A DNA stretch of 64,000 bases, taken from Flavobacteriales bacterium (lineage in GTDB: Bacteria > Bacteroidota > Bacteroidia > Flavobacteriales_D > Sanyastnellaceae). Under the pieces are notes generated by a model. It saw only the letters and a list, made by a program, of their open reading frames with translations. It made no database searches and was not told the DNA's origin. This document shows, piece after piece, positions 1 through 64,000 of this stretch (position 1 is the first letter of the stretch; each line of letters starts with the position of its first letter). A program made the translations under genes and the position numbers. The stretch covers positions 22,410-86,409 of the forward strand of contig CANFLZ010000002.1 in assembly GCA_947448135.1 (NCBI GenBank), written 5' to 3'.

Positions 1-1
1 A

Positions 2-1192
2 ACCTTGCTTTGCGCTAATGAGGGTAATGCACAATTGATTTCGCAAAGCGATAAAGCGCAGCAAGTGCAATTGAACACCATCACTACTGCTGTTCCATTT
101 TTAATGATCACACCGGACTCCAGATCTGGTGCTTTGGGTGATGCAGGTGTTGCACTTTCCCCAGATGCCAATAGTGTGCATTGGAATATGTCAAAGTTGT
201 GTTTTTCGGAAAAACCCATGGAGTTTTCTGTTTCTTATTCTCCTTGGCTGAGGGCTTTGGTAAACGACATGTCACTTTCCTATTTGAGTGGCTATAAAAA
301 ATTGGATAAGAATAGAGTCATTGGCGGTTCGTTGCGGTATTTCTCATTGGGCAATATCACTTTTACAGATGAATACGGAACGAGTATTCGCGATTTTACG
401 CCTGCCGAATTTGCATTGGATTTGGGCATCAGCCAGAAATTGAGCAAGAATTTTGGTGTTGGTTTTACTGGTCGGTTTGTGAATTCTAATTTAACGGGAA
501 GCACCAATATTCAAGGTGCTGAGAGCAAGCCTGGTCGCACTGGAGCTGTGGATATTTCGAGTTTTTACACCAACCAAGATTTGCGTATTAAAGGAAAAAA
601 AATTGGCATCAACGCCGGTATCAATATTTCCAATATTGGTGCAAAAATGCGGTACACCAATACGGCTAACCGTGACTTCATTCCAACCAATTTAAAAATT
701 GGAACGGCGATAACCACGCATTTAGATGAGTACAATAAAATCACCTTTGTTTTTGATTTGAATAAACTTTTGGTTCCCACTCCACCCATTTACAAAGGAG
801 ATACTTTGGTTGCTGGATACGACAGAAATGTCGGAGTGGCTACAGGGATGATTCAATCATTTTATGATGCGCCCGGTCAATTGGACAACAACAACAAAGT
901 AATTCCGGGAAGCGTAGGACGCGAAGAATTGCGCGAGATAAACTTTGGAGGAGGGATGGAATATTGGTATGCTGATCAATTTGCTGTTCGTGCTGGATAT
1001 TTCTATGAGGATTTAACCAAAGGAAATCGTCAGTTTATCACCATGGGTGCAGGATTAAAATACCAAGTATTGACGATTGATATGTCCTATTTGGTGAGCA
1101 CCACGCAGCAAAATCCATTGGCCAACACTTTGAGATTCTCACTACGCTTTACAGTTGGAGATAAAGTCAAAGAAGAAGAACCCGCTGAATAA
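2..1192 (+). CDS. porV: T9SS outer-membrane channel protein PorV (LptO), 5'-truncated at window edge
   Basis: The frame of ORF 5..1192 stays open to the window edge. The nominal start is only a TTG and no signal peptide is present, so the 5' end is cut off. The translation carries the PorV/FadL-like N-terminal signature TTAVPFLMITPDSRSGALGDAGVA and a long beta-strand pattern. Family recognised from memory. Confidence 0.8.
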   Translation, partial: TLLCANEGNAQLISQSDKAQQVQLNTITTAVPFLMITPDSRSGALGDAGVALSPDANSVHWNMSKLCFSEKPMEFSVSYSPWLRALVNDMSLSYLSGYKKLDKNRVIGGSLRYFSLGNITFTDEYGTSIRDFTPAEFALDLGISQKLSKNFGVGFTGRFVNSNLTGSTNIQGAESKPGRTGAVDISSFYTNQDLRIKGKKIGINAGINISNIGAKMRYTNTANRDFIPTNLKIGTAITTHLDEYNKITFVFDLNKLLVPTPPIYKGDTLVAGYDRNVGVATGMIQSFYDAPGQLDNNNKVIPGSVGREELREINFGGGMEYWYADQFAVRAGYFYEDLTKGNRQFITMGAGLKYQVLTIDMSYLVSTTQQNPLANTLRFSLRFTVGDKVKEEEPAE

Positions 1193-1668
1193 TGGATATT
1201 AGAGTAGGATATGGATACGACATTCACCAATTGGTGGAAGGGCGTGAGTTGTGGTTAGGTGGTGTTCAATTTGAACATGAAAAAGGAGCGTTGGGACATT
1301 CAGACGCTGATGTTCTTTTGCATGCAATATGTGATGCCATATTAGGGGCTGCAGGTCTTCGGGATATTGGGTTTCAGTTTCCTGATACCGATCCTCAATA
1401 CAAAGGCATCGATTCTAAAAAATTACTTCAATCCACTATGGAGAAGATAGCGTCGTTGGGATGGAGAGTCAATAATTTGGACGCAACAATCAATTTAGAA
1501 CGTCCCAAAATTTTAAAGCGCGTAGAGGAAATAAAAACAGTCATTGGATCAATTTGTAATATCCCCAATGACTGCGTTAGTATAAAAGCCACCACTAGTG
1601 AAAAACTAGGGTTCGTTGGATCAGAGCACGGTGTAGAAGCTTCTGCAGTGGTTTTGCTTATGCGTTAA
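1192..1668 (+). CDS. ispF: 2-C-methyl-D-erythritol 2,4-cyclodiphosphate synthase
   Basis: 158 aa with the IspF motifs DIHQL, GHSDADVLLHA and KATTSEKLGF. The ATG shares one base with the porV stop (TAATG). Confidence 0.95.
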   Translation: MDIRVGYGYDIHQLVEGRELWLGGVQFEHEKGALGHSDADVLLHAICDAILGAAGLRDIGFQFPDTDPQYKGIDSKKLLQSTMEKIASLGWRVNNLDATINLERPKILKRVEEIKTVIGSICNIPNDCVSIKATTSEKLGFVGSEHGVEASAVVLLMR

Positions 1669-2419
1669 TATTCTGGGAAAAAGTTTCGTCCATGTGTGAG
1701 TGTTGCTCATCATCATAGAAGTAAATCTTGATCAAAGCTGTATCGCGCAAGAAATCAATCTTGCCAATTTCAACACGATTGATTTTGATACCTGTCCTTG
1801 ATTCCAAATCCAGTTTTAATTCATCATGTCGCGCTGTTTGGATCAAATGGATATTGTCATATAGAATAATTTTTTGCGATTCGTGGCGCAGCAACCAAAC
1901 TTTTTCCAATCCGTAAGTCAAACCAATGATAGCTAGGTTTGCAAATACCAATTCGACCAAAGATATTTTCTTATTGATTAGAGCATTCATCACAGACATA
2001 CCGATAATGATGAATAAATAAGTCATTTCCTTGATTGGAATTGCATCTGTACGATATCGAATGATTCCGAAAACAGCAAACAAACCCAAAGCAAATCCCA
2101 TCTCCAACTTTACACTTTCCAACATAAAACACATCAAGAAAATGGATATGCTGAACAACATGTAGGTGAACAAAAAATCCTTTCTCTTTGCAATTGGATA
2201 ATAAATGAAACGCACCAGCAACATGACAAAAAGCATGTGAACGCCTAAACGCAAAATCATTTCCAAAAGATCTTCCCAATTTGCCAATTTCATTGCACCT
2301 AGGGGTTTAAATTTTTCTTGCACTTCCGCAGCCGGAATATCAGCTGGAATTGGCATCGCCTGCAAAATCGGCTTTAAGAAAGAAGATAAAAACTCAATCA
2401 TTGTATTTAAAATTACCAT
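1658..2419 (-). CDS. DUF4956-like membrane protein (partner of VTC-domain protein)
   Basis: 253 aa. The N-terminal half has 4-5 hydrophobic helices and the C-terminal domain is soluble. It overlaps the stop of the upstream VTC gene. Recognised from memory as the DUF4956 partner of bacterial VTC proteins. An alternative ATG lies at 2401. Confidence 0.7.
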   Translation of the reverse strand: MVILNTMIEFLSSFLKPILQAMPIPADIPAAEVQEKFKPLGAMKLANWEDLLEMILRLGVHMLFVMLLVRFIYYPIAKRKDFLFTYMLFSISIFLMCFMLESVKLEMGFALGLFAVFGIIRYRTDAIPIKEMTYLFIIIGMSVMNALINKKISLVELVFANLAIIGLTYGLEKVWLLRHESQKIILYDNIHLIQTARHDELKLDLESRTGIKINRVEIGKIDFLRDTALIKIYFYDDEQHSHMDETFSQNINA

Positions 2420-3167
2420 GGGTTATTGATTTAATTCGACGTATTTTTTCTTTAAACATATTGGCCTTCTGATCTGTCATCAAGGCAACTCCTAAACAAT
2501 ATTTGCTCATGCTTTCAGGACGTATCAAACGCTCCTTTAAAGCGTTCAAAAAAACAGAATGACGATTTTGCCTTTCTTGCTTGGCCTCAACAATTACCAA
2601 ATCCGGGATGCGCAAGGTGCGTGAACCCATTTCAAAAGCCAAATCCAAATCAATCGTGATTCTTTCTGGGAGCGATTGATCCACCAAAGTAATGCGCTCA
2701 AAAGAGTTCATCAATTTCGGTTCAAGGATTTCCTCAAAATGAGAAGTGTCGTGGATATAATCCAAATTTTCTGCACTCAACTCTTGGGACAGCTCAGTTA
2801 ATTTGGTTCGATTTTTTTCAGTCCGATCCTTGTTGCTTTTAAACTTCACCTCCAGGAATGTAAGGCTACTTTCGACATACAACCGCTTTCGAATCTTCAA
2901 ACGATTTTTTTTACCGCTATGGTGTCTTCTATAAAAATAAAAATCAGGTGTGTCGTAATACTGAGATCGATAATGGTTGTTTCTTACACCTTTGATATCA
3001 AGAATTCGGTAATGATTTTTTACAGACTCCAGAACATCCATTAACTGAGTTTTGGATAAAATATATTTGGTATCTGTTCGATTCATCAACGCAACACCAT
3101 CCATTTCCTTGAGAGAAATGGACTGAAAGGACTGCAATATTTCTTGAATCGTCTCCAAAATAATCAA
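2394..3167 (-). CDS. VTC-domain (polyphosphate polymerase-like, CYTH-type tunnel) protein
   Basis: 257 aa, soluble and basic. The alternating charged beta-strands TDTKY, LKIRKR, FLEVKFK and VIVEAKQ fit a triphosphate-tunnel fold. Family call from memory. Confidence 0.7.
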   Translation of the reverse strand: MIILETIQEILQSFQSISLKEMDGVALMNRTDTKYILSKTQLMDVLESVKNHYRILDIKGVRNNHYRSQYYDTPDFYFYRRHHSGKKNRLKIRKRLYVESSLTFLEVKFKSNKDRTEKNRTKLTELSQELSAENLDYIHDTSHFEEILEPKLMNSFERITLVDQSLPERITIDLDLAFEMGSRTLRIPDLVIVEAKQERQNRHSVFLNALKERLIRPESMSKYCLGVALMTDQKANMFKEKIRRIKSITHGNFKYND

Positions 3168-3231
3168 TAGGGTGTTCTTGTTTGCTAATTAACGCTTTAT
3201 TTTGCCTTAACACAATAATGACGTCAAATTA

Positions 3232-3729
3232 ATGCCTACAGAGAACAAGACTATTCAAATTCATTACGAGTTGCATGATAATTTAGAAACATTGCCGAAA
3301 GCATTTCAGTCATTAATTCTATCCGCTCGAGATATTGCTCTTCAGGCTTATGCGCCTTATAGTTTGTTTAACGTTGGTGCCGCCATTTTATTGGAGAATG
3401 GTTCGGTTGTAACCGGTAATAACCAAGAAAATATGGCCTTTCCCAGTGGTTTGTGTGCTGAGCGCGTGGCTGCATTTTATGCAGGCGCGCAGTATCCCGA
3501 TCAAAAATTCAAAGCGATAGCCATTAGTGTCAAAGCCGAAAAATTTGAAGTCGATCAGCCTTTGGCTCCTTGTGGTAGTTGTCGCCAATCATTATTGGAG
3601 TATGAGCTCAAGCAAAACGAACTCATCGACATCTTTTTATCGGGGCAAACAGGGCCTGTGATTCACATAAAAGGAGTCCAATCTCTTTTGCCATTGCACT
3701 TCATCGAAAATCGACTAAAAAAATCTTGA
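3232..3729 (+). CDS. cdd: cytidine deaminase
   Basis: 165 aa with the zinc-ligand motifs CAERVA (C/H-A-E) and PCGSCRQ (PCxxC). Confidence 0.85.
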   Translation: MPTENKTIQIHYELHDNLETLPKAFQSLILSARDIALQAYAPYSLFNVGAAILLENGSVVTGNNQENMAFPSGLCAERVAAFYAGAQYPDQKFKAIAISVKAEKFEVDQPLAPCGSCRQSLLEYELKQNELIDIFLSGQTGPVIHIKGVQSLLPLHFIENRLKKS

Positions 3730-3804
3730 CATCAATCAGATTTTTCATGCATCGTTTGACAAAACAGTGACAATTAAAAAAACGCATGGAGCGACATTTG
3801 TGTC

Positions 3805-5031
3805 GTGAAGGAATTACAAGTCATAAGCATGAGCCACCATCAGTTTCCATTGGAAACGATTGGGCAATTTCATATTGAAGACCACGCATTAGAGCAAAAA
3901 CTTCAGCAAATGAAAACAGTTTCGGGCTGTGAAGAATTGATGTTTGTGAGCACCTGTAATCGCGTTGAATGGATTTTTACTTTAGATCATTACGTTTGCA
4001 CAGGTCTTACCCAGCAGATTCTAGACATCTTTAATCAATCTCCTGTGACAGATACCCAATTGATTGCCCAAAATTGTCTTCGTCTGAAAGGGGAAGAAGC
4101 CGTCCACCACGCTTTGCGCACTGCCGCGAGCTTAAACTCGGCGGTCATAGGTGAGCACGAGATATTGGGTCAAATGAGAGCGGCTTACGATTACAGCGTA
4201 CAAAAAGGTTTGGCGGGAGAAACGCTTCGCTTGTTGATGAAACAATGCATCAAGACTTCGAAACAAGTATTTACAGAAACAGATCTCAGGAGAAAACCAG
4301 TATCCATTGTATCGATTGCCTGGAATGCTTTTCTAGAACAAAACATAGACAACAACAGCACAATAGGACTGGTAGGAGCGGGACAAATTATTGGCACATT
4401 TGCCAAATTCTTAGAAGACGGCGGTTTCAAAAACATCCATGTTTTCAATCGTTCAGAAAGCAGTGCAAAAGCCATTTCGAGCCGATTTGAAAATGGTCAT
4501 ACCCATAGCATGGAAGAGTTTGCCCAACAACAACTCCATCCAAACGCGTGGATTATTTGTACGGGATCAACGGAATACTTGATGGATGAGTCGATGATTC
4601 AATCGTTGTCTTCCAAAACAAAATTCATTATCGACCTAGCGCTTCCTGGAAATGTTCATCCCGCTATAAAAAACAGAACAGACATCGGTTTTTTTGACAT
4701 GAACAGCATTCAAAAAATCACTTCTGAAAATATCGCCTTCCGCGAGCAAGCCTTGACGCAATGCAATCCTATCGTCGAAGCCGGACTTTCAGAACATCAC
4801 CACCTTCTCCAAGAAAGAAAAATTGAGTTGGCGATGCAAAACATTCCCACCACCATCAAAGAAATTAGAGACACCGCTGTAGGAAGTGTATTTCAAAAAG
4901 AATTTTCCGAATTGGACGAAAATGCCAAAGCGACGCTGGATAGAATTTTGGATTACATGGAGAAAAAATATATTTCGGTTCCCATGAAGATGGCCAAGGC
5001 TGTTCTTTTGGAACATCACCAAAAAAACTAA
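3805..5031 (+). CDS. hemA: glutamyl-tRNA reductase
   Basis: 408 aa. The N-terminus LQVISMSHHQFPLETIG aligns with the HemA start (ALGINHKTAPVSLRE type). The catalytic Cys region STCNRVE and the Rossmann motif GLVGAGQIIG are present, and hemC follows directly. The start is GTG, with an in-frame ATG at 3829 as the alternative. Confidence 0.9.
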   Translation: MKELQVISMSHHQFPLETIGQFHIEDHALEQKLQQMKTVSGCEELMFVSTCNRVEWIFTLDHYVCTGLTQQILDIFNQSPVTDTQLIAQNCLRLKGEEAVHHALRTAASLNSAVIGEHEILGQMRAAYDYSVQKGLAGETLRLLMKQCIKTSKQVFTETDLRRKPVSIVSIAWNAFLEQNIDNNSTIGLVGAGQIIGTFAKFLEDGGFKNIHVFNRSESSAKAISSRFENGHTHSMEEFAQQQLHPNAWIICTGSTEYLMDESMIQSLSSKTKFIIDLALPGNVHPAIKNRTDIGFFDMNSIQKITSENIAFREQALTQCNPIVEAGLSEHHHLLQERKIELAMQNIPTTIKEIRDTAVGSVFQKEFSELDENAKATLDRILDYMEKKYISVPMKMAKAVLLEHHQKN

Positions 5032-5032
5032 T

Positions 5033-5953
5033 ATGCAAGGACCTGTCATTATCGGAACTCGCGGGAGCGAACTTGCACTCTGGCAAGCACACCACACACA
5101 AGATGTACTCCATGCGTTGGGCATAGAATCAAGATTAGAGATTATTTCTACAAGGGGAGATCAAATTCAAAATCTGAGTTTTGATAAAATAGAAGGGAAA
5201 GGATTTTTTACCAAGGAGATCGAACAAGCTTTGATGGACCAGCAAATTGATATTGCTGTTCATTCTCACAAAGATTTGGAAACAGCACCGCATCCCGAGC
5301 TTATGATTGCAGCGGTAAGCCATCGAGCTGACCCTAGGGATATTTTGATCACGAACAATACTTTCATTGACCCGAATCAACCTTTGCAATTGAATTCCAA
5401 CTTGAGAATTGGAACCTCTTCCATTCGACGTAAAACACAAATGCAAAACGTTCGCCCTGACGCAACTTTTGTTGACATTAGAGGCAACGTTCCCACTCGC
5501 ATTCAAAAACTACGAGATGGGCAATGTGACGCATTGCTTTTGGCCGCTGCTGGGGTTACCCGATTGGGCATTGACTTATCAGAATTTCATACCCAATTGC
5601 TCGACCCACACTCCTTCGTTCCAGCTCCGGCACAAGGCGTATTGGGTTGGCAATGCCGTCGCGGGGACACACGCGTATTGGAAATTTTGGAGAAAATACA
5701 TCACAACGATATTGCCCAGCAAATACACATCGAAAGAACCTTGCTTCAAAAAATGGAAGGCGGATGTCAATTACCATTGGGGGTTTATTGCACGAAAAAA
5801 GACAACCTTTTTGATGTTCACGTAGCCTTTAGCATGGGATTGGAATTTCCGCTTTTGCAATTTCACCACCAAGGTGAAAATGCAGAAAATTGCATCGAAA
5901 CTTGTTTAACGAAACTATTTCAATGGCGCGAATTTTCATCAGCCGAGAAATAA
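5033..5953 (+). CDS. hemC: hydroxymethylbilane synthase (porphobilinogen deaminase)
   Basis: 306 aa with the IIGTRGSELALWQA N-terminus and the cofactor Cys region MEGGCQLPLG. The gene begins right after the hemA stop. Confidence 0.95.
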   Translation: MQGPVIIGTRGSELALWQAHHTQDVLHALGIESRLEIISTRGDQIQNLSFDKIEGKGFFTKEIEQALMDQQIDIAVHSHKDLETAPHPELMIAAVSHRADPRDILITNNTFIDPNQPLQLNSNLRIGTSSIRRKTQMQNVRPDATFVDIRGNVPTRIQKLRDGQCDALLLAAAGVTRLGIDLSEFHTQLLDPHSFVPAPAQGVLGWQCRRGDTRVLEILEKIHHNDIAQQIHIERTLLQKMEGGCQLPLGVYCTKKDNLFDVHVAFSMGLEFPLLQFHHQGENAENCIETCLTKLFQWREFSSAEK

Positions 5954-6585
5954 GTTCGAATTCAGCTTGGGTAGAATGGGCTCGTGCAAAGGGGCATCAT
6001 CTCCATGGAATTTCTTGTATTCAAACACAACCCATTTCATTTCAAAAGTCTGAAAAATCAGATTGGATTTTCTTCTCTTCGAGTGAAGGAGCTAAGTACT
6101 ATTTTTCGCAATGCGATCACGAACAAGAGAAGATTGCCGCAATGGGGCCCGGCACAGCGGAGACATTAAACCGTCTGGGAATAACCGCCAATTGGGTGGG
6201 CTCACACACTGACCCTGTTCAAGTTGCTTTGGCCTTCAGCAATCAATTGAGCGAAGGCGAGACTGTTTTGTTTCCACAATCCGCGCAAACCAAAAACAGC
6301 ATCGCTCCAATACTGTCCGGCCATGCAACACGCCATCTCATCGTTTATAACACCATTCCAAAAACAATCGGTAAGCAAGACGCCGACGTTTGGATATTCT
6401 CCTCCCCCTCCAACATCAACGCCTATCAGCAGCAGCACGACCTCGATGTAAGCCATCGCTACATAGCATTTGGTCCAACTACTGCGCAAGCCATGGAACA
6501 ATTGGGACTAAAAAACGTCTTCGTTCTGAAGCAGGTTAATGATGACACTATCATTGAGGCAATAAAAGAATCTCTTTTGGGTTAA
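5923..6585 (+). CDS. hemD: uroporphyrinogen-III synthase
   Basis: I take the start at ATG 5923, because the track start 5890 is TTG. The product is about 220 aa and the gene overlaps the hemC 3' end by 31 nt. The call rests on size, the hemA-hemC-hemD gene order and general HemD-like sequence, since this family is weakly conserved. Confidence 0.75.
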   Translation: MARIFISREISSNSAWVEWARAKGHHLHGISCIQTQPISFQKSEKSDWIFFSSSEGAKYYFSQCDHEQEKIAAMGPGTAETLNRLGITANWVGSHTDPVQVALAFSNQLSEGETVLFPQSAQTKNSIAPILSGHATRHLIVYNTIPKTIGKQDADVWIFSSPSNINAYQQQHDLDVSHRYIAFGPTTAQAMEQLGLKNVFVLKQVNDDTIIEAIKESLLG

Positions 6586-6608
6586 GGGAGTAGATTGTAA
6601 ATTGCGGC

Positions 6609-7736
6609 ATGAAAAAATTTCTGCTCCTTTGGGCACTTTTCACAGTGAACTTGATTTTTGGTCAAAGTAGCGTTGCTCCGAAATATGTCAATGAGTTTTT
6701 GAATATTGGTGCGGGAGCAAGGGGCTATGCCATGTCCGGGGCGGTAGTGTCTTCTACGCAAGATGCATACAGTGGATATTGGAATCCAGCGGGATTGGCA
6801 GGAATGCAAACACCTACCAGCATTGGTCTGATGCATGCCGAGTACTTTGCGGGAATTGCCAAATTGGATTTTGCGAGCTTTGCTAAAAAGTTGGATGATC
6901 ATCAAACGTTTGGCGCTTCCATACTGCGATTTGGAGTAGACAATATTCCCAACACCATCGATTTGTACGATCCTTCTGGCAATGTCGACTACAACCGAAT
7001 TTCCTATTTCTCGACTGCTGATTATGGCATCTTATTGAGCTACGCGCACAATGATCTCCCGCAAAAAATCAGAGACAAATTTCCCCATTCCAAAGTACAT
7101 CACCAATGGGGGGCGAATGCCAAAATCATTTACCGCCATATTGGAAATTTTGCTCGAGCTTGGGGATTTGGGATGGACTTCGGTTATCAAGGTCAATACG
7201 AAAAATGGTCTTGGGGAGTTGTAGGAAAAGACATCACGGGAACTTTCAATGCCTGGAGTTATCAACTGGACGCCAAAACGCAAGCGGTTTTTCAAAGCAC
7301 TGGAAACGCTTTACCCAGCAACAACTGGGAGATTGCTTTGCCACGTGTGATTGGTGGTGGAGGAAGAAAATTTGCTTGGAAAAAATATACCCTGCGAACA
7401 GAAATCAATGCTGTTGTTACCACTGATGGAAAGCGCAATACATGGGTCAGCAATTCACGATTTGGCGTTGACCCTTCGTTGGGATTGGAATTGGGTTACC
7501 AAGGATGGTTAATGATCAGAGGTGGCTTGGGTAACGTTCAAAAGAACCAAAGTTGGGATGGAGCATACACCTCATTTCAACCCAACATTGGATTGGGAAT
7601 TCATCTCAAAAGTTTTGACATTGATTATGCACTAACGGATATTGGCAATCAAAGTGACGTGCTGTACACCAATATGTTTTCGCTAACCTATAACGGGCTT
7701 CTTCCCAAACGCCAAACGAAGCAGAGCGCCCAATAG
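6609..7736 (+). CDS. PorV/PorQ-family outer-membrane beta-barrel protein
   Basis: 375 aa with a signal peptide (..NLIFGQ). The N-terminal NIGAGARGYAMSGAVV motif is shared with PorV/PorQ/FadL-like barrels. This is a family-level call only. Confidence 0.6.
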   Translation: MKKFLLLWALFTVNLIFGQSSVAPKYVNEFLNIGAGARGYAMSGAVVSSTQDAYSGYWNPAGLAGMQTPTSIGLMHAEYFAGIAKLDFASFAKKLDDHQTFGASILRFGVDNIPNTIDLYDPSGNVDYNRISYFSTADYGILLSYAHNDLPQKIRDKFPHSKVHHQWGANAKIIYRHIGNFARAWGFGMDFGYQGQYEKWSWGVVGKDITGTFNAWSYQLDAKTQAVFQSTGNALPSNNWEIALPRVIGGGGRKFAWKKYTLRTEINAVVTTDGKRNTWVSNSRFGVDPSLGLELGYQGWLMIRGGLGNVQKNQSWDGAYTSFQPNIGLGIHLKSFDIDYALTDIGNQSDVLYTNMFSLTYNGLLPKRQTKQSAQ

Positions 7737-8723
7737 AATCATCGAAAACAAAAGATGGATGGGTTGTGAAGCAATGGGATAGTTGAAATAGGCCAACATG
7801 ATTCCCACCACAAATTCTCCAACCAAAGGAATAGCGATCCAAAACGCGAGACTTGATTTTTGGCGATTCAATTCCAATACCAACCAACCGGCAGTGAAAA
7901 GGACCAACCAAGAAAAAGTTCTGTGGACATAAAAAACAACATTTTCAGAAGAATTCAAGACATAAGCAATCCAATCTTTCCTTGAAACACCTTGCTTGCC
8001 TACCGCATCAATTACTTCTCTTAGCTGCGTTCCCAGTACAATTTGAATCAAAACCATCCCCAAGGAAATCCACAAAAGCGTTGGGTATTTTACGGTCCAT
8101 CTTTCTGGGAAATTTTCTGCCGCATGCAATATCCAAAGCAAGGAAAGGATAATTCCCATCGTGCCCAACATGTGCAAGGTGACCGTACTTCCAGTCAAGT
8201 GGCCATCAACAACCAATTTCCCAAGCCATGCTTCGTAGATAATCAAAGCCACTGTGATCAGGGTTCCCAAGAAAGGGATCCATCCTTTTTTATCACGTCC
8301 CCATTTCCAAGAGACAATCAACAAGATAAACACCGGCAGACCCAGAACCCCAGTCAGCAATCGATTGATGTATTCTGTCCAAGTATGCCATACATTGAAA
8401 ACCGCATAATCATGCTTGGGATATTTTTTCCATTGGGCCTCGGAACCATGGTTCCAAAAAGTCCCTTTGTCATCTATAACAACCGACTGTTGGGCTACCC
8501 AAAGTGTATCGTGATGGATGACCATTTGTCCTTTTTCGAAAGTCTTACCGGGGGCGACCAACAACACCTCTTCGTTGGTGGGGGGTACCAAATGACCAAA
8601 ACATTTGGGCCAATCGGGACATCCCATTCCGCTTCCTGTTACGCGTACAATACTTCCCGCAATGACCACCAAATACAACGCAATCAATGCCAGACGAGCC
8701 CAGAAAAAGGGTGAGGATTTCAT
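7683..8723 (-). CDS. ctaA: heme A synthase (COX15/CtaA family)
   Basis: 346 aa, polytopic. It has the N-terminal GSGMGCPDWPKCFG motif and His residues within TM helices. Confidence 0.85.
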   Translation of the reverse strand: MKSSPFFWARLALIALYLVVIAGSIVRVTGSGMGCPDWPKCFGHLVPPTNEEVLLVAPGKTFEKGQMVIHHDTLWVAQQSVVIDDKGTFWNHGSEAQWKKYPKHDYAVFNVWHTWTEYINRLLTGVLGLPVFILLIVSWKWGRDKKGWIPFLGTLITVALIIYEAWLGKLVVDGHLTGSTVTLHMLGTMGIILSLLWILHAAENFPERWTVKYPTLLWISLGMVLIQIVLGTQLREVIDAVGKQGVSRKDWIAYVLNSSENVVFYVHRTFSWLVLFTAGWLVLELNRQKSSLAFWIAIPLVGEFVVGIMLAYFNYPIASQPIHLLFSMILLGALLRLAFGKKPVIG

Positions 8724-8728
8724 CTGAA

Positions 8729-9115
8729 TTAATTCGTTGTTGTCGTGATACGTTGGGCAGCGACTACTTTGTATTTTCCGTCAGCAATCTCATTCACCAC
8801 TGACATCATTTTATTCTCGTCCATTTTGGTAGCATCAAAATCTATCGTGACCACATTGACTTTGCGCTCATCGACAAAATCCAATTCGGTTGACTTGACG
8901 CCATCCAAATCTTCCAATTCCTTTTGAATTTTCCCTCCGCATCCGTGAGCACAAGTCATTCCTTCAATGCTCAGCTTGGCAACTGTTTTCGCTTCGCTTC
9001 CCTTTTCTTGAATTTGCTCAACCACAACATTGCTGGGATTGCTTGCAGTATTGGACTCTGAGCAACCGATCATTGCAACTGCAAGAAGCACGGAAAAGAA
9101 TAATTTTTTCATCAT
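8729..9115 (-). CDS. heavy-metal-associated (HMA) domain lipoprotein
   Basis: I moved the start to ATG 9115, giving MMKKLFFSVLLAVAMIGC (a signal peptide with a lipobox). The HMA fold carries the metal motif GMTCAHGC. The stop lies 5 nt upstream of ctaA. Confidence 0.75.
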   Translation of the reverse strand: MMKKLFFSVLLAVAMIGCSESNTASNPSNVVVEQIQEKGSEAKTVAKLSIEGMTCAHGCGGKIQKELEDLDGVKSTELDFVDERKVNVVTIDFDATKMDENKMMSVVNEIADGKYKVVAAQRITTTTN

Positions 9116-9127
9116 TTCAATTTTGAA

Positions 9128-9135
9128 CAAAATTA
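9128..9135 (-). promoter_or_regulatory. candidate Bacteroidota -7 box (TAATTTTG) for the HMA-ctaA operon
   Basis: The minus strand reads TAATTTTG, which matches TAnnTTTG, 12 nt upstream of ATG 9115. No clear -33 TTTG was found. Confidence 0.3.
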
Positions 9136-9159
9136 AGTCTTCCACGGTCAAACGCCACG

Positions 9160-9167
9160 TACATTTG
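9160..9167 (+). promoter_or_regulatory. candidate Bacteroidota -7 box (TACATTTG) for the DMT transporter gene
   Basis: TACATTTG matches TAnnTTTG 14 nt upstream of GTG 9182. Confidence 0.3.
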
Positions 9168-9181
9168 GCAAAAATCATGTT

Positions 9182-10072
9182 GTGAAAAGACCAGAATTCT
9201 CCGGCACCCTGATATTGATCTTGCTTGCGCTAGTTTGGGGGAGCTCCTTTATCCTCATGAAAATGGGACTCAAGGGAAGTGACGGAACTTCCGTCATGTC
9301 TCCTTACCAAGTGGCTTGTCTGCGAATGATACTGGCCGCAGTTGCTCTGTCCCCGATTACCTATCAAGCGATTCGAAAAATTAAAAAAGAGGATTGGAAA
9401 TATTTGGCTGTCGTTGGATTTTGCGGTAGTGGGATTCCCGCTTTTTTGTTTGCTATTTCGCAGCAACATTTGGACAGTGGTCTAGCCGGAATTCTCAACA
9501 CCATCACGCCATTGTTCACATTATTGTTAGCGGTGATATTTTTCAATAAGAAAAGCCATCGACAGCAAATTATTGGGATGATCATTGGTTTTATTGGCGC
9601 AGCAGGAATCATTGCGGTAAAAGGAAGTTCTATGGCCAACTATGAATACGCCTTTCTGATTTTAATAGCAACCGTGCTATACGGAATTAGCGTGAACACA
9701 GTGGGTCACCATTTGCAACACATGAAAGCTCCATGGATAACAGCGGTGAGTATTACCCTCGTGAGTATCCCTTGCTTGTTGATTTTTATGACCACCGACA
9801 TTCATCAAATTACCAAACATCCAGAAGGGATGAGAAGCTTGACCGCCATTGCAGTATTGGCGATTTTTGGAACTGGATTGGCCAACATTCTATTTTTCCG
9901 ATTAACCCAAACTGCAGGAGCCATCATGGCTTCTACGGTGACGTATTTGATTCCCATCGTTGCTGTCAGTTGGGGACTTTTCTTGGGGGAAAGTTTATCG
10001 CTGGGGCAAATGGGATTCGCAGGGATCATTCTTCTCGGCGTATACCTGGGGAATCAAGGCAAGAAAAGTTAG
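9182..10072 (+). CDS. DMT-superfamily (EamA-like) transporter
   Basis: 296 aa with about 10 TM helices in two EamA-like halves. GTG start. Confidence 0.8.
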   Translation: MKRPEFSGTLILILLALVWGSSFILMKMGLKGSDGTSVMSPYQVACLRMILAAVALSPITYQAIRKIKKEDWKYLAVVGFCGSGIPAFLFAISQQHLDSGLAGILNTITPLFTLLLAVIFFNKKSHRQQIIGMIIGFIGAAGIIAVKGSSMANYEYAFLILIATVLYGISVNTVGHHLQHMKAPWITAVSITLVSIPCLLIFMTTDIHQITKHPEGMRSLTAIAVLAIFGTGLANILFFRLTQTAGAIMASTVTYLIPIVAVSWGLFLGESLSLGQMGFAGIILLGVYLGNQGKKS

Positions 10073-11460
10073 TTGTAAGGCAAATACATCAATTGAATTT
10101 TCTGCGCTTTTGATTCAATCCATTTGCGTTGATAGTCGATGGTTTTGTTTTCACTTTCCAACCAGCTATTCTCACGTTGATTGACCATAAAGACATTGCC
10201 TTCTCCACTCAAAAACCGCATTTGTTCTGCCTGCCACAATTGTCGATAGACTTTGGCATTTTTCTCTGCTGAACGCATTTGGTTATTCATGACAACTATC
10301 TGTTGATCCATAGCGGTGGCCTTTTGCGCGATAGAATTCATTTTCCATTCCCGATCGTTATTGGACTCCTCAATCTTTAATCGCTGCAATTGCAAATCGC
10401 CACGAGCATCGCGCAAAAAAACAGGAAATGCAAAGTCGATTCCCCATCGGTAATTGCTCATGGCAAATTGATTTTGATTTTGCGGATCAATGCCTTGCTT
10501 GAGGAAATTGTATTGAACGTTCAATTTTGGTTTGAGCTTTTCTCTTTTCCATTTCTCTTCCCACTCCAACATTTTTATTTTACTCGAATACCACTCAATC
10601 TCTGGATGGTTGTTCAAACTCTCAATAGTTACCAGGGTCTGTCCCGAATATTGTAATTGCTCGAGCTCACTGAAATCAGGTTGGATATTCAACGCCAATA
10701 TATTTTTCTTTCCGTCTTTTTCATCGGCAAAAGCCACCAAAGCCAATCGAGATTTGATAACGGCCACTTGCGCGTCTTGCCAATTCATCCAACGGCTCTG
10801 GTATTGCGCATGCGCTTCCAAAGTATCCATGGCAGAACGATCGCCCATCTCAAAGCGTGTTCGAATGGCTTTTAAACGATCTTGAGCAACCGTCAGCAGT
10901 TCATTCGAGACGGACTGCCTTCTCTCTGCCGTCCACCAATCCAAATACAATATTGTACTCTGAAACAACAGTTCATTGATCGCCATTTTCTTTTCCAACA
11001 CAGACATAGACTGCAACAACTCCGCTCTTCTCAAAGACAATCTTGTTTCATCGATGATCAATCCTTGAAGAATCGGCAAAGCGATTCCCATCGTCACCAA
11101 ACCATCTTTTCCTGTATAATTTTCTGGGTTCAGGTATGACCCATTGTTGACATCCACCTGACCAATAAACTGAACAGCAAATGGCGTTTGCAGCGCGATG
11201 GAAGTTTGAGACTGGTTGTAGTACTTGGTGTCATTCATGGCCTTTTGTTTCCACTTGGACACCAATACAGGATCTAAAATACCTTTGGTTTGATCGTAAA
11301 CCGCTTCACCCTTTTGCGAGATAATTTCTGCGTTTTTCGCGATGGGGTGCTCCTGAAGAACCCAATACAAATACTCCTTGTAAGACAGGGTTTGCGCAAC
11401 AGCATTTTCAGTCCAAAAACAAAGAAATAAAACCGATATCTTCCACCCTATTGCTTTCAT
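10069..11460 (-). CDS. TolC-family outer membrane efflux protein
   Basis: 463 aa with a signal peptide (..ENAVAQ) and the two-repeat helical/beta architecture of outer membrane factors. It overlaps the upstream HlyD-fusion gene by 4 nt. Confidence 0.8.
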   Translation of the reverse strand: MKAIGWKISVLFLCFWTENAVAQTLSYKEYLYWVLQEHPIAKNAEIISQKGEAVYDQTKGILDPVLVSKWKQKAMNDTKYYNQSQTSIALQTPFAVQFIGQVDVNNGSYLNPENYTGKDGLVTMGIALPILQGLIIDETRLSLRRAELLQSMSVLEKKMAINELLFQSTILYLDWWTAERRQSVSNELLTVAQDRLKAIRTRFEMGDRSAMDTLEAHAQYQSRWMNWQDAQVAVIKSRLALVAFADEKDGKKNILALNIQPDFSELEQLQYSGQTLVTIESLNNHPEIEWYSSKIKMLEWEEKWKREKLKPKLNVQYNFLKQGIDPQNQNQFAMSNYRWGIDFAFPVFLRDARGDLQLQRLKIEESNNDREWKMNSIAQKATAMDQQIVVMNNQMRSAEKNAKVYRQLWQAEQMRFLSGEGNVFMVNQRENSWLESENKTIDYQRKWIESKAQKIQLMYLPYN

Positions 11461-13685
11461 TTTTTGTTGTCTTTTGATTCCATATTGGGAACTTGTTTTC
11501 CTGCATAAAAATCAGGAGGGAAAGCATTTAAAACTCGCCACAACTCGTATCCCAAAGGCACATCGTTGAGCAAGAAGTAAGATTTCACCCCACCACCCAA
11601 ACGCAATTGGGAGGGCCATTGCGCCTCGTCTAAAGGTTGGATCCACACCTTTAATTTTCCATCCTCTTGCAAGGCAGGATTGATTGCCAGCACCTTTCCT
11701 TCGAACAAACCTGTAGACATTTGACTCCAACCACTGATCACAAATGCAGGCCAACCATCAAAAATGAGCCTTACTTTTTCTCCTTCATGAATCAAAGGAG
11801 CATGAATGGGATCGATGCTTACCTCAACGGCGTGCTCAAATTTCTGGGGAGAAATTCTCACGACTTCTTCACCCTCTTTGATGGTTTCACCAATTCCTGA
11901 TTTTGCCATTTTGACGACAAATCCATCTTGTGGAGCCGTGATGTAATAGTAGCCAGTGCGGCGATCATAATTGTTGAATTGATTCTGCAACTTGGTCACT
12001 TGCGCTTCTGCGTCATACATCGAAGAAAACGTAGAATACTTTTCACTTTCCGCCTTAGAAATTTTATCTCGATATTCTGCCTCAACACCCTTGAAATCGC
12101 GGAAGACATTCATCAATTCATTTTTATCAATCATGAATTTGTTCTTGGCATCATTTAATTTGGCTTGAGCCGATTGAACGCTCATTTGGCGACCCTCCCA
12201 CTCCGTTTTCGAAATCAAACCCTGCTTGTACATTTGGTCAAATCGGGCCAACTGCTCATTGGCCAAACGCAAATTATTCTCTGCCAAATAGCATTCAACG
12301 CTATCGGTTTTTATTTTGACTTTGGTCTGTTCTATTTTCGTGAGCGTTTGTTGCAATTTGATGTCCTTCGCATTGAGCAAGGCATCTACTTGCGCATCCA
12401 ATGCTCTCACCTTCTCCATGTAGTTCGTCACAGCGCCCTCTTTGGATTTGATTTGATTTTCGGTATTGGATAACAAATTGGGGTCAAAATAATCGTCCTT
12501 GATTTCCGAAATAAACAAGAGCGTATCACCCTTCTTCACCAAGGCGCCTTCTTGCACGTACCATTTTTCTATTTTACCGGCAATGACAGACTGAACACCT
12601 TGCGGCCGTTGATCGGGCGACAAGGAAATTACTTTACCATCGGCATCTACATTTTGGGTCCAAGGCAAGCAAAGCACCAAAATCAAAATCGCTATAAAAG
12701 ACAACAATTTGATGGGCTTATCATACTGTTTGGGTTGAGCATCTGCCAGCAATGGGATCCCCTCATAAGATGGTTCGACATTTTGGATCAAGGCAAAACC
12801 CTTTTCAAAAGACACCAAGGTTTCGTAGATGGAAGAAAGTGAGAAGAGCAATTTTTCAATGCTATTCACCACCAGCACAATGACCAATTCTGCAGCGAGA
12901 AATTGGCCCAAAGAGATTTTTTGTTCAATGGCCAAATACACGCCCAAAAGGAGCATGATGGCAATGATGCACATTTTAAAAAACATGAAAGACCGCAATT
13001 GGAACCAGATCAATTCAAAGTAATTTCTTTTGTCCGATACATAGTCATCCGCGATTTTTTGTCCTGCATCGTCATTAGTTGTTGAATGGTTTTTTTGCAA
13101 AAAAGAGTAGAAGGCATATTTCTGATTGGACACCTCCATTTTTTGGAGGATGGCCCTTTTACCCTTGTGCCAGATCACCCATGAGAGTCCCACGAGGAGG
13201 ACAAGGCCCAATGCAAAGAAGAAAGGGTGATAGAAAGAGATGAGGACGACACCCATGAGCAATTGGAGGCCGGCCGCGATGATTTCGATCAACCGTTTGC
13301 TATACCCCTTTTGGATATTGGACACCTCGATAAAATATTGGATTTCTTGCGGGTTAGCCGGTGTAGACGAATGTTCTTTGATTTGATTTCGGTAATGAGT
13401 TGCCATGAAGACGAACAGACGTTCTTCCATTTTTTCAGCGATGGCGATGGTTTGCAATTGCCAACGATTGGCGAGGAAAGTAGCGATCAGTACCATTGCG
13501 ATAATGGAGATCGTTCCCCATCTGAATTGCCCACCCGTGATGAAACCCAAGAGACCTTGAATGCCCAATGGAAGCGCCAAGTTGAAGATGCTGACAAGAA
13601 TGGAGAGGAGAATAATTTGTTGAATCGCCTTTAATTCCAGGCGCCAGCCGAGGAACCAGAGGCCGGAGAAATGGGGTTTTGCCAT
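11457..13685 (-). CDS. fusion of an ABC-exporter transmembrane domain (no ATPase) to an HlyD-type membrane fusion protein
   Basis: 742 aa. Residues ~1-310 contain six hydrophobic helices, including a HlyB/bacteriocin-exporter-like TM1 (LLSILVSIFNLALPLGIQGLL). No Walker A or LSGGQ motif occurs anywhere in the protein. Residues ~320-742 contain a TM anchor, a lipoyl-like hairpin (GKIEKWYVQEGALVKKGDTLL), a long coiled coil and a beta-barrel domain, which together make an HlyD-type protein. Confidence 0.7.
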   Translation of the reverse strand: MAKPHFSGLWFLGWRLELKAIQQIILLSILVSIFNLALPLGIQGLLGFITGGQFRWGTISIIAMVLIATFLANRWQLQTIAIAEKMEERLFVFMATHYRNQIKEHSSTPANPQEIQYFIEVSNIQKGYSKRLIEIIAAGLQLLMGVVLISFYHPFFFALGLVLLVGLSWVIWHKGKRAILQKMEVSNQKYAFYSFLQKNHSTTNDDAGQKIADDYVSDKRNYFELIWFQLRSFMFFKMCIIAIMLLLGVYLAIEQKISLGQFLAAELVIVLVVNSIEKLLFSLSSIYETLVSFEKGFALIQNVEPSYEGIPLLADAQPKQYDKPIKLLSFIAILILVLCLPWTQNVDADGKVISLSPDQRPQGVQSVIAGKIEKWYVQEGALVKKGDTLLFISEIKDDYFDPNLLSNTENQIKSKEGAVTNYMEKVRALDAQVDALLNAKDIKLQQTLTKIEQTKVKIKTDSVECYLAENNLRLANEQLARFDQMYKQGLISKTEWEGRQMSVQSAQAKLNDAKNKFMIDKNELMNVFRDFKGVEAEYRDKISKAESEKYSTFSSMYDAEAQVTKLQNQFNNYDRRTGYYYITAPQDGFVVKMAKSGIGETIKEGEEVVRISPQKFEHAVEVSIDPIHAPLIHEGEKVRLIFDGWPAFVISGWSQMSTGLFEGKVLAINPALQEDGKLKVWIQPLDEAQWPSQLRLGGGVKSYFLLNDVPLGYELWRVLNAFPPDFYAGKQVPNMESKDNKK

Positions 13686-13707
13686 ATAGTGATGTAGGTC
13701 AGTTTTT

Positions 13708-13715
13708 CAAAATTA
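13708..13715 (-). promoter_or_regulatory. candidate -7 box (TAATTTTG) for the HlyD-fusion/TolC operon
   Basis: The minus strand reads TAATTTTG 22 nt upstream of ATG 13685. Confidence 0.3.
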
Positions 13716-13760
13716 ACCCCAAAAGAACATATACACCGCAATTGAATTTTAAGAAATGCA

Positions 13761-13786
13761 AAAACCCCCAATCTCGGGGGTTTTTT
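13761..13786 (-). terminator. intrinsic terminator (A-run / CCCCC-loop-GGGGG / T-run)
   Basis: The sequence aaaaCCCCCaatctcGGGGGtttttt has a 5-bp G:C stem (13765-13769 paired with 13776-13780), a 6-nt loop and U-tracts on both strands. It lies 54 nt downstream of the FISUMP gene stop. Confidence 0.6.
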
Positions 13787-13839
13787 GTGGTCTGAAATGA
13801 ATCTCGTTATTTCTCGATGAGGAAAGTCAATCAATCCAT

Positions 13840-14532
13840 TCAATTTCGGATACATCTCACCGAGAAGCCTGAATTATTATCGTACAATGCTCTATACAAT
13901 GCATTGTCGTCATATTGAATATATCTCGCATAGGATACACCTTCAAAAAAATCTGAACCTGTCCACCAAAATCCTACAATCCCGTCTAAACCATGCATAC
14001 CCATCATGATATATCCAGCGGGCAAGGCATCAAAGTGACTATCGCGCACAACTTTTTGTGCGTTGTCTTGCCAACTGGTAGATTTTAATTTCCCACCGGT
14101 ATTTCTTCCCGCATTTAACAGATACTCGAGAACATCCCAATCAAAATCAGTAGGTACATGCCAACCAGTTGGACAAATATTTCTGGAGTCATTCACCGCA
14201 TACCAATTGTACAAATATCCATACCCATTATTTTTCTCCACTCGATTGTACAATGCTGTATAAATAGGATCTTTAGAAGAAACCCAATCCATAGAATCAA
14301 CTTCCAGCCTGATTGGATCACCATTTGAATAATGAGTTGACACAAGATTAGAGCGCATCCATTCTTGATGTCCAATTACAACTGTCTTGTAATGATTACC
14401 ATCGAAATCGGTAACTTCCTCACCGGAAATTTGTGATTGAATTAAATTACAACTAAAAGACAAAATGACAAAAAGTAAAAAATCAAATCGTTTCTTCTTT
14501 TTGGCAAAATATTTTTTAATCATGGATGACAT
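13840..14532 (-). CDS. FISUMP-domain lipoprotein
   Basis: I take the start at ATG 14532 (14523 is also possible). The lipoprotein signal is FVILSFSC. The motifs YGYLYNWYAV, CPTGWHVPT, FDALPAGY and GFSVRCI are those of the Fibrobacter succinogenes major paralogous domain. Confidence 0.75.
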   Translation of the reverse strand: MSSMIKKYFAKKKKRFDFLLFVILSFSCNLIQSQISGEEVTDFDGNHYKTVVIGHQEWMRSNLVSTHYSNGDPIRLEVDSMDWVSSKDPIYTALYNRVEKNNGYGYLYNWYAVNDSRNICPTGWHVPTDFDWDVLEYLLNAGRNTGGKLKSTSWQDNAQKVVRDSHFDALPAGYIMMGMHGLDGIVGFWWTGSDFFEGVSYARYIQYDDNALYRALYDNNSGFSVRCIRN

Positions 14533-14660
14533 CGGTTGATTCAATTTATTGGCTCCTCCAAATACTTCTTGGCATGCCAATCAGGCAAATAACCTTCCGC
14601 GAAATATAAGCCTTTGACATTTATTTTTGAGATTGACTTCAGAAGAATGTCGAACTCTTT

Positions 14661-15227
14661 TCATTTGAAAACAATCAAATTGTTGGTATTGTCAATTTCA
14701 ATGTTTCCAAATCTTTCCAAGACTGTTTGTCCAAGAAGCAATGGGGCATTTACATTATTAACGATAGTCGCCTTTACATTCTCCAACTCCAAATTTCCTA
14801 TTTTAACCGATCTTAGATTAATCGTTGTACCCTCAGAAATTCTGCCAGTGGCATCTTGAAAATATTCTACGTCCAAAATATCTTCCTTTCGCAATTTGCC
14901 TTGCCGATACAAGACAGTAGCCTCAGCAGGAGAAATGCAAATATTGCTTGCGCCAGTATCAAAAATAAAACGCAATTTTATGCCATTAATTTCGACCCAA
15001 ACGTAACGCACCCCATCATCAACCTCCATTTCTAATACATTTCCCGTTCGTTCTAAATCGGCTTCTTCTGCATTAGTATTTCCATTACTAAATTTCGAAA
15101 TGTTCACTCCTTCATCGCCTTGATTTCTCTCGTAAACTTTACTCTCTGGATGATCACATCCTAGTATTGCAAGCACACTGATTAATATTAAGATGAAATA
15201 ACGCATTAGCCTATTTATGAGTTCCAT
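14661..15227 (-). CDS. exported retropepsin-like (clan AA) aspartic protease, lipoprotein-type signal
   Basis: 188 aa with a signal peptide and lipobox ILGC. An alternative ATG at 15206 gives MRYFILIL. I translated the catalytic FIFDTGAS motif directly (D-T-G-A-S is nt 14946..14960). Confidence 0.75.
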   Translation of the reverse strand: MELINRLMRYFILILISVLAILGCDHPESKVYERNQGDEGVNISKFSNGNTNAEEADLERTGNVLEMEVDDGVRYVWVEINGIKLRFIFDTGASNICISPAEATVLYRQGKLRKEDILDVEYFQDATGRISEGTTINLRSVKIGNLELENVKATIVNNVNAPLLLGQTVLERFGNIEIDNTNNLIVFK

Positions 15228-16761
15228 CTTTATAAATTGGAATATGTTTTATTCTATCTCTGACAAAATAATAATCTCCGTTAATGCAAAAAAAACAATT
15301 CTTATTCTTTTTATATAACTCACGCTTGTATTCCTCACTTTGATTGCGGTATTTGAGCGCAATGTCCGATCCATGTGATAGGAAAATTAGTTCCACTACA
15401 GAATCTATCTTTGAATCTTGTTTGAATTTTTTTTCAAGTAGTTTTACCTCACTTTCCTTTAATTCAGCATTAGGTTTAGGGTTTAAAGACCTTTCAACTT
15501 CGCGACTTACTTCAGGAGATAATGCTTGTGCTTCCAAACTATTCTCTGTATTATCGTCTTTAATTAATAAATGACCCCCAAAACCTAAAATTGCTCCGAT
15601 AAAAAAAACAAGTGCCAATTTCAAGCGTTTTAATTCCTGTTGATCTTTGGTATTGCTTGAACGTCTTGAATCATTTTTAGATTTTGGATAATCCTCAACA
15701 ATATCAATTTGACTAGAAGTCTTAATTGACGTATTCACCTTTGGCTTTTTGATCCCTTTAACTGGAGAAAATGGACGGATTTGCTCCAAACTTTGAACAA
15801 AGTCCCTTTCATTTTCGTTGTATAAACCTTTTACATACTCGAATTTAGCCCCAGACTCCAATTTTTTTGAGAGTTGTCGGATTTTATCAGCAAATGTGGA
15901 ATAATTTTTCTTTATCAAATCCACATCTCTTTTTGACTCTTCTAGTCGAAGAGCATTTTCCTTGTGATTCTTTTCACTCAATTCGATTTGTGAATTAAAA
16001 TCACTCAAGGCTTTTGATTTATCTTCTTCTAAATTTTTCAGCTTTTTTTCTAACTCATTTAATTTCTGTTCAATTTTCCTTTTTTTCTCATCTTGCACTT
16101 TAATCAATTCTTCCTTAAAGCGATCTGTATCGACCACTTTAAAAATATTCTTTCGTTTTGCAAAGTTTGCAAGTTCTCGGTTATCCGTAAAATAAATAAT
16201 TCTATACACACCCATTAACTTATAGGCATCCTTGAATGTTTTTGTTAAATCACTCTTTTTGGTATGTGATAATACCAATAAAGTTCTACCATTTTCATGT
16301 GAAAAATTCAAATCCTCTAAATCCCGAAAATTAAATTGAGTCGTATTTAATTCTTCAGGGATAGTAAAAACTAGTTCGTCTGAATGATTGACTTTTATTA
16401 CATCATTAAAAACGTTGCTATTGTATACACTTTCATGAAACTTGTTGAGAATATCTATTGTTACCTCTTCATCCGCCAATTTATCCACATACAAAACACT
16501 AGTGCCTATAAATGTCCCGTTCCTTCCAGAATTCCTTTCTTTTGCAAATGAATACTTTGAATAAGCAACTACCTTTTTACCATTAATGACTTCGCCTCTA
16601 ATTGCAAATAAAGAAGAATTAGGAAACAGCATCATCGCGTTTGTATTGATGTCAAAAGTGCTAATTCCACACAGAATATTATTACTTCCCAATACAACGG
16701 ATTGACGGAAACCATGAGGGTTTCCGAAAGTTCCAAAAGCAATTAAATTAATTTCGCTCAT
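15211..16761 (-). CDS. bitopic coiled-coil membrane protein, family unknown
   Basis: 516 aa. It has a mixed beta/alpha N-domain (~1-210) and a K/E-rich heptad region (KEELIKVQDEKKRKIEQKLNELEKKLKNLEEDK...). A single TM helix (LALVFFIGAILGFGGHLLI) is followed by a ~125-aa C-terminal domain. The ATG overlaps the upstream GTPase stop as ATGA (16758..16761). Confidence 0.7.
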   Translation of the reverse strand: MSEINLIAFGTFGNPHGFRQSVVLGSNNILCGISTFDINTNAMMLFPNSSLFAIRGEVINGKKVVAYSKYSFAKERNSGRNGTFIGTSVLYVDKLADEEVTIDILNKFHESVYNSNVFNDVIKVNHSDELVFTIPEELNTTQFNFRDLEDLNFSHENGRTLLVLSHTKKSDLTKTFKDAYKLMGVYRIIYFTDNRELANFAKRKNIFKVVDTDRFKEELIKVQDEKKRKIEQKLNELEKKLKNLEEDKSKALSDFNSQIELSEKNHKENALRLEESKRDVDLIKKNYSTFADKIRQLSKKLESGAKFEYVKGLYNENERDFVQSLEQIRPFSPVKGIKKPKVNTSIKTSSQIDIVEDYPKSKNDSRRSSNTKDQQELKRLKLALVFFIGAILGFGGHLLIKDDNTENSLEAQALSPEVSREVERSLNPKPNAELKESEVKLLEKKFKQDSKIDSVVELIFLSHGSDIALKYRNQSEEYKRELYKKNKNCFFCINGDYYFVRDRIKHIPIYKDGTHK

Positions 16762-17693
16762 GTGCCAAAACTAAATTTGATGCGTTCCCAAAATGTTCCT
16801 TCGTAATCCAAAGGATAATTCGTAATGCTTTTATACAACCATTTTGATAAAATTTCTGCTGTCGATAAATTGAGCATGGTTATTCTTTCATTGCCTTTTG
16901 TTCCCTGTATTGACCCAATTGTATAATAAGTTTTCGCATAACCATATGTATTTAAACGTTGACTCGTTCTGCTTAATCTATCATTTATAAAGCTCTCCAA
17001 TTCTTCTTCATTTGACACAAAAGAATTTCCAGATTTGTCCCATTTCGACACAACTAATATGACATTAACTGATTTAACATTCCTATTCTTCCGAACTAAT
17101 TCATCAAAAAACTCATTTATAATTGTATCCTCTTTATGTGCTGATTCAAAACTCGTCACAATTATAAAAGTCAACGGTATTTCAGCGTTTAAATAAGCAT
17201 CAATACTAGAATGGTAACTCCCTCCTCTTCTTATTTCGTTGTGATTTTCTCCTGACGTTTCTAAAAATGTCAGATTGATCGGCTGCACCTTTTTAGATTT
17301 ATTGTTTGGTTCAAAAACCAAATCCAACCTAGTGACTTGATCTCTAGTTGTTCTATTGGGTAGAATTCCCTGTCTAATATTTTCAAAAAAATCAGATAAT
17401 AAAACCTGGGCTTCCCTTGTGTTCGGGGAATCTAATTTAGGCCGAAGCACACCGGCCCGAGAACTCAGGTAATACAGCATCGAAGATAAAATCACAGATT
17501 TCCCAGATTCTGAAGTTCCGAAGAAGAATACAAAATTGCTGTCTGCATTTTTTATTTTGGAAGAATTTTCCTCTAATGGCACATGGAAATCATCACCATA
17601 ATTTTCTTCATTACCAACATCAGAACCCACAAAATATGTTTCTTTATCGTCTAATGACAGTGGTTTCAATTCATCATCGTCTACCCAACTCAT
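16758..17693 (-). CDS. Ras-like/TRAFAC-type P-loop GTPase-like protein with an acidic N-terminal tail
   Basis: 311 aa. I verified three motifs by hand translation: G1/Walker A GTSESGKS (nt 17496..17519), a G3-like ETSGE (nt 17247..17261) and a G4-like SKWD (nt 17037..17048). The first ~50 residues are D/E-rich. Confidence 0.65.
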   Translation of the reverse strand: MSWVDDDELKPLSLDDKETYFVGSDVGNEENYGDDFHVPLEENSSKIKNADSNFVFFFGTSESGKSVILSSMLYYLSSRAGVLRPKLDSPNTREAQVLLSDFFENIRQGILPNRTTRDQVTRLDLVFEPNNKSKKVQPINLTFLETSGENHNEIRRGGSYHSSIDAYLNAEIPLTFIIVTSFESAHKEDTIINEFFDELVRKNRNVKSVNVILVVSKWDKSGNSFVSNEEELESFINDRLSRTSQRLNTYGYAKTYYTIGSIQGTKGNERITMLNLSTAEILSKWLYKSITNYPLDYEGTFWERIKFSFGT

Positions 17694-17711
17694 TGTATGA
17701 AAATTAAAAAA

Positions 17712-18743
17712 TTAATTTTTAGGGATTAATGTTGCCCCTTTTGTTCTAAAAACATCTCCTCGCCCCCCGTTATTTCCATTTTCTGATGGAACCAATAGTA
17801 TAATTATCATGATACCAAAATCCAACAAAACACAACCCATCAAGACGACAAATTGATACATCCCAAAATGAGAAATAGCATGATTAAAGGCAAATCCAAT
17901 TTTTCCTACCTCTTGTGTATTGGAATGCGCCATATCAAATTTAAATTTCTCTTCTCCTAAAATCGCATGCGCACGATTACCCAATTTATTGTATTCAGAA
18001 ATCGCTTTATCTATTTGCCCTTGCGCCATTTCATCTATTTCCTGGTGAGATTTTAACAGTAAATTCTGAATGTCTTTATTCCACTTTAATGTCGCATTAT
18101 TGATGTCAGACATCAAGTTTTTCTCCTCCGGAGTTAAATTGTAGACCATCTGAACGATTTGCTCTTCCATTCTATCCGCTAAATCAGCATAACCCGAAGG
18201 TGTTTCATCAATAGGTGTTAGAGGAGTTATTTTTTTTCCTATTAACTTCTCAATTCTACCTATTATTTGTTTGGCCTCAGGACCGATACCTCTGTTCCTA
18301 GGATCCATTATTTGAATCTTGAGAAGGTTTAACTCACTTCTAATAGCTTGCCTTGTTTGTGCATCAGCAACCGAATAATTCAATTTAGATTCAACGTTGG
18401 TTTCTAAATCACTGAATTTATCATTCAACTCTCTCAATTCTGTTGTGAAAATATCAGTCCTCATAAATCGAGTGTATAACGCATTAAAGTTGGCGATGAA
18501 ACAAAAGGATGCTATGAAAAAATAAATTAATACCAAACCGCGAGTTTCCAATCCCGACATTTTTGATTTTCGCAATTGCCATAACAGAAATAATAACAAT
18601 AAGGACAGTACTAAAGAGATTACAAAAGAACTGGTTCCAAATATTTGTTGCAATCCCAACCAAGTCTGGTAGAAACTAACACTTATTAGCATTAACGTTA
18701 GCACAGCCAAAAACAAATCTGTTGGGGTAATTTTATTTTTCAT
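17712..18743 (-). CDS. polytopic membrane protein with long helical soluble domain, family unknown (possibly DUF4407-like)
   Basis: 343 aa. There are three N-terminal TM helices (LFLAVLTLMLISVSF, FVISLVLSLLLLFLLW, LVLIYFFIASFCFIANF). A ~200-aa helical region follows, then one C-terminal TM helix (FVVLMGCVLLDFGIMIIILLV). It is the first gene of the cassette. Confidence 0.7.
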   Translation of the reverse strand: MKNKITPTDLFLAVLTLMLISVSFYQTWLGLQQIFGTSSFVISLVLSLLLLFLLWQLRKSKMSGLETRGLVLIYFFIASFCFIANFNALYTRFMRTDIFTTELRELNDKFSDLETNVESKLNYSVADAQTRQAIRSELNLLKIQIMDPRNRGIGPEAKQIIGRIEKLIGKKITPLTPIDETPSGYADLADRMEEQIVQMVYNLTPEEKNLMSDINNATLKWNKDIQNLLLKSHQEIDEMAQGQIDKAISEYNKLGNRAHAILGEEKFKFDMAHSNTQEVGKIGFAFNHAISHFGMYQFVVLMGCVLLDFGIMIIILLVPSENGNNGGRGDVFRTKGATLIPKN

Positions 18744-19032
18744 TTCTTTTTCTATTTAAATCTATTTCACAGTATTCATTAAACTTTCAGTCATAAATCG
18801 GTAAGAGATTGATAGGTGCTAATTCATATAAGTCCTATTTCAACCATGACAATTTTCTCTTCTGAAGCCCAATCTAAACTGAGATTCAAAAAACAAAAGT
18901 CTATTTCAAATCCCACAATTCAAACCGCCATTAGTTTTTTAATACAACCTGTAGATGTTACTTTTATTATAATTGAATTGCTTAATAGGATTGAAATAAT
19001 AACATTCTTATTTACTATAAAAAAGACTATTG

Positions 19033-19046
19033 GGAACTTAAGTTCC
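19033..19046. promoter_or_regulatory. perfect 14-bp palindrome GGAACTTAAGTTCC, candidate XRE operator (or small hairpin)
   Basis: Read directly from the sequence. The palindrome ends 59 nt upstream of the XRE ATG (19106). It is followed by GTTTTTATT, and an A-run lies a few bases upstream. Confidence 0.4.
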
Positions 19047-19105
19047 GTTTTTATTGTCTCTCACACTGCATTTCATTATCTTCGGGCAAGAAAATTTCCA
19101 AGATT

Positions 19106-19465
19106 ATGCTTACTGAAAAAGTCGGAGAGTCTCTTAAGAATTACAGAGAACTGAAAAAAATTACCAGAGAAGATATGGCCGATCGCCTGGGTATGACTGT
19201 CAGTGGTTATGGCAAAATAGAAAGAGGAGAAACGGATGTGCCGCTTACACGATTGGAACAAATCTCAAAAGTCCTAGGAGTTTCAGTGTCTCAGATTCTA
19301 CAGTTTGATGCGCAACAAATCTTCAATATCTCCAATAACAATCTTGTTCAAGGGCCAGGAAACAAAGCCGATGAAATCCATTATCATCCCGATACTTACA
19401 AAGACAAGTATATTCAAGTGCTCGAAAGAGAAAACGAACGTCTCCGAAAATTATTAGGAGAATAA
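19106..19465 (+). CDS. XRE-family (Cro/C1-type HTH) transcriptional regulator
   Basis: 119 aa with the HTH ITREDMADRLGMTVSGYGKIERGETDVPLTRLEQISKVLGVSVSQIL. A short C-terminal heptad helix (YIQVLERENERLRKLL) follows. Confidence 0.85.
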   Translation: MLTEKVGESLKNYRELKKITREDMADRLGMTVSGYGKIERGETDVPLTRLEQISKVLGVSVSQILQFDAQQIFNISNNNLVQGPGNKADEIHYHPDTYKDKYIQVLERENERLRKLLGE

Positions 19466-19497
19466 AAAAAACCCCCGCAAGTTGCGAGGGTTTTTTT
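19465..19497. terminator. bidirectional intrinsic terminator
   Basis: The sequence aaaaaaaaCCCCCGCaagttGCGaGGGttttttt has a GC-rich stem with one bulge, flanked by an A-run and a T-run. It lies between the convergent XRE gene and the M14 peptidase gene. Confidence 0.6.
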
Positions 19498-19514
19498 GAT
19501 ATTTCAAAGTTCTA

Positions 19515-22500
19515 TTACTTCTCAACGACAAATTGCTTGACAGTTATCTCCGATCCCATCACAACCCAAGTGTAAATGCCCTTCTCCAAATGGGCCACAT
19601 TCATTTGCAAATTCGCCGAAGAATGATGCCCTTGCTGGATACATTGTCCCAAAGCATTGTACAGGCTCCAATCAAATCCTTCTACTTGTGTTGTCACCAC
19701 TTGCATCTCATCTCGAACCGGATTGGGATACAATTGAACTTGTACCATTTGATTCTCCTCGACGCCTGTGATGGTGTAGGTTACTGTATTGGACATCGCA
19801 CTCACGCAACTTCCATTGCTGACCACCACTGAATAATCGCCATTGGCTGCTGCCAAATAAGTGGGTGATGTTGCTCCAACGATTATACTGCCGTTCATAT
19901 ACCATTGAATGCCTGTTGTGCTATTCACGCTCAACAAATTTCCACTCATGGTTACTACTGGTGTTGCTGGGGTAGGTGTTACGACTACATTGAAAGTGTT
20001 CGTAGCAGATGTTACGCCTGAACAATTGGTGGCGTCTGTGATGCTGCAAACCACTACTCCGTCTGTTGGTGCTGCAATGGTCAATGTGTTCGAAGTTTCT
20101 GCAACTGCCATTCCATTGACTGTCCAAGTGTAAACCGGTGAAGACGTATTGGCTGTGGTGGCTGTGAATGTCGTGGGTTCTCCTGAACAGATGACTGAAC
20201 TGGGGTTGGTGACCGTTACGGATGGTGCCTGATTATTGCCTACCGTGATGATCACTGGAACACGCGCACTGCTGCATGTCTGACTGATATTCCATTGATA
20301 GAAATAATAGTAATAATTGCTGTTGGCTGCACTGTTACCAATGATACTGACAACGCCGTCCAAAGTATACGGATAAACTGCGGCTGCATTATTTCTCCAC
20401 AAGTTATTGCCTCCTGATGTTCCCAATTGATAGGATCCTGGCGCAATGGTGAATCCCAAATTAACCGTGCTAACTCCCTGCGGAATGTTGACTGTAACAC
20501 TTTGCAATACATTGCCTGCGTTGTCTCTTAAATCAATCGTACGGTTGCCGGATGTGTTGGCGTTCACTTGAACAGAAACCAAAGTGAAAGATGATAAGGC
20601 ATCAAATGTCAAATAGTGATAAGTGCCGGCTGTGTAATAACCGCCATTGGCTTGCAAGTTGGTTGATCCCACTGTCGCACTTCCCAAATCCACTTGGTTC
20701 TCTACATAATAAGTGGTACTGGCGTTCAAGACAGGAGTAGTAAAGTTGCTTCCTGTAGCGACCACGTTGCCTCCCACCGCTGCGTCATACCAAGCAATGC
20801 TTCCAGAACCATTGGCAGACAAATCGAATGATTGTGGTGCACAAACACTAAAGTTGTCTTGTGCAACAACGGGTAATTCCATCACACTGACATTGATATA
20901 TCCAGTCTTGATCTCATCGTCAGCGCCAGCGCAATTGTCCACGGACAAAGTAACCGTATAAGTTCCAGATTGTGCGTAGGAGTGAACTGGATTCTGTTCC
21001 GTTGATGTTTGACCATCGCCAAAATTCCAATTCCAAGATGTTGCACTTCCTGTCAAGTCAGTAAAGGAAACAACTCCTCCGCAACCAGAAGTGTGATCAG
21101 CAATAAAGTTAGAAACTGGCGCCAATGGCTGCAAGGTGACATTTTGCTCAATGCCTGTTCCTGCAGTCACAACGATGTTATTGATGGTAACGCTTTGATA
21201 ACCTGGAGCGGAATACGTAACACTGTATGTTCCCGGATAAATCGGACGATAATAATTTCCGATGGGTAACGATGAATACACATGTGAACTATCTGCATCA
21301 TGTCCATTGACAAATACTTTTGCTTTTACAGCTTGACCCGTACACGCATCGGTAATCAATCCATGAAAACCATTAAAGGTTTCTTCCATAAAATACATCA
21401 AGGAATTGCGGTTGTAATTCCAGTGATTTTCAAACTCAGAAGCTGGAATCAATTTCGTCATGGACAATTCAACCGTGATTTCGCGGCAATGTTGGTAAGC
21501 GTTCATGTAATCTTGACGACCGCCATTCACCTCATACCAAGCAAATCCATTGGTAACACCTGGACCATCAAATCCAGGATCATTTTGAATAAAATAATTG
21601 GTTGAGTTCGACTGAACGGTGTCTGCATAATTGAAGCCTACAGATTGGAACCAGTTCAAGTCAGGATGCGCATTTACCTTGGTGTCCCAAGGGTAGTTGT
21701 ACACTTCTGCTCCGCCATGAAAATTGGCAGCCATAACAAAGTCCATTGAATCCGCAAACGCCATGAACGCCATGGTTTCTGGCTGATAGGTATTTCCATC
21801 CGGATGAGGACCATCTTGAGGGTCCCAATAGTTTCTATTCAAATCGATATTATTGGAATTATAACGAATGGCTCCGTTGACATTGTTGTCACCGGCTGCA
21901 TACGTACCGTCTGGATTGGCCAGAGGATTGATCCAAATTTCCATGTTGTTGACCAAATTGGTAACACGTGGATTGGTTCCGTAATTGGACAACAAATAAT
22001 CGATGTACTTCAACATCACAATGTAACCTGCAGTTTCGTCACCGTGCATGGTTGAGGTATAGAAAAACTGAGGTTCGTACTCACGTACATTTAAATTGTC
22101 GGTAATCTTTAATGCCAACAAACTTCTTCCATCCACGGTCGTCCCGAAATGATGAAGAGAGCAAATCTCTGGATAATCGGTAGCAAACTGTTGCATGATG
22201 GCCACGTATTGTGAGTACGTGGGATAAGCCGTTAAACTCAAGGTTTTTTGACCTTGAACGAAGTCCTTCATCATTGGAACTTTGATCAAATCTCCTGGGG
22301 AAGTCAATATGGTGTAATGGCGGTATCCCAAATCCAAGAAGTTGATGAACTCCATTTTATTGGCATAGGCAGTTACTGTTAGACCATTGACACGGTCGAT
22401 AGAAATGGTGTTGGTTAAAACATGAATTTCATCGCGGCTTTGAATATTGAATTCAAAGTACAATTGACGACGATTTTCAAATACTTGGTCAGCAATCTGC

Positions 22501-22586
22501 TGTGCCTTTTGTGATTGAGCCGAAGCTGTTTGTGTCCCGAAAATCAAGGCACAAAACACAAGACCGAACAAAATAATTTTTCTCAT
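19515..22586 (-). CDS. M14 zinc carboxypeptidase with PKD/Ig-like repeats and T9SS type A C-terminal sorting domain
   Basis: I moved the start to ATG 22586 (MRKIILFGLVFCALIFG signal peptide). The M14 core has TSTMHGDETAGY (HxxE) and NRNY. A PKD domain (WNFGDGQTSTEQNPVHSYAQSGTYTVTLSV) and several Ig-like modules follow. The C-terminus has LYPNPVRDEMQV...ITVKQFVVEK. Confidence 0.85.
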   Translation of the reverse strand: MRKIILFGLVFCALIFGTQTASAQSQKAQQIADQVFENRRQLYFEFNIQSRDEIHVLTNTISIDRVNGLTVTAYANKMEFINFLDLGYRHYTILTSPGDLIKVPMMKDFVQGQKTLSLTAYPTYSQYVAIMQQFATDYPEICSLHHFGTTVDGRSLLALKITDNLNVREYEPQFFYTSTMHGDETAGYIVMLKYIDYLLSNYGTNPRVTNLVNNMEIWINPLANPDGTYAAGDNNVNGAIRYNSNNIDLNRNYWDPQDGPHPDGNTYQPETMAFMAFADSMDFVMAANFHGGAEVYNYPWDTKVNAHPDLNWFQSVGFNYADTVQSNSTNYFIQNDPGFDGPGVTNGFAWYEVNGGRQDYMNAYQHCREITVELSMTKLIPASEFENHWNYNRNSLMYFMEETFNGFHGLITDACTGQAVKAKVFVNGHDADSSHVYSSLPIGNYYRPIYPGTYSVTYSAPGYQSVTINNIVVTAGTGIEQNVTLQPLAPVSNFIADHTSGCGGVVSFTDLTGSATSWNWNFGDGQTSTEQNPVHSYAQSGTYTVTLSVDNCAGADDEIKTGYINVSVMELPVVAQDNFSVCAPQSFDLSANGSGSIAWYDAAVGGNVVATGSNFTTPVLNASTTYYVENQVDLGSATVGSTNLQANGGYYTAGTYHYLTFDALSSFTLVSVQVNANTSGNRTIDLRDNAGNVLQSVTVNIPQGVSTVNLGFTIAPGSYQLGTSGGNNLWRNNAAAVYPYTLDGVVSIIGNSAANSNYYYYFYQWNISQTCSSARVPVIITVGNNQAPSVTVTNPSSVICSGEPTTFTATTANTSSPVYTWTVNGMAVAETSNTLTIAAPTDGVVVCSITDATNCSGVTSATNTFNVVVTPTPATPVVTMSGNLLSVNSTTGIQWYMNGSIIVGATSPTYLAAANGDYSVVVSNGSCVSAMSNTVTYTITGVEENQMVQVQLYPNPVRDEMQVVTTQVEGFDWSLYNALGQCIQQGHHSSANLQMNVAHLEKGIYTWVVMGSEITVKQFVVEK

Positions 22587-22623
22587 GATTCCTAAATGTG
22601 GGTCTAAAATAATGGATAAAAGA

Positions 22624-22663
22624 AAAGGGAAATGCAAACAACAGAAGTTTAACATTTCCCTTT
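22624..22663 (-). terminator. candidate terminator hairpin downstream of pepP
   Basis: There is an 11-bp perfect inverted repeat, AAAGGGAAATG (22624-22634) and CATTTCCCTTT (22653-22663), with an 18-nt loop. On the minus strand it is followed by TCTTTTAT. The long loop and AT-rich stem make this a weak call. Confidence 0.35.
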
Positions 22664-22690
22664 CAATTCAGGAAGTCTATCGAGCGGATT

Positions 22691-23968
22691 TTATTTGCTC
22701 ATCATCAACTCAATTTCTTCTACAGTTGTCGGAAAATCGGCAAACATATCCAAGACATCGCCATCGGTAACCACTACGTTGTTTTCGATGCGAATGCCAA
22801 TGTTCTCTTCAGGGATATAAATACCGGGTTCAACCGTAAAGACATTTCCCGCCGCAATTGGAATATTCCAGTCTCCTACATCGTGCACATCCAATCCCAA
22901 GAAATGACTTGTACCATGCATGAAGTATTTTTTGTAAGCCAAAGGATTTTTTGCCTCTTCATTAGAGATCAATCCTAATCCGATCAATTCCTTCTGCATC
23001 ATATCACCCACTTGTGTGTGATAATCGGACATCATCACGCCGGGACGAAGCAACTTCTTGGCTCCTTCCATGACGCGCAATACTGCATTGTAAACGTCTC
23101 GCTGGCGAGGTGTAAATTTTCCGTTCACAGGAATACACCTTGTCATATCGGCATTGTAATTCCCATATTCCGCACCCACATCCATCAAAATCAAATCACC
23201 ATCTTGACAAGGCATGTCATTGGCAATGTAGTGCAATACACATGCATTGGCACCTGAAGCGACAATGGGTGTGTAGGCAAATCCGCGCGAACCATTGCGC
23301 AAAAACTCATGCGCAAATTCTGCCTGGATTTCATATTCCATCACACCGGGTTTGATCATCTTCATCACTCTTTCATAACCCTGACGGGTAATATTGATGG
23401 CTCTTTGCAATTGATCAATTTCATCTTGCGTTTTAATCGCACGCAAATGGTGCATGATTGGGGCAACGCGTGAAATGGTATGGTTGGGATAATCCTTGCG
23501 CAATTTTTCATTCCAACGCATCTCCCGTGTTTCAACTTCGATGGTAGCGCGGGTGTGAGCGTTATCATTCAAACACAATGTTGTGGCTTCATTCATCACC
23601 ACACGCATGATCGTTTCGAATTGACTTACCCATTGGATATTTTGAATACCAGTCTGCTCTTGTGCCTGCGATTTTGTCAATTTAGCACCTTCCCAAACAG
23701 CAATGTGCTCGTTGGTCTCTCTGACAAAAAGTATTTCACGAAAAGCTTTTTGTTGGGCAGAAGGAAAGACGACCAAAATTGATTCTTCTTGATCAACACC
23801 GGACAAGTAAAAAATATCAGAGGCTTGTTTGAACGGCAAAGTTCCATCAGCACTCGTGGGGTAAATGTCATTGCTAAAAAACACTGCAACTCCACCATTG
23901 GGTAGCTGTGCAGCCAATCTTTCTCTTGCTCCTTGGTAAAAAGAAGCGGGTAATTGTTGGTACTTCAT
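22691..23968 (-). CDS. pepP: Xaa-Pro aminopeptidase (M24B)
   Basis: 425 aa with metal-ligand motifs DVGAEYGNYNADMTR, HGTSHFLGLDVHD, EPGIY and IRIENNVV. Confidence 0.9.
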   Translation of the reverse strand: MKYQQLPASFYQGARERLAAQLPNGGVAVFFSNDIYPTSADGTLPFKQASDIFYLSGVDQEESILVVFPSAQQKAFREILFVRETNEHIAVWEGAKLTKSQAQEQTGIQNIQWVSQFETIMRVVMNEATTLCLNDNAHTRATIEVETREMRWNEKLRKDYPNHTISRVAPIMHHLRAIKTQDEIDQLQRAINITRQGYERVMKMIKPGVMEYEIQAEFAHEFLRNGSRGFAYTPIVASGANACVLHYIANDMPCQDGDLILMDVGAEYGNYNADMTRCIPVNGKFTPRQRDVYNAVLRVMEGAKKLLRPGVMMSDYHTQVGDMMQKELIGLGLISNEEAKNPLAYKKYFMHGTSHFLGLDVHDVGDWNIPIAAGNVFTVEPGIYIPEENIGIRIENNVVVTDGDVLDMFADFPTTVEEIELMMSK

Positions 23969-23984
23969 AATTCAAAATTAAGTA

Positions 23985-24590
23985 TCACCATCCCAATTCA
24001 CATTGACATGGATAAGAAAAATAAAATTTACATTTTGGCAAACCCTCCCTCAAAGCGCGCTGAACGGTTTCATTGATAGGATTGTTGAGGAGGTCGAGGT
24101 GTTTTAATTGATCAAGACGAAGAATCTCTCGGGAATAAATTCCAATTGGATTATCCCACAACGCCAGTATTTCTAAGTTTTGTAAATCGCCAATTCCATC
24201 TGGAACCGTGAACAAATCATTATATCCCAAATCCAATTTTTTCAGATTTTTCAATTTGAATAATGCGGGAGGTAAACTATCCACCAAATTGTACTGCATT
24301 GTCAAACGTTGCAATTCAGTACAACTGGTAATTTCACTTGGAATCGCTTTGATTTCATTTTTATTGAGAACCAATTCTTGCAAATGTGGGAGCAAAAAAA
24401 CTTCCTTGGGGATTTCCTTCAATTTCTTTTTGGAGAGATCCAGTCGGTACACTTGATTCTCGTGTCCGAGTGTAGCAGCAATGCTTCTGTAGATTTGACA
24501 AGTATCTAAATCTGCCTCAGCAAGACATTGTCCCTCCGCCCAGCGAAAGGCAATTAAGCAACAAAGGAGGAGAACCAGTTTTTTACCCAT
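23985..24590 (-). CDS. secreted leucine-rich repeat protein
   Basis: 201 aa with a signal peptide and about six LxxLxLxxN repeats (LQELVLNKNEIKAIP, LQRLTMQYNLVDSLP, LKKLDLGYNDLFTVP, LEILALWDNPI, LKHLDLLNNPI). Confidence 0.8.
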   Translation of the reverse strand: MGKKLVLLLCCLIAFRWAEGQCLAEADLDTCQIYRSIAATLGHENQVYRLDLSKKKLKEIPKEVFLLPHLQELVLNKNEIKAIPSEITSCTELQRLTMQYNLVDSLPPALFKLKNLKKLDLGYNDLFTVPDGIGDLQNLEILALWDNPIGIYSREILRLDQLKHLDLLNNPINETVQRALREGLPKCKFYFSYPCQCELGW

Positions 24591-25495
24591 TCGACATCTT
24601 CTTGAATCTTTTGAACCAAAGCATCGAGGCCATTGAACTTCAACTCCCCGCGCAAGTGTTCATGAATTTCTAAGGTAATGCTTTTTCCATAAAGGTCGCC
24701 ACTCCAATCTAAAATATATGCTTCCACTTGCAAAGTAGGAGCCGTGTTGACTGTAGGTCGATATCCAATGCTGAGCGCAACGGCGTGCAATTCTTCACCA
24801 TTTTTCCACGTTGCTGCATAAACACCTGGCGCTGGCAAAATTTTATCTTCGCCCGCCACAGCCAAATTGGCTGTAGGAAAACCCAATGTCCTTCCCAGTT
24901 GATGACCATGGATAACCTCACCCGAAATCTCAAATGGTCTCCCCAACATTTTGTTGGCCTCTGAGATGTTTCCCTCTCCAATTGCTGTTCTGATTTTTGT
25001 CGAGCTCACCGTTACTTCTCCCGTTTGAAAAGCTGGAATCTGCACCACTTCAAACCCGTGAATCTCCCCCAAATTGCGCATGAGTTGGATGTCACCGATT
25101 CTGTTTTTACCAAATCGATGATCGTATCCCATATAAACGCATGCCGCATGCAAACCTTCTACAATCACTTTGTTCACATATTCCTGCGCAGACCACTGAG
25201 ACATTTCCAAAGTAAAATTCAACAAGACAAAATGATCGATTCCCAGCGCAGTGAGACTGCCTATTTTTTCATCCATCGATTGAATTTGAGGAAGCGGTTC
25301 ACTCTCAGGAAACAACACTTTTTTAGGATGGGGATGAAAAGACAAAACAACAGTTTGCGCATTCAATTGCTTGGCGCCTTCAACCATGTTTTTCAACATA
25401 GAGGCATGACCCAGATGAACGCCATCAAAGGTTCCCACCGTGACAAAAGTCTGGATGTGGGGAGGCAATGTTTGCAATGTGTAATGTATGCGCAT
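24554..25495 (-). CDS. ribF: bifunctional riboflavin kinase / FMN adenylyltransferase
   Basis: I moved the start to ATG 25495, giving 313 aa. It has VTVGTFDGVHLGH and a riboflavin-kinase half containing GFPTANL. Confidence 0.9.
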   Translation of the reverse strand: MRIHYTLQTLPPHIQTFVTVGTFDGVHLGHASMLKNMVEGAKQLNAQTVVLSFHPHPKKVLFPESEPLPQIQSMDEKIGSLTALGIDHFVLLNFTLEMSQWSAQEYVNKVIVEGLHAACVYMGYDHRFGKNRIGDIQLMRNLGEIHGFEVVQIPAFQTGEVTVSSTKIRTAIGEGNISEANKMLGRPFEISGEVIHGHQLGRTLGFPTANLAVAGEDKILPAPGVYAATWKNGEELHAVALSIGYRPTVNTAPTLQVEAYILDWSGDLYGKSITLEIHEHLRGELKFNGLDALVQKIQEDVEWVKNWFSSFVA

Positions 25496-25593
25496 GAGCA
25501 AATTAATCGCTGCGAATTTACGCACAAAGCCATGACGCATTAATGGCCAAATCCGAGACAGATGAAGAAGTTTTTTGTTATCTTGCTCCTCCA

Positions 25594-26466
25594 ATGGAAA
25601 TCAAGAAAATTTTGGTCACGGGCTATTCGGGACAATTGGGCTATTTTTTGGTTCAATCGCTCTCCGACTTGTTTCCTTCCGTGCCCATTTTTCATCCTTC
25701 ACGATCGGAATTGGATTGGTCTTCGGAAACTTCAGTTCGAGATTATTTCAAGCTACATTCATTTGACCTAATTCTTCACGCTGCGGCCTACACACAAGTA
25801 GAGTTGGCCGAAGAGCAAACGGATTTGGCGTTTGACATCAACGCAAACAGTTTGGTGTGGTTGGCCGAATCGATTGATGTATCCAAAACTTGGCTCTGGT
25901 ATTTCAGTACCGATTATGTATTTGATGGGACAAAAAGAACTCCCTACAACGAGAACGATCCCGTACATCCAATCAACGCTTATGGCAAATCTAAAAATGC
26001 AGGAGAAGAATTCGTAAAAACGCACTTTCTTCATTTTACCATTTTGAGAATTTCTTGGTTGTATTCCCCCCGAGGAAAGAACTTTTTCAAAACCATGATT
26101 GAATTGGCGCAAACCCGAGACGCGCTCAATATCGTGGATGATCAAATTGGCAGTCCCACCAACGCCGCTTGCTTGGCCGCCGACATCGTCGCCAGTTTGC
26201 ATCAACATAATAACTTACAAGGCACATTCCATTATAGCCCACAAGGAGAGACCACATGGTTTGGATTTGCCCAAAAAATATTTGAACTGACACAACATAA
26301 GATTACCATCCATGCAGTGAAAAGCACAGATTTTCCTCAAAAAGCCAATCGTCCATCCTATTCCAAACTGGATTCCAGTTTGTGGATTGAAAAAACGGGC
26401 ATTGAGCCTGAATCTTGGGAAAATCAACTTCAGACCTGTTTTGAAAATTGGCATCAATTACAATGA
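25594..26466 (+). CDS. rfbD: dTDP-4-dehydrorhamnose reductase
   Basis: I moved the start to ATG 25594, giving 290 aa. It has the Rossmann motif ILVTGYSGQLG and the YGKSK catalytic motif. The stop overlaps the next gene's start as ATGA. Confidence 0.85.
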   Translation: MEIKKILVTGYSGQLGYFLVQSLSDLFPSVPIFHPSRSELDWSSETSVRDYFKLHSFDLILHAAAYTQVELAEEQTDLAFDINANSLVWLAESIDVSKTWLWYFSTDYVFDGTKRTPYNENDPVHPINAYGKSKNAGEEFVKTHFLHFTILRISWLYSPRGKNFFKTMIELAQTRDALNIVDDQIGSPTNAACLAADIVASLHQHNNLQGTFHYSPQGETTWFGFAQKIFELTQHKITIHAVKSTDFPQKANRPSYSKLDSSLWIEKTGIEPESWENQLQTCFENWHQLQ

Positions 26467-28175
26467 ACGCAAAAGAAAGAGCAACCAGTTGGTTGGTCAA
26501 TTCCGTTGATCAACAAACACAAGAAGAAATCAAGCAACTCATCACTGAAGATGGCATAGCCTTGCAAGAAGCATTTTTCCAGGACCTCGAATTTGGTACG
26601 GGTGGTTTGCGAGGAGTCATGGGAATTGGATCAACACGAATCAATCGATACACCATAGGCGCCGCAACGCAGGGATTGGCTGATTATCTTAAAAAACAAT
26701 TTCCTGAAGGTGCTAAAGTAGCCATTGCTTATGACAGTCGGAATCAATCCGACACCTTGGCGCGAGCTGCTGCGGATGTTTTGACCGGCAATGGTATTAC
26801 AGTTTATTTATTCAGAAAATTGCGACCCACACCCGTTCTTTCTTTTGCTGTTCGTCAATTGGGTTGTCAATCGGGAATTGTCATTACTGCCTCCCACAAC
26901 CCACCTGAGTACAATGGATACAAAGTGTATTGGGAAGATGGCGGACAAGTTGTTCCTCCACATGACAAAGGCATCATTGGTTGTGTCCGAGCTGTGGGTT
27001 CTTTTGACAACGTGCAATTCAAAGGGAATGATGCCCTGCTTCATTTTTTAGAAGACGATTGGGATCAGCATTACATCAACATGGCCATGCCTTTGATTCA
27101 CAGCAAGGCCGCCATTGCAGCACAAGCCAATGTGCCCATGGTCTACACTTCCATCCACGGAGCTGGTATTACCATGGTTCCGCAACTATTGGAAAAAATG
27201 GGTTTTAAAAATGTGCATATTGTCGCAGAGCAAGCGCAGCCCGATGGAAATTTCTCTACCGTAAAATCGCCCAATCCCGAAGAAAAAGAAGCGTTATCGC
27301 TCGCCATTCAATTGGCAGAAAAGACAAATTCTGAATGGGTGTTGGGAACTGATCCCGATACCGATCGCGTTGGATTGTGTGTAAAGGACAATCAAGGCAA
27401 AATGGCCTTGCTCAATGGAAATCAAACAGGAGCATTGCTCGCCTACTATCAATTGCAAATGGCCGGCAAAGTGCATCCTGAAGGTTTGCCTTACTTCACG
27501 GCGCGCACCATTGTTACTTCAACATTGATTGAAGAAATTGCGAGTTCGTTTGGCGTGCCTTGCTATTCGACATTGACCGGCTTTAAATACATTGCCGCGG
27601 TGATTGCCGAGCGTGAGGGAAAAGAAAAATTTCTTTGCGGAGGCGAAGAAAGCTATGGCTATTTGATTGGAGACGACGTACGTGATAAAGACGCTGTTAT
27701 TTCTGCCGCTGCGCTGAGCGAAATTGGCGCTTGGGCATTGAACAATGACACCAGTCTGTGGGGATTACTCATGAAGATATACGAACGTTATGGTTTGTAT
27801 CATGAAGAGTTGGTATCCATTACTTTGAAAGGATTGGATGGCATGGAAAAAATCAAATCCATGATGGACAACTTCCGAAACAATGCCCCTCAAACTTTGG
27901 GCGGGGTAAAGGTTGTGGAGACACGTGACTATTTGAAACAAATCGTCGTTCACGCAGACGGACGTCAATCAGCGATTGCGCTACCCTCTTCCAATGTAAT
28001 GCAATTTGTATTGGCTGACGGAAGCACGGTCACTGCGCGTCCGAGCGGCACCGAACCCAAAATCAAATTTTACTTCAGCATGAAAGAGCCCTTCATGGGT
28101 CAAGAAAAATATGCGGACCAAGTAAAAACCCTCCAAGAAAAAATGAAGGTCATTGAAAAAGAAATGATCGGATAA
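26463..28175 (+). CDS. phosphoglucomutase/phosphomannomutase-family phospho-sugar mutase
   Basis: The start is ATG 26463. It has the phosphoserine loop TASHNPPEYNGYKV, the Mg loop GTDPDTDR and the sugar loop GGEESYG. Confidence 0.85.
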   Translation: MNAKERATSWLVNSVDQQTQEEIKQLITEDGIALQEAFFQDLEFGTGGLRGVMGIGSTRINRYTIGAATQGLADYLKKQFPEGAKVAIAYDSRNQSDTLARAAADVLTGNGITVYLFRKLRPTPVLSFAVRQLGCQSGIVITASHNPPEYNGYKVYWEDGGQVVPPHDKGIIGCVRAVGSFDNVQFKGNDALLHFLEDDWDQHYINMAMPLIHSKAAIAAQANVPMVYTSIHGAGITMVPQLLEKMGFKNVHIVAEQAQPDGNFSTVKSPNPEEKEALSLAIQLAEKTNSEWVLGTDPDTDRVGLCVKDNQGKMALLNGNQTGALLAYYQLQMAGKVHPEGLPYFTARTIVTSTLIEEIASSFGVPCYSTLTGFKYIAAVIAEREGKEKFLCGGEESYGYLIGDDVRDKDAVISAAALSEIGAWALNNDTSLWGLLMKIYERYGLYHEELVSITLKGLDGMEKIKSMMDNFRNNAPQTLGGVKVVETRDYLKQIVVHADGRQSAIALPSSNVMQFVLADGSTVTARPSGTEPKIKFYFSMKEPFMGQEKYADQVKTLQEKMKVIEKEMIG

Positions 28176-28183
28176 CGACAACC

Positions 28184-28191
28184 TATATTTG
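28184..28191 (+). promoter_or_regulatory. TAnnTTTG motif (TATATTTG) 3 nt before ATG 28195
   Basis: Read directly from the sequence. Its closeness to the start codon implies either a leaderless transcript or coincidence. Confidence 0.2.
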
Positions 28192-28194
28192 AAC

Positions 28195-29865
28195 ATGAAA
28201 AAATTATTGATGATTGGAATAGCAATGGTATCGCAGGCGATATTATTTGCTCAAAATCCAACACAAGGTGTATTGCGCGGCAATTTTCAATTTCTAGCCC
28301 AGCAATACAGCGCTGATACTTTGATCAATGCCACCGTACCTGCATCCAAAGCAGCCATGAATGGATTCGGAAATTTCAATTACACCTATGGAAAAGTTAC
28401 TGCAGGATGGAGAATTGAAACCTATCAAAACGCCATTCAGGGATACAGCGCTAAAAACAGATACAAAGGCACTGGTATCGGAAATCGATATGTTACCTAT
28501 GCTGATTCAACTTTAGAAATCACCATCGGTAATTTCTACGAGCAATTTGGAAATGGAATGACTTTGCGAACCTACTGGGAACCCAACCTCGGTATCGATA
28601 ATGCACTGGACGGAGCCCGTATCATTTTTCGTCCTGTTCATGGCGTAACCCTCAAAGGAATTTGGGGAAAACAACGATTGGATTTTGACAGTCAGATTAT
28701 TCACGCCGACGGAATTGCCCGAGGATTTGATGGCGAGATTTGGGCCAATGAATTGATCAAAAGTCTGGCAAATGCCAAGACCCGCGTTATGGTAGGTGGG
28801 AGTTTTGTCAGTCGTTATCAACCCGGAGGAAACCGATTTGTTGACAGTTTGATTTTTGTAATTCCTGACAACGTAGCCATGTACTCAGGAAGAATGCAAA
28901 TTCAACGCGGCAATTGGATGATGATGGGTGAGTATGCCCGTAAAATCAACGATCCATCCGCAGACAATGGATACATCTATCGAAAAGGACAAGGTATTTT
29001 CTTCAATTCTTCCTATAGCCAAAAAGGATTTGGTGTGAATGTCATGGCAAAAAGCATTGACAATCTAAGCTTTCGTGGAGATCGCAATCTAAAGCTATTT
29101 GATGTTCCATTGAACTACACCCCAGCTATCACCAAACAACACACATACAATTTAGCTTCCACGCTATATCCTTATGCAACACCACTTACTGGCGAAGCCA
29201 GCTTTATGTTGGAGGTGTATTATACCATTCCAAAAGGAAGCAAATTGGGAGGAAAATATGGAACGCAAATTTCCGCCAGTTACGCAGTAGCCAATTGTTT
29301 GGACACAGTGCAATACACAGGAATATCAGCGTTGACAGAAGGGTATAAAGTGAATTCATTGGGATTTGGAAAAACAAAGTATGTCCGCGATTTCAACATT
29401 GAATTCAAACGCAAAATATCAAAAGAATTCAATGTTGGCTACACCTTCTACTACATGGAATTCAACACCAAAGTAACGCCTGTAACCAATGACTTCAAAG
29501 GAATCGTATACGCCAATATCTCTGTATTGGAAATGGGTTACAAAATCACAAAGAAAGATTACATAAGAGTCGAATTGCAACAACTTCAAACCAAGCAAGA
29601 CAAAGGAGATTGGCAGACAGTAGTGGCGGAATACACACACAGCCCACACTGGACGATTGGAATTGTCAATCAATACAACAAAGGCAATCCTGTTGAAGCC
29701 AAGCGAATTGATTATCTTTTTGGAACTGTAGGTTACATCAACGGACCTCACCGCATTACAGTAGGATATGGAAAGAGACGTGAAGGCGTTTTCTGCATCG
29801 GTGGCGTTTGCCGCGCCGTGCCAGCCACCAATGGATTTGAAGTTATATTAACCAGCAGTTTTTGA
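28195..29865 (+). CDS. outer-membrane beta-barrel protein (DUF6029-like)
   Basis: I take the start at ATG 28195, because track start 28189 is TTG. It has a signal peptide, is beta-rich, and ends ...EVILTSSF with a C-terminal Phe OMP signal. Family name from memory. Confidence 0.6.
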   Translation: MKKLLMIGIAMVSQAILFAQNPTQGVLRGNFQFLAQQYSADTLINATVPASKAAMNGFGNFNYTYGKVTAGWRIETYQNAIQGYSAKNRYKGTGIGNRYVTYADSTLEITIGNFYEQFGNGMTLRTYWEPNLGIDNALDGARIIFRPVHGVTLKGIWGKQRLDFDSQIIHADGIARGFDGEIWANELIKSLANAKTRVMVGGSFVSRYQPGGNRFVDSLIFVIPDNVAMYSGRMQIQRGNWMMMGEYARKINDPSADNGYIYRKGQGIFFNSSYSQKGFGVNVMAKSIDNLSFRGDRNLKLFDVPLNYTPAITKQHTYNLASTLYPYATPLTGEASFMLEVYYTIPKGSKLGGKYGTQISASYAVANCLDTVQYTGISALTEGYKVNSLGFGKTKYVRDFNIEFKRKISKEFNVGYTFYYMEFNTKVTPVTNDFKGIVYANISVLEMGYKITKKDYIRVELQQLQTKQDKGDWQTVVAEYTHSPHWTIGIVNQYNKGNPVEAKRIDYLFGTVGYINGPHRITVGYGKRREGVFCIGGVCRAVPATNGFEVILTSSF

Positions 29866-30737
29866 TCATGAAAAAATTATTGTTCATCATCGTCATTTCC
29901 GTATTTGCATGGAGCGGATGCGACCAATTGGATCAGCCATACAGCACCGTGAAGTATCGCTACATGGAAGAAAAATATGGCGCCGCTCCTGTATTCACAT
30001 ACGAAACAGGCTTAACCAAAAATGTTCTTGTAGAAGAGTTTACCGGACATCTTTGTGGATTTTGTCCTACGTCAACAGCCATGGTGTTGGAGCTAGACAC
30101 ATCGCTCGGCGATCGAATGGTAACTGTATCCATTCATGCCGGATCGTTGGCTCAAGTTAGTGCTCCCCCCTTTGATACCGATTACAATACCGTTCCTGGA
30201 AACTTGTATTGGTCGCAATTGCAAGGCGGTTTCAATCCTTGCGCTAGAATCGATCGCAATGGTGGATTGAGTAATTTCTATTGGATTGATCCCAATAACC
30301 CATCTTCATGGGAAGATTTGATCATTGCCGCTAAAAATGAAACACCACAAGCTGCAGTACAAGTGCAAGCCGATTTTGTACCAGAAGACAATGTTATCAA
30401 TATCCATACAGGATCACAATTCAACCAAGACATGTCCGGAAATTACTCTTTGGTCGTTTTGCTGATTGAATCACACATCATCAGTGCGCAAGAAGATTAT
30501 GACCAAACACCATCGGAAATTCCGAGCTATGAGCACAATCATTTGCTTCGCGATGCAGTAACGCAACCCATGGGGAACAGCTTGGCCACCAACCCAAAAG
30601 CCAATAGCCTATACACGAGCAGTTACACGTATCCTCTCCCCAGCACATGGAAAGGGGAGAATATGACTGTTGTAGCTTATATCATCGATCAAAACACCAA
30701 TGAAGTTGTCAATGCCACTGAGTATGAATTGGACTAA
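29862..30737 (+). CDS. Omp28-related outer-membrane lipoprotein with thioredoxin-like CxxC
   Basis: 291 aa with the lipoprotein signal VFAWSGC and the motif EEFTGHLCGFCP. It overlaps the preceding gene by 4 nt. Confidence 0.6.
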   Translation: MIMKKLLFIIVISVFAWSGCDQLDQPYSTVKYRYMEEKYGAAPVFTYETGLTKNVLVEEFTGHLCGFCPTSTAMVLELDTSLGDRMVTVSIHAGSLAQVSAPPFDTDYNTVPGNLYWSQLQGGFNPCARIDRNGGLSNFYWIDPNNPSSWEDLIIAAKNETPQAAVQVQADFVPEDNVINIHTGSQFNQDMSGNYSLVVLLIESHIISAQEDYDQTPSEIPSYEHNHLLRDAVTQPMGNSLATNPKANSLYTSSYTYPLPSTWKGENMTVVAYIIDQNTNEVVNATEYELD

Positions 30738-31368
30738 AATTTTTCTATTGTCGTCATTAGCTTTAAGTTGTTTTAATGGCTTTTCGCAAGACAATAACGA
30801 AGGCGGCAATCAGCGATTCTCGATGCATGCCAAAATCGGCATGGATGTTAGTCAAATGAGTGGCGATGGATTGTCGGGCTTTCACAAACCCGGCGCAAAC
30901 ATTGGCGCCATTGTAAAAGGTAAATTAAAAAACAATCACGCCTTTTCCATCGGTATTGAATACATCAGTAAAGGAAGTCGCGCACCGATAGACACCCTGA
31001 ATCACAACACCTTTGCGTATCGATTGCATTATGTTCAGATTCCATTGTTGTACCATTTTCAATACAACCAACGTCTCCAATTTCAGATTGGCCCATACGC
31101 CTCATACTTGGTGAAACAAGGAGTAATGGCCAATAAAAATTTGTACACCATGTATGAATATGGTGGTCAACCGGGATTCAGAAGCTGGGATGTTGGGGGA
31201 TGCCTTGGTGCTTCCTTTATCTTTAATGACAACAACAATTTTTTGATCGAATTTGGACAAAGCATTTTACCCATTCGTCCCAATCCAAGCAAAACCAACC
31301 AATACAGCTTTTATGAAAGTGGAAACTACAACTCCACTTTAAGTTTTTGTTGGATGCATCAATTTTAA
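30724..31368 (+). CDS. small outer-membrane beta-barrel (porin-family) protein
   Basis: The start is ATG 30724. It has a signal peptide, is about 214 aa, and ends ...SFCWMHQF. Confidence 0.65.
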   Translation: MNWTKIFLLSSLALSCFNGFSQDNNEGGNQRFSMHAKIGMDVSQMSGDGLSGFHKPGANIGAIVKGKLKNNHAFSIGIEYISKGSRAPIDTLNHNTFAYRLHYVQIPLLYHFQYNQRLQFQIGPYASYLVKQGVMANKNLYTMYEYGGQPGFRSWDVGGCLGASFIFNDNNNFLIEFGQSILPIRPNPSKTNQYSFYESGNYNSTLSFCWMHQF

Positions 31369-34300
31369 GGCTGCCACTTCTTAGGTAGGGTGACGTATGC
31401 GGCGGATAGTGGAATAAATGATTTCCAATTATTGTCCCAAATAACAATATTGGAACTCTTCCATTGCTGAATATCCTTCTTCAAAACATTCAATGCATTC
31501 TTTGCATTTTCTCCGGGCTGCTCAGACTCAGAACTCAACAACGAATACGGTGTCCACCATCGACCACTCAACACACGACTGTCGTCTTGTATGCCCGTCA
31601 ATCCGTCTTTCAAAAACACCTTCTCCATTTGTACATTAAAAGATTTATTGAGCGAATCTGACATTGATTTCAATTTCTTCTGAACGCTATCGGGCAAATA
31701 TTTACAAGACTCGTTTACCCACTGCATGAGGGCTTGTGCTTCTTTCACTTTCTCTACTTCATTGTCCAAGTCTATCATGGACGCTTTCCAATCATTGTAT
31801 AAGGCCTGCTGCGCCGCATACGTCGCTGGCTCAAAAGGAACTCTATCATCCTCTTCTACCCAAATATCCGTATGCCCTTTTGCATCGCCATAGGCGATGT
31901 GCATTTCATATCTACCCGGAGCCACTTTCCAACCACCTCCCGGTGGCACTTTCGAAGTCTCACGCTTTGACTTGGTGGGAAAGTGAAATCCATTCGAATC
32001 AAAATGCCAATGAATCACTGTTATAAAAGAATCGGGTTCCTGCTCAAAATTGCGAATGGTATCGTTCCCGGATAAAATGGCAATTTTCATTTTCTCTTTT
32101 TCCTTTCCATCCGCAACAGGAATCAATTCAGCATGACAAAAAACCTGGATTCCATAGTCGCGGTTTTCTCCAGAAAAATAGCGATCACCCGGAAAGCGTT
32201 GACCCAAATGACGACGATATGAAACTTCAAAACCAGGCTGTGGTCGATATACTTGCAACTTGCTTTTGATGTTGTTATTCCGATTGAAAATCACATCACG
32301 GATGGGATTCAAATCATCCAAAATATACAATCCTCTTCCAAAGGTTGCAATCATTAAATCACCCTCCGTAGGATGAATACGCAAATCTTGTGTCGGTACA
32401 GATGGATAATCATGTGTCCATTTTTCCCAACTATTTCCGTGATCCATGGAAACAAACAAACCATGCTCAGTACCACAAAAAACCAAATCCGGTTGCTGAT
32501 CATCCTGAGCTACACTCAAGCAATGACCCGTCATTGCACTCTTCTCAACAACATTTTTCCAATGCTTCCCTCCGTCGGTTGAATGAAACAAATAAGGCTT
32601 CCAATCGTTTTGGCGATAGTTATTGGCAACAACCCAAACCTCATTGGGTACTTTGTTCGATAATACAATTTGTGGAATCCAACAATTCTTGGGAAGGCCT
32701 TTGATTTCAGGAGTTACATTGACCCAATTCTTCCCATGATCTTTGGTCATCTGCACTTGTCCATCGTCCGTTCCTACCCATATCTCCTGCTGGTTATTGG
32801 CATTGGGAGTAATGCACAAAATAGTGCAGTGATTCTCAGCAGAGGTAGCATCCGTTGTCAATCCTCCACTTTTGTATGCTTCCTGTTTCTTGGGATCATT
32901 GGTAGTTAAATCAGGAGAAATAATCTCCCAAGTTTGTCCATGATTTTTTGAATAATGCACAAATTGACTTCCAATATAGATTGCGGGATCCGCATTGGGT
33001 TGATTGCTAATTGCGGTGTTCCAATGAAACCGCAATGGAATTCCATCCGGATGCGCCGGCTGAATAAATTGCTCTTGTCCCGTAGCGGCATTCACCCTTG
33101 CCAAACTACCGCCTTGCGATAGAACATACACCCAATTCTCATCAGACTCATCCGGAACGGCATCAAATCCATCTCCAAAATATAGTTCTTGCCAATCGCT
33201 ATCTAAAATGCCATCGCTGTGCCAAACATAGGCGGGTCCTTTCCAGGTTCCGTTGTCTTGCAAACCCCCATAAACATGATACGGAATCGACAAATCATAA
33301 TTGATATGATAAAACTGACCCAATGGAAGATTGGGAATAAACTCCCAATTCTTTCCACCATCCCTGCTCACATTTAATCCACCATCATTGCCCTCCCACA
33401 TTTCACGGGTATTGATTGGGTTCCACCAAAAAGCATGGTGATCAGGATGCACGCCAGAATAAGGCAACATTGTCGACCAAGTCTTTCCGCCATCAATACT
33501 CTCCGTAACTACGCTGTGTAGGTAGATCAAATGATTGGCATTTTTAGGATCGACATAAAATTCAGAATAATAAAACGGACGATCATTCACTCCTTTGTCC
33601 GTTACCATGCTCCACGTTAACCCACCGTCCATGCTTCGGTACAATGCAGTATTCTTCGACTCAATCATGGCATAAACAATACGAGAATCAGATGGCGCAA
33701 TCGCAATTCCTATCCTTCCCAAATTCCCTTTGGGCAATCCATCTTTCTCTCCCAACAATTTCCAATCTTGACCTCCATTCCAAGTGATATACAATCCCGA
33801 ACCCTTGCCACCCGACTCGAACGTCCATGGCTTTCTTTGGTATTGCCACATGGCCGCCAACATCTTTTGATCATTGCTCGGATCCATCACCAAATCGGCA
33901 CACCCCACAGAGTCATTGATATACAAAATATTCTTCCAATTCTTTTGAAATTGGTTGTAATAAAAAACACCACGATCTTTGTTAGGCCCCCACGCGGAGC
34001 CCATCGCTCCTACAAAAACATTATCCTGCTTGTCCAAGCAAATTCTATGAATGGATTTTGATTCCTCCAACCCCATACATTTCCAGGTCTTTCCACCGTC
34101 TTGAGATCGATAAACACCACGACCTGAAGTCTGTGAATTTCTAGGATTGCCCTCACCTGTACCAACCCATATTTCATCAGGATGAATCGTAGACACCTTC
34201 ACCGCACCGATTCCCGTCACTGCTTCATGATCAAAAATGGGGTGCCATGTTGTTCCCCAACTTTCACTCTTCCACAATCCACCGGAAGCCGAACCGACGT

Positions 34301-34457
34301 ACATCACTCCGCGCTGCATATCCACATCAATACTCGTGACACGACCGCTGGTAACTGCAGGACCAATCGAACGCATATTCATTCCTTTGAACTGCTTGAG
34401 TTGCGCTTGGGATAAAGCTGCACAGACCACAAAAATCAGAGACAAAATTTTTCGCAT
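31365..34457 (-). CDS. secreted BNR/Asp-box repeat protein (sortilin/VPS10-like double beta-propeller)
   Basis: 1030 aa with a signal peptide. At least eight SxDxGxTW-type motifs are present (SQDGGKTW, SMDGGLTW, SIDGGKTW, SRDGGKNW, SKNHGQTW, TKDHGKNW, STDGGKHW, SMDHGNSW). Confidence 0.8.
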   Translation of the reverse strand: MRKILSLIFVVCAALSQAQLKQFKGMNMRSIGPAVTSGRVTSIDVDMQRGVMYVGSASGGLWKSESWGTTWHPIFDHEAVTGIGAVKVSTIHPDEIWVGTGEGNPRNSQTSGRGVYRSQDGGKTWKCMGLEESKSIHRICLDKQDNVFVGAMGSAWGPNKDRGVFYYNQFQKNWKNILYINDSVGCADLVMDPSNDQKMLAAMWQYQRKPWTFESGGKGSGLYITWNGGQDWKLLGEKDGLPKGNLGRIGIAIAPSDSRIVYAMIESKNTALYRSMDGGLTWSMVTDKGVNDRPFYYSEFYVDPKNANHLIYLHSVVTESIDGGKTWSTMLPYSGVHPDHHAFWWNPINTREMWEGNDGGLNVSRDGGKNWEFIPNLPLGQFYHINYDLSIPYHVYGGLQDNGTWKGPAYVWHSDGILDSDWQELYFGDGFDAVPDESDENWVYVLSQGGSLARVNAATGQEQFIQPAHPDGIPLRFHWNTAISNQPNADPAIYIGSQFVHYSKNHGQTWEIISPDLTTNDPKKQEAYKSGGLTTDATSAENHCTILCITPNANNQQEIWVGTDDGQVQMTKDHGKNWVNVTPEIKGLPKNCWIPQIVLSNKVPNEVWVVANNYRQNDWKPYLFHSTDGGKHWKNVVEKSAMTGHCLSVAQDDQQPDLVFCGTEHGLFVSMDHGNSWEKWTHDYPSVPTQDLRIHPTEGDLMIATFGRGLYILDDLNPIRDVIFNRNNNIKSKLQVYRPQPGFEVSYRRHLGQRFPGDRYFSGENRDYGIQVFCHAELIPVADGKEKEKMKIAILSGNDTIRNFEQEPDSFITVIHWHFDSNGFHFPTKSKRETSKVPPGGGWKVAPGRYEMHIAYGDAKGHTDIWVEEDDRVPFEPATYAAQQALYNDWKASMIDLDNEVEKVKEAQALMQWVNESCKYLPDSVQKKLKSMSDSLNKSFNVQMEKVFLKDGLTGIQDDSRVLSGRWWTPYSLLSSESEQPGENAKNALNVLKKDIQQWKSSNIVIWDNNWKSFIPLSAAYVTLPKKWQP

Positions 34458-34497
34458 GTGTTAAATTTAAGCATAACTTGGCTGTCGACGCATTAAC

Positions 34498-35235
34498 ATG
34501 AAAGTAAGTATCATCACCATCAGCTACAACAGTGGATCGACAATCGAAGCAACGATTCGAAGTGTCCTCGCGCAAGACTATGGCGACATTGAATACATCA
34601 TTGTGGATGGCCGCTCAACAGACAACACGATGGATATCGTGAAGAAGTACGGAAACAAAATTTCCCAAGTGATCTCTGAGAAAGACAAGGGAATTTATGA
34701 CGCCATGAACAAAGGATTAAAAATGGCTACTGGCGATCTCATCGGTATTTTAAATAGTGATGATACCTATGCCTATCCTTCCGCTGTGACGGACATGGTC
34801 AACAACTTAGGCAACCATGATAGTATCTATGCAGACTTACAATATGTAGATGGTTCAACAGGGAAGGTAATTCGTCATTGGCATTCAGGACAATATAAGC
34901 CTGGGGCATTTTTATACGGATGGATGCCCCCGCATCCCACTTTTTTCGTAAGAAGATCGATTTATCAGCGGCTGGGTTTATTTCTGACCGATCATGGTTC
35001 TGCTGCTGATTATGAATTGATGCTAAGATTTATTCACAAGAATAACATCAGTGTCGCTTATTGGAATCGTGTCATCATACAAATGAAAACAGGCGGGGCG
35101 AGCAATGTAACATGGAAGCAACGGTGGCGCGCCAATCAATTGGATAGATTGGCTTGGACCAAAAACGACTTACAACCCAAATGGTATACACTTCTTCTCA
35201 AACCACTGAGAAAAATAAAACAATATTGGCAGTAG
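34498..35235 (+). CDS. family 2 glycosyltransferase
   Basis: 245 aa with VSIITISYNSGSTIEATIRSVLAQDY, DGRSTDNT and NSDD. Confidence 0.85.
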   Translation: MKVSIITISYNSGSTIEATIRSVLAQDYGDIEYIIVDGRSTDNTMDIVKKYGNKISQVISEKDKGIYDAMNKGLKMATGDLIGILNSDDTYAYPSAVTDMVNNLGNHDSIYADLQYVDGSTGKVIRHWHSGQYKPGAFLYGWMPPHPTFFVRRSIYQRLGLFLTDHGSAADYELMLRFIHKNNISVAYWNRVIIQMKTGGASNVTWKQRWRANQLDRLAWTKNDLQPKWYTLLLKPLRKIKQYWQ

Positions 35236-35237
35236 TT

Positions 35238-36275
35238 CTATTTTGTATTGTAAACCGCAGTAGCGACAACCTTTCCAACAGCCTCTAAAACTTGAGGATC
35301 GATATTGGCCACATTATCATCCATCGTGTGGTGGTAATGACCAAATTCAAATCCCCCCATTCCCATAGAAATTGTATTGGGTCTCATGTCCACAATATCA
35401 ATGGAACGCACTCCCGCTTGATTCATGTAAACATGATCATCTGTAATTCCTCCAATTTGTTCCTTCACAAAAAGAGACCCGTAACCCAATCGGTTGGCTT
35501 GATTCCAAACCCAACCCATGACATCGCCAGCGGCTGACATGGAAGTGTTCTCCATATTGAATCGAGCATTCTTTCCACCCACCATGTCCAACAAAATTCC
35601 ATAACGCACATTCTTGATATCATGCGGATATTGCGACCAATACTGCGAACCCAAACACCAAGTTTTGTTGGCTGTCTGACCATCCAAGGTAGACCACTCA
35701 GGAGCGCCTTGATCTTCGTTGTCAAAAAAGACCAAATCCACACCAACTTCGGGTTGCTTTTCTTGCATGATGCGGGCAATCTCCAATAATACGGCAACAC
35801 CACTGGCTCCATCATTGGCTCCATCAATAGGCTTTCTTTGATTGGCCTTGTTGGGATCCTTATCCGCCACCCATCTGGAATCCCAGTGCGCAGCCAGCAT
35901 CACCCTTGACTTCTTGTCTTTACCCCACTGCGCAATAATGTTACGCACTGGTGTAGCATTGCCTTCCCAACTGGTTACTTTGGTATTTTGTTCAGTGATT
36001 GCCGCGCCCATCGACTTGCATTTAGCAATAATCCATTCACCGCATTCATTGTGCCCTGTGCTCATTGGAACACGAGGACCAAAGGCGACTTGCGTCTTCA
36101 AGAATGCCATCGCGGAGTCCACGTTGAACATCGGTGGTTCAACCAGTTTGGCCGCTTCAGCTTGCGGATTTTTTGTCCCTTCTTGATGGGTTTTTCCCTT
36201 GGGTAAAAATTGAACTACAACCCATACCAAAATGAGCAACAATAGGACAATTGCAATGATTCTATTTCTTTTCAT
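35238..36275 (-). CDS. M28-family peptidase (glutaminyl-cyclase-like)
   Basis: I moved the start to ATG 36275 (MKRNRIIAIVLLLLILV anchor). Metal-ligand regions are LAAHWDS, DGANDGASG and FFDNEDQG. Confidence 0.8.
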   Translation of the reverse strand: MKRNRIIAIVLLLLILVWVVVQFLPKGKTHQEGTKNPQAEAAKLVEPPMFNVDSAMAFLKTQVAFGPRVPMSTGHNECGEWIIAKCKSMGAAITEQNTKVTSWEGNATPVRNIIAQWGKDKKSRVMLAAHWDSRWVADKDPNKANQRKPIDGANDGASGVAVLLEIARIMQEKQPEVGVDLVFFDNEDQGAPEWSTLDGQTANKTWCLGSQYWSQYPHDIKNVRYGILLDMVGGKNARFNMENTSMSAAGDVMGWVWNQANRLGYGSLFVKEQIGGITDDHVYMNQAGVRSIDIVDMRPNTISMGMGGFEFGHYHHTMDDNVANIDPQVLEAVGKVVATAVYNTK

Positions 36276-37734
36276 ATTTCCATTCTCCACCATCTTTGGT
36301 GTCTTTTATAGCAATATCTCTTTTTGCAAAAGCATCACGCAACAAATCTGCTGTGGCGTAATCTTTCTTTTCTTTCAAATCTTTTCTGACATCGAAAACA
36401 GCTTCCATCATCAAATTGGGAAGATCTTGATTGCCTTGCTTTTCTTCTTTTTGAATTCCAAGAACCTCGAATAAAAAATCATGCATGAGTTTTTTCAGAC
36501 CATCCAATTGTTCTTGAGATAAAGACAACTGACCATTCTTGCAACTATTGATAATGCGCACCGCTTCGAACAATTCAGCAATCAAAATGGGTGTATTAAA
36601 ATCGTCACCCATCGCTGCATAGCATCGGTTTGTTAAAGACGCAACATCGACGTCACCTGCCGCTCCTACAGCACAAGAATCAATGGCATCCACAGCCGAC
36701 ATCATGCGCTCATATCCTTTCTCCGCAGCACTCAATGCCTCGTTACTAAAATCCAAAGTAGAGCGATAATGCGCCTGCATCATAAAGAACCTAACCACTT
36801 GCGGAGAGTAGCCTTTTTCCAACAAAGGATGATCTCCAGCAAACAACTCATGTGGCAAGAAAGAATTGCCCAACGACTTGGACATTTTCTGACCATTTAC
36901 GGTTAGCATATTGGCATGCATCCAATAGTTGACAGGCCCTTTTCCGCAACATGCGGTATTTTGGGCGATTTCCGATTCATGGTGAGGAAATTTCAAATCC
37001 ATTCCGCCACCGTGAATATCAAATTGCTCTCCCAAATATTTGGTACTCATGGCTGAACATTCCAAGTGCCATCCTGGAAATCCTTCTCCCCATGGAGAAG
37101 GCCAGCGCATGATGTGCTCAGGAGACGCGGCCTTCCACAATGCAAAGTCTGCAAAGAATCTTTTCTCATCCTGACCATCCAATGTTCTTGTATTTTCATA
37201 CAACTCCTCAACATTGCGACCGCTCAACTCTCCATATGGATATTTGGCTCGATACGCTTGAACATCAAAATAAATACTACCATTTACTTCATAAGCAAAT
37301 CCTTGATCCAGAATCTTCTTGATCATCTCAATCTGCTCAATCATATGTCCAGTGGCCGTGGGTTCGATGCTGGGAGAATGGTTGTTGAAAATGCGCATCA
37401 CCTCGTGGAAATAATTGGTGTACTTCTGTACAATTTCCATGGGCTCCAATTGTTCCAATTTGGCCTGTTGACCAATTCGATCTACACCTTCATCAAACTG
37501 AGAAGTAATGTGTCCAACATCCGTGATGTTTCTGACATAACGAACCTTGTAACCCAAATGGGTGAGGTATCGAAATACAACATCAAAAAACATGAAAGTT
37601 CTGCTATTGCCCAAATGAACATTGGAATACACGGTAGGACCACACACATACAAACCAACGTGAGGCGCTTGAATCGGTTGAAACAAATCTTTGTTTCTGC
37701 TCAAGCTATTATAGATATACAGTTCTCGTGTCAT
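36262..37734 (-). CDS. cysS: cysteine--tRNA ligase
   Basis: 490 aa with the class I motifs HLGNSRT (HIGH) and KMSKSLGN. Confidence 0.95.
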   Translation of the reverse strand: MTRELYIYNSLSRNKDLFQPIQAPHVGLYVCGPTVYSNVHLGNSRTFMFFDVVFRYLTHLGYKVRYVRNITDVGHITSQFDEGVDRIGQQAKLEQLEPMEIVQKYTNYFHEVMRIFNNHSPSIEPTATGHMIEQIEMIKKILDQGFAYEVNGSIYFDVQAYRAKYPYGELSGRNVEELYENTRTLDGQDEKRFFADFALWKAASPEHIMRWPSPWGEGFPGWHLECSAMSTKYLGEQFDIHGGGMDLKFPHHESEIAQNTACCGKGPVNYWMHANMLTVNGQKMSKSLGNSFLPHELFAGDHPLLEKGYSPQVVRFFMMQAHYRSTLDFSNEALSAAEKGYERMMSAVDAIDSCAVGAAGDVDVASLTNRCYAAMGDDFNTPILIAELFEAVRIINSCKNGQLSLSQEQLDGLKKLMHDFLFEVLGIQKEEKQGNQDLPNLMMEAVFDVRKDLKEKKDYATADLLRDAFAKRDIAIKDTKDGGEWKYEKK

Positions 37735-37735
37735 T

Positions 37736-38692
37736 TTATCCCACCTTCTTTTTAATCTCCTCTAACATTTTCGACACCAATTTAGGTGTATCATATTCCG
37801 CCTTCCAATCCCAATCGCGTGCAGCCACCGAATCATCTATTGAACTCGGCCAAGAGTTGGCAATGGCTTGTCTAAAATCGGGTTGATAGGCAATGGTAAA
37901 CGCTGGAATATGTTTTTGAATTTCGCTCGTCAACTCATCAGGCGTAAAGGTCATGCCAGCCAAATTATAGGCACCTCCTACAGTCAGTCGTGCGGCATCA
38001 GCTTCCATCAATTGAACAGTAGCCTGAATCGCATCACTCATCATCATCATCGGAAGAGCAGTATCACCTGCTAAAAAACAAGTATATTTTTTTTCTTGAA
38101 GTGCTTTGTAAAATATGTCAACAGCGTAATCAGTTGTTCCACCTCCAGGCGCACTCTTGTATCCTATCAAACCAGGATATCGAATACTTCTGACATCTAC
38201 TTGGTGTTTCTGATGATAATAATCGCACCAACGCTCACCAGCCAATTTACTAATACCATACACCGTGTTGGGATCCATCACTGTATCCTGCGGTGTATTC
38301 CATTTCGGAGTGCTTGGACCAAAAACAGCAATTGAACTGGGCCAGTATATTTTTTGAATATGCTTTTCTTTGGCCAAATCCAAAATATAGAAAAGACCAT
38401 TCATGTTCAATTCCCATGCAAAAGCAGGGTTCTTTTCTGCAGTTGCAGAAAGCAATGCAGCCAATTGATACACTTGGGTAATGCCATATTTCTTGACGAT
38501 TGCAAATAACGCGTCTTTGTCCAATGTGTTGAGTACTTCATAAGGCCCATTCAACAAAGATGGGTCCACCTCACTTCCCTGCTTTACATCAGCAGCTACA
38601 ACTGAATCATTTCCCCACTGCGCTCGCAATCTCTCTGTCAGTTCTATTCCAATCTGACCGGAGGCGCCGATGATCAATATCTTTTCGCTCAT
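37736..38692 (-). CDS. tdh: extended-SDR NAD-dependent epimerase-like L-threonine 3-dehydrogenase
   Basis: 318 aa with ILIIGASGQIG and YGISK. From memory it resembles the UDP-glucose-4-epimerase-like threonine dehydrogenases of Flavobacteria. The substrate is an inference. Confidence 0.65.
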   Translation of the reverse strand: MSEKILIIGASGQIGIELTERLRAQWGNDSVVAADVKQGSEVDPSLLNGPYEVLNTLDKDALFAIVKKYGITQVYQLAALLSATAEKNPAFAWELNMNGLFYILDLAKEKHIQKIYWPSSIAVFGPSTPKWNTPQDTVMDPNTVYGISKLAGERWCDYYHQKHQVDVRSIRYPGLIGYKSAPGGGTTDYAVDIFYKALQEKKYTCFLAGDTALPMMMMSDAIQATVQLMEADAARLTVGGAYNLAGMTFTPDELTSEIQKHIPAFTIAYQPDFRQAIANSWPSSIDDSVAARDWDWKAEYDTPKLVSKMLEEIKKKVG

Positions 38693-38736
38693 TTTCGATA
38701 AATATAGTCTTCAAAATTACGACAGACTGATTGATA

Positions 38737-40140
38737 TTAAGGCAATTTGATCAACCATTCTCGAATGGATTGCAATGCCTCAGGAGAAATCGTTTCCTCT
38801 AACTTAGCATACTCACTCACCTTACCGGTTTGTGTATACTGAAACAAATGATTGTTATCGGCCAAGATTACCTTTTCGTAGGGAATTTTCGACATTTTCA
38901 AAGTTTCCGCAATGCGATTCGCATTTTGATCAAAGCGCACTTGAAGATCCTTTTCTCCATTCAATATCAAAGTTGGGCATTGTACTTTTTGCCAATATGG
39001 AATCGGGTCTGTTTTCAAGAATACTTTCATCCATTCGTTATTAAAAGAGCGGTTGTAAGTTGCAAATAATTCCTCTCGTTCCGATTTAGATTTCTTTTTA
39101 TTGGATTTAAAAATGTACCGGTGAATGACCGCAGCTGCCGCTGTTGAATCTTTTTCGTTGGTAACAAATGTCATCACACTGTTGGCAGCATTGAGAGACT
39201 CAATCATTTCACTTTCTTGCTGTCCTTCCGCTTTAGCAATATCCTCAATTTGCTGAAGAATCACTTGACTCCCCGTAACACCAGGACCCGCAAGTGAAAC
39301 AATACAATACACCTCCTTGTTCTGGGACGCCACTATTGGAGCCACCAATCCACCTTCACTATGTCCCAATAAGCCAATTTTTTTTGCATCAATCTTTGGA
39401 TTTGCTGTAATCATCTTCCATGCAGCGTTGGCATCTATTGCAAAATCAAAAGTTGTTGCTTTAGAAAATTCCCCTTCTGATTTACCAACCCCACGATCAT
39501 CATATCGAAAACTGGCCCAACCCATTTTTGCTAAGTCATCGGCAATAACAGCAAAAGGCTTGTGGCCCGCTATCTCTTCATCTCGATTCTGAGGACCACT
39601 TCCCGATATCATCACCAAACAAGGGAATGGGCCATTGCCATTGGGCATCACCAGGGTTCCACTCATTTGTATTGAACGACCATGATCATCAGATGTAAAA
39701 GTGAACTCCTCCATATTGTAATCAAAAGGAGGTTGAGGTGTCTGAGGGCGATTCAACTCCATTTTAGGCAAAGCGGTTACCTCTTCGGTCTTCTTCCATC
39801 TTAAAGGAAGTGTATTCCCGTTTTGGGTAAAATCCCCTTGAATGAATGCTGAATCTGCATTCCATTTTCCAACATACTTTACTTTAATCTTGGAAATCTC
39901 CCAACTCATTTCATCATTCTTCCATCGCCACTTCTCGACAGGAAAACCTTGCTTGGATTGAGAAGGGCTGTACATTTTTACCAATCCTGCTTTGGCATCC
40001 TCAACATGCAATTCCAACGGAATACTCGTCCCTGTGATTTGCAATTTGCCATACCAAACCTGCTGAGTCTCTTGTGAAAACAGTTGAAGTGGTAGCCACA
40101 AAATCAACAGACAAAGGAATTTCGGATAAGATTTTTTCAT
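38737..40140 (-). CDS. secreted alpha/beta hydrolase (S9-like)
   Basis: 467 aa with a signal peptide and the nucleophile elbow LLGHSEGG. Confidence 0.75.
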   Translation of the reverse strand: MKKSYPKFLCLLILWLPLQLFSQETQQVWYGKLQITGTSIPLELHVEDAKAGLVKMYSPSQSKQGFPVEKWRWKNDEMSWEISKIKVKYVGKWNADSAFIQGDFTQNGNTLPLRWKKTEEVTALPKMELNRPQTPQPPFDYNMEEFTFTSDDHGRSIQMSGTLVMPNGNGPFPCLVMISGSGPQNRDEEIAGHKPFAVIADDLAKMGWASFRYDDRGVGKSEGEFSKATTFDFAIDANAAWKMITANPKIDAKKIGLLGHSEGGLVAPIVASQNKEVYCIVSLAGPGVTGSQVILQQIEDIAKAEGQQESEMIESLNAANSVMTFVTNEKDSTAAAAVIHRYIFKSNKKKSKSEREELFATYNRSFNNEWMKVFLKTDPIPYWQKVQCPTLILNGEKDLQVRFDQNANRIAETLKMSKIPYEKVILADNNHLFQYTQTGKVSEYAKLEETISPEALQSIREWLIKLP

Positions 40141-40178
40141 GAAACAAAGATGCGAAAACCTTGTCGTAGATTCGCAAA

Positions 40179-41414
40179 GTGAAAAAGATTCAAGAGATCA
40201 ATATCGAAGATTTTGACTACCCACTTCCAGAGGAAAAAATTGCGCGTCACCCGCTTGAAAAACGAAGTGATTCACGGTTGTTACATTACCATGATGGACA
40301 TATAGAGGATCGGTCATTTCGGGAAATTGTGTCGTTGTTTCTTCCCAATGATTTGTGGGTGGTGAACAACACGCGTGTGATTCCAGCCAGAATCAAATTC
40401 ACAAAATCGACAGGAGCAGCAATTGAAATATTTTGCTTGGAACCGCTTCAGTGGGATTATACGCAAGCGCTTTCTCAAACTTCATCGGTACAGTGGAAGT
40501 GCTTTGTTGGTGGAGCCAAAAAATGGAAAGAAGGCCCACTTACGCTCGCGCTATCCATCCATGGAAAGGAAATCATTCTGTCCGCTTGGTGCCTTGAAAA
40601 AATTGACAACGCCTTTCACATTGAATTCAATTGGGAAGGAGCTACTTTTTCCGAGATTTTAGATGCTGTCGGGGAATTGCCCATCCCTCCTTATTTGAAT
40701 AGAGATACAGAACCCGAGGATTATGATCGTTACCAAACACTTTTTGCTGAATTGTCTGGGTCTGTTGCAGCGCCAACCGCCTCTTTGCACTTCGATGAAG
40801 GTGTACTCCATGATTTAAAGAGTAAAGGTGTTCAGCAGCAATCGTTGACCCTACATGTCGGAGCAGGCACTTTCAAGCCGGTCAATACCACTCAACTGGG
40901 CGAGCACATCATGCACGCTGAATATTTCGAAGTTGGTCAAACTTTGATTCAAGCCTGGATAGATCAATGGAAAAATCAAGGTAGAATCATTGTGGTAGGT
41001 ACAACAGCTTTGCGAACTTTGGAAAGCGTTTTTTGGATTGCACATGAAAACCTGGAACCCAATGAAAAAGGATTATTCCATGTTGATCAATGGTTGCCCT
41101 ATCAAATCACCACTTCCAAAAACCGCATCCATGTAATGGAACAATTACTTGAAAAAATGAAAGGTGAAGGTAGAGAAAAGCTGATCGGGACTACGCAAAT
41201 TCTCATGGGTCCTTCTTACACCATTCAATCTGCAGATGTCTTGATTACCAATTTTCATCAACCCAAAAGCACTTTGCTTCTGCTCGTCAATGCAGCGATT
41301 GGAGAAGACTGGAAAAAAATATACCACCACGCATTGTCCAATGGTTATCGATTCTTGAGCTATGGTGATAGCTCATGGCTAGAAATAAAAAATGGACAAG
41401 CACCAAAAAGTTAG
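40179..41414 (+). CDS. queA: S-adenosylmethionine:tRNA ribosyltransferase-isomerase
   Basis: 411 aa with a GTG start. Motifs are FDYPLPEEKIARHPL, VNNTRVIPAR, GTTALRTLES and TNFHQPKSTLL. Confidence 0.9.
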   Translation: MKKIQEINIEDFDYPLPEEKIARHPLEKRSDSRLLHYHDGHIEDRSFREIVSLFLPNDLWVVNNTRVIPARIKFTKSTGAAIEIFCLEPLQWDYTQALSQTSSVQWKCFVGGAKKWKEGPLTLALSIHGKEIILSAWCLEKIDNAFHIEFNWEGATFSEILDAVGELPIPPYLNRDTEPEDYDRYQTLFAELSGSVAAPTASLHFDEGVLHDLKSKGVQQQSLTLHVGAGTFKPVNTTQLGEHIMHAEYFEVGQTLIQAWIDQWKNQGRIIVVGTTALRTLESVFWIAHENLEPNEKGLFHVDQWLPYQITTSKNRIHVMEQLLEKMKGEGREKLIGTTQILMGPSYTIQSADVLITNFHQPKSTLLLLVNAAIGEDWKKIYHHALSNGYRFLSYGDSSWLEIKNGQAPKS

Positions 41415-41423
41415 ACACTTATT

Positions 41424-41451
41424 GGGGCTTATCCATTAATGGAGCCTTTTT
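41424..41451 (+). terminator. weak candidate terminator after queA
   Basis: The sequence GGCT-tat-CCAttaaTGG-AGCC is followed by TTTTT. The stem is short and interrupted. Confidence 0.3.
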
Positions 41452-41467
41452 CTTAATTATCGTTTGA

Positions 41468-43537
41468 TTAATCGTTGATGAAACGACGATCATCAATATC
41501 TGCAGATTCGCGATATGCACCAAACACACGTCCAGCCATTGAAGCTTTAGCACTTTGGTTCATCATTTTCTTTTCAGAGGCGAAATTGTCCATGCTTTGC
41601 GCAGACTGTACATCAGCAACACGCTTGATCACATAAACACCACCTTCACCGATGATAGGCTCAGAAACTTTATCTTTTGCCAATCCGAAGATTGTTCCGA
41701 TCAATTCAAATTCTTGTTCTCCGATTCCTGCTTCTGGCAAATTGGCATTGCGCATCATCACGTTTTCTGAACGTCTTACTGTCAAACTCGTAGCTTTTGC
41801 AATGTCTTGCAATGAAGAACCCTTCATTTTTGCAGCCCACATTTCACCTTTCTTTTGCTTGATTACTTTGGCTTTCATGACATCTTTCACATCTTCGAAA
41901 GCAGGCACCCCGCGCTCACGAATTTCAGTCAAAACAGCTACAACCCATCCATTGGCAATCAACACGGGTTGAGAAACTTCGTTGATCTCAGCTGAATAAG
42001 CCCAAGAAACCAAGGTTTGTGCGTCTTGCAAACCAGCAACTGTAGTTGCATTAGGAGCAATCATCGGTGCCTTAACAATTTGCGCTGTTGCATCCATTGC
42101 CTTCACATTGGCGCGGAATGTTGCTGTGTCTTTGCAGTTGATTGTCAAGTCACGCATTTTATTGAAAGCCTCTTTTCTTGTTTGAGGACTTGGATCTTGC
42201 GTTTGGTCAACCATTGAAACGTAAGTATTCAATTTCGCAGCATTTTTCTTGGTCACTTCAACCACATGGTAACCAAATTGCGTTTTTACAATTTGCAATT
42301 GACCCACAGTTCCGTTGAAACAAGCCTTATCAAATTCTGGAACCATCGCTCCGCGGGCAAAAGTACCCAAGTCACCACCTTTGTCTTTTGTACCATCTGT
42401 TCCAAACATTTTAGCCATTTCAGCAAAATTTTTCTTGGTCTTGATGACATTTAAAATTGAATCTGCCTTTGCTTTTCCTTTTGGAGATTGGTCTTTGACC
42501 AAAATGTGACGAGCAGCAACACTATCAACCTCAGTTACACGCTTGCTGATTTTTACCAATTTCATGAAACCATTGTCTACGATTGGGCCTAAAACTTTAC
42601 CCAATGAATCATTGTATACCTGTGTATTGAAAGGCTCTGGCAACATGCCTGCAGTATACTTTACCTTAGCCAAACTTGGATTCAATGCTTTGGCAGCAGC
42701 AAAAGCTGAATCATTTTTAGCAGCGCGGAAATCACGAACCAAAGCAGTCAAGGAAGTTTGAATGGCCTTCAAATCAGACTCGCTTGGTTTGACAATCATA
42801 TTCACATATTCCAAACTACGGCTGCGCTCTTGCTTGTATTCACGCTCAGACTTGTGTTTGTTGTAATACTCCCGGATATCGTCATCAGAAACTGAGACCT
42901 CTTCGTCTTTAATTTCCAAATAAGACTTTGAAACAAATTCAACTGCGGTGCGATCATTTTGCGCTTGGAAAGCATACTTCGCATCGATAGAGTTGGTGTA
43001 AGCACCTAACTTGATCATGTTGTCATACTTTTCTTTCTTGCGCTTGTAACGAATAAATTCCTTCCAAGAATCCGCTTTTTCAATTGTCCAAGTTGGATCA
43101 TTTGGATCAATCGTTTCAAAACGTTGACGCATTTGCTCTTTGTAGGAAGATGAATCACGACCACCATAAATGGTAGACTTCACAAAGGGAGAGAGTGTTT
43201 TTCCAAACATCACTTCATCCAACTCCTCGTCTGAAACCATGATATCCATGGCGTCAAATTCGTCGGAATACAAACGCTCTTCAGTCAAGGCATTCCAGGT
43301 ATCATTTCCCAATGACGTTTCATTGCTTGAGTAATCAAAAAGAATTCTTTGTTTCTCAATAGCTACTTGCCAAGTTGCCGCATCAATGGTCTCTCCATCA
43401 ATCTCTCCTGCATCTTTTGCGCCTTTTCCCATCAACGCCATTACTGCGTCATAAGGAATCAAATATCCGATTATACCCACTCCAACTACTACGAGAACGA
43501 GCCAACCTTGTCTTCTGATTTTTTCAATCATTGCCAT
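41468..43537 (-). CDS. PpiD-like periplasmic chaperone / parvulin peptidyl-prolyl isomerase
   Basis: 689 aa with an N-terminal TM anchor, a SurA_N-like region and a parvulin domain (ARHILV..., FGYHVVEV). Confidence 0.8.
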   Translation of the reverse strand: MAMIEKIRRQGWLVLVVVGVGIIGYLIPYDAVMALMGKGAKDAGEIDGETIDAATWQVAIEKQRILFDYSSNETSLGNDTWNALTEERLYSDEFDAMDIMVSDEELDEVMFGKTLSPFVKSTIYGGRDSSSYKEQMRQRFETIDPNDPTWTIEKADSWKEFIRYKRKKEKYDNMIKLGAYTNSIDAKYAFQAQNDRTAVEFVSKSYLEIKDEEVSVSDDDIREYYNKHKSEREYKQERSRSLEYVNMIVKPSESDLKAIQTSLTALVRDFRAAKNDSAFAAAKALNPSLAKVKYTAGMLPEPFNTQVYNDSLGKVLGPIVDNGFMKLVKISKRVTEVDSVAARHILVKDQSPKGKAKADSILNVIKTKKNFAEMAKMFGTDGTKDKGGDLGTFARGAMVPEFDKACFNGTVGQLQIVKTQFGYHVVEVTKKNAAKLNTYVSMVDQTQDPSPQTRKEAFNKMRDLTINCKDTATFRANVKAMDATAQIVKAPMIAPNATTVAGLQDAQTLVSWAYSAEINEVSQPVLIANGWVVAVLTEIRERGVPAFEDVKDVMKAKVIKQKKGEMWAAKMKGSSLQDIAKATSLTVRRSENVMMRNANLPEAGIGEQEFELIGTIFGLAKDKVSEPIIGEGGVYVIKRVADVQSAQSMDNFASEKKMMNQSAKASMAGRVFGAYRESADIDDRRFIND

Positions 43538-43600
43538 ATCTATACATTTTAAGGAATGCGAATATCGTAAATTTTAGTAAAACTTGGAGAAAAACTTTGG

Positions 43601-44878
43601 CTATAAGTCTCTGATTTGGACCTTTTTTACCATTTGCTCGGAAACCTCTATAATCTTTATTTGATATTGACCGATAATGACCTCTTGATTCTTCTCTGGA
43701 AAATCCTCCAAATGGAACAATATCAATCCATTCAAGGTGTCATAATCTCCCTCTTTTTCGGGTAAATTAAATTGATAAGTATCGTTGATAAACTTAATTT
43801 CATCACGTCCTGTGAAAATCCAAGAACCATCGGCCTGACTAACCTGAGGAGCCAAGATCTCATCGTGCTCATCCTCAATTTCTCCAACAATTTCTTCGAT
43901 AACATCTTCCAGTGTGGCCATCCCAGCCGTTCCGCCAAATTCATCTATCACAATAAATACGTGACGCTTTTCACGGATGTTCATGGACAACATTTCCTGC
44001 GCAGGCATGGCCTCAGGGATAATGCTGATGGGGCGAACGATGCCTTTTATTTGAGACGGTAATTGGAGAAGATCAAATGAATGAACATATCCAATGATAT
44101 CATCGATATTGTTTTTATAAATCAAAATCTTGGAGAGCCGTGAGTCGATAAACTTTTGCTTGAGCTCGTCCATCGTGCATTCCACAGGCAAAGCGACAAT
44201 TTCATTCCTCGGAATCATGCAATCACGCGCTTTGATTTTAGAGAAATCGAGCGCATTTTGAAAGATCTCAATCTCATGGTCCAGGGCATTGGAAGGATCT
44301 TGATTGCCCGTCACTTTCTCCAAATAATCATCCAAGTCCACGCGACCAAAAACCCGCTTTTCTTCCGCTTGGGTTGACTTATGACCGATAAATAATTGCG
44401 CAAGGGTCGTCACGAAAAAGGCAAAGGGCCAAAGCAACACATACCAAATGAGTAGAGGAATGGCCAATATGTTGAGCCAACGATTGGGTGAAGAAGATAC
44501 TACCACCTTGGGAATAAATTCACCAAATAACAAAATCACAATGGTGGACAAAATGGTCTGCACCAAAAGAATACCACCACCACCCAAAAGCTCAGCTATC
44601 CAAGGAAAAGTACCCTCAATCACCGATACAATTTGATCGCCCAATTTGATTCCAAAAATGACCAAACCAATATTATTTCCAATCAACATCGCTGACAAAA
44701 ACAACTTGGGTTGATGAATCAAATAACCAATGATAGAGGCCGACCAAACACCTTGCTTTTTATCCAACTCAATCTTCAAATGATTAGCAGAAATAAAAGC
44801 CATCTCCATGCCGCTTGAAAATGCACAAACCATCAAGCTGGCCAATACCCAAAATATCCAAGAATCGGTAATACTCAT
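43601..44878 (-). CDS. CNNM/hemolysin-family protein (DUF21 + CBS pair + CorC_HlyC; GldE-like)
   Basis: 425 aa with a 4-TM N-domain, a CBS pair and a C-terminal transporter-associated domain. Confidence 0.8.
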   Translation of the reverse strand: MSITDSWIFWVLASLMVCAFSSGMEMAFISANHLKIELDKKQGVWSASIIGYLIHQPKLFLSAMLIGNNIGLVIFGIKLGDQIVSVIEGTFPWIAELLGGGGILLVQTILSTIVILLFGEFIPKVVVSSSPNRWLNILAIPLLIWYVLLWPFAFFVTTLAQLFIGHKSTQAEEKRVFGRVDLDDYLEKVTGNQDPSNALDHEIEIFQNALDFSKIKARDCMIPRNEIVALPVECTMDELKQKFIDSRLSKILIYKNNIDDIIGYVHSFDLLQLPSQIKGIVRPISIIPEAMPAQEMLSMNIREKRHVFIVIDEFGGTAGMATLEDVIEEIVGEIEDEHDEILAPQVSQADGSWIFTGRDEIKFINDTYQFNLPEKEGDYDTLNGLILFHLEDFPEKNQEVIIGQYQIKIIEVSEQMVKKVQIRDL

Positions 44879-45087
44879 GACGGCGGATTAGAGTCTTGTT
44901 TGTTCAGCAAACGGTGATACATTTTTCGTCTTACAAAAAACTGAAACGCCGCAATAGAAGTTGGCACAAAATACACCAAAGCATCCCATCCTTTATTGAG
45001 GGTTATGTAAAAGGCATAGATCAAAGACGCGATGGTCAAAGCCAACCAAAAATGAACAAAAAACTTAGCAACTTTAATGGGATTCAT
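44875..45087 (-). CDS. small two-TM membrane protein
   Basis: 70 aa with two hydrophobic helices. Its stop overlaps the downstream gene's start as ATGA, and it lies 3 nt after the lptC stop. Confidence 0.5.
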   Translation of the reverse strand: MNPIKVAKFFVHFWLALTIASLIYAFYITLNKGWDALVYFVPTSIAAFQFFVRRKMYHRLLNKQDSNPPS

Positions 45088-45090
45088 GTT

Positions 45091-45621
45091 TTACTTGATA
45101 TTAAATTGTCCAGTTGGCTGTAAGATTCGATACTCTGTAAATGCACTATTGGCAACCAATCCTCTTCCATGCAAAACGCCTGTTTTGGTCTGAATGGTCA
45201 CCCAATCATCGGTCTGAATCAAATCTTTTTCTCGATAAAAGGTAACGTGCTCGGTGGTCATCGCCTCGCCATCCATGTTCTCCATTTTAACAGCTCCAAT
45301 CGCCTGAAAAATCCCCGACTCTTCCCAAAACTCTCCTCGGTTTCCTACCAATATAGCGTCAACCTTTCCATCACTTTTGTAAAAGGTCATTTTAAATCCC
45401 TTAGGTGCTTGAATTTGACTTGTATCGTTAAAATAACGTTCTAATAAAGGCGCCTCTAAACGGGTTGTTTTTTTTCCCTTTTCTGAATACAAATAATCGG
45501 CATGCTCAACCGTTTGAATAGGATAATTGAAATAATCGGTCACAGCTTTGATTTCAGCAATCTCATTTTGACAAGCGCTGAAAAGCACAACCAACAAAAT
45601 GAAAATTCCTGACCTAATCAT
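45091..45621 (-). CDS. lptC: LPS export periplasmic protein LptC
   Basis: I moved the start to ATG 45621 (MIRSGIFILLVVLFSAC). The product is about 176 aa. The call rests on size, weak similarity and the conserved coaX-OMP-lptC-CNNM gene context. Confidence 0.65.
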   Translation of the reverse strand: MIRSGIFILLVVLFSACQNEIAEIKAVTDYFNYPIQTVEHADYLYSEKGKKTTRLEAPLLERYFNDTSQIQAPKGFKMTFYKSDGKVDAILVGNRGEFWEESGIFQAIGAVKMENMDGEAMTTEHVTFYREKDLIQTDDWVTIQTKTGVLHGRGLVANSAFTEYRILQPTGQFNIK

Positions 45622-46954
45622 ATTTGCGAATAACGAACCATCTTTCAAACGGACTCATCTGGAAACCAAGCGCAATATATTCTTGTTGCATTCCCCAACC
45701 CGACTGATTCTTCTTGTCCGTCCATTGATAACTGATTTGAATCGAAGAGTTCGATTTTGAGGCACGAATGGGGACATTGATTCCGGCAGTATACGATTGA
45801 ATACTGACGGATTCTCCATTGACTTTCACATAATCCTGCCCTTGAGAATATCCCACTCGATATTGGATATTTTGAAACAAATTGGTTGCGCGATCCGGAG
45901 AAAATGGGGTGCAAGAAACCGCTACATGCATGGAAGTGGCATTGTTCAAATCAGAATAGGCCGACCAATCAAAAGAACTCTGACTCTTGCGCCAATCCTG
46001 CTGATTGAATTGAGCTGCAAAATTCCACTTCGCTCCGTTCTTGCCATAACAACTGATAAATCCACCCAGCTGAATTCGCTGCGGAATGGCTACCATGCCC
46101 TTTTGATTTAAACTTACAAAACCGGTATCAACGGTCACCTCAACTCCACTGTACTTGACATACGAAATCCCATAAATATCTTGGCTTCCGTCCATGTTAA
46201 ACTTCGGTGTCCATTGCGCTCCAAGATTCATTAACCACAAAGATTTTTTATCCTTTAGACGTTTGTTTCCAAACAAAGGAATTTGGTATTGCGCAGAAAA
46301 ATCGGGACGAATATCCAATACAGAAACAGTGTTATCAAAACGACTATTGAGAAACTGTGTATTTTGATAATCCATCGCTCGATGAAAACCCAATTTACCA
46401 AACATAAAAGCTCCATTGACGCCAAGAGTCAGTTGCTGTCCCATCCATTTGGAACTATCTGCCCCCCAATTCCATTTATATCCTGCACCAAAAACAAATT
46501 GATTCACTCCGCCATCGCCATAATGGAGCTGCTGACCATTCACTGTATCATTGACATTAAATTCACGACTGAAGTTATATCCCATCCTGCTGTAGGTATT
46601 GACACCCATAGCAAATCCAAAGTTGGATCCATTCTGTTTGAATCCCATCGCAACTTCACCCCATTGACCACCGTTGAATACTGGCGCTGACGGGCTGTAC
46701 TTGGATTGAGACACCCAGCCACCCCCTTGAAAAGTTGTTTCTTTTAACAATGAAAAACTGGATGCATTGTTCAGATTCACCACATTGAATTCAGAAGGCA
46801 AAATGGTTACTCCTCCCATCGCACGTGAAGTAGCGTTCTCGCCCATGGCCAACTCTCCAATTCCCCAACGAGTAAATGGATTATTGATCGTATACTGCCC
46901 CCAACTTGGAAAACAAAATAACAACAAAACGAAACATAAAAAATTTCTAATCAT
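45614..46954 (-). CDS. outer-membrane beta-barrel protein (FadL/PorV-like N-motif), function unknown
   Basis: 446 aa with a signal peptide (..FPSWGQ), the motif ENATSRAMGGV and a beta-rich sequence. Confidence 0.55.
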   Translation of the reverse strand: MIRNFLCFVLLLFCFPSWGQYTINNPFTRWGIGELAMGENATSRAMGGVTILPSEFNVVNLNNASSFSLLKETTFQGGGWVSQSKYSPSAPVFNGGQWGEVAMGFKQNGSNFGFAMGVNTYSRMGYNFSREFNVNDTVNGQQLHYGDGGVNQFVFGAGYKWNWGADSSKWMGQQLTLGVNGAFMFGKLGFHRAMDYQNTQFLNSRFDNTVSVLDIRPDFSAQYQIPLFGNKRLKDKKSLWLMNLGAQWTPKFNMDGSQDIYGISYVKYSGVEVTVDTGFVSLNQKGMVAIPQRIQLGGFISCYGKNGAKWNFAAQFNQQDWRKSQSSFDWSAYSDLNNATSMHVAVSCTPFSPDRATNLFQNIQYRVGYSQGQDYVKVNGESVSIQSYTAGINVPIRASKSNSSIQISYQWTDKKNQSGWGMQQEYIALGFQMSPFERWFVIRKYD

Positions 46955-47663
46955 TCATCCAAGCTTTTATTCCGTGCAAATTCAGATAGGGTATAACAGA
47001 GGCTTCTCCCATTTTTTTTGTGTCCAAATGTACAACATCTGATCCGGTCAGCACAACCCGGTCAATGGCATGCAAATCACAAAAATATTGAACCCAAGAT
47101 TTCACTTCCATTTCCCACCCCAGCTTACCACCTTCGACCAAATTCTGGATGGTCCCTTTGGATTGTATGTCCTCACTCCCATTGACAAGAGGTAATTTCT
47201 CGGTAAAATGATGCATGGCTTTCCAGCGCATTTGCAGACCTGGAATGATACACAAACCTTGGATCATAGAATGAGAAACCAAAGTAAAGGTGGCGCAACT
47301 CCCCAAATCAACAACCAAAATATTGCTGTTTTCAGGAAAATGCACCAACGCGCCCATGGCAGCGGTGATGCGGTCGATGCCCAATGTCAATGGATTTTCG
47401 TAATGTATTTTGAAAGGTAGTTTCGAATCCGATTTTAACGCAGTAGCTATTTCAACCAATTCCGATGGAAGATCAGGGCCAACCGATGAAAAAACAATTC
47501 TCAAAGGTGGCTGGATTTGCATGATTGCACGCCACTCCTCGTTAAATGTATTGTAATTGAATTGATAAACTTCCAACAATTTATCTCCCTCAAAAACCCC
47601 CAATTTGACAGAGGAGTTTCCTGCATCGATCGCCCAAAACAAAGGAATTTTATTGCTGTCCAT
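46947..47663 (-). CDS. coaX: type III pantothenate kinase
   Basis: I moved the start to ATG 47663, giving 238 aa. It has FWAIDAGNSSVKLGVF and DLGSCATF. Confidence 0.85.
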   Translation of the reverse strand: MDSNKIPLFWAIDAGNSSVKLGVFEGDKLLEVYQFNYNTFNEEWRAIMQIQPPLRIVFSSVGPDLPSELVEIATALKSDSKLPFKIHYENPLTLGIDRITAAMGALVHFPENSNILVVDLGSCATFTLVSHSMIQGLCIIPGLQMRWKAMHHFTEKLPLVNGSEDIQSKGTIQNLVEGGKLGWEMEVKSWVQYFCDLHAIDRVVLTGSDVVHLDTKKMGEASVIPYLNLHGIKAWMND

Positions 47664-49713
47664 ACAACAATATAACTTGACCCCTTGCTTCGATTGGGGC
47701 ATCTGTTCCTTGTCTATACCGAATGTAATAAACATATGAACCTTGCGGAACTTTCTTGCCTTTGAGGTCCGTTCCATCCCAGCCCTCTTGATAGCTATGA
47801 CCCTCGTACAAAACATCTCCCCACTTGCTGTATACGTACATCTCATAAAAGTCCAGAGGGGCAAAGGAAATAACAGGACGAAATATATTATTTACACCTC
47901 CCACCACCATGGCGTTTGGAATGAAAATTCTAGGTGTTTGCAACATTTCGACTTCATTGGAAAATGCATGAAATGAAGTGTCCGGAAAATTAGCTGTTGC
48001 ATTTGCTACAGCTTCTATTCGATAGAAAAACAATCCCTCACTTTGGTACAAGGAATCAACATCATCATAATGACCCAACTGGCTAGCATTAAATTCTATG
48101 ATTTTGGTATAAAAACCATTTTTTCCCACCTTGCGATACACATTGTATTTTTGAACGCCATTGGTCCAAACCTCATATGGATTCCATTGAATGGCATTTA
48201 CGTCACCGTCATCATATACCAATCCTTCCAATAAAATATTCTTTCCGATATTGGTGATGGCAGTTGTATCATGGCACTCGTTTACAACAGCCACTCGAAA
48301 ACTGTATTTAAAATATTTTGGATTCAAATCAGAAACAACAAAATGAACGGGAACAACAGCATTATCCTCTTCAGAAACTTCAACATCCATCCATTCTTGA
48401 AAGAAATCATTGAAATATTGAAGGTGATAAAAATGAGGGTCCGCGGTCACTGTAGTTTCAACAAAAATCTCAATTTCATTATTGGAATTGACAGTCACAG
48501 AAGAGAGGTAATTGTATGCAGGCGGTGTGGGATAATTCAGGGTAATCGCTTGCACATTGCTAATCGCAAAATAACCATCATTGGCAACTGCCATGACATA
48601 AAAGCTGTGATCTAAACTGGTATAATTATTCAAATTATGAATAAATGAAATCGTATTGGACGGAAGCGTATCAACCGCAGAAAAATTTCCGTTGGCTTCA
48701 GCATGATACAAAACATAAAAAGCCACCCCGTTGTCCCAACCACTGTAGGGCGTCCAAGTCAACGTTACCTTATCCGTGCAGGGTGTTTGATAGAGCGGAG
48801 ATAAGAGCACTGAGCAATTGCAAACACTGCTTGTCGGACTGGTATTGGGACTTGGTGGAGTACCCGTTAAACAACCGTCAAAAGCCGAAATAAGATAGCA
48901 CCCTGTTTGAGTAGCACTATTGATTGTGGGATCCGAAAATGTATTGACATTGGCTGCTACCGTATCCAAAACGGATACACCTGCTCCTGAACATCGATAA
49001 ATAATATAACCCTCTGTATCAGGGGACGTGCTAGAATTCCAATTTACTTGAGGGTTACCCTGCGATACGTTTACAGAGGTAATCACAGGAATGGCTGGAG
49101 GGGTTTGATCAAAGAAGATACCTGATGCGATATTGCTCACGTTTGCACAACTACCTTGATTGGCATATAAAACAAAACTCAACTGATCGCCACAAGTAAT
49201 CACTTCCATTGACATTGAATTATCCGCCGTGGAGATGGTTTGAAAATTATTCCACAAATTCAAACCATTGTCCCAAGCCAAAGTATAATCAGATACAGCC
49301 GATCCTGTCCATTCGATATTGACAAATCCCTGCGGATTTGTAGAAGGGGTAGCTGTGAGATACGTATTGCAAAAAGTCAACCCTGGCGCAGCCATTTGAT
49401 TGCCCGCTAAAGAACTGTACTCCACTACGATATAATAGCACACTGGATTGATGCTTGCATTATTCACAGCGTCAATAAAAAAGACCGTTGTCAAACTATT
49501 GACTTGACCTATCTCGGTAAATGCACCATTGTTGACAGATGCAAAAATGTGGTAGGAAACAAATTCATTGTTCACGTCGGTTGGCGGTGTCCATTGAATG
49601 GTTGTCACCCCAGTGGCATCCACTTGAGAGCAGTCAATATCTGGTGACATCACCTGCGATTGAGCTTTCCAGCCCAACAACAAAAACAATAAAACAATGC
49701 ACCAATTCTTCAT
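47650..49713 (-). CDS. cell-surface protein with T9SS type B (gliding-motility-associated) C-terminal sorting domain
   Basis: I moved the start to ATG 49713. It has a signal peptide, Ig/FN3-like modules and a C-terminal IFIPNAMVVGGVNNIFRPV...GWDG...GSYVYYIRY. Confidence 0.8.
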   Translation of the reverse strand: MKNWCIVLLFLLLGWKAQSQVMSPDIDCSQVDATGVTTIQWTPPTDVNNEFVSYHIFASVNNGAFTEIGQVNSLTTVFFIDAVNNASINPVCYYIVVEYSSLAGNQMAAPGLTFCNTYLTATPSTNPQGFVNIEWTGSAVSDYTLAWDNGLNLWNNFQTISTADNSMSMEVITCGDQLSFVLYANQGSCANVSNIASGIFFDQTPPAIPVITSVNVSQGNPQVNWNSSTSPDTEGYIIYRCSGAGVSVLDTVAANVNTFSDPTINSATQTGCYLISAFDGCLTGTPPSPNTSPTSSVCNCSVLLSPLYQTPCTDKVTLTWTPYSGWDNGVAFYVLYHAEANGNFSAVDTLPSNTISFIHNLNNYTSLDHSFYVMAVANDGYFAISNVQAITLNYPTPPAYNYLSSVTVNSNNEIEIFVETTVTADPHFYHLQYFNDFFQEWMDVEVSEEDNAVVPVHFVVSDLNPKYFKYSFRVAVVNECHDTTAITNIGKNILLEGLVYDDGDVNAIQWNPYEVWTNGVQKYNVYRKVGKNGFYTKIIEFNASQLGHYDDVDSLYQSEGLFFYRIEAVANATANFPDTSFHAFSNEVEMLQTPRIFIPNAMVVGGVNNIFRPVISFAPLDFYEMYVYSKWGDVLYEGHSYQEGWDGTDLKGKKVPQGSYVYYIRYRQGTDAPIEARGQVILLYGQQ

Positions 49714-49714
49714 A

Positions 49715-50659
49715 TTATATTTTCCAAGTACCAACCAAAGCTTGGCATTTTTTCCATTCTTCAATTGTTCCATTTACAACTTGCGCAGCTGTCATCAAGT
49801 TGCCCAAACGAGACGCCACCTGACCAATCTCTAATTCTCCCTCAATCAAATCCCCTTCAAACATTCCTTTTTTGGCGCGACCTCTTCCCAATAACGTTTG
49901 AAGTTGATCAATTGTTGCATTGGACTGATAAGCCAATCTGACTTGGTCCGCAAAATGATTGTTCAACAATCGAACTGGGGTTAATTCTTTGAGCGTTAAC
50001 ATTGTGTCACCTTCACCAGCATGAATGACTGCATCTTTGAAGGCTGGATGCGCAGAACTTTCATGGGTAGCGACAAAGCGCGAACCCATTTGAACACCCT
50101 CAGCACCCAAAACCATAGCCGCCATCATCGAACGTCCATCTGCAATACCTCCCGCAGCAATGACAGGAATGGAGACTGCATCAACCACCTGAGGAATGAG
50201 ACAAAGCGTTGTAGTTTCTTCTCGACCGTTGTGACCTCCTGCTTCAAATCCCTCCGCAATCACTGCATCACACCCGGCATCTTCCGCTTTTTTGGCAAAC
50301 TTTGCACTGGAGACAACATGCAAGACTTTTCTTCCAGCTAATCGAAATGTTTGCGCATGCAATTTCGGATTACCCGCTGAAGTGATCACAACAGGAACCT
50401 CTTCCTCTAAAATCGTTTGAATATGTTTATCTACATCTGGATAAATGAGCGGCAGATTGACCGCAAATGGCTTGTCCGTAGCGGCCTTGCATTTGCGAAT
50501 CTGTTCTTTTAAAATTTCCGGATACATTGATCCGGCACCTATTGTGCCCAAACCGCCGGCGTTACTCACTGCCGAAGCCAATTCCCATCCCGAGCACCAA
50601 ATCATGCCCCCTTGGATAATGGGAACTTCAATGCCTAGAATTTCCGTCAATTTTTTCAC
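49715..50659 (-). CDS. NAD(P)H-dependent flavin oxidoreductase (nitronate monooxygenase / FabK-like)
   Basis: 314 aa with PIIQGGMIWCSGWELASAVSNAGGLGTIGAG and an FMN-binding TIM-barrel pattern. Confidence 0.85.
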   Translation of the reverse strand: MKKLTEILGIEVPIIQGGMIWCSGWELASAVSNAGGLGTIGAGSMYPEILKEQIRKCKAATDKPFAVNLPLIYPDVDKHIQTILEEEVPVVITSAGNPKLHAQTFRLAGRKVLHVVSSAKFAKKAEDAGCDAVIAEGFEAGGHNGREETTTLCLIPQVVDAVSIPVIAAGGIADGRSMMAAMVLGAEGVQMGSRFVATHESSAHPAFKDAVIHAGEGDTMLTLKELTPVRLLNNHFADQVRLAYQSNATIDQLQTLLGRGRAKKGMFEGDLIEGELEIGQVASRLGNLMTAAQVVNGTIEEWKKCQALVGTWKI

Positions 50660-50744
50660 GGTTTAAAGATAAGTCTGATTCACCAAATGATGAAAAAATT
50701 GAGCAATTGATTTTTTTTGTATATTCGATGACTCAAAATACCCC

Positions 50745-51758
50745 ATGAAAAAGCTAATAATTCTATGCATATTGTGCACAATGGTCTTGACTGACTCATT
50801 TGCTCAATTCAGATATGACTACGGAATCCGCATGGGGGCTGCCAATTACTTGGGAGATATTGGAGGAAAAAATCTTCCTCGCCGTGACTTCGTCATGGAC
50901 ATGCACATGGCTTCTACTCGATGGGCTGTAGGGGGTTTCATCAGAAAAAGAAAAAACAAAAGAATTGCTTATAGTGCAACTTTGGATTATATGAGAATTC
51001 AAGATTCGGATGCGCTTTCAACTTATTTTCCGCGTAGAGCGCGTAATCTGACATTCAAAAATGATATGTTGGAGTTGTCTGGAAGATTTGAGTACACCAT
51101 ATACTACGATAGCGATTTGAGCAACCAAGGGTACTTCAACCCGGATATGAAAATTTATCTTTTCACTGGTGTTTCAGGACTTTATACCAACCCCAAGGGA
51201 TACATCAATGAATACGCGGCAGACTACATTGGTTCTGCAACCGGAACTCCTGCTGCCAATTACTACGACACATGGATTGCCACACGCAAATACAAAACGG
51301 AAGGTCAAGACAAAGCCTATTCACCATTTGCCGTTTCTATTCCAATGGGTATTGGGATGTATTTCACGTATCAAAAGAAATGGCGTGTAGGTTGGGAATA
51401 CAATTGGAGATTGACCTTTACAGATTATTTGGATGATATCTCAAAAGAATATCCAACACAACAAAAAGTTAGAGAGAGTGCTGGACCTGCCGATGCTTCT
51501 CTAGTTACGGGATATGTATTTCATTCTTATGATGCTGAATACATAGCAAGTCCAATGAATCCAGACAATATTCCTGCGGCTAATTTCTGGTACCAGAACA
51601 GCCCAAGAGGAAATCCATTGAACAACGATAATTACATGACTTTCCAGATTTATGTATCGAAAGTGATTCGCTCTAAATCCAACTTCTACAAGTCCAAATA
51701 CAATTGGATGCGCGGAAGAAGTGGTGGTGGCGTGAAAAGAGCTAACGTACGATTCTAA
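50745..51758 (+). CDS. outer-membrane beta-barrel protein (DUF6089-like)
   Basis: 337 aa with a signal peptide and the N-terminal motif MGAANYLGDIGG. It ends ...ANVRF. Family name from memory. Confidence 0.6.
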   Translation: MKKLIILCILCTMVLTDSFAQFRYDYGIRMGAANYLGDIGGKNLPRRDFVMDMHMASTRWAVGGFIRKRKNKRIAYSATLDYMRIQDSDALSTYFPRRARNLTFKNDMLELSGRFEYTIYYDSDLSNQGYFNPDMKIYLFTGVSGLYTNPKGYINEYAADYIGSATGTPAANYYDTWIATRKYKTEGQDKAYSPFAVSIPMGIGMYFTYQKKWRVGWEYNWRLTFTDYLDDISKEYPTQQKVRESAGPADASLVTGYVFHSYDAEYIASPMNPDNIPAANFWYQNSPRGNPLNNDNYMTFQIYVSKVIRSKSNFYKSKYNWMRGRSGGGVKRANVRF

Positions 51759-51769
51759 GGAATCGTTGG

Positions 51770-54700
51770 TTAGAAATCCATATTCAAAGACAGGTAAAAT
51801 ACACGTGGCAAGACTTGGTGGTCATCAATTCCCCATGCCCAATCTGCGCGTAGGAAATATCCCAGCACCTTCGATCTTAGTCCAAAACCATATCCCATGA
51901 TGATGGGCTCTCGGTTGCTATTCACTGTTACGGTTACTGGCTTTTGAGTAACAGAGTTGGTGTTGAAAGTACTCTCGTTGGAATAAGGCGTTTTCCCAGT
52001 CCAAGCAGAACCGATATCATAAAAACCAACAGCTTGAAAATATCGAATAAAGTCACTCTTGATGGGGTGCTGGGCGAGATAACTAAATACTGGAATTCTG
52101 ATTTCGTTGTTGATCAAAGCAAACGAGTTTCCGTTTCTAGAGTTGATGTAAAACCCTCGCATTGGACCGCAGAATGAGGCAAACTTATAATTCATTTGAT
52201 CCGATATCACGGTAGATTGATCCACACGCTGACCCAACCAATTGTCTACACCACCCAAGTAATGCACGATCTTTTGCGTTCCAAACGAAGTAGCTCCTGC
52301 AACACGGAAAGCAGCTATAATGGTTCGATGAATAGGAACGTAGTATCTTAAGTCACCACCTACAACTTGCATATCAGTCTTCTTGTTCCAAACGTTTACT
52401 TGCTGATAACGCTCATACCAAAATTTTCCGCGCATGCCCTGCTGCAAATTCAAACCCAATGAACGCGTATTATCAACGACATATTCCGTCAATAATCCCA
52501 CGTGATGCTCATTCTGATTGGGAAAAGCCAAGCTCGCAGGATCGACACTCAAATCTATGCTTCGATCCCAACGATACACCAATGTGGTTTTAACGGCTTG
52601 GAATTCATCCAAGGCATATTTCCACTCGTGGGTGAGATAATACGTTTCTTGCCTGAAAGCCTCACTGCTTCCTCCCCATTTTTGGGAACGTCTTTGTAAC
52701 GACCATTTTTTATCGATACGATCTTTGTTGTTTTCAAATGCAACCCCAAAATCACTATTTCTAATGTCTGTTGAAATTCTCACCGCGCCTGTCAAACGAT
52801 AATCTTCCAGCAAATCACTCAAACTTACCTTGAACAAAGCGCTGATGCCTGGAAAAATACTCGTGGGTCCTGCATCGGCACTTTGATAAAATTGACTTGC
52901 AAATGTGTTGTCCAATTTGGTGGTAGCAAAATCAGTTGCAAAATTCAACTCGTAATTGCTCCTTCTCCACTCTTGACTTTTGAGACCTTTGAATTCGTCA
53001 GTTTTTTTATCATCCAATACCAAAGACTTCTTCTCAATGGTGTATGCTTTTCTTTCATCAGCAAATAAATAATCACTGATTTTGATTTGCCGCAAATCAC
53101 CCACTCGAGGATTCCAATCCAAAGTGTCAAGTGGTAAATTGTGCACGTCATCAGGCGAAGGCAATTCATTCATTTTCGAAGCGGAAAACTGATTGGCTTT
53201 CCATTTCAAAAGGGCAGGGTGCCCATAGAATGAGTGTTCCACAACCCAACTGCTATCCGTAGCTCGCCAATCTTCTACTTTTGCCGAAAACTTGATCTCA
53301 TTGATTTGACGAATCTTGGGTTCCTTGCGGTAATGGATCGTGGTATCAATCGATGCAATCACTGAGTCCCATCGAATTTGATAGAACAATTGCCCCTCTT
53401 CTCTTTGTTCTACACATCCCAATTCTTCGGTTCCCCAAGCAAAAGAGAGAGTCAAAGGGAAGTTGCTGGTGTAAATTTTCTCCGGTTTGGATGCTGTCGA
53501 AGTGGGTTCAATTTGATTTAACGTATAGGTATATCCATCGGATGTTTTGGCTTTGGACAAATAGATCACTTTCTTGTTGGGCAGAAAAACGGGAGAGTAA
53601 TCATCCTCTTCTGTCTTGGTGATTGGCTTGGGAGTGTTAGCGATGGTGGGCATAACAAACACGTCACTTCTTCCTGCACTAACGCCGATAAACACGATAT
53701 TTTTCCCATCCTGACTAAAATGAGGATCCAGCATTTTATCGACAGCAAAAATTTGCTTCTCGCTCCATTTTCTTTCTTTCACATTCCATTGCGCGTATTT
53801 TAAAAAGCCACGCTTTTCATAAAATACTGCTAGTACTTCTCCACTGGGATGCCAAGCAATATGCGGATATGTAAAATCATTGGCGCGATCAGTTTTGGGT
53901 TGTCGTTTTAAAATACAACGCAGTTTGTCGTGCGCCGCATCATATACCCAAACACGATATTGTCCCCACTCATGCGTCACAAAAGCCCATTGGTCTCCAG
54001 AGGGACTCAACTGAAAATCTCTGTACTTGAATTTGCGCTTGGCCTTGATTTCCAATTCGCCCATTTGCTTCTGTAACTTTCGATCTGTCGTATAACCCTC
54101 CGGGAAATTGAGTCTTTGTATTCTCCCTTTGTAGTATTGATAGAATTCGGCGATGATGCTATCCAGTGACTTTCCTATGATCAATTCAAATCCCAAATCG
54201 ATTCCGCGCGCAAACTTTGACATTTGAAGAATACTCGGGATAACATTGCTCCCATATCGATCAGCAATAAAACTCCAGAAAGCTGCGCCGCCCAATTGTG
54301 CAGATTCTCCTTTCCAAAAATTGATCTGCATTTTCTTGCGTTTCAATTCTTGAATCATGAAAATATCCAGCACTTCTTGCTTTTCACCACCCAACCAATA
54401 AGCCATTCCTTGAATAAACCAATCGGGATAACTGGAAAATGCCACGGCCTTCACCGCATCCTTCCATGAACTTCCTAATAATACTTGAGAAATTGAGACC
54501 TCAGCTAACCCTCTTCGCAATTGGGCTTGATAAGCAACCTGATCACCTTCAAAAAAAACAAATAATTTGTTTTGAATGATTTGCGAAGTTCCCATCAAAG
54601 AATTGTTCTCGTCGAGCGTTGTACCGATATTACTTTGTCGCATATCCGATTGGCTGAGATAGGACATGATGTATATCCGATCGTGCGGCTGAAAACCAAA

Positions 54701-54946
54701 ATAGCCAATCAGTTCAGAAATAATGGCATCCGATTGCTTGGCCGTTTCTAACGCCAACTTTTCACCACCTTGATAGAAATAGACATCTGCATATTTCCCT
54801 GAATAATAAGACCATTCAAAATTGCGGTACTGAACGCGATTCTTGCCAAAAGTGATATTACTCCCTTGATAAAATTGCGAAAACAAAGAACCTGTCCCAC
54901 ATAAAAAAAGCAAGACGAGCAGACCTATGATTTTTCGGATTATCAT
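51770..54946 (-). CDS. large outer-membrane protein: TolB-like beta-propeller region plus C-terminal Omp85-like barrel
   Basis: 1058 aa with a signal peptide. The central region has PD40/TolB-like repeats (WHPSGEVLAVFYEKRG, FSQDGKNIVFIGV). The C-terminal part is beta-rich and ends ...YLSLNMDF. The domain calls are tentative. Confidence 0.5.
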   Translation of the reverse strand: MIIRKIIGLLVLLFLCGTGSLFSQFYQGSNITFGKNRVQYRNFEWSYYSGKYADVYFYQGGEKLALETAKQSDAIISELIGYFGFQPHDRIYIMSYLSQSDMRQSNIGTTLDENNSLMGTSQIIQNKLFVFFEGDQVAYQAQLRRGLAEVSISQVLLGSSWKDAVKAVAFSSYPDWFIQGMAYWLGGEKQEVLDIFMIQELKRKKMQINFWKGESAQLGGAAFWSFIADRYGSNVIPSILQMSKFARGIDLGFELIIGKSLDSIIAEFYQYYKGRIQRLNFPEGYTTDRKLQKQMGELEIKAKRKFKYRDFQLSPSGDQWAFVTHEWGQYRVWVYDAAHDKLRCILKRQPKTDRANDFTYPHIAWHPSGEVLAVFYEKRGFLKYAQWNVKERKWSEKQIFAVDKMLDPHFSQDGKNIVFIGVSAGRSDVFVMPTIANTPKPITKTEEDDYSPVFLPNKKVIYLSKAKTSDGYTYTLNQIEPTSTASKPEKIYTSNFPLTLSFAWGTEELGCVEQREEGQLFYQIRWDSVIASIDTTIHYRKEPKIRQINEIKFSAKVEDWRATDSSWVVEHSFYGHPALLKWKANQFSASKMNELPSPDDVHNLPLDTLDWNPRVGDLRQIKISDYLFADERKAYTIEKKSLVLDDKKTDEFKGLKSQEWRRSNYELNFATDFATTKLDNTFASQFYQSADAGPTSIFPGISALFKVSLSDLLEDYRLTGAVRISTDIRNSDFGVAFENNKDRIDKKWSLQRRSQKWGGSSEAFRQETYYLTHEWKYALDEFQAVKTTLVYRWDRSIDLSVDPASLAFPNQNEHHVGLLTEYVVDNTRSLGLNLQQGMRGKFWYERYQQVNVWNKKTDMQVVGGDLRYYVPIHRTIIAAFRVAGATSFGTQKIVHYLGGVDNWLGQRVDQSTVISDQMNYKFASFCGPMRGFYINSRNGNSFALINNEIRIPVFSYLAQHPIKSDFIRYFQAVGFYDIGSAWTGKTPYSNESTFNTNSVTQKPVTVTVNSNREPIIMGYGFGLRSKVLGYFLRADWAWGIDDHQVLPRVFYLSLNMDF

Positions 54947-54976
54947 TGTCGCAATTTAACGCATTATCGAACACAC

Positions 54977-55642
54977 ATGAATCCTGAAGTGATAAAAAGA
55001 AATAATTTAACTGTCTGTTGCTGGACGTTTGGTCCATTTCAAGAAAACACCTATCTCATCACCAATGACAATGGAATTGGAACGCTCATTGACCCCGGCA
55101 TGAGCAATAGTGCTGAAGAAATTTCAATTTTGAATTTTGTTCAAGAAAACAACATCACTATTGATCAAATTGTGAATACACATTGTCATATTGACCACAT
55201 TTTGGGAAATGATTTTGCCAAGAAGCAATGGAATGTCCCATTGTTGTATCATGAATTGGAAGAAAGCAATATAAGACGCTCGATACAAATGAGCAGTTTA
55301 TGGGGAATTCCATACACGCCTTCTCCTCAGGCAGACCAATATATTGACGAAAATAGTTTGATCAGTATTGCCAAGTTTTCAGTAGATACTTGGTTGGTTC
55401 CAGGACATTGCACAGGGCATTTGGCATTTATTCATCACGATTCCAAATCCATTTTTAGTGGCGATGTGTTGTTTAGAGAGAGCATCGGCAGAGTGGACCT
55501 ACCCGGAGGTGATGCTGATCAAATTGAACAAAGTATTTTGCGACTGTACACCTTGCCGGATGACTATGTTGTTTTCTCAGGTCATGGGCCATTGACGACC
55601 ATTGGTCATGAAAAACTTCACAATCCTTTTGTAAAAGGTTAA
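54977..55642 (+). CDS. MBL-fold metallo-hydrolase
   Basis: 221 aa with HCHIDH (HxHxDH), PGHCTGH and GDVLF. Confidence 0.85.
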   Translation: MNPEVIKRNNLTVCCWTFGPFQENTYLITNDNGIGTLIDPGMSNSAEEISILNFVQENNITIDQIVNTHCHIDHILGNDFAKKQWNVPLLYHELEESNIRRSIQMSSLWGIPYTPSPQADQYIDENSLISIAKFSVDTWLVPGHCTGHLAFIHHDSKSIFSGDVLFRESIGRVDLPGGDADQIEQSILRLYTLPDDYVVFSGHGPLTTIGHEKLHNPFVKG

Positions 55643-56688
55643 GCCTTTTTGATGGTGAAGGCGAAGGTAGATCCTATGCCCTCCGTACTGCGCACGTTAA
55701 TGGTTTCTTGATGAGCTTCAATGATGTGTTTGCAGATGGCAAGTCCCAATCCAGAACCACCATCGTTGCGTGATCTACTTTTATCGACTCGATAAAAACG
55801 TTCAAATATGCGTGGCAAATGCTCTTTTGCAATACCAATACCATTGTCTGCTACCTCGCATAAGATATGTTCATCCATATCATAAAAACGCACCTTAACT
55901 TCTCCTGAGGTGTGTCCATAATGGATGGCATTCGACAATAAATTAATCAATACTTGTTGAATTCTGGCGTAATCACCGATCGCCATCAATTGCTTGGGAG
56001 ATCCTTCTTTGATAAAAACATGTGTTCCTTTCATCAACGCCAACTTCTCCACAGATTCAATGGCAGCATGGACACATGCAACCAAATCAAACTTGGCCAT
56101 TACGATAGGAATACCACCACTTTCTAATTTCGAAATTTGATCCAAATCACCGATCAATGCGTTCAAGCGATCAGCTTGTCGATTGGCCTTCTCTAAAAAA
56201 ATCTTCGCCTGCCGTTCGTCGCTTAGATCATCATCCAACAAAGTCTCAATGTATCCTTGAATTCCAAAAAGTGGTGTCTTAAGTTCGTGTGCTAAATTCC
56301 CAATAAACTCCTTTCGAAAAGAATCAGCATCACGCAATTGCTTGACTTCTGTTATTTTCTCATCCACCCAATCAGACACTTGGTCTTCGATGTTGTGTAT
56401 CACGTCATCTGCCATTAATAAGGGAGCTCGTTTATCAGATTGACTTTTAAAAGCGTGAATATTTTTATAAATCACCTTGATTTTAGCGTACAAGAATTTT
56501 TCAATAAATCCCAATACAATCTTGTATATCACAAACCACAATAAACCTCCCGCTACGAGTAGAGGAATCCAGTTGTTAAAGAAGATTACATTGGTTTGAA
56601 ACAAGAGAACCAAAGTCAAAGCGAAAAGCAAGACTATCCAAGAAGCGCTCCATATGGCTACCCCAATTGGGGTCCGTGGTTTCATCAC
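55639..56688 (-). CDS. sensor histidine kinase (two TM helices with very short outer loop)
   Basis: 349 aa with H-box HELKTPL, N-box LLSNAIHY, G1 DNGIGI and G2 GGSGLGLAI. There is no sizeable periplasmic domain. Confidence 0.85.
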   Translation of the reverse strand: MMKPRTPIGVAIWSASWIVLLFALTLVLLFQTNVIFFNNWIPLLVAGGLLWFVIYKIVLGFIEKFLYAKIKVIYKNIHAFKSQSDKRAPLLMADDVIHNIEDQVSDWVDEKITEVKQLRDADSFRKEFIGNLAHELKTPLFGIQGYIETLLDDDLSDERQAKIFLEKANRQADRLNALIGDLDQISKLESGGIPIVMAKFDLVACVHAAIESVEKLALMKGTHVFIKEGSPKQLMAIGDYARIQQVLINLLSNAIHYGHTSGEVKVRFYDMDEHILCEVADNGIGIAKEHLPRIFERFYRVDKSRSRNDGGSGLGLAICKHIIEAHQETINVRSTEGIGSTFAFTIKKA

Positions 56689-57362
56689 GGCTCAAATTTA
56701 TACCCTACGCCTTTAATTGTCTTAAAAAATTCATCCCCAATTTTCTCACGCAGCTTTCTAATGTGCACATCGATGGTTCTATCCCCTACAATTACATCAT
56801 TTCCCCAAACTGTATTGAGAATGTAATCGCGGGTAAAAACACGACCCGGCGCGGATACCAGCAACGCCAATAATTCAAATTCCTTTTTGGGTAAATGAAA
56901 AACCTCAGTTCCTCTGGTAACAATATACTTTTCTTTATCGATGACAATACCCCCGGTATTTTGAGATGCACTTTCCGAAGGAGAGTTGGACTCAAGCCTC
57001 TTGAGCCAAGCTCTAACTTTTGAAATGAGTATTCTAGGTTTGATAGGCTTGGCAATGTAATCATCACCTCCGGCCTCATAGCCTGCCATTTGGCTGTAAT
57101 CTTCGTTGCGAGCTGTCAAAAAAGCAATGATGGTGGATTTTCCTTCGGGCATTTCTCTGATCTCCCTGCATGCCTCCATGCCGTCCATTTCAGGCATCAT
57201 CACATCCATCAAAATCAAATGTGGCTTAAATTCAGAAACCTTCGAAACAGCCTGTCTTCCGTTAATTGCTGTGAGCACTGAAAAACCTTCTTTCTCTAAA
57301 TTGTATTGGAGAAGATCAAGTATATCTTGCTCATCATCCACCAAAAGGACCCTGTATTGCAT
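56685..57362 (-). CDS. OmpR/PhoB-family response regulator
   Basis: 225 aa with a receiver domain (VDDE, ILMDVMMPEMDG, K at AKP) and a winged-helix C-terminal domain (TIDVHIRKLREKI..GVGYKF). Confidence 0.9.
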   Translation of the reverse strand: MQYRVLLVDDEQDILDLLQYNLEKEGFSVLTAINGRQAVSKVSEFKPHLILMDVMMPEMDGMEACREIREMPEGKSTIIAFLTARNEDYSQMAGYEAGGDDYIAKPIKPRILISKVRAWLKRLESNSPSESASQNTGGIVIDKEKYIVTRGTEVFHLPKKEFELLALLVSAPGRVFTRDYILNTVWGNDVIVGDRTIDVHIRKLREKIGDEFFKTIKGVGYKFEP

Positions 57363-57378
57363 AGTCTAATATCTGAAA

Positions 57379-57386
57379 CAAATGTA
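57379..57386 (-). promoter_or_regulatory. candidate -7 box (TACATTTG) of the two-component operon
   Basis: The minus strand reads TACATTTG 16 nt upstream of ATG 57362. Confidence 0.35.
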
Positions 57387-57395
57387 GTATTTCGG

Positions 57396-57424
57396 GTGTT
57401 AAACCGAGGTTAAGTGTAGGTTAA
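57396..57424. promoter_or_regulatory. three 7-bp direct repeats with 4-bp spacers (GTGTTAA-ACCG-AGGTTAA-GTGT-AGGTTAA), Pho-box-like architecture
   Basis: Read directly from the sequence. The repeats start at 57396, 57407 and 57418, giving an 11-bp period. They sit 10-38 bp upstream of the candidate -7 box of the response-regulator operon. Confidence 0.4.
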
Positions 57425-57456
57425 TCATTGAACAAAAAAACAAATTAACTTGCAGC

Positions 57457-58248
57457 ATGAATTGGACAAAAAAAAATGTTTGGATTATTGGTGCCAGTTC
57501 GGGCATTGGACAAGCAATAGCGCATGAGCTCAATTCTCTTGGAGCCTATGTAGTTTTAAGCGCTCGAAATAGTACCAAACTACAACAAGTTCAATCGCAA
57601 TTGCTCCATCCCAACGCCTCGCAAATCATTGCTTTGGATCTCATCAATTCCGAAAGTTTGCTCGCAGGAATTTCTCAATTCAAACAATTATCGATTCCCA
57701 TAGACGTCCTTATTCACTGTGGTGGCATTAGCCAAAGATCTACTGCGATGGAAACGGACATTGGCGTATGTCGTCAGATTTTTGAAAGCAACTTTTTTGG
57801 GCAAATACCCATCACCCAGTTTGCTGTGGAAACCATGCGCCATCAAGGATTTGGAAAGATTGTAGTGATTTCCAGCTTCGCGGGAAAATGGGGGTTTTAT
57901 TTGCGGTCCAGCTATGCCGCTTCCAAGCATGCGCTTCACGGATACTATGAAAGTTTAAGGATGGAAGAAGAGAAATATGGCATTAAAATACAAATTGTTA
58001 CCCCAGGTTTTGTTGCTACAGATATATCCAAAAACGCCATCGATGGGATAGGGAAAGCCACTGGAGAAATGGACGACAATCAAGCCAAAGGAATTGATCC
58101 AAAAACCTGTGCTCATCAGATCCTAAAAGGGATTGAGAGTGATCGATATGAGTTTGGAGTAGGAGGCAAAGAAATGTTGGGATTGTGGATTCATCGCCAT
58201 TTTCCCAACTGGTTTCAACGCATTCTTCGCAAGCAAAGTGCTCGTTAA
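57457..58248 (+). CDS. SDR-family oxidoreductase
   Basis: 263 aa with GASSGIG and YAASK. Confidence 0.85.
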   Translation: MNWTKKNVWIIGASSGIGQAIAHELNSLGAYVVLSARNSTKLQQVQSQLLHPNASQIIALDLINSESLLAGISQFKQLSIPIDVLIHCGGISQRSTAMETDIGVCRQIFESNFFGQIPITQFAVETMRHQGFGKIVVISSFAGKWGFYLRSSYAASKHALHGYYESLRMEEEKYGIKIQIVTPGFVATDISKNAIDGIGKATGEMDDNQAKGIDPKTCAHQILKGIESDRYEFGVGGKEMLGLWIHRHFPNWFQRILRKQSAR

Positions 58249-59313
58249 TTAATCTTTGATTCTGCTGAATCGCAGGGCCTTGAGCATAAAATCGGGCAGT
58301 GGTTTCAAAGGATCTCGCTTTTCAACATTCAAGAAAACGCCCCATTTTTCGATGATGGGTACCTTGTAAACTTCAATCATCTCGATTAAAATTCCATCAG
58401 GATCATCGATATACACACAATGCACTTTTGTATTTCCCATATTCAAGGCATCATTGCTGTCACAAGTAAAAGGAAATCCTTGATTTGTCAATTCCTTCTC
58501 CAATTCCTTCATGCCTTTAACATCCAATCCCAAATGCACAAATCCCAAATCACCCCAAATTCTACCTTTAAAAATCTTCTTGGGTTGTCTTGACATCACT
58601 TGAATCAGCTCAATATAGTTGGTGCCTGTTACCTTAGCAAATCCGCCACCTACGGGCTTTGAAGGTTTTAACATCACGCGTCTAAATGTGGCATCACCGC
58701 CAGGAATGGTTTTCCATTCTTGAAAAATACCCGTCTCATCATATACCACTTCATCAAATCCCAAAATATCCGCATACAATTTCATTGACCTTTGAATGTC
58801 ACTTACACCCAAGGTACATCCCATAACACCTCCAGAATGATGGCCATTGTTGGTATACCATCGATCATCAGAAGTAAACTGGAACCAATTGTTATCTGGA
58901 TCTTGTAAATAAAATGCAGGACGTCCATCCGGTCTTTCATGCACCATAGCTACGTTCTCAATACATTGCTTGGCGACTTGCTGAGAGTACTGCACATCGC
59001 GTGACTTGAATATCACTGAATTGATTCCGATATCCCCCCACTCAAATACATTCTGGTTGGGACGGGCTTTGAATGTAGTGGGCTGAATCATCTCAACCGC
59101 GCAACCACCTTGTAGATTCAATACCATACTCGCTCGTTTTGTAATCACATCTTGATGCGTATACACCTTCATCAGAGGGGCAGGCTGCACAGAGTCAAAA
59201 AAAGGAATATCCAATCCAAACAATTTGCGATACAAGGGTAAAAACCGATCCATATCACTCACAGCAATTCCGATGTGCTGCATTCCGTTTACACGAGCAA
59301 TTTTATTTTTCAT
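58249..59313 (-). CDS. VOC (glyoxalase/dioxygenase-fold) family protein
   Basis: 354 aa with two tandem VOC-like modules (MQHIGIAVSD..., VMGCTLGVSD...). Confidence 0.7.
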   Translation of the reverse strand: MKNKIARVNGMQHIGIAVSDMDRFLPLYRKLFGLDIPFFDSVQPAPLMKVYTHQDVITKRASMVLNLQGGCAVEMIQPTTFKARPNQNVFEWGDIGINSVIFKSRDVQYSQQVAKQCIENVAMVHERPDGRPAFYLQDPDNNWFQFTSDDRWYTNNGHHSGGVMGCTLGVSDIQRSMKLYADILGFDEVVYDETGIFQEWKTIPGGDATFRRVMLKPSKPVGGGFAKVTGTNYIELIQVMSRQPKKIFKGRIWGDLGFVHLGLDVKGMKELEKELTNQGFPFTCDSNDALNMGNTKVHCVYIDDPDGILIEMIEVYKVPIIEKWGVFLNVEKRDPLKPLPDFMLKALRFSRIKD

Positions 59314-60631
59314 GATTTTGCCTCCAGATATTTCGCAAATTTAAAATCTCTTCTGCTTTGAACGGATTGGATTTCGACCAATTCTTCCAAGTCCTGTATT
59401 TTTTCATTTTTCGATTGAGACGGCTCCAAGAAATACCAAACATACCCAACGACATCAACAGCAACAATCCCCAAACATGTGTGTACCATCCGTTGGCAAT
59501 TGTTGTTGTATTGGCAATTACAGACCAAATCAACAACAAGTAAAATGGCGTTAAAAATGTGAACGAAGCAATTCTGATTGAATTATAAAACAATTCATCT
59601 TCGATTTTCTTTTGAATAAATTTCTCGGTAATCCAATAATGTGGGAAGTACAAAAGTCTACCCAACAATCCCGGTATGGCTTCAATACACCACAATGCCT
59701 GCCATTTCCAAGAATGTGGTTGAAGAACTTCTTCCAACGCATCAGCAGTCATTTCAGCCTCTCGCAATGCTTGCCAAAAGGCAAAAAGCGCTTGTTTGTC
59801 AGATTCAGAAACATCGGGGTATCCATTGCAATAATCCCGATAATGCTGCCATTTTTGGATAGTATCTCCATCCGCTGCTGCTTCAATAGCAGGGCCCATT
59901 TCCATCAACATATCGTAGGCTTCATCATCCCTAAAATCAACCATGACGCTTGACAATTGATCTTGCGTTGCCTTGATCAAAGCATTTACAGCACGACCTG
60001 GATCTTCCAAATAAATATCCCAAAAATCTTTGATCGCAATGGGTTGACCAAATTCAAAAACCATCCTTGGGTGATAGTTGTAAAAATCACTGTAGTCCAT
60101 GCCTACAGGAACAATTTTCAAATCCATCAAATTATTGTCCTTTTCAACAGATGAAAAGGCCAACCGAGCAAATCCCTTTTTCAAAGGAGTCATCAACTGC
60201 TTTTTTCCTCTGTGCGATCCTTCGGGAAACATGGCGATTACGGCACCATTAGAAAGGCGGGTACGGCAAGTAGCAAACACCATTTCGTTTCTTTCCATTT
60301 GGTTGGCTACTTTATCCTTCTCGCGGTAAATCGGTAATATATTCAACTGATAGAGAAACTTAGCTGCCAACGGATTTTTGAAGACATCAGACCGAGCCAA
60401 CCAATGCAATTGCTTTGGAATTACGCGACAAAAAACAAAAGGATCCAACATGGCATTTTGATGATTCCCAACTAAAATAACTGGACAATCTTTTGGAAAA
60501 TTTTCTATTCCATGAACATGAAATCCATCAAAAAACAACTCCTGTCCATTGGAAACCCATGGTCGAAGGAAAGAATATAAGGTCGAACTTATCCTTGTCG
60601 GATAATTTGGGGTATTACTCGCCATCTTCAA
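59303..60631 (-). CDS. lysophospholipid (1-acyl-sn-glycerol-3-phosphate-type) acyltransferase with C-terminal membrane region
   Basis: 442 aa with the motifs NHQNAMLD (HX4D) and FPEGSHRG, plus C-terminal hydrophobic helices. Confidence 0.8.
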   Translation of the reverse strand: MKMASNTPNYPTRISSTLYSFLRPWVSNGQELFFDGFHVHGIENFPKDCPVILVGNHQNAMLDPFVFCRVIPKQLHWLARSDVFKNPLAAKFLYQLNILPIYREKDKVANQMERNEMVFATCRTRLSNGAVIAMFPEGSHRGKKQLMTPLKKGFARLAFSSVEKDNNLMDLKIVPVGMDYSDFYNYHPRMVFEFGQPIAIKDFWDIYLEDPGRAVNALIKATQDQLSSVMVDFRDDEAYDMLMEMGPAIEAAADGDTIQKWQHYRDYCNGYPDVSESDKQALFAFWQALREAEMTADALEEVLQPHSWKWQALWCIEAIPGLLGRLLYFPHYWITEKFIQKKIEDELFYNSIRIASFTFLTPFYLLLIWSVIANTTTIANGWYTHVWGLLLLMSLGMFGISWSRLNRKMKKYRTWKNWSKSNPFKAEEILNLRNIWRQNHEK

Positions 60632-62459
60632 TCAAATTAGTATCCAAAACATTTTGCATATTCAGCATTTGGCGATACGTTCCATTGGATCGATTCATCA
60701 AATCATCGTGCGTACCTCTTTCTACAATTACACCTTTTTCGAGCACAATAATTTGATCACAATCTTTGATGGTAGACAATCTATGCGCAATGACAATACT
60801 GGTTCTGCCTTTCATCAGACGATTCAAGGCCTCTTGCACTTGTTTCTCACTTTGTGTATCCAAAGCTGAAGTTGCCTCATCCAAAATCAACACTTTTGGA
60901 TTTCTAATCATAGCTCTAGCAATGGCTATGCGTTGACGTTGGCCACCAGAAAGCTGCACCCCTCGCTCTCCAACCAAGGTATTCAAACCTTCTGGAAATT
61001 GAGCAATGAATTCTTTAATATTGGCATCCTGTACAACACGGTTCAAATCCTCTTCACTGGCATCTACCTTTCCGTAAAGAATATTTTCTCTGATGGTTCC
61101 TCCAAATAAAATCACCTCTTGCGGGACAAATGCCATTTGGCTGCGCAAGACAGATTTATCCATGTCCAAAGCAGAAGCATTTCCCCACATCAAGCTACCC
61201 TTTTCTGGATCAAAAAACCGCAATATCAAAGCCGCAATAGTTGATTTTCCAGATCCGCTCTGACCGACCAATGCCATCTTTTCACCTTCTTTTATTTCGA
61301 AAGAAATACCATTCAAAACGGGCACATCAGGACGTGTAGGATAATGAAATTTCACATCATGCAATTTGAGATGGGGAACAAAAGATGACTGACTTAAATC
61401 GGTCGCTTCAAATTTTACTCCTTCATCACCAGAATCAATAAGCGCCATGATGGTTTCGATTACACCAATTCCTCTTTGCAAGCTTCCCAATTGGGCTGCC
61501 AGGCCTCCAATTGAGCCAGCTACCAATCCAGTAAGCATGATAAACTGGGGCAGTACCTCACTGGGCAGTTCTCCTTTTTGATTCAGATAAGCTCCCCAAC
61601 CAATGACGAGTCCCAAAGCACCGAACAAAAAGATGATAATGAACGTTCCAAACATCCCTCTCCAAATTGCGCCTTTCATGCCATATGCTTTGACGCGCTC
61701 CACACTGGATCTAAATTTTGCCCATTCCAACCACTCATTGGCATAAGCCTTTACATTGACAATACCCATCAAACTCTCATTGACGATATTCCCCGACTCA
61801 GCAACCTTATCTTGGGTCTCCTTTCCTAATTTTCGAATAAACTTTCCAAATACCACCATGATGACCATGATGACAGGAAGTGAGCAAAGCATGACCAAAG
61901 TAAGCTCCCCTGAAAAGGATATCAAGCAACCTACACCAAAAACGATAATTACTGTTTGTCGGATAAACTCCGCCAAGGTTATCGTCAATGTTTCTTGAAC
62001 CGTACTTACATCAGACGAAATTCTTGTTACCAAATCACCCACTTTGCTGTTGTGATAAAAGTCCATTGGTTGCGAAATCATTTTTTTAAAAGCCGCACTG
62101 CGCAATTCCAACATTGCATTTTCTGTGACATAGGCAAACAAGTAGACCCTAATGAACGAGAAAACTCCTTGTACCAAAAGCAAGACTACCAAAGCAGTTA
62201 AAACCCCTCTGGTGGAGCTGAAATCAATTGAGTGAGAAAACAATTCAATAAATTTTTGAGTCAATTCACCTCCCGGTACAGTGGCCATATTACCCGGAGT
62301 CATGAGTAACCCCAGCAACGCCGTTATGGTAATGACCAAGATTCCAGAAACTGACAACAAAACAATTCCCAAACCAAATGAAATTGAATACGGTTTGATA
62401 AAACGAAATACGGCCAGCGATTTTTTAAAGCTAGCCTTTGAGATTTTTTTCTTTTCCAC
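60615..62459 (-). CDS. ABC exporter, fused permease/ATPase (MsbA-like)
   Basis: 614 aa with a 6-TM domain, Walker A GQSGSGKST, signature LSGGQRQR, Walker B LILDEATSALD and H-loop IAHRL. Confidence 0.9.
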   Translation of the reverse strand: MEKKKISKASFKKSLAVFRFIKPYSISFGLGIVLLSVSGILVITITALLGLLMTPGNMATVPGGELTQKFIELFSHSIDFSSTRGVLTALVVLLLVQGVFSFIRVYLFAYVTENAMLELRSAAFKKMISQPMDFYHNSKVGDLVTRISSDVSTVQETLTITLAEFIRQTVIIVFGVGCLISFSGELTLVMLCSLPVIMVIMVVFGKFIRKLGKETQDKVAESGNIVNESLMGIVNVKAYANEWLEWAKFRSSVERVKAYGMKGAIWRGMFGTFIIIFLFGALGLVIGWGAYLNQKGELPSEVLPQFIMLTGLVAGSIGGLAAQLGSLQRGIGVIETIMALIDSGDEGVKFEATDLSQSSFVPHLKLHDVKFHYPTRPDVPVLNGISFEIKEGEKMALVGQSGSGKSTIAALILRFFDPEKGSLMWGNASALDMDKSVLRSQMAFVPQEVILFGGTIRENILYGKVDASEEDLNRVVQDANIKEFIAQFPEGLNTLVGERGVQLSGGQRQRIAIARAMIRNPKVLILDEATSALDTQSEKQVQEALNRLMKGRTSIVIAHRLSTIKDCDQIIVLEKGVIVERGTHDDLMNRSNGTYRQMLNMQNVLDTNLIEDGE

Positions 62460-62461
62460 TT

Positions 62462-62983
62462 TTACTCTGAATAAGCTTTCAACACAGCATCCAAACGATC
62501 TCTCATTTGAAAATAATAATTATCATCCCACAAGACTCCCTTTTCTTTCATAGAATATTTGCCTTTTCCGAAGGGTTTGGATTTTAAAAAATTAACCCCC
62601 AAATAATCATGATTCTTGTACAACACTACATCCATATTGATGGCCACCGTTTGGGCATTATCGTTTCCAAATTCAGTTATATCCATATCAATCATTTTTG
62701 TCAAATGATTGTATTCTTTAAATACAATTTGAATACTCGGGAAATAAGGAATTTTTTTAATTTTATAAACGCCAGAAGAACTGGCAGTATCAGAGGCAAT
62801 TTTCTTACCCTCTGCAAAAACTTCAATCACCGCCCGATTCAACCCTTTACCCAGCGTATCTGGATATTCTGCAGACGTAACTTTTCCGGCCAAGGCCAAT
62901 ATTTTTTTTGATACATCTTTCTGAGCTAGAGCAGAAAAACTAGCGCTTGTAAAAAGCATAATGAAGAGTATACAGCGATTCAT
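62462..62983 (-). CDS. secreted protein with CarboxypepD_reg-like N-domain, function unknown
   Basis: 173 aa with a signal peptide (..FSALAQ) and a GKVTS...AVIEVF...SGVYKIKKI beta-sandwich-like segment. It is the first gene of the ABC/acyltransferase/VOC operon. Confidence 0.55.
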   Translation of the reverse strand: MNRCILFIMLFTSASFSALAQKDVSKKILALAGKVTSAEYPDTLGKGLNRAVIEVFAEGKKIASDTASSSGVYKIKKIPYFPSIQIVFKEYNHLTKMIDMDITEFGNDNAQTVAINMDVVLYKNHDYLGVNFLKSKPFGKGKYSMKEKGVLWDDNYYFQMRDRLDAVLKAYSE

Positions 62984-62987
62984 CTCT

Positions 62988-62995
62988 CAAAGATA
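62988..62995 (-). promoter_or_regulatory. TAnnTTTG motif (TATCTTTG on minus strand) 4 nt before ATG 62983
   Basis: Read directly from the sequence. Its closeness to the start codon makes the promoter role uncertain. Confidence 0.2.
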
Positions 62996-63016
62996 ATCAA
63001 AGATTTTTACAACTAT

Positions 63017-63050
63017 TTGTATCAACATTAATTGTATCAACATATATTTG
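63017..63050 (+). promoter_or_regulatory. tandem 12-bp direct repeat TTGTATCAACAT x2 overlapping a TATATTTG -7 box; candidate MarR operator/promoter
   Basis: The repeats are at 63017..63028 and 63032..63043, perfect copies spaced 15 bp start to start. TATATTTG is at 63043..63050. Each repeat contains a TTGnnnCAA mini-palindrome. Confidence 0.4.
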
Positions 63051-63054
63051 CGCC

Positions 63055-63519
63055 GTGAGATTAGAAGATGAAATCAAACAAGCGAAATTTAAAACTGAAC
63101 ATCACAAATTGATGATCAACATTTTATATACCGCATCTTGGTTGCAACGAACGCAGTCTAACGTTCTGCGCCCTCATAGTATCTCCCCAGAGCAATACAA
63201 CATTTTGAGAATTTTGCGCGGTGCAAAAGGAAAAGCGATGAGTTTGAATGACATCAGCAGCCGTATGATTGATCGAGCGAGCAATACATCTAGGCTCATT
63301 GATAAGTTGATTGTGAAAGAATGGGTAAACAGAACTATCTGCACAAAAGACAGAAGGCAATCGGAGATTTTAATCACCCAAAAAGGGTTAGATATTCTTC
63401 AGAGCTTACAAGGACCAATTGATGAGATTTCAGAGCAATTCTTCACCATCTCAGAAAAAGAATGCCAAAAATTGAATACTGTCTTAGACGAAATGCGAAA
63501 TATTAATAACCCCATATAA
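63055..63519 (+). CDS. MarR-family transcriptional regulator
   Basis: 154 aa with the winged HTH ISPEQYNILRILRGAKGKAMSLNDISSRMIDRASNTSRLIDKLIVKEWV...DRRQSEILITQKG. The start is GTG, and the first in-frame ATG is 63112. Confidence 0.85.
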   Translation: MRLEDEIKQAKFKTEHHKLMINILYTASWLQRTQSNVLRPHSISPEQYNILRILRGAKGKAMSLNDISSRMIDRASNTSRLIDKLIVKEWVNRTICTKDRRQSEILITQKGLDILQSLQGPIDEISEQFFTISEKECQKLNTVLDEMRNINNPI

Positions 63520-63521
63520 CT

Positions 63522-64000
63522 ATGAAAAAAATCATGATGATCGCCCTAGTGGCATTGAGCAGCGCGACCTTCGCGCAAATGAAAGACGGTAAGTATATCG
63601 TTGATTACAAAACTTCAAAAGTAGATTGGAGAGGAGAAAACCTAGTCGGTGGCGGGCACGACGGAAACGTAAAAGTGTCTAGCGGAAACGTCGTTGTTAG
63701 CAAAGGCAACATCACGGGTGGTAAAGTTAAAATCAATATGAATGACATGACCTGCACAGACTTGACTGATGCTGGCACGAATTCAAAGTTGATCAACCAC
63801 TTGAAAGCTGAAGATTTCTTCAACACGCCAAAATACCCAGATGCAACTTTTGAAATTACTGGTTGTACCGCAAAGGCTGATGGACGCGGTAACACGCACG
63901 TGGTAAAAGGAAAAATGACCATCAAAGCAACAACTTTGGACATGGAATTCCCTGTTAAAGTTGAAGGAAAAGATGGTAACATGACAGTTACTGGTGATAT
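63522..64000 (+). CDS. YceI-family periplasmic protein, 3'-truncated at window edge
   Basis: This ORF is not in the track because no stop falls in the window. My own translation from ATG 63522 gives MKKIMMIALVALSSATFAQMKDGKYIVDYKTSKVDWRGENL...NHLKAEDFFNTPKYPDATFEITG...VKGKMTIKATT. It has a signal peptide and YceI hallmark segments. Confidence 0.8.
   Translation, partial: MKKIMMIALVALSSATFAQMKDGKYIVDYKTSKVDWRGENLVGGGHDGNVKVSSGNVVVSKGNITGGKVKINMNDMTCTDLTDAGTNSKLINHLKAEDFFNTPKYPDATFEITGCTAKADGRGNTHVVKGKMTIKATTLDMEFPVKVEGKDGNMTVTGD

Follow-up and report, generated by a model that had tools for sequence, protein, structure and literature searches.

DO-GTPases have been predicted to serve as the switch of membrane-proximal conflict systems (Kaur, Burroughs, Iyer and Aravind, 2020; PMC7159879). 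These systems (Pfam PF19975, PF19993), which are computational predictions only, are defined by the partners GAP1, GASH/FNIII and zinc ribbon, and a Glu-type Walker B was named for DO-GTPases in the same study (PMC7159879). Within a window of 64,000 nucleotides (the whole stretch of DNA that was analysed) from a Flavobacteriales bacterium, we studied a cassette of four minus-strand genes, A to D. Judged from its sequence, this cassette differs from the published DO-GTPase systems: its GTPase, B, belongs to the same superfamily and likewise carries a Glu-type Walker B (ETSGE), A and C are new partners, and the exported protease D is optional. The cassette resembles those systems in having a partner gene directly downstream of the GTPase gene, a membrane-proximal organisation with TM components, accessory genes of peptidase/nuclease type that vary, a shared adaptor that ties effectors to the core (EAD/GAAD there, a lipoprotein N-terminal motif here) and a mobile, sporadic distribution. 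Unlike them, it has one GTPase and no paralogous pair, A and C, its partners, belong to families without annotation, and its accessory enzymes are extracytoplasmic lipoproteins, whereas those of the published systems are cytoplasmic nucleotide-related effectors; GAP1 (N1/N2, M, C), a GASH/FNIII protein and a zinc ribbon are missing. These missing partners speak against a DO-GTPase-type reading, as does the match of the window copy of B to Pfam DO-GTPase1 (E=7.6e-5), which at 22.5 bits lies below the gathering threshold of 27. The first-pass annotation of this DNA had found no named counterpart for the set, which holds for A and C and fails for B as a member of the DO-GTPase superfamily.

Genes and proteins of the cassette

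The four open reading frames have the coordinates and lengths that had been assigned to them earlier: A (17712-18743; 343 aa), a polytopic inner-membrane protein, B (16758-17693; 311 aa), a soluble DO-GTPase1-like TRAFAC GTPase, and C (15211-16761; 516 aa), a bitopic coiled-coil protein, are the core components, and D (14661-15227; 188 aa from the first ATG), a retropepsin-like (clan AA) lipoprotein protease, is accessory. Reading the junctions directly in the sequence bore out the proposal of a translationally coupled operon: an 18-nt gap separates A from B, the stop of B overlaps the start of C as ATGA, and C and D either overlap by 17 nt (first ATG of D) or are separated by a 4-nt gap, TAG-GCTA-ATG (second ATG). 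The second ATG (14661-15206, 181 aa) is most likely the start of D, because gene callers pick it and the resulting 17-aa signal peptide resembles those of homologues. The TM pattern, the Walker A K65, the DTGAS motif and the lipobox were likewise found as described, and hundreds of homologues at 30-80% identity indicate that the ORFs are real genes and not chance ORFs.

B had been taken for a Ras-like GTPase, a label that we replace, since DO-GTPase1 ranks first among Pfam families in 49/49 B members; by its profile matches B is DO-GTPase1-like. Searches with B gave no Ras, Arf or MglA-type Pfam match, only TIGR00231 (E 0.018) on the G4 region, and no sequence relative in the PDB. The G1 (GTSESGKS, K65), G3 (ETSGE at 145; E145/E149) and G4 (SKWD, 216-219) motifs are invariant across the family members compared, and the N-terminal ~50 aa are acidic and variable. 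Among distant relatives of B, 70 of 118 match DO-GTPase1, the strongest at 1.2e-15, and fusions to TIR_2, EAD11, caspase or kinase domains occur in some of these relatives.

The hydrophobic helices of A span roughly residues 10-31, 40-57, 70-90 and 295-317, and its region 95-291 (~200 aa) is all-helical in the AF2 model (pLDDT 71). The positive-inside rule applied to 44 homologues (loop 2, net +2.9; C-tail, net +3.1) gives a rule-of-thumb topology in which this helical domain is predicted to be periplasmic; its best structural neighbours, which are non-significant, are periplasmic sensor bundles such as TorS. Homologues of A numbered 469 at 55-96% identity, and no match to A was obtained in Pfam, PADLOC, PDB or Foldseek searches. 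Homologues of intermediate distance keep T27, G30, Y74, N85, N87 and D/E308, and N85, N87 and D/E308, an intramembrane N-x-N plus Asp/Glu site, are kept in 12/12.

The AF2 model of C (pLDDT 85) begins with a cytoplasmic N-module made of a part with longin-like strand order (1-116; beta-beta-alpha-beta-beta-beta-alpha) and a small alpha/beta part (120-211). A coiled-coil helix of ~115 residues (212-326), a disordered linker, a TM helix (372-400) and, outside the cytoplasm, a folded tail (430-516) follow. The predicted topology agrees with the earlier one in placing the GTPase and the N-part of C in the cytoplasm and the tail of C and the protease outside it. C had no Pfam, PADLOC or PDB match, and its 52 homologues were free of any Pfam domain, none matching GAP1. 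The best Foldseek matches, which are non-significant, are Rag-regulator complexes (6ulg_N, prob 0.51; 9h4q_T, prob 0.44; E 0.03-0.06), with low TM-scores for a query that was the whole 516-aa model. C resembles longin/roadblock regulators (FLCN-FNIP, GATOR/SEAC, MglB) in this strand order followed by a small alpha/beta domain, in a conserved Arg (R80, which is kept in intermediate homologues together with E75 and a GxPxG loop) and in adjoining a GTPase gene; unlike them, it has no sequence similarity to these proteins and its domain is fused to a coiled coil and a TM anchor.

The conserved triad, its accessory lipoproteins and its mobility

The conserved unit is the triad A-B-C and not a tetrad, and D is optional. 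Wherever the contig allows, A, B and C lie side by side, in a constant order and with tight coupling, at all 80 loci across Bacteroidota (A adjoins B in 79/80, the single exception being a contig end, and C directly follows B in 80/80), so the suggested co-occurrence of A, B, C and D holds for the first three genes and not for D, which directly follows C in 14/80. Gaps between A and B range from -1 to 16 nt, except in L022 (an ORF-calling artefact) and L043 (950 nt), and B and C overlap by 1-4 nt or are separated by a gap of <=24 nt. The A-B-C arrangement is likewise present around metagenomic relatives of B (~25% identity) on contigs of 37-53% GC, with HMM support of 1e-13 to 1e-48 for A and mostly 1e-7 to 1e-13 for C.

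D occurs only with a long, tail-bearing C, a form present in 48 of the 78 loci with full-length C, the other 30 having the short form. With D in 14/80 loci and the tail in 48/78, the coupling of a GTPase switch to proteolysis, as had been proposed, therefore cannot be the core function; in the sub-lineage of the window copy, C has the tail and the operon continues into lipoprotein hydrolases. The DTGAS motif of D (at 90) is invariant in the 14 D loci, and its lipobox (ILGC, Cys24) is followed by DHPESKVYERNQ. Profile matches of D (Pfam gag-asp_proteas 3.7e-16, Asp_protease_2 2.8e-12, TIGR02281 1.1e-11) are those of clan AA retropepsin-like proteases (PF13975/PF13650; TIGR02281, clan_AA_DTGA), with which it shares the single-lobe signature and scores above the Pfam thresholds, though under the TIGR02281 cut-off (45 vs 57.95 bits). 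D differs from these proteases in being a lipoprotein with a private N-terminus that is coupled to a membrane GTPase cassette. In 7 loci an SNase lipoprotein gene follows D with a 4-nt overlap, and the N-terminal motif C-x-HPE-x-x-x-Y-E-R is common to all copies of D and the coupled SNase lipoproteins and limited to these two unrelated enzymes. All accessory proteins of the cassette are exported lipoproteins.

The A+B tree mixes orders and conflicts with host taxonomy, with three lineages inside Chryseobacterium, and the flanks are highly variable (430 flanking proteins fall into 247 clusters). McrBC or an integrase neighbours some loci, a type I R-M system is found in L121 and L122, and in L120-L122 the cassette adjoins a tyrosine integrase as well as 11 small genes that form a block and carry no annotation; a context of mobile or conflict type, as first suggested, is thus plausible. 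A minority of the flanking genes match defence models of PADLOC, whereas the majority have ordinary roles in metabolism or the envelope, among them T9SS cargo, efflux components, an acyltransferase and methyltransferases. Within the window PADLOC gave weak, partial hits only (mad8 5e-5 on the P-loop; ZorA, LeoBC and LmuB on the coiled coil), in line with the earlier statement that no named defence system matches. Against a conflict reading stand the conservation of A and B, which is unusually high for defence genes (55-80% identity between orders), the absence of the cassette from plasmid, phage and IMG/VR collections, and the predominance of ordinary flanking genes.

Possible functions of the cassette

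Our favoured explanation, to which we give a probability of roughly 0.5, is that the cassette is a horizontally mobile switch module of DO-GTPase type that is embedded in the inner membrane and most likely acts in conflict with phages or mobile elements; from gene content and sequence, a defence role is plausible. B would cycle between GTP and GDP states under the control of the C N-module, which may be a GAP/GEF-like regulator because of its longin-like strand order and conserved E75/R80, and the state of B would be relayed via the membrane helices of A and C, with the predicted periplasmic domain of A as a putative sensor. No effector domain can be recognised in the minimal triad, whose output would be a leak of ions or a disturbance of the membrane through A. 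The extended version would additionally use the C tail to dock, release or activate the tethered periplasmic protease and nuclease.

In FtsEX-EnvC, cytoplasmic nucleotide hydrolysis drives a periplasmic domain that controls amidases. By analogy, the triad might serve outside defence, sensing or remodelling the envelope (stress signalling, lipoprotein processing or sorting, vesicle or cell-surface maintenance) with hydrolysis acting through a periplasmic domain on hydrolases. The functional likeness to FtsEX-EnvC/MacB-type mechanotransmission, drawn from general knowledge, lies in the pairing of a cytoplasmic NTPase with a 4-TM protein that has a periplasmic domain, in a coiled-coil partner and in the control of hydrolases in the periplasm; unlike those systems, which use an ABC ATPase, the cassette has a TRAFAC GTPase, shows no sequence or structural similarity to them, keeps its coiled coil in the cytoplasm and has hydrolases that are optional. 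The high conservation of A and B, the mostly ordinary envelope or metabolic neighbours, the lipoprotein nature of every accessory protein, the absence from phages and plasmids, and the predicted location and TorS-like neighbours of the A domain all favour an envelope role. We nevertheless consider it rather unlikely, given the patchy distribution (121 tblastn-confirmed stretches in a pattern-limited scan of 185,579 species genomes), the conflict between cassette tree and taxonomy with several lineages per genus, the variable flanks, the integrase, R-M and McrBC genes at some loci and the fusion of B relatives to TIR, caspase and EAD domains.

The integrase and small-gene block of L120-L122, horizontal transfer across orders and the periplasmic lipoprotein nuclease of some versions would also suit entry exclusion or maintenance on integrative elements, the triad and its periplasmic nuclease/protease blocking competing DNA in the interest of the element rather than its host. 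This is distinctly improbable, since at most loci integrase and conjugation genes are lacking within 10 kb, the nuclease is confined to a minority of loci, and in the window no such gene was found near the cassette, nor does the window have a tRNA or flanking direct repeats. Very improbable, too, is a strongly diverged DO-GTPase/GAP1 system with C as an unrecognisable GAP1 and A as a GASH-type helical partner. The gene order fits (published GAP1 is 'typically encoded downstream of a DO-GTPase gene'), published GAP1 may have C-terminal TM segments, TM components occur in 67% of systems, C has several globular domains and A is all-helical like GASH. Against this, no GAP1-N1/N2/M/C is listed for window C, among the 25 most frequent families across 52 C homologues or for 6 distant C-like proteins, no GASH match is listed for 44 A homologues or 10 further A-like proteins, and the cassette has a single GTPase and no zinc ribbon, whereas GAP1-N1 systems of Bacteroidetes have been described as having two GTPases together with nucleotide-related effectors. 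Most improbable are the two alternatives raised in the first-pass annotation, a polarity module like MglA/MglB and a system for contact-dependent competition: the longin/roadblock-like order of C and its non-significant Rag-regulator matches would fit the former and exported hydrolases could in principle act as toxins in the latter, but B has no MglA-type Pfam match and only the weak TIGR00231 hit, the cassette occurs in gliding and non-gliding lineages, D and SNase are lipid-anchored and not secreted, and neither a toxin/immunity pair nor any Rhs, CDI or T6SS gene lies in the cassette.

Features flanking the window copy

An XRE-family HTH regulator gene (19106-19465, plus strand; 119 aa; Pfam HTH_3 4.8e-15) is divergent from A across a 362-nt, AT-rich intergenic region (18744-19105; GC 0.285), the presumed promoter/operator, where a sigma-70 scan was uninformative (19 sites vs 23.8 expected). 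The closest relatives, L117-L119, have an XRE protein identical bar one extra C-terminal residue, and weak matches (28-34% identity) lie near the cassette in 5/80 other loci. The low GC of the cassette in the window (0.32-0.37 vs 0.42-0.43 in flanking genes) disappears over 68 loci (0.353 vs 0.360). The divergent regulator and the AT-rich island noted earlier are thus present here and are not cassette traits; both are features of this host lineage only.

A FISUMP-domain lipoprotein gene (13840-14580, minus strand; Pfam Fib_succ_major 1.4e-36; GC 0.371) starts 80 nt downstream of D. A terminator scan found no minus-strand terminator-like site between D and the end of this gene, the first being called at 13785-13760 in a GC-rich hairpin with an 11-bp stem and a T-run (13760-13793, minus strand), and the transcript may therefore take in FISUMP as a fifth gene. 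The gene fills a variable slot after D and is not conserved with the cassette (0/80 loci), an unrelated 279-aa membrane protein taking its place in L117-L119. The hairpin at 13760-13793 forms one edge of the low-GC block, and the other edge is a GC-rich palindromic hairpin (19462-19500; 19-nt arms, 89% complementary) between the convergent XRE and carboxypeptidase genes; the former hairpin has an inverted copy at 19459-19477.

Layout and conservation of the operon

The four minus-strand ORFs listed in the first-pass annotation are present in the window at 17712-18743 (A, a membrane protein with four TM helices), 16758-17693 (B, a GTPase), 15211-16761 (C, a bitopic coiled-coil protein) and 14661-15227 (D, a lipoprotein protease). 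Reading of the sequence confirmed a gap of 18 nt between A and B, a B stop codon that overlaps the C start as ATGA, and two candidate starts for D, one lying 17 nt within C and a second ATG lying 4 nt past the TAG stop of C. The motifs reported earlier are also in place, namely the Walker A sequence GTSESGKS with K65 in B, and DTGAS at residue 90 and the lipobox ILGC with Cys24 in D. Based on the choice of the gene callers and on the signal-peptide lengths of homologues, we favour the second ATG as the start of D (181 aa; 14661-15206). The XRE gene (19106-19465, plus strand) is divergent from A, with a spacer of 362 nt (28.5% GC). A terminator scan revealed no minus-strand terminator-like sites between A and D, and the first clear one (13785-13760) lies beyond the gene for a FISUMP-domain lipoprotein. 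A sigma-70 promoter scan returned fewer sites than were found in shuffles, and the promoters of Bacteroidota are of another type.

To define the conserved unit, we surveyed one genome per species across 185,579 species, which yielded 121 relatives of B, and examined 80 loci. C directly followed B in 80 of 80 loci and A preceded B in 79, the exception being a contig end. Spacing between A and B ranged from -1 to 16 nt, except in locus L022 (an ORF-calling artefact) and locus L043, and B and C either overlapped by 1-4 nt or were separated by no more than 24 nt, as tightly as in the window. C came in two forms: long with an external tail (48 loci), or short, ending just past the TM helix (30 loci). 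XRE-like genes were near the cassette in five of the 80 loci (28-34% identity), and a FISUMP gene in none. These observations show that the conserved unit is the triad A-B-C. The earlier observation was real with regard to ORFs, junctions and motifs, and its interpretation is upheld in part, changing from a tetrad to a triad with an accessory protease; the cassette is a real, widespread, unnamed operon. In L043 (1768-4709), a single MAG, some 950 nt lie between A and B, perhaps because of an insertion or a small additional gene.

Scanning metagenomes with B relatives at ~25% identity (7-sequence alignment) yielded 29 loci. Wherever the contig allows, the upstream neighbour has N-terminal TM helices and one C-terminal TM helix (A HMM, 1e-13 to 1e-48), and in the downstream neighbour one TM helix is usual, at about residue 300-350 (C HMM, mostly 1e-7 to 1e-13); the contigs carrying these triads are 37-53% GC. 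The most distant loci, L111-L116, display the same architecture. We rejected homology of their A-like and C-like neighbours and count these loci as analogy only, since hhalign returned probabilities of just 18% and 3%. These B relatives lie in larger operons (L111:4510-10339; L112; L115:791-7434; L116:1039-11290): in L111 and L116, a membrane-anchored subtilase (Peptidase_S8, 2.5e-45) precedes a trio of A-like 4-TM protein, GTPase and C-like single-TM protein, and in L116 a Virul_Fac protein (PF10139, 2.7e-115) is also encoded upstream of this trio. In such operons the architecture may have arisen in parallel, with another protease. Given that architecture alone is shared, the association with a subtilase or Virul_Fac protein is not transferable to the window cassette.

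The GTPase and its two membrane partners

B had been described as Ras-like, a label that gives way to another family. Window B matched the Pfam model DO-GTPase1 (PF19975) below threshold, with 22.5 bits (E 7.6e-5) against a gathering cut-off of 27 bits, and matched DO-GTPase2 (PF19993) more weakly. DO-GTPase1 was the top Pfam family in 49 of 49 members of the B family (best 1e-6). Among 118 more distant relatives, DO-GTPase1 matched 70 (best 1.2e-15) and DO-GTPase2 matched 16; one of them, P0309, scored 33.4 bits against DO-GTPase1, above the 27-bit cut-off, and a handful carry a fused TIR_2, EAD11, caspase, kinase or Roc-COR domain. DO-GTPases are TRAFAC GTPases with a conserved Walker B glutamate (Kaur et al., 2020; PMC7159879), and B carries such a glutamate in its Walker B region FLETSGE, in which E145, G148 and E149 show no or almost no variation; distant relatives have EMSGE or EMAGE at this position. 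The G1 and G4 motifs, GxxxxGK[ST] and SKWD, are intact. Since the Pfam result holds family-wide and FLETSGE and SKWD persist in relatives at ~25% identity, B is, by its motifs and profile matches, best placed in the DO-GTPase superfamily. A profile of the B family returned only 336 clusters at E<=1e-3 from 1.84 billion cluster representatives. A PDB profile search found no solved structure related to B, with P-loop noise at most.

A has 469 homologues (55-96% identity), and a PDB profile search, Pfam, and Foldseek of its all-helical model (pLDDT 71) against the PDB gave no relative. By the positive-inside rule, the net charges of loop 2 (+2.9) and the C-tail (+3.1) across 44 sequences predict a cytoplasmic location for these two parts and a periplasmic one for the ~200-aa helical domain. 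In 12 of 12 homologues at intermediate distance we found T27 and G30 in TM1 and Y74, N85 and N87 in TM3 (N85-N87, of the 'GNFN' motif, at window 18483-18491, minus strand) conserved, as well as Asp or Glu at residue 308 in the middle of TM4 (D308 codon, 17820-17822, minus strand). Conservation of Asn-x-Asn and the acidic residue extends to homologues on the 37-53% GC contigs. A buried Asp or Glu next to an Asn pair points to a site that may bind or conduct ions, similar in kind to the buried polar sites of ion-translocating membrane proteins, or else a polar lock with the TM helix of C. The label DUF4407 (PF14362), found in the UniRef names of two A homologues, was rejected as it was not reproduced by Pfam scans: the labelled proteins themselves (P0177 and P0250) had no match at E<=1, the family was absent from the 25 most frequent over 44 A members, and the sole match was to one distant A-like protein (E 0.78). 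A 'DUF4407 domain-containing protein', KYF39_06925, is included in the PhoP regulon list of Riemerella anatipestifer (PMC9603813); its link to the two A homologues is by label alone, and the two papers that mention DUF4407 genes establish no tie to the A family.

C has 52 detected homologues (31-41% identity), none with a Pfam domain. Its AlphaFold model (pLDDT 85) predicts an N-terminal unit (1-116) of strand order beta-beta-alpha-beta-beta-beta-alpha, a small alpha/beta unit (120-211), one long helix and a second (212-326) followed by a disordered linker, a TM helix (372-400) and a folded tail (430-516). Foldseek gave no hit at E<=1e-3 in the PDB for either the A or the C model, nor in BFVD for the C model, and a PDB profile search with C gave coiled-coil noise at most. 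The top Foldseek probabilities for C (6ulg_N, 0.51; 9h4q_T, 0.44) are not significant; both are chains of Rag-GTPase regulator complexes, which agrees with the strand order, and we take a longin-like N-domain as a lead. Over intermediate distance the N-module conserves a GxPxG loop, E75 and R80-x-G-x-F. A conserved Arg in a longin-like domain beside a GTPase would have the look expected of a GAP.

Exported hydrolases and the slot after C

D matched PF13975 (3.7e-16; 59.9 bits, cut-off 28.2) and PF13650 (47.6 bits, cut-off 24.3). Together with DTGAS, this gives it both hallmarks of clan AA, an HMM match above threshold and a D-T/S-G-A motif, and D is unambiguously a clan AA retropepsin-like protease. 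The first-pass annotation had taken the coupled protease as a property of the cassette, a view that does not survive the survey: the next same-strand gene directly after C is D in 14 of 80 loci, with DTGAS invariant in 14 of 14 homologues, and the protease is an accessory of one sub-lineage. It occurs only with the long, tail-bearing C. What else lies downstream of C differs between loci: an SNase (staphylococcal nuclease) lipoprotein (directly after C in locus L012), a 133-aa secreted protein, an FRG protein, FISUMP or nothing. D is itself followed, with a 4-nt overlap, by an SNase-family lipoprotein in seven D-bearing loci and by the 133-aa secreted protein in three; in locus L072 an unrelated 135-aa membrane protein follows after a gap of 22 nt.

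The gene after D also varies. In the window it encodes the FISUMP lipoprotein (13840-14580), and in the closest relatives of the window, which have A 96% identical and retain the order XRE-A-B-C-D, an unrelated 279-aa membrane-anchored protein takes its place (L117:9300-10139). Cassettes with a B of 76-77% identity carry an FRG-domain protein there (L120:11172-11891). Thus, the post-D slot is variable even at short evolutionary distance, that is, hot-swappable. The closest relatives (L117:2890-4434; also L118 and L119) have an extra gene for a 514-aa trypsin-family protease between a T9SS carboxypeptidase and XRE, a gene absent from the window. Two unrelated hosts (L009:13137-13382; L066:12250-12504) encode, immediately after the cassette, small (81-84 aa) cysteine-rich lipoproteins that share Y-H-x-x-S-x-C-x-G-L-x-x-C.

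Two unrelated lipoprotein enzymes, the D protease and the SNase, have an N-terminal peptide in common (CDHPESKVYERNQ). The mature start C-x-HP[ED], after the lipobox Cys, is found in window D, in all 14 D homologues and in the seven coupled SNases of deeper-branching loci. It is usually followed by Y/F-[ED]-R, a tail that is degenerate in L076 and L084, and the N-terminus common to the two enzymes reads C-x-HPE-x-x-x-Y-E-R. In window D the motif lies at 15136-15170 on the minus strand (residues 20-30 of the 188-aa form); other motif-bearing D or SNase genes, among loci L008-L084, are at L014:12469-13613, L067:12514-13604 and L012:12430-12975. A six-frame translation of ~1.6 Mb contained nine occurrences of the strict motif, only in D and SNase. 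The SNase genes of one Chryseobacterium lineage encode an ordinary signal peptide, and most of these are only loosely linked. The motif differs from the Bacteroidota lipoprotein export signal, K-(D/E)2 or Q-A-(D/E)2 (PMC5080379), and C-x-HPE...YER may serve for docking or mark a site of processing.

Mobility, relatives and possible functions

In a neighbour-joining tree of A and B, Chitinophagales, Flavobacteriales, Cytophagales and Sphingobacteriales were mixed within clades, and the Chryseobacterium cassettes fell into three separate lineages, indicating horizontal mobility. The first-pass annotation had placed the cassette in an AT-rich island beside XRE. This holds in the window, where D, C, B and A have a GC content of 0.32-0.37 against 0.42-0.43 for the flanking genes, and fails in general, mean cassette GC being 0.353 regardless of host and that of flanks 0.360. 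Given this mean, the AT-richness in the window is due to import into a higher-GC genome and is no general property of the cassette. A search for island ends found no tRNA in the window and no convincing direct repeats flanking the cassette. Two similar GC-rich hairpins of terminator-like look (AAAAACCCCCG...GGGGGTTTTT-type; 13760-13793 and 19462-19500), inverted relative to each other, lie at the two ends of the low-GC block FISUMP-D-C-B-A-XRE, where the imported segment has its edges. B had no hits in plasmid, phage or IMG/VR collections.

The flanks comprised 430 proteins in 247 clusters (189 singletons). Recurrent flank genes were mostly ordinary (acyltransferase, methyltransferases, asparaginase, T9SS cargo), and a minority of 148 representative flank proteins had a PADLOC match at E<=1e-8. 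McrBC adjoins the cassette in C. kwangjuense. In loci L120-L122 the order A-B-C-D, FRG protein, DUF4248, tyrosine integrase is followed in L121 and L122 by type I R-M (HsdR, HsdM). On these metagenomic contigs (L120:1-6700, L121:1-6720 and L121:12171-16936) the other side of the cassette has a block of 11 small genes in one orientation, none of them with a Pfam match. This region is probably an integrative element or defence island.

The claim that the cassette has no named counterpart stands at the level of systems, as no PADLOC system matches, and falls for the GTPase, whose family has a name. The best PADLOC-DB v2 hit, mad8 (5.3e-5), covers the P-loop region only (profile 25-95 of 314), and ZorA1 (6.9e-4), LeoBC (8.7e-3) and LmuB (0.013) all fall on the coiled coil; D had no hit. 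We rejected mad8, ZorA, LeoBC, LmuB and BnzB as evidence of membership, given that only P-loop or coiled-coil segments are covered, and no component of Zorya, Eleos/LeoBC, Lamassu, MADS or the other named anti-phage systems in that database has a significant full-length match. PHROGs gave only coiled-coil noise of the tape-measure type.

Published DO-GTPase systems consist of a GTPase, a downstream GAP1 protein (N1/N2, M, C), a protein of GASH or FNIII type, and effectors that vary, frequently with TM components; N-terminal zinc ribbons occur in 60% of family members and a paralogous GTPase pair in 38% of systems (PMC7159879). The cassette has in common with them its GTPase superfamily, a partner gene in the same downstream position, a setting at the membrane and a variable accessory slot, so that variable effectors on a conserved core are found here too. 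It differs in having one GTPase gene and no GAP1, GASH/FNIII or zinc ribbon. GAP1 had no hit at E<=1 in window C, whose listed Pfam hits are coiled-coil noise, and was absent from the 25 most frequent families of the 52 C homologues and from six distant C-like proteins. GASH and fn3 were found neither in window A in full, nor among the 25 most frequent families of 44 homologues, nor in ten further A-like proteins, the cassette proteins and the ten most recurrent flank clusters. CxxC pairs of the zinc-ribbon type were absent from B and from 59 of 60 long relatives checked, the other having a single CxxC; both zinc ribbon and paralogous pair are common in the family and not obligatory. Tandem B-like GTPases in locus L103 (3147-5467) were rejected as a 'double GTPase': with 94% identity between copies, they are a recent duplication or assembly artefact and no DO-GTPase1/2-type paralogue pair. 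Since GAP1, GASH/FNIII and zinc ribbon are lacking and the GTPase is single, we do not file the cassette with the GAP1-N1/GAP1-N2 systems and treat it as a new variant built on a DO-GTPase-type switch. Among searchable papers, that of Kaur et al. (2020) alone describes DO-GTPases, and none names the triad; the carrier genera are not in the supplementary table of Kaur et al.

From the sequence clues we propose a working model with B as the switch. The data show a conserved triad, intact GTPase motifs, anchoring in the membrane, optional exported hydrolases that share a tether, and horizontal mobility; which component would sense, which would regulate B and what the output would be are inferred. 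The best-supported reading of the cassette is a conflict or defence system, to which we give a probability of about one half; the class that it most resembles is one of already predicted conflict systems. Its main rival, a non-defensive envelope machine, seems rather unlikely, and if the role were housekeeping, Bacteroidota would have in this cassette a new kind of envelope machine driven by a GTPase. The earlier suggestion of an MglA-type polarity module finds no footing in B, which has no Ras, Arf or Roc match (the sole hit being TIGR00231, E 0.018 over 30 residues), nor in C, which has no Robl_LC7 hit and a longin resemblance that is not significant.

A more specific proposal, to which we give low odds, below those of the envelope machine, is an immunity device acting at the envelope, in the periplasm, with hydrolases tethered to the C tail. 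Here the cytoplasmic GTPase switch would act via two inner-membrane partners sharing an intramembrane N-x-N/Asp ion site, protease and SNase would dock by C-x-HPE...YER onto the external tail, and the DNA and proteins of an invading phage or conjugative element would be hit in the periplasm before entering the cytoplasm; the minimal triad would work by controlled ion leakage. Should the extended version indeed control periplasmic hydrolases, it would be one of few examples of immunity, or of signalling, outside the cytoplasm.

DO-GTPase systems are a large class of NTP-regulated conflict systems, so far predicted. Because the triad is compact (three genes, ~3.6 kb), strongly conserved and found in hosts that can be cultured and whose phages are known (Flavobacterium psychrophilum, Chryseobacterium and Capnocytophaga), it offers a practical entry point to DO-GTPase function, with the intramembrane N-x-N and Asp/Glu site of A and the motif common to the two exported enzymes as handles for mutagenesis.
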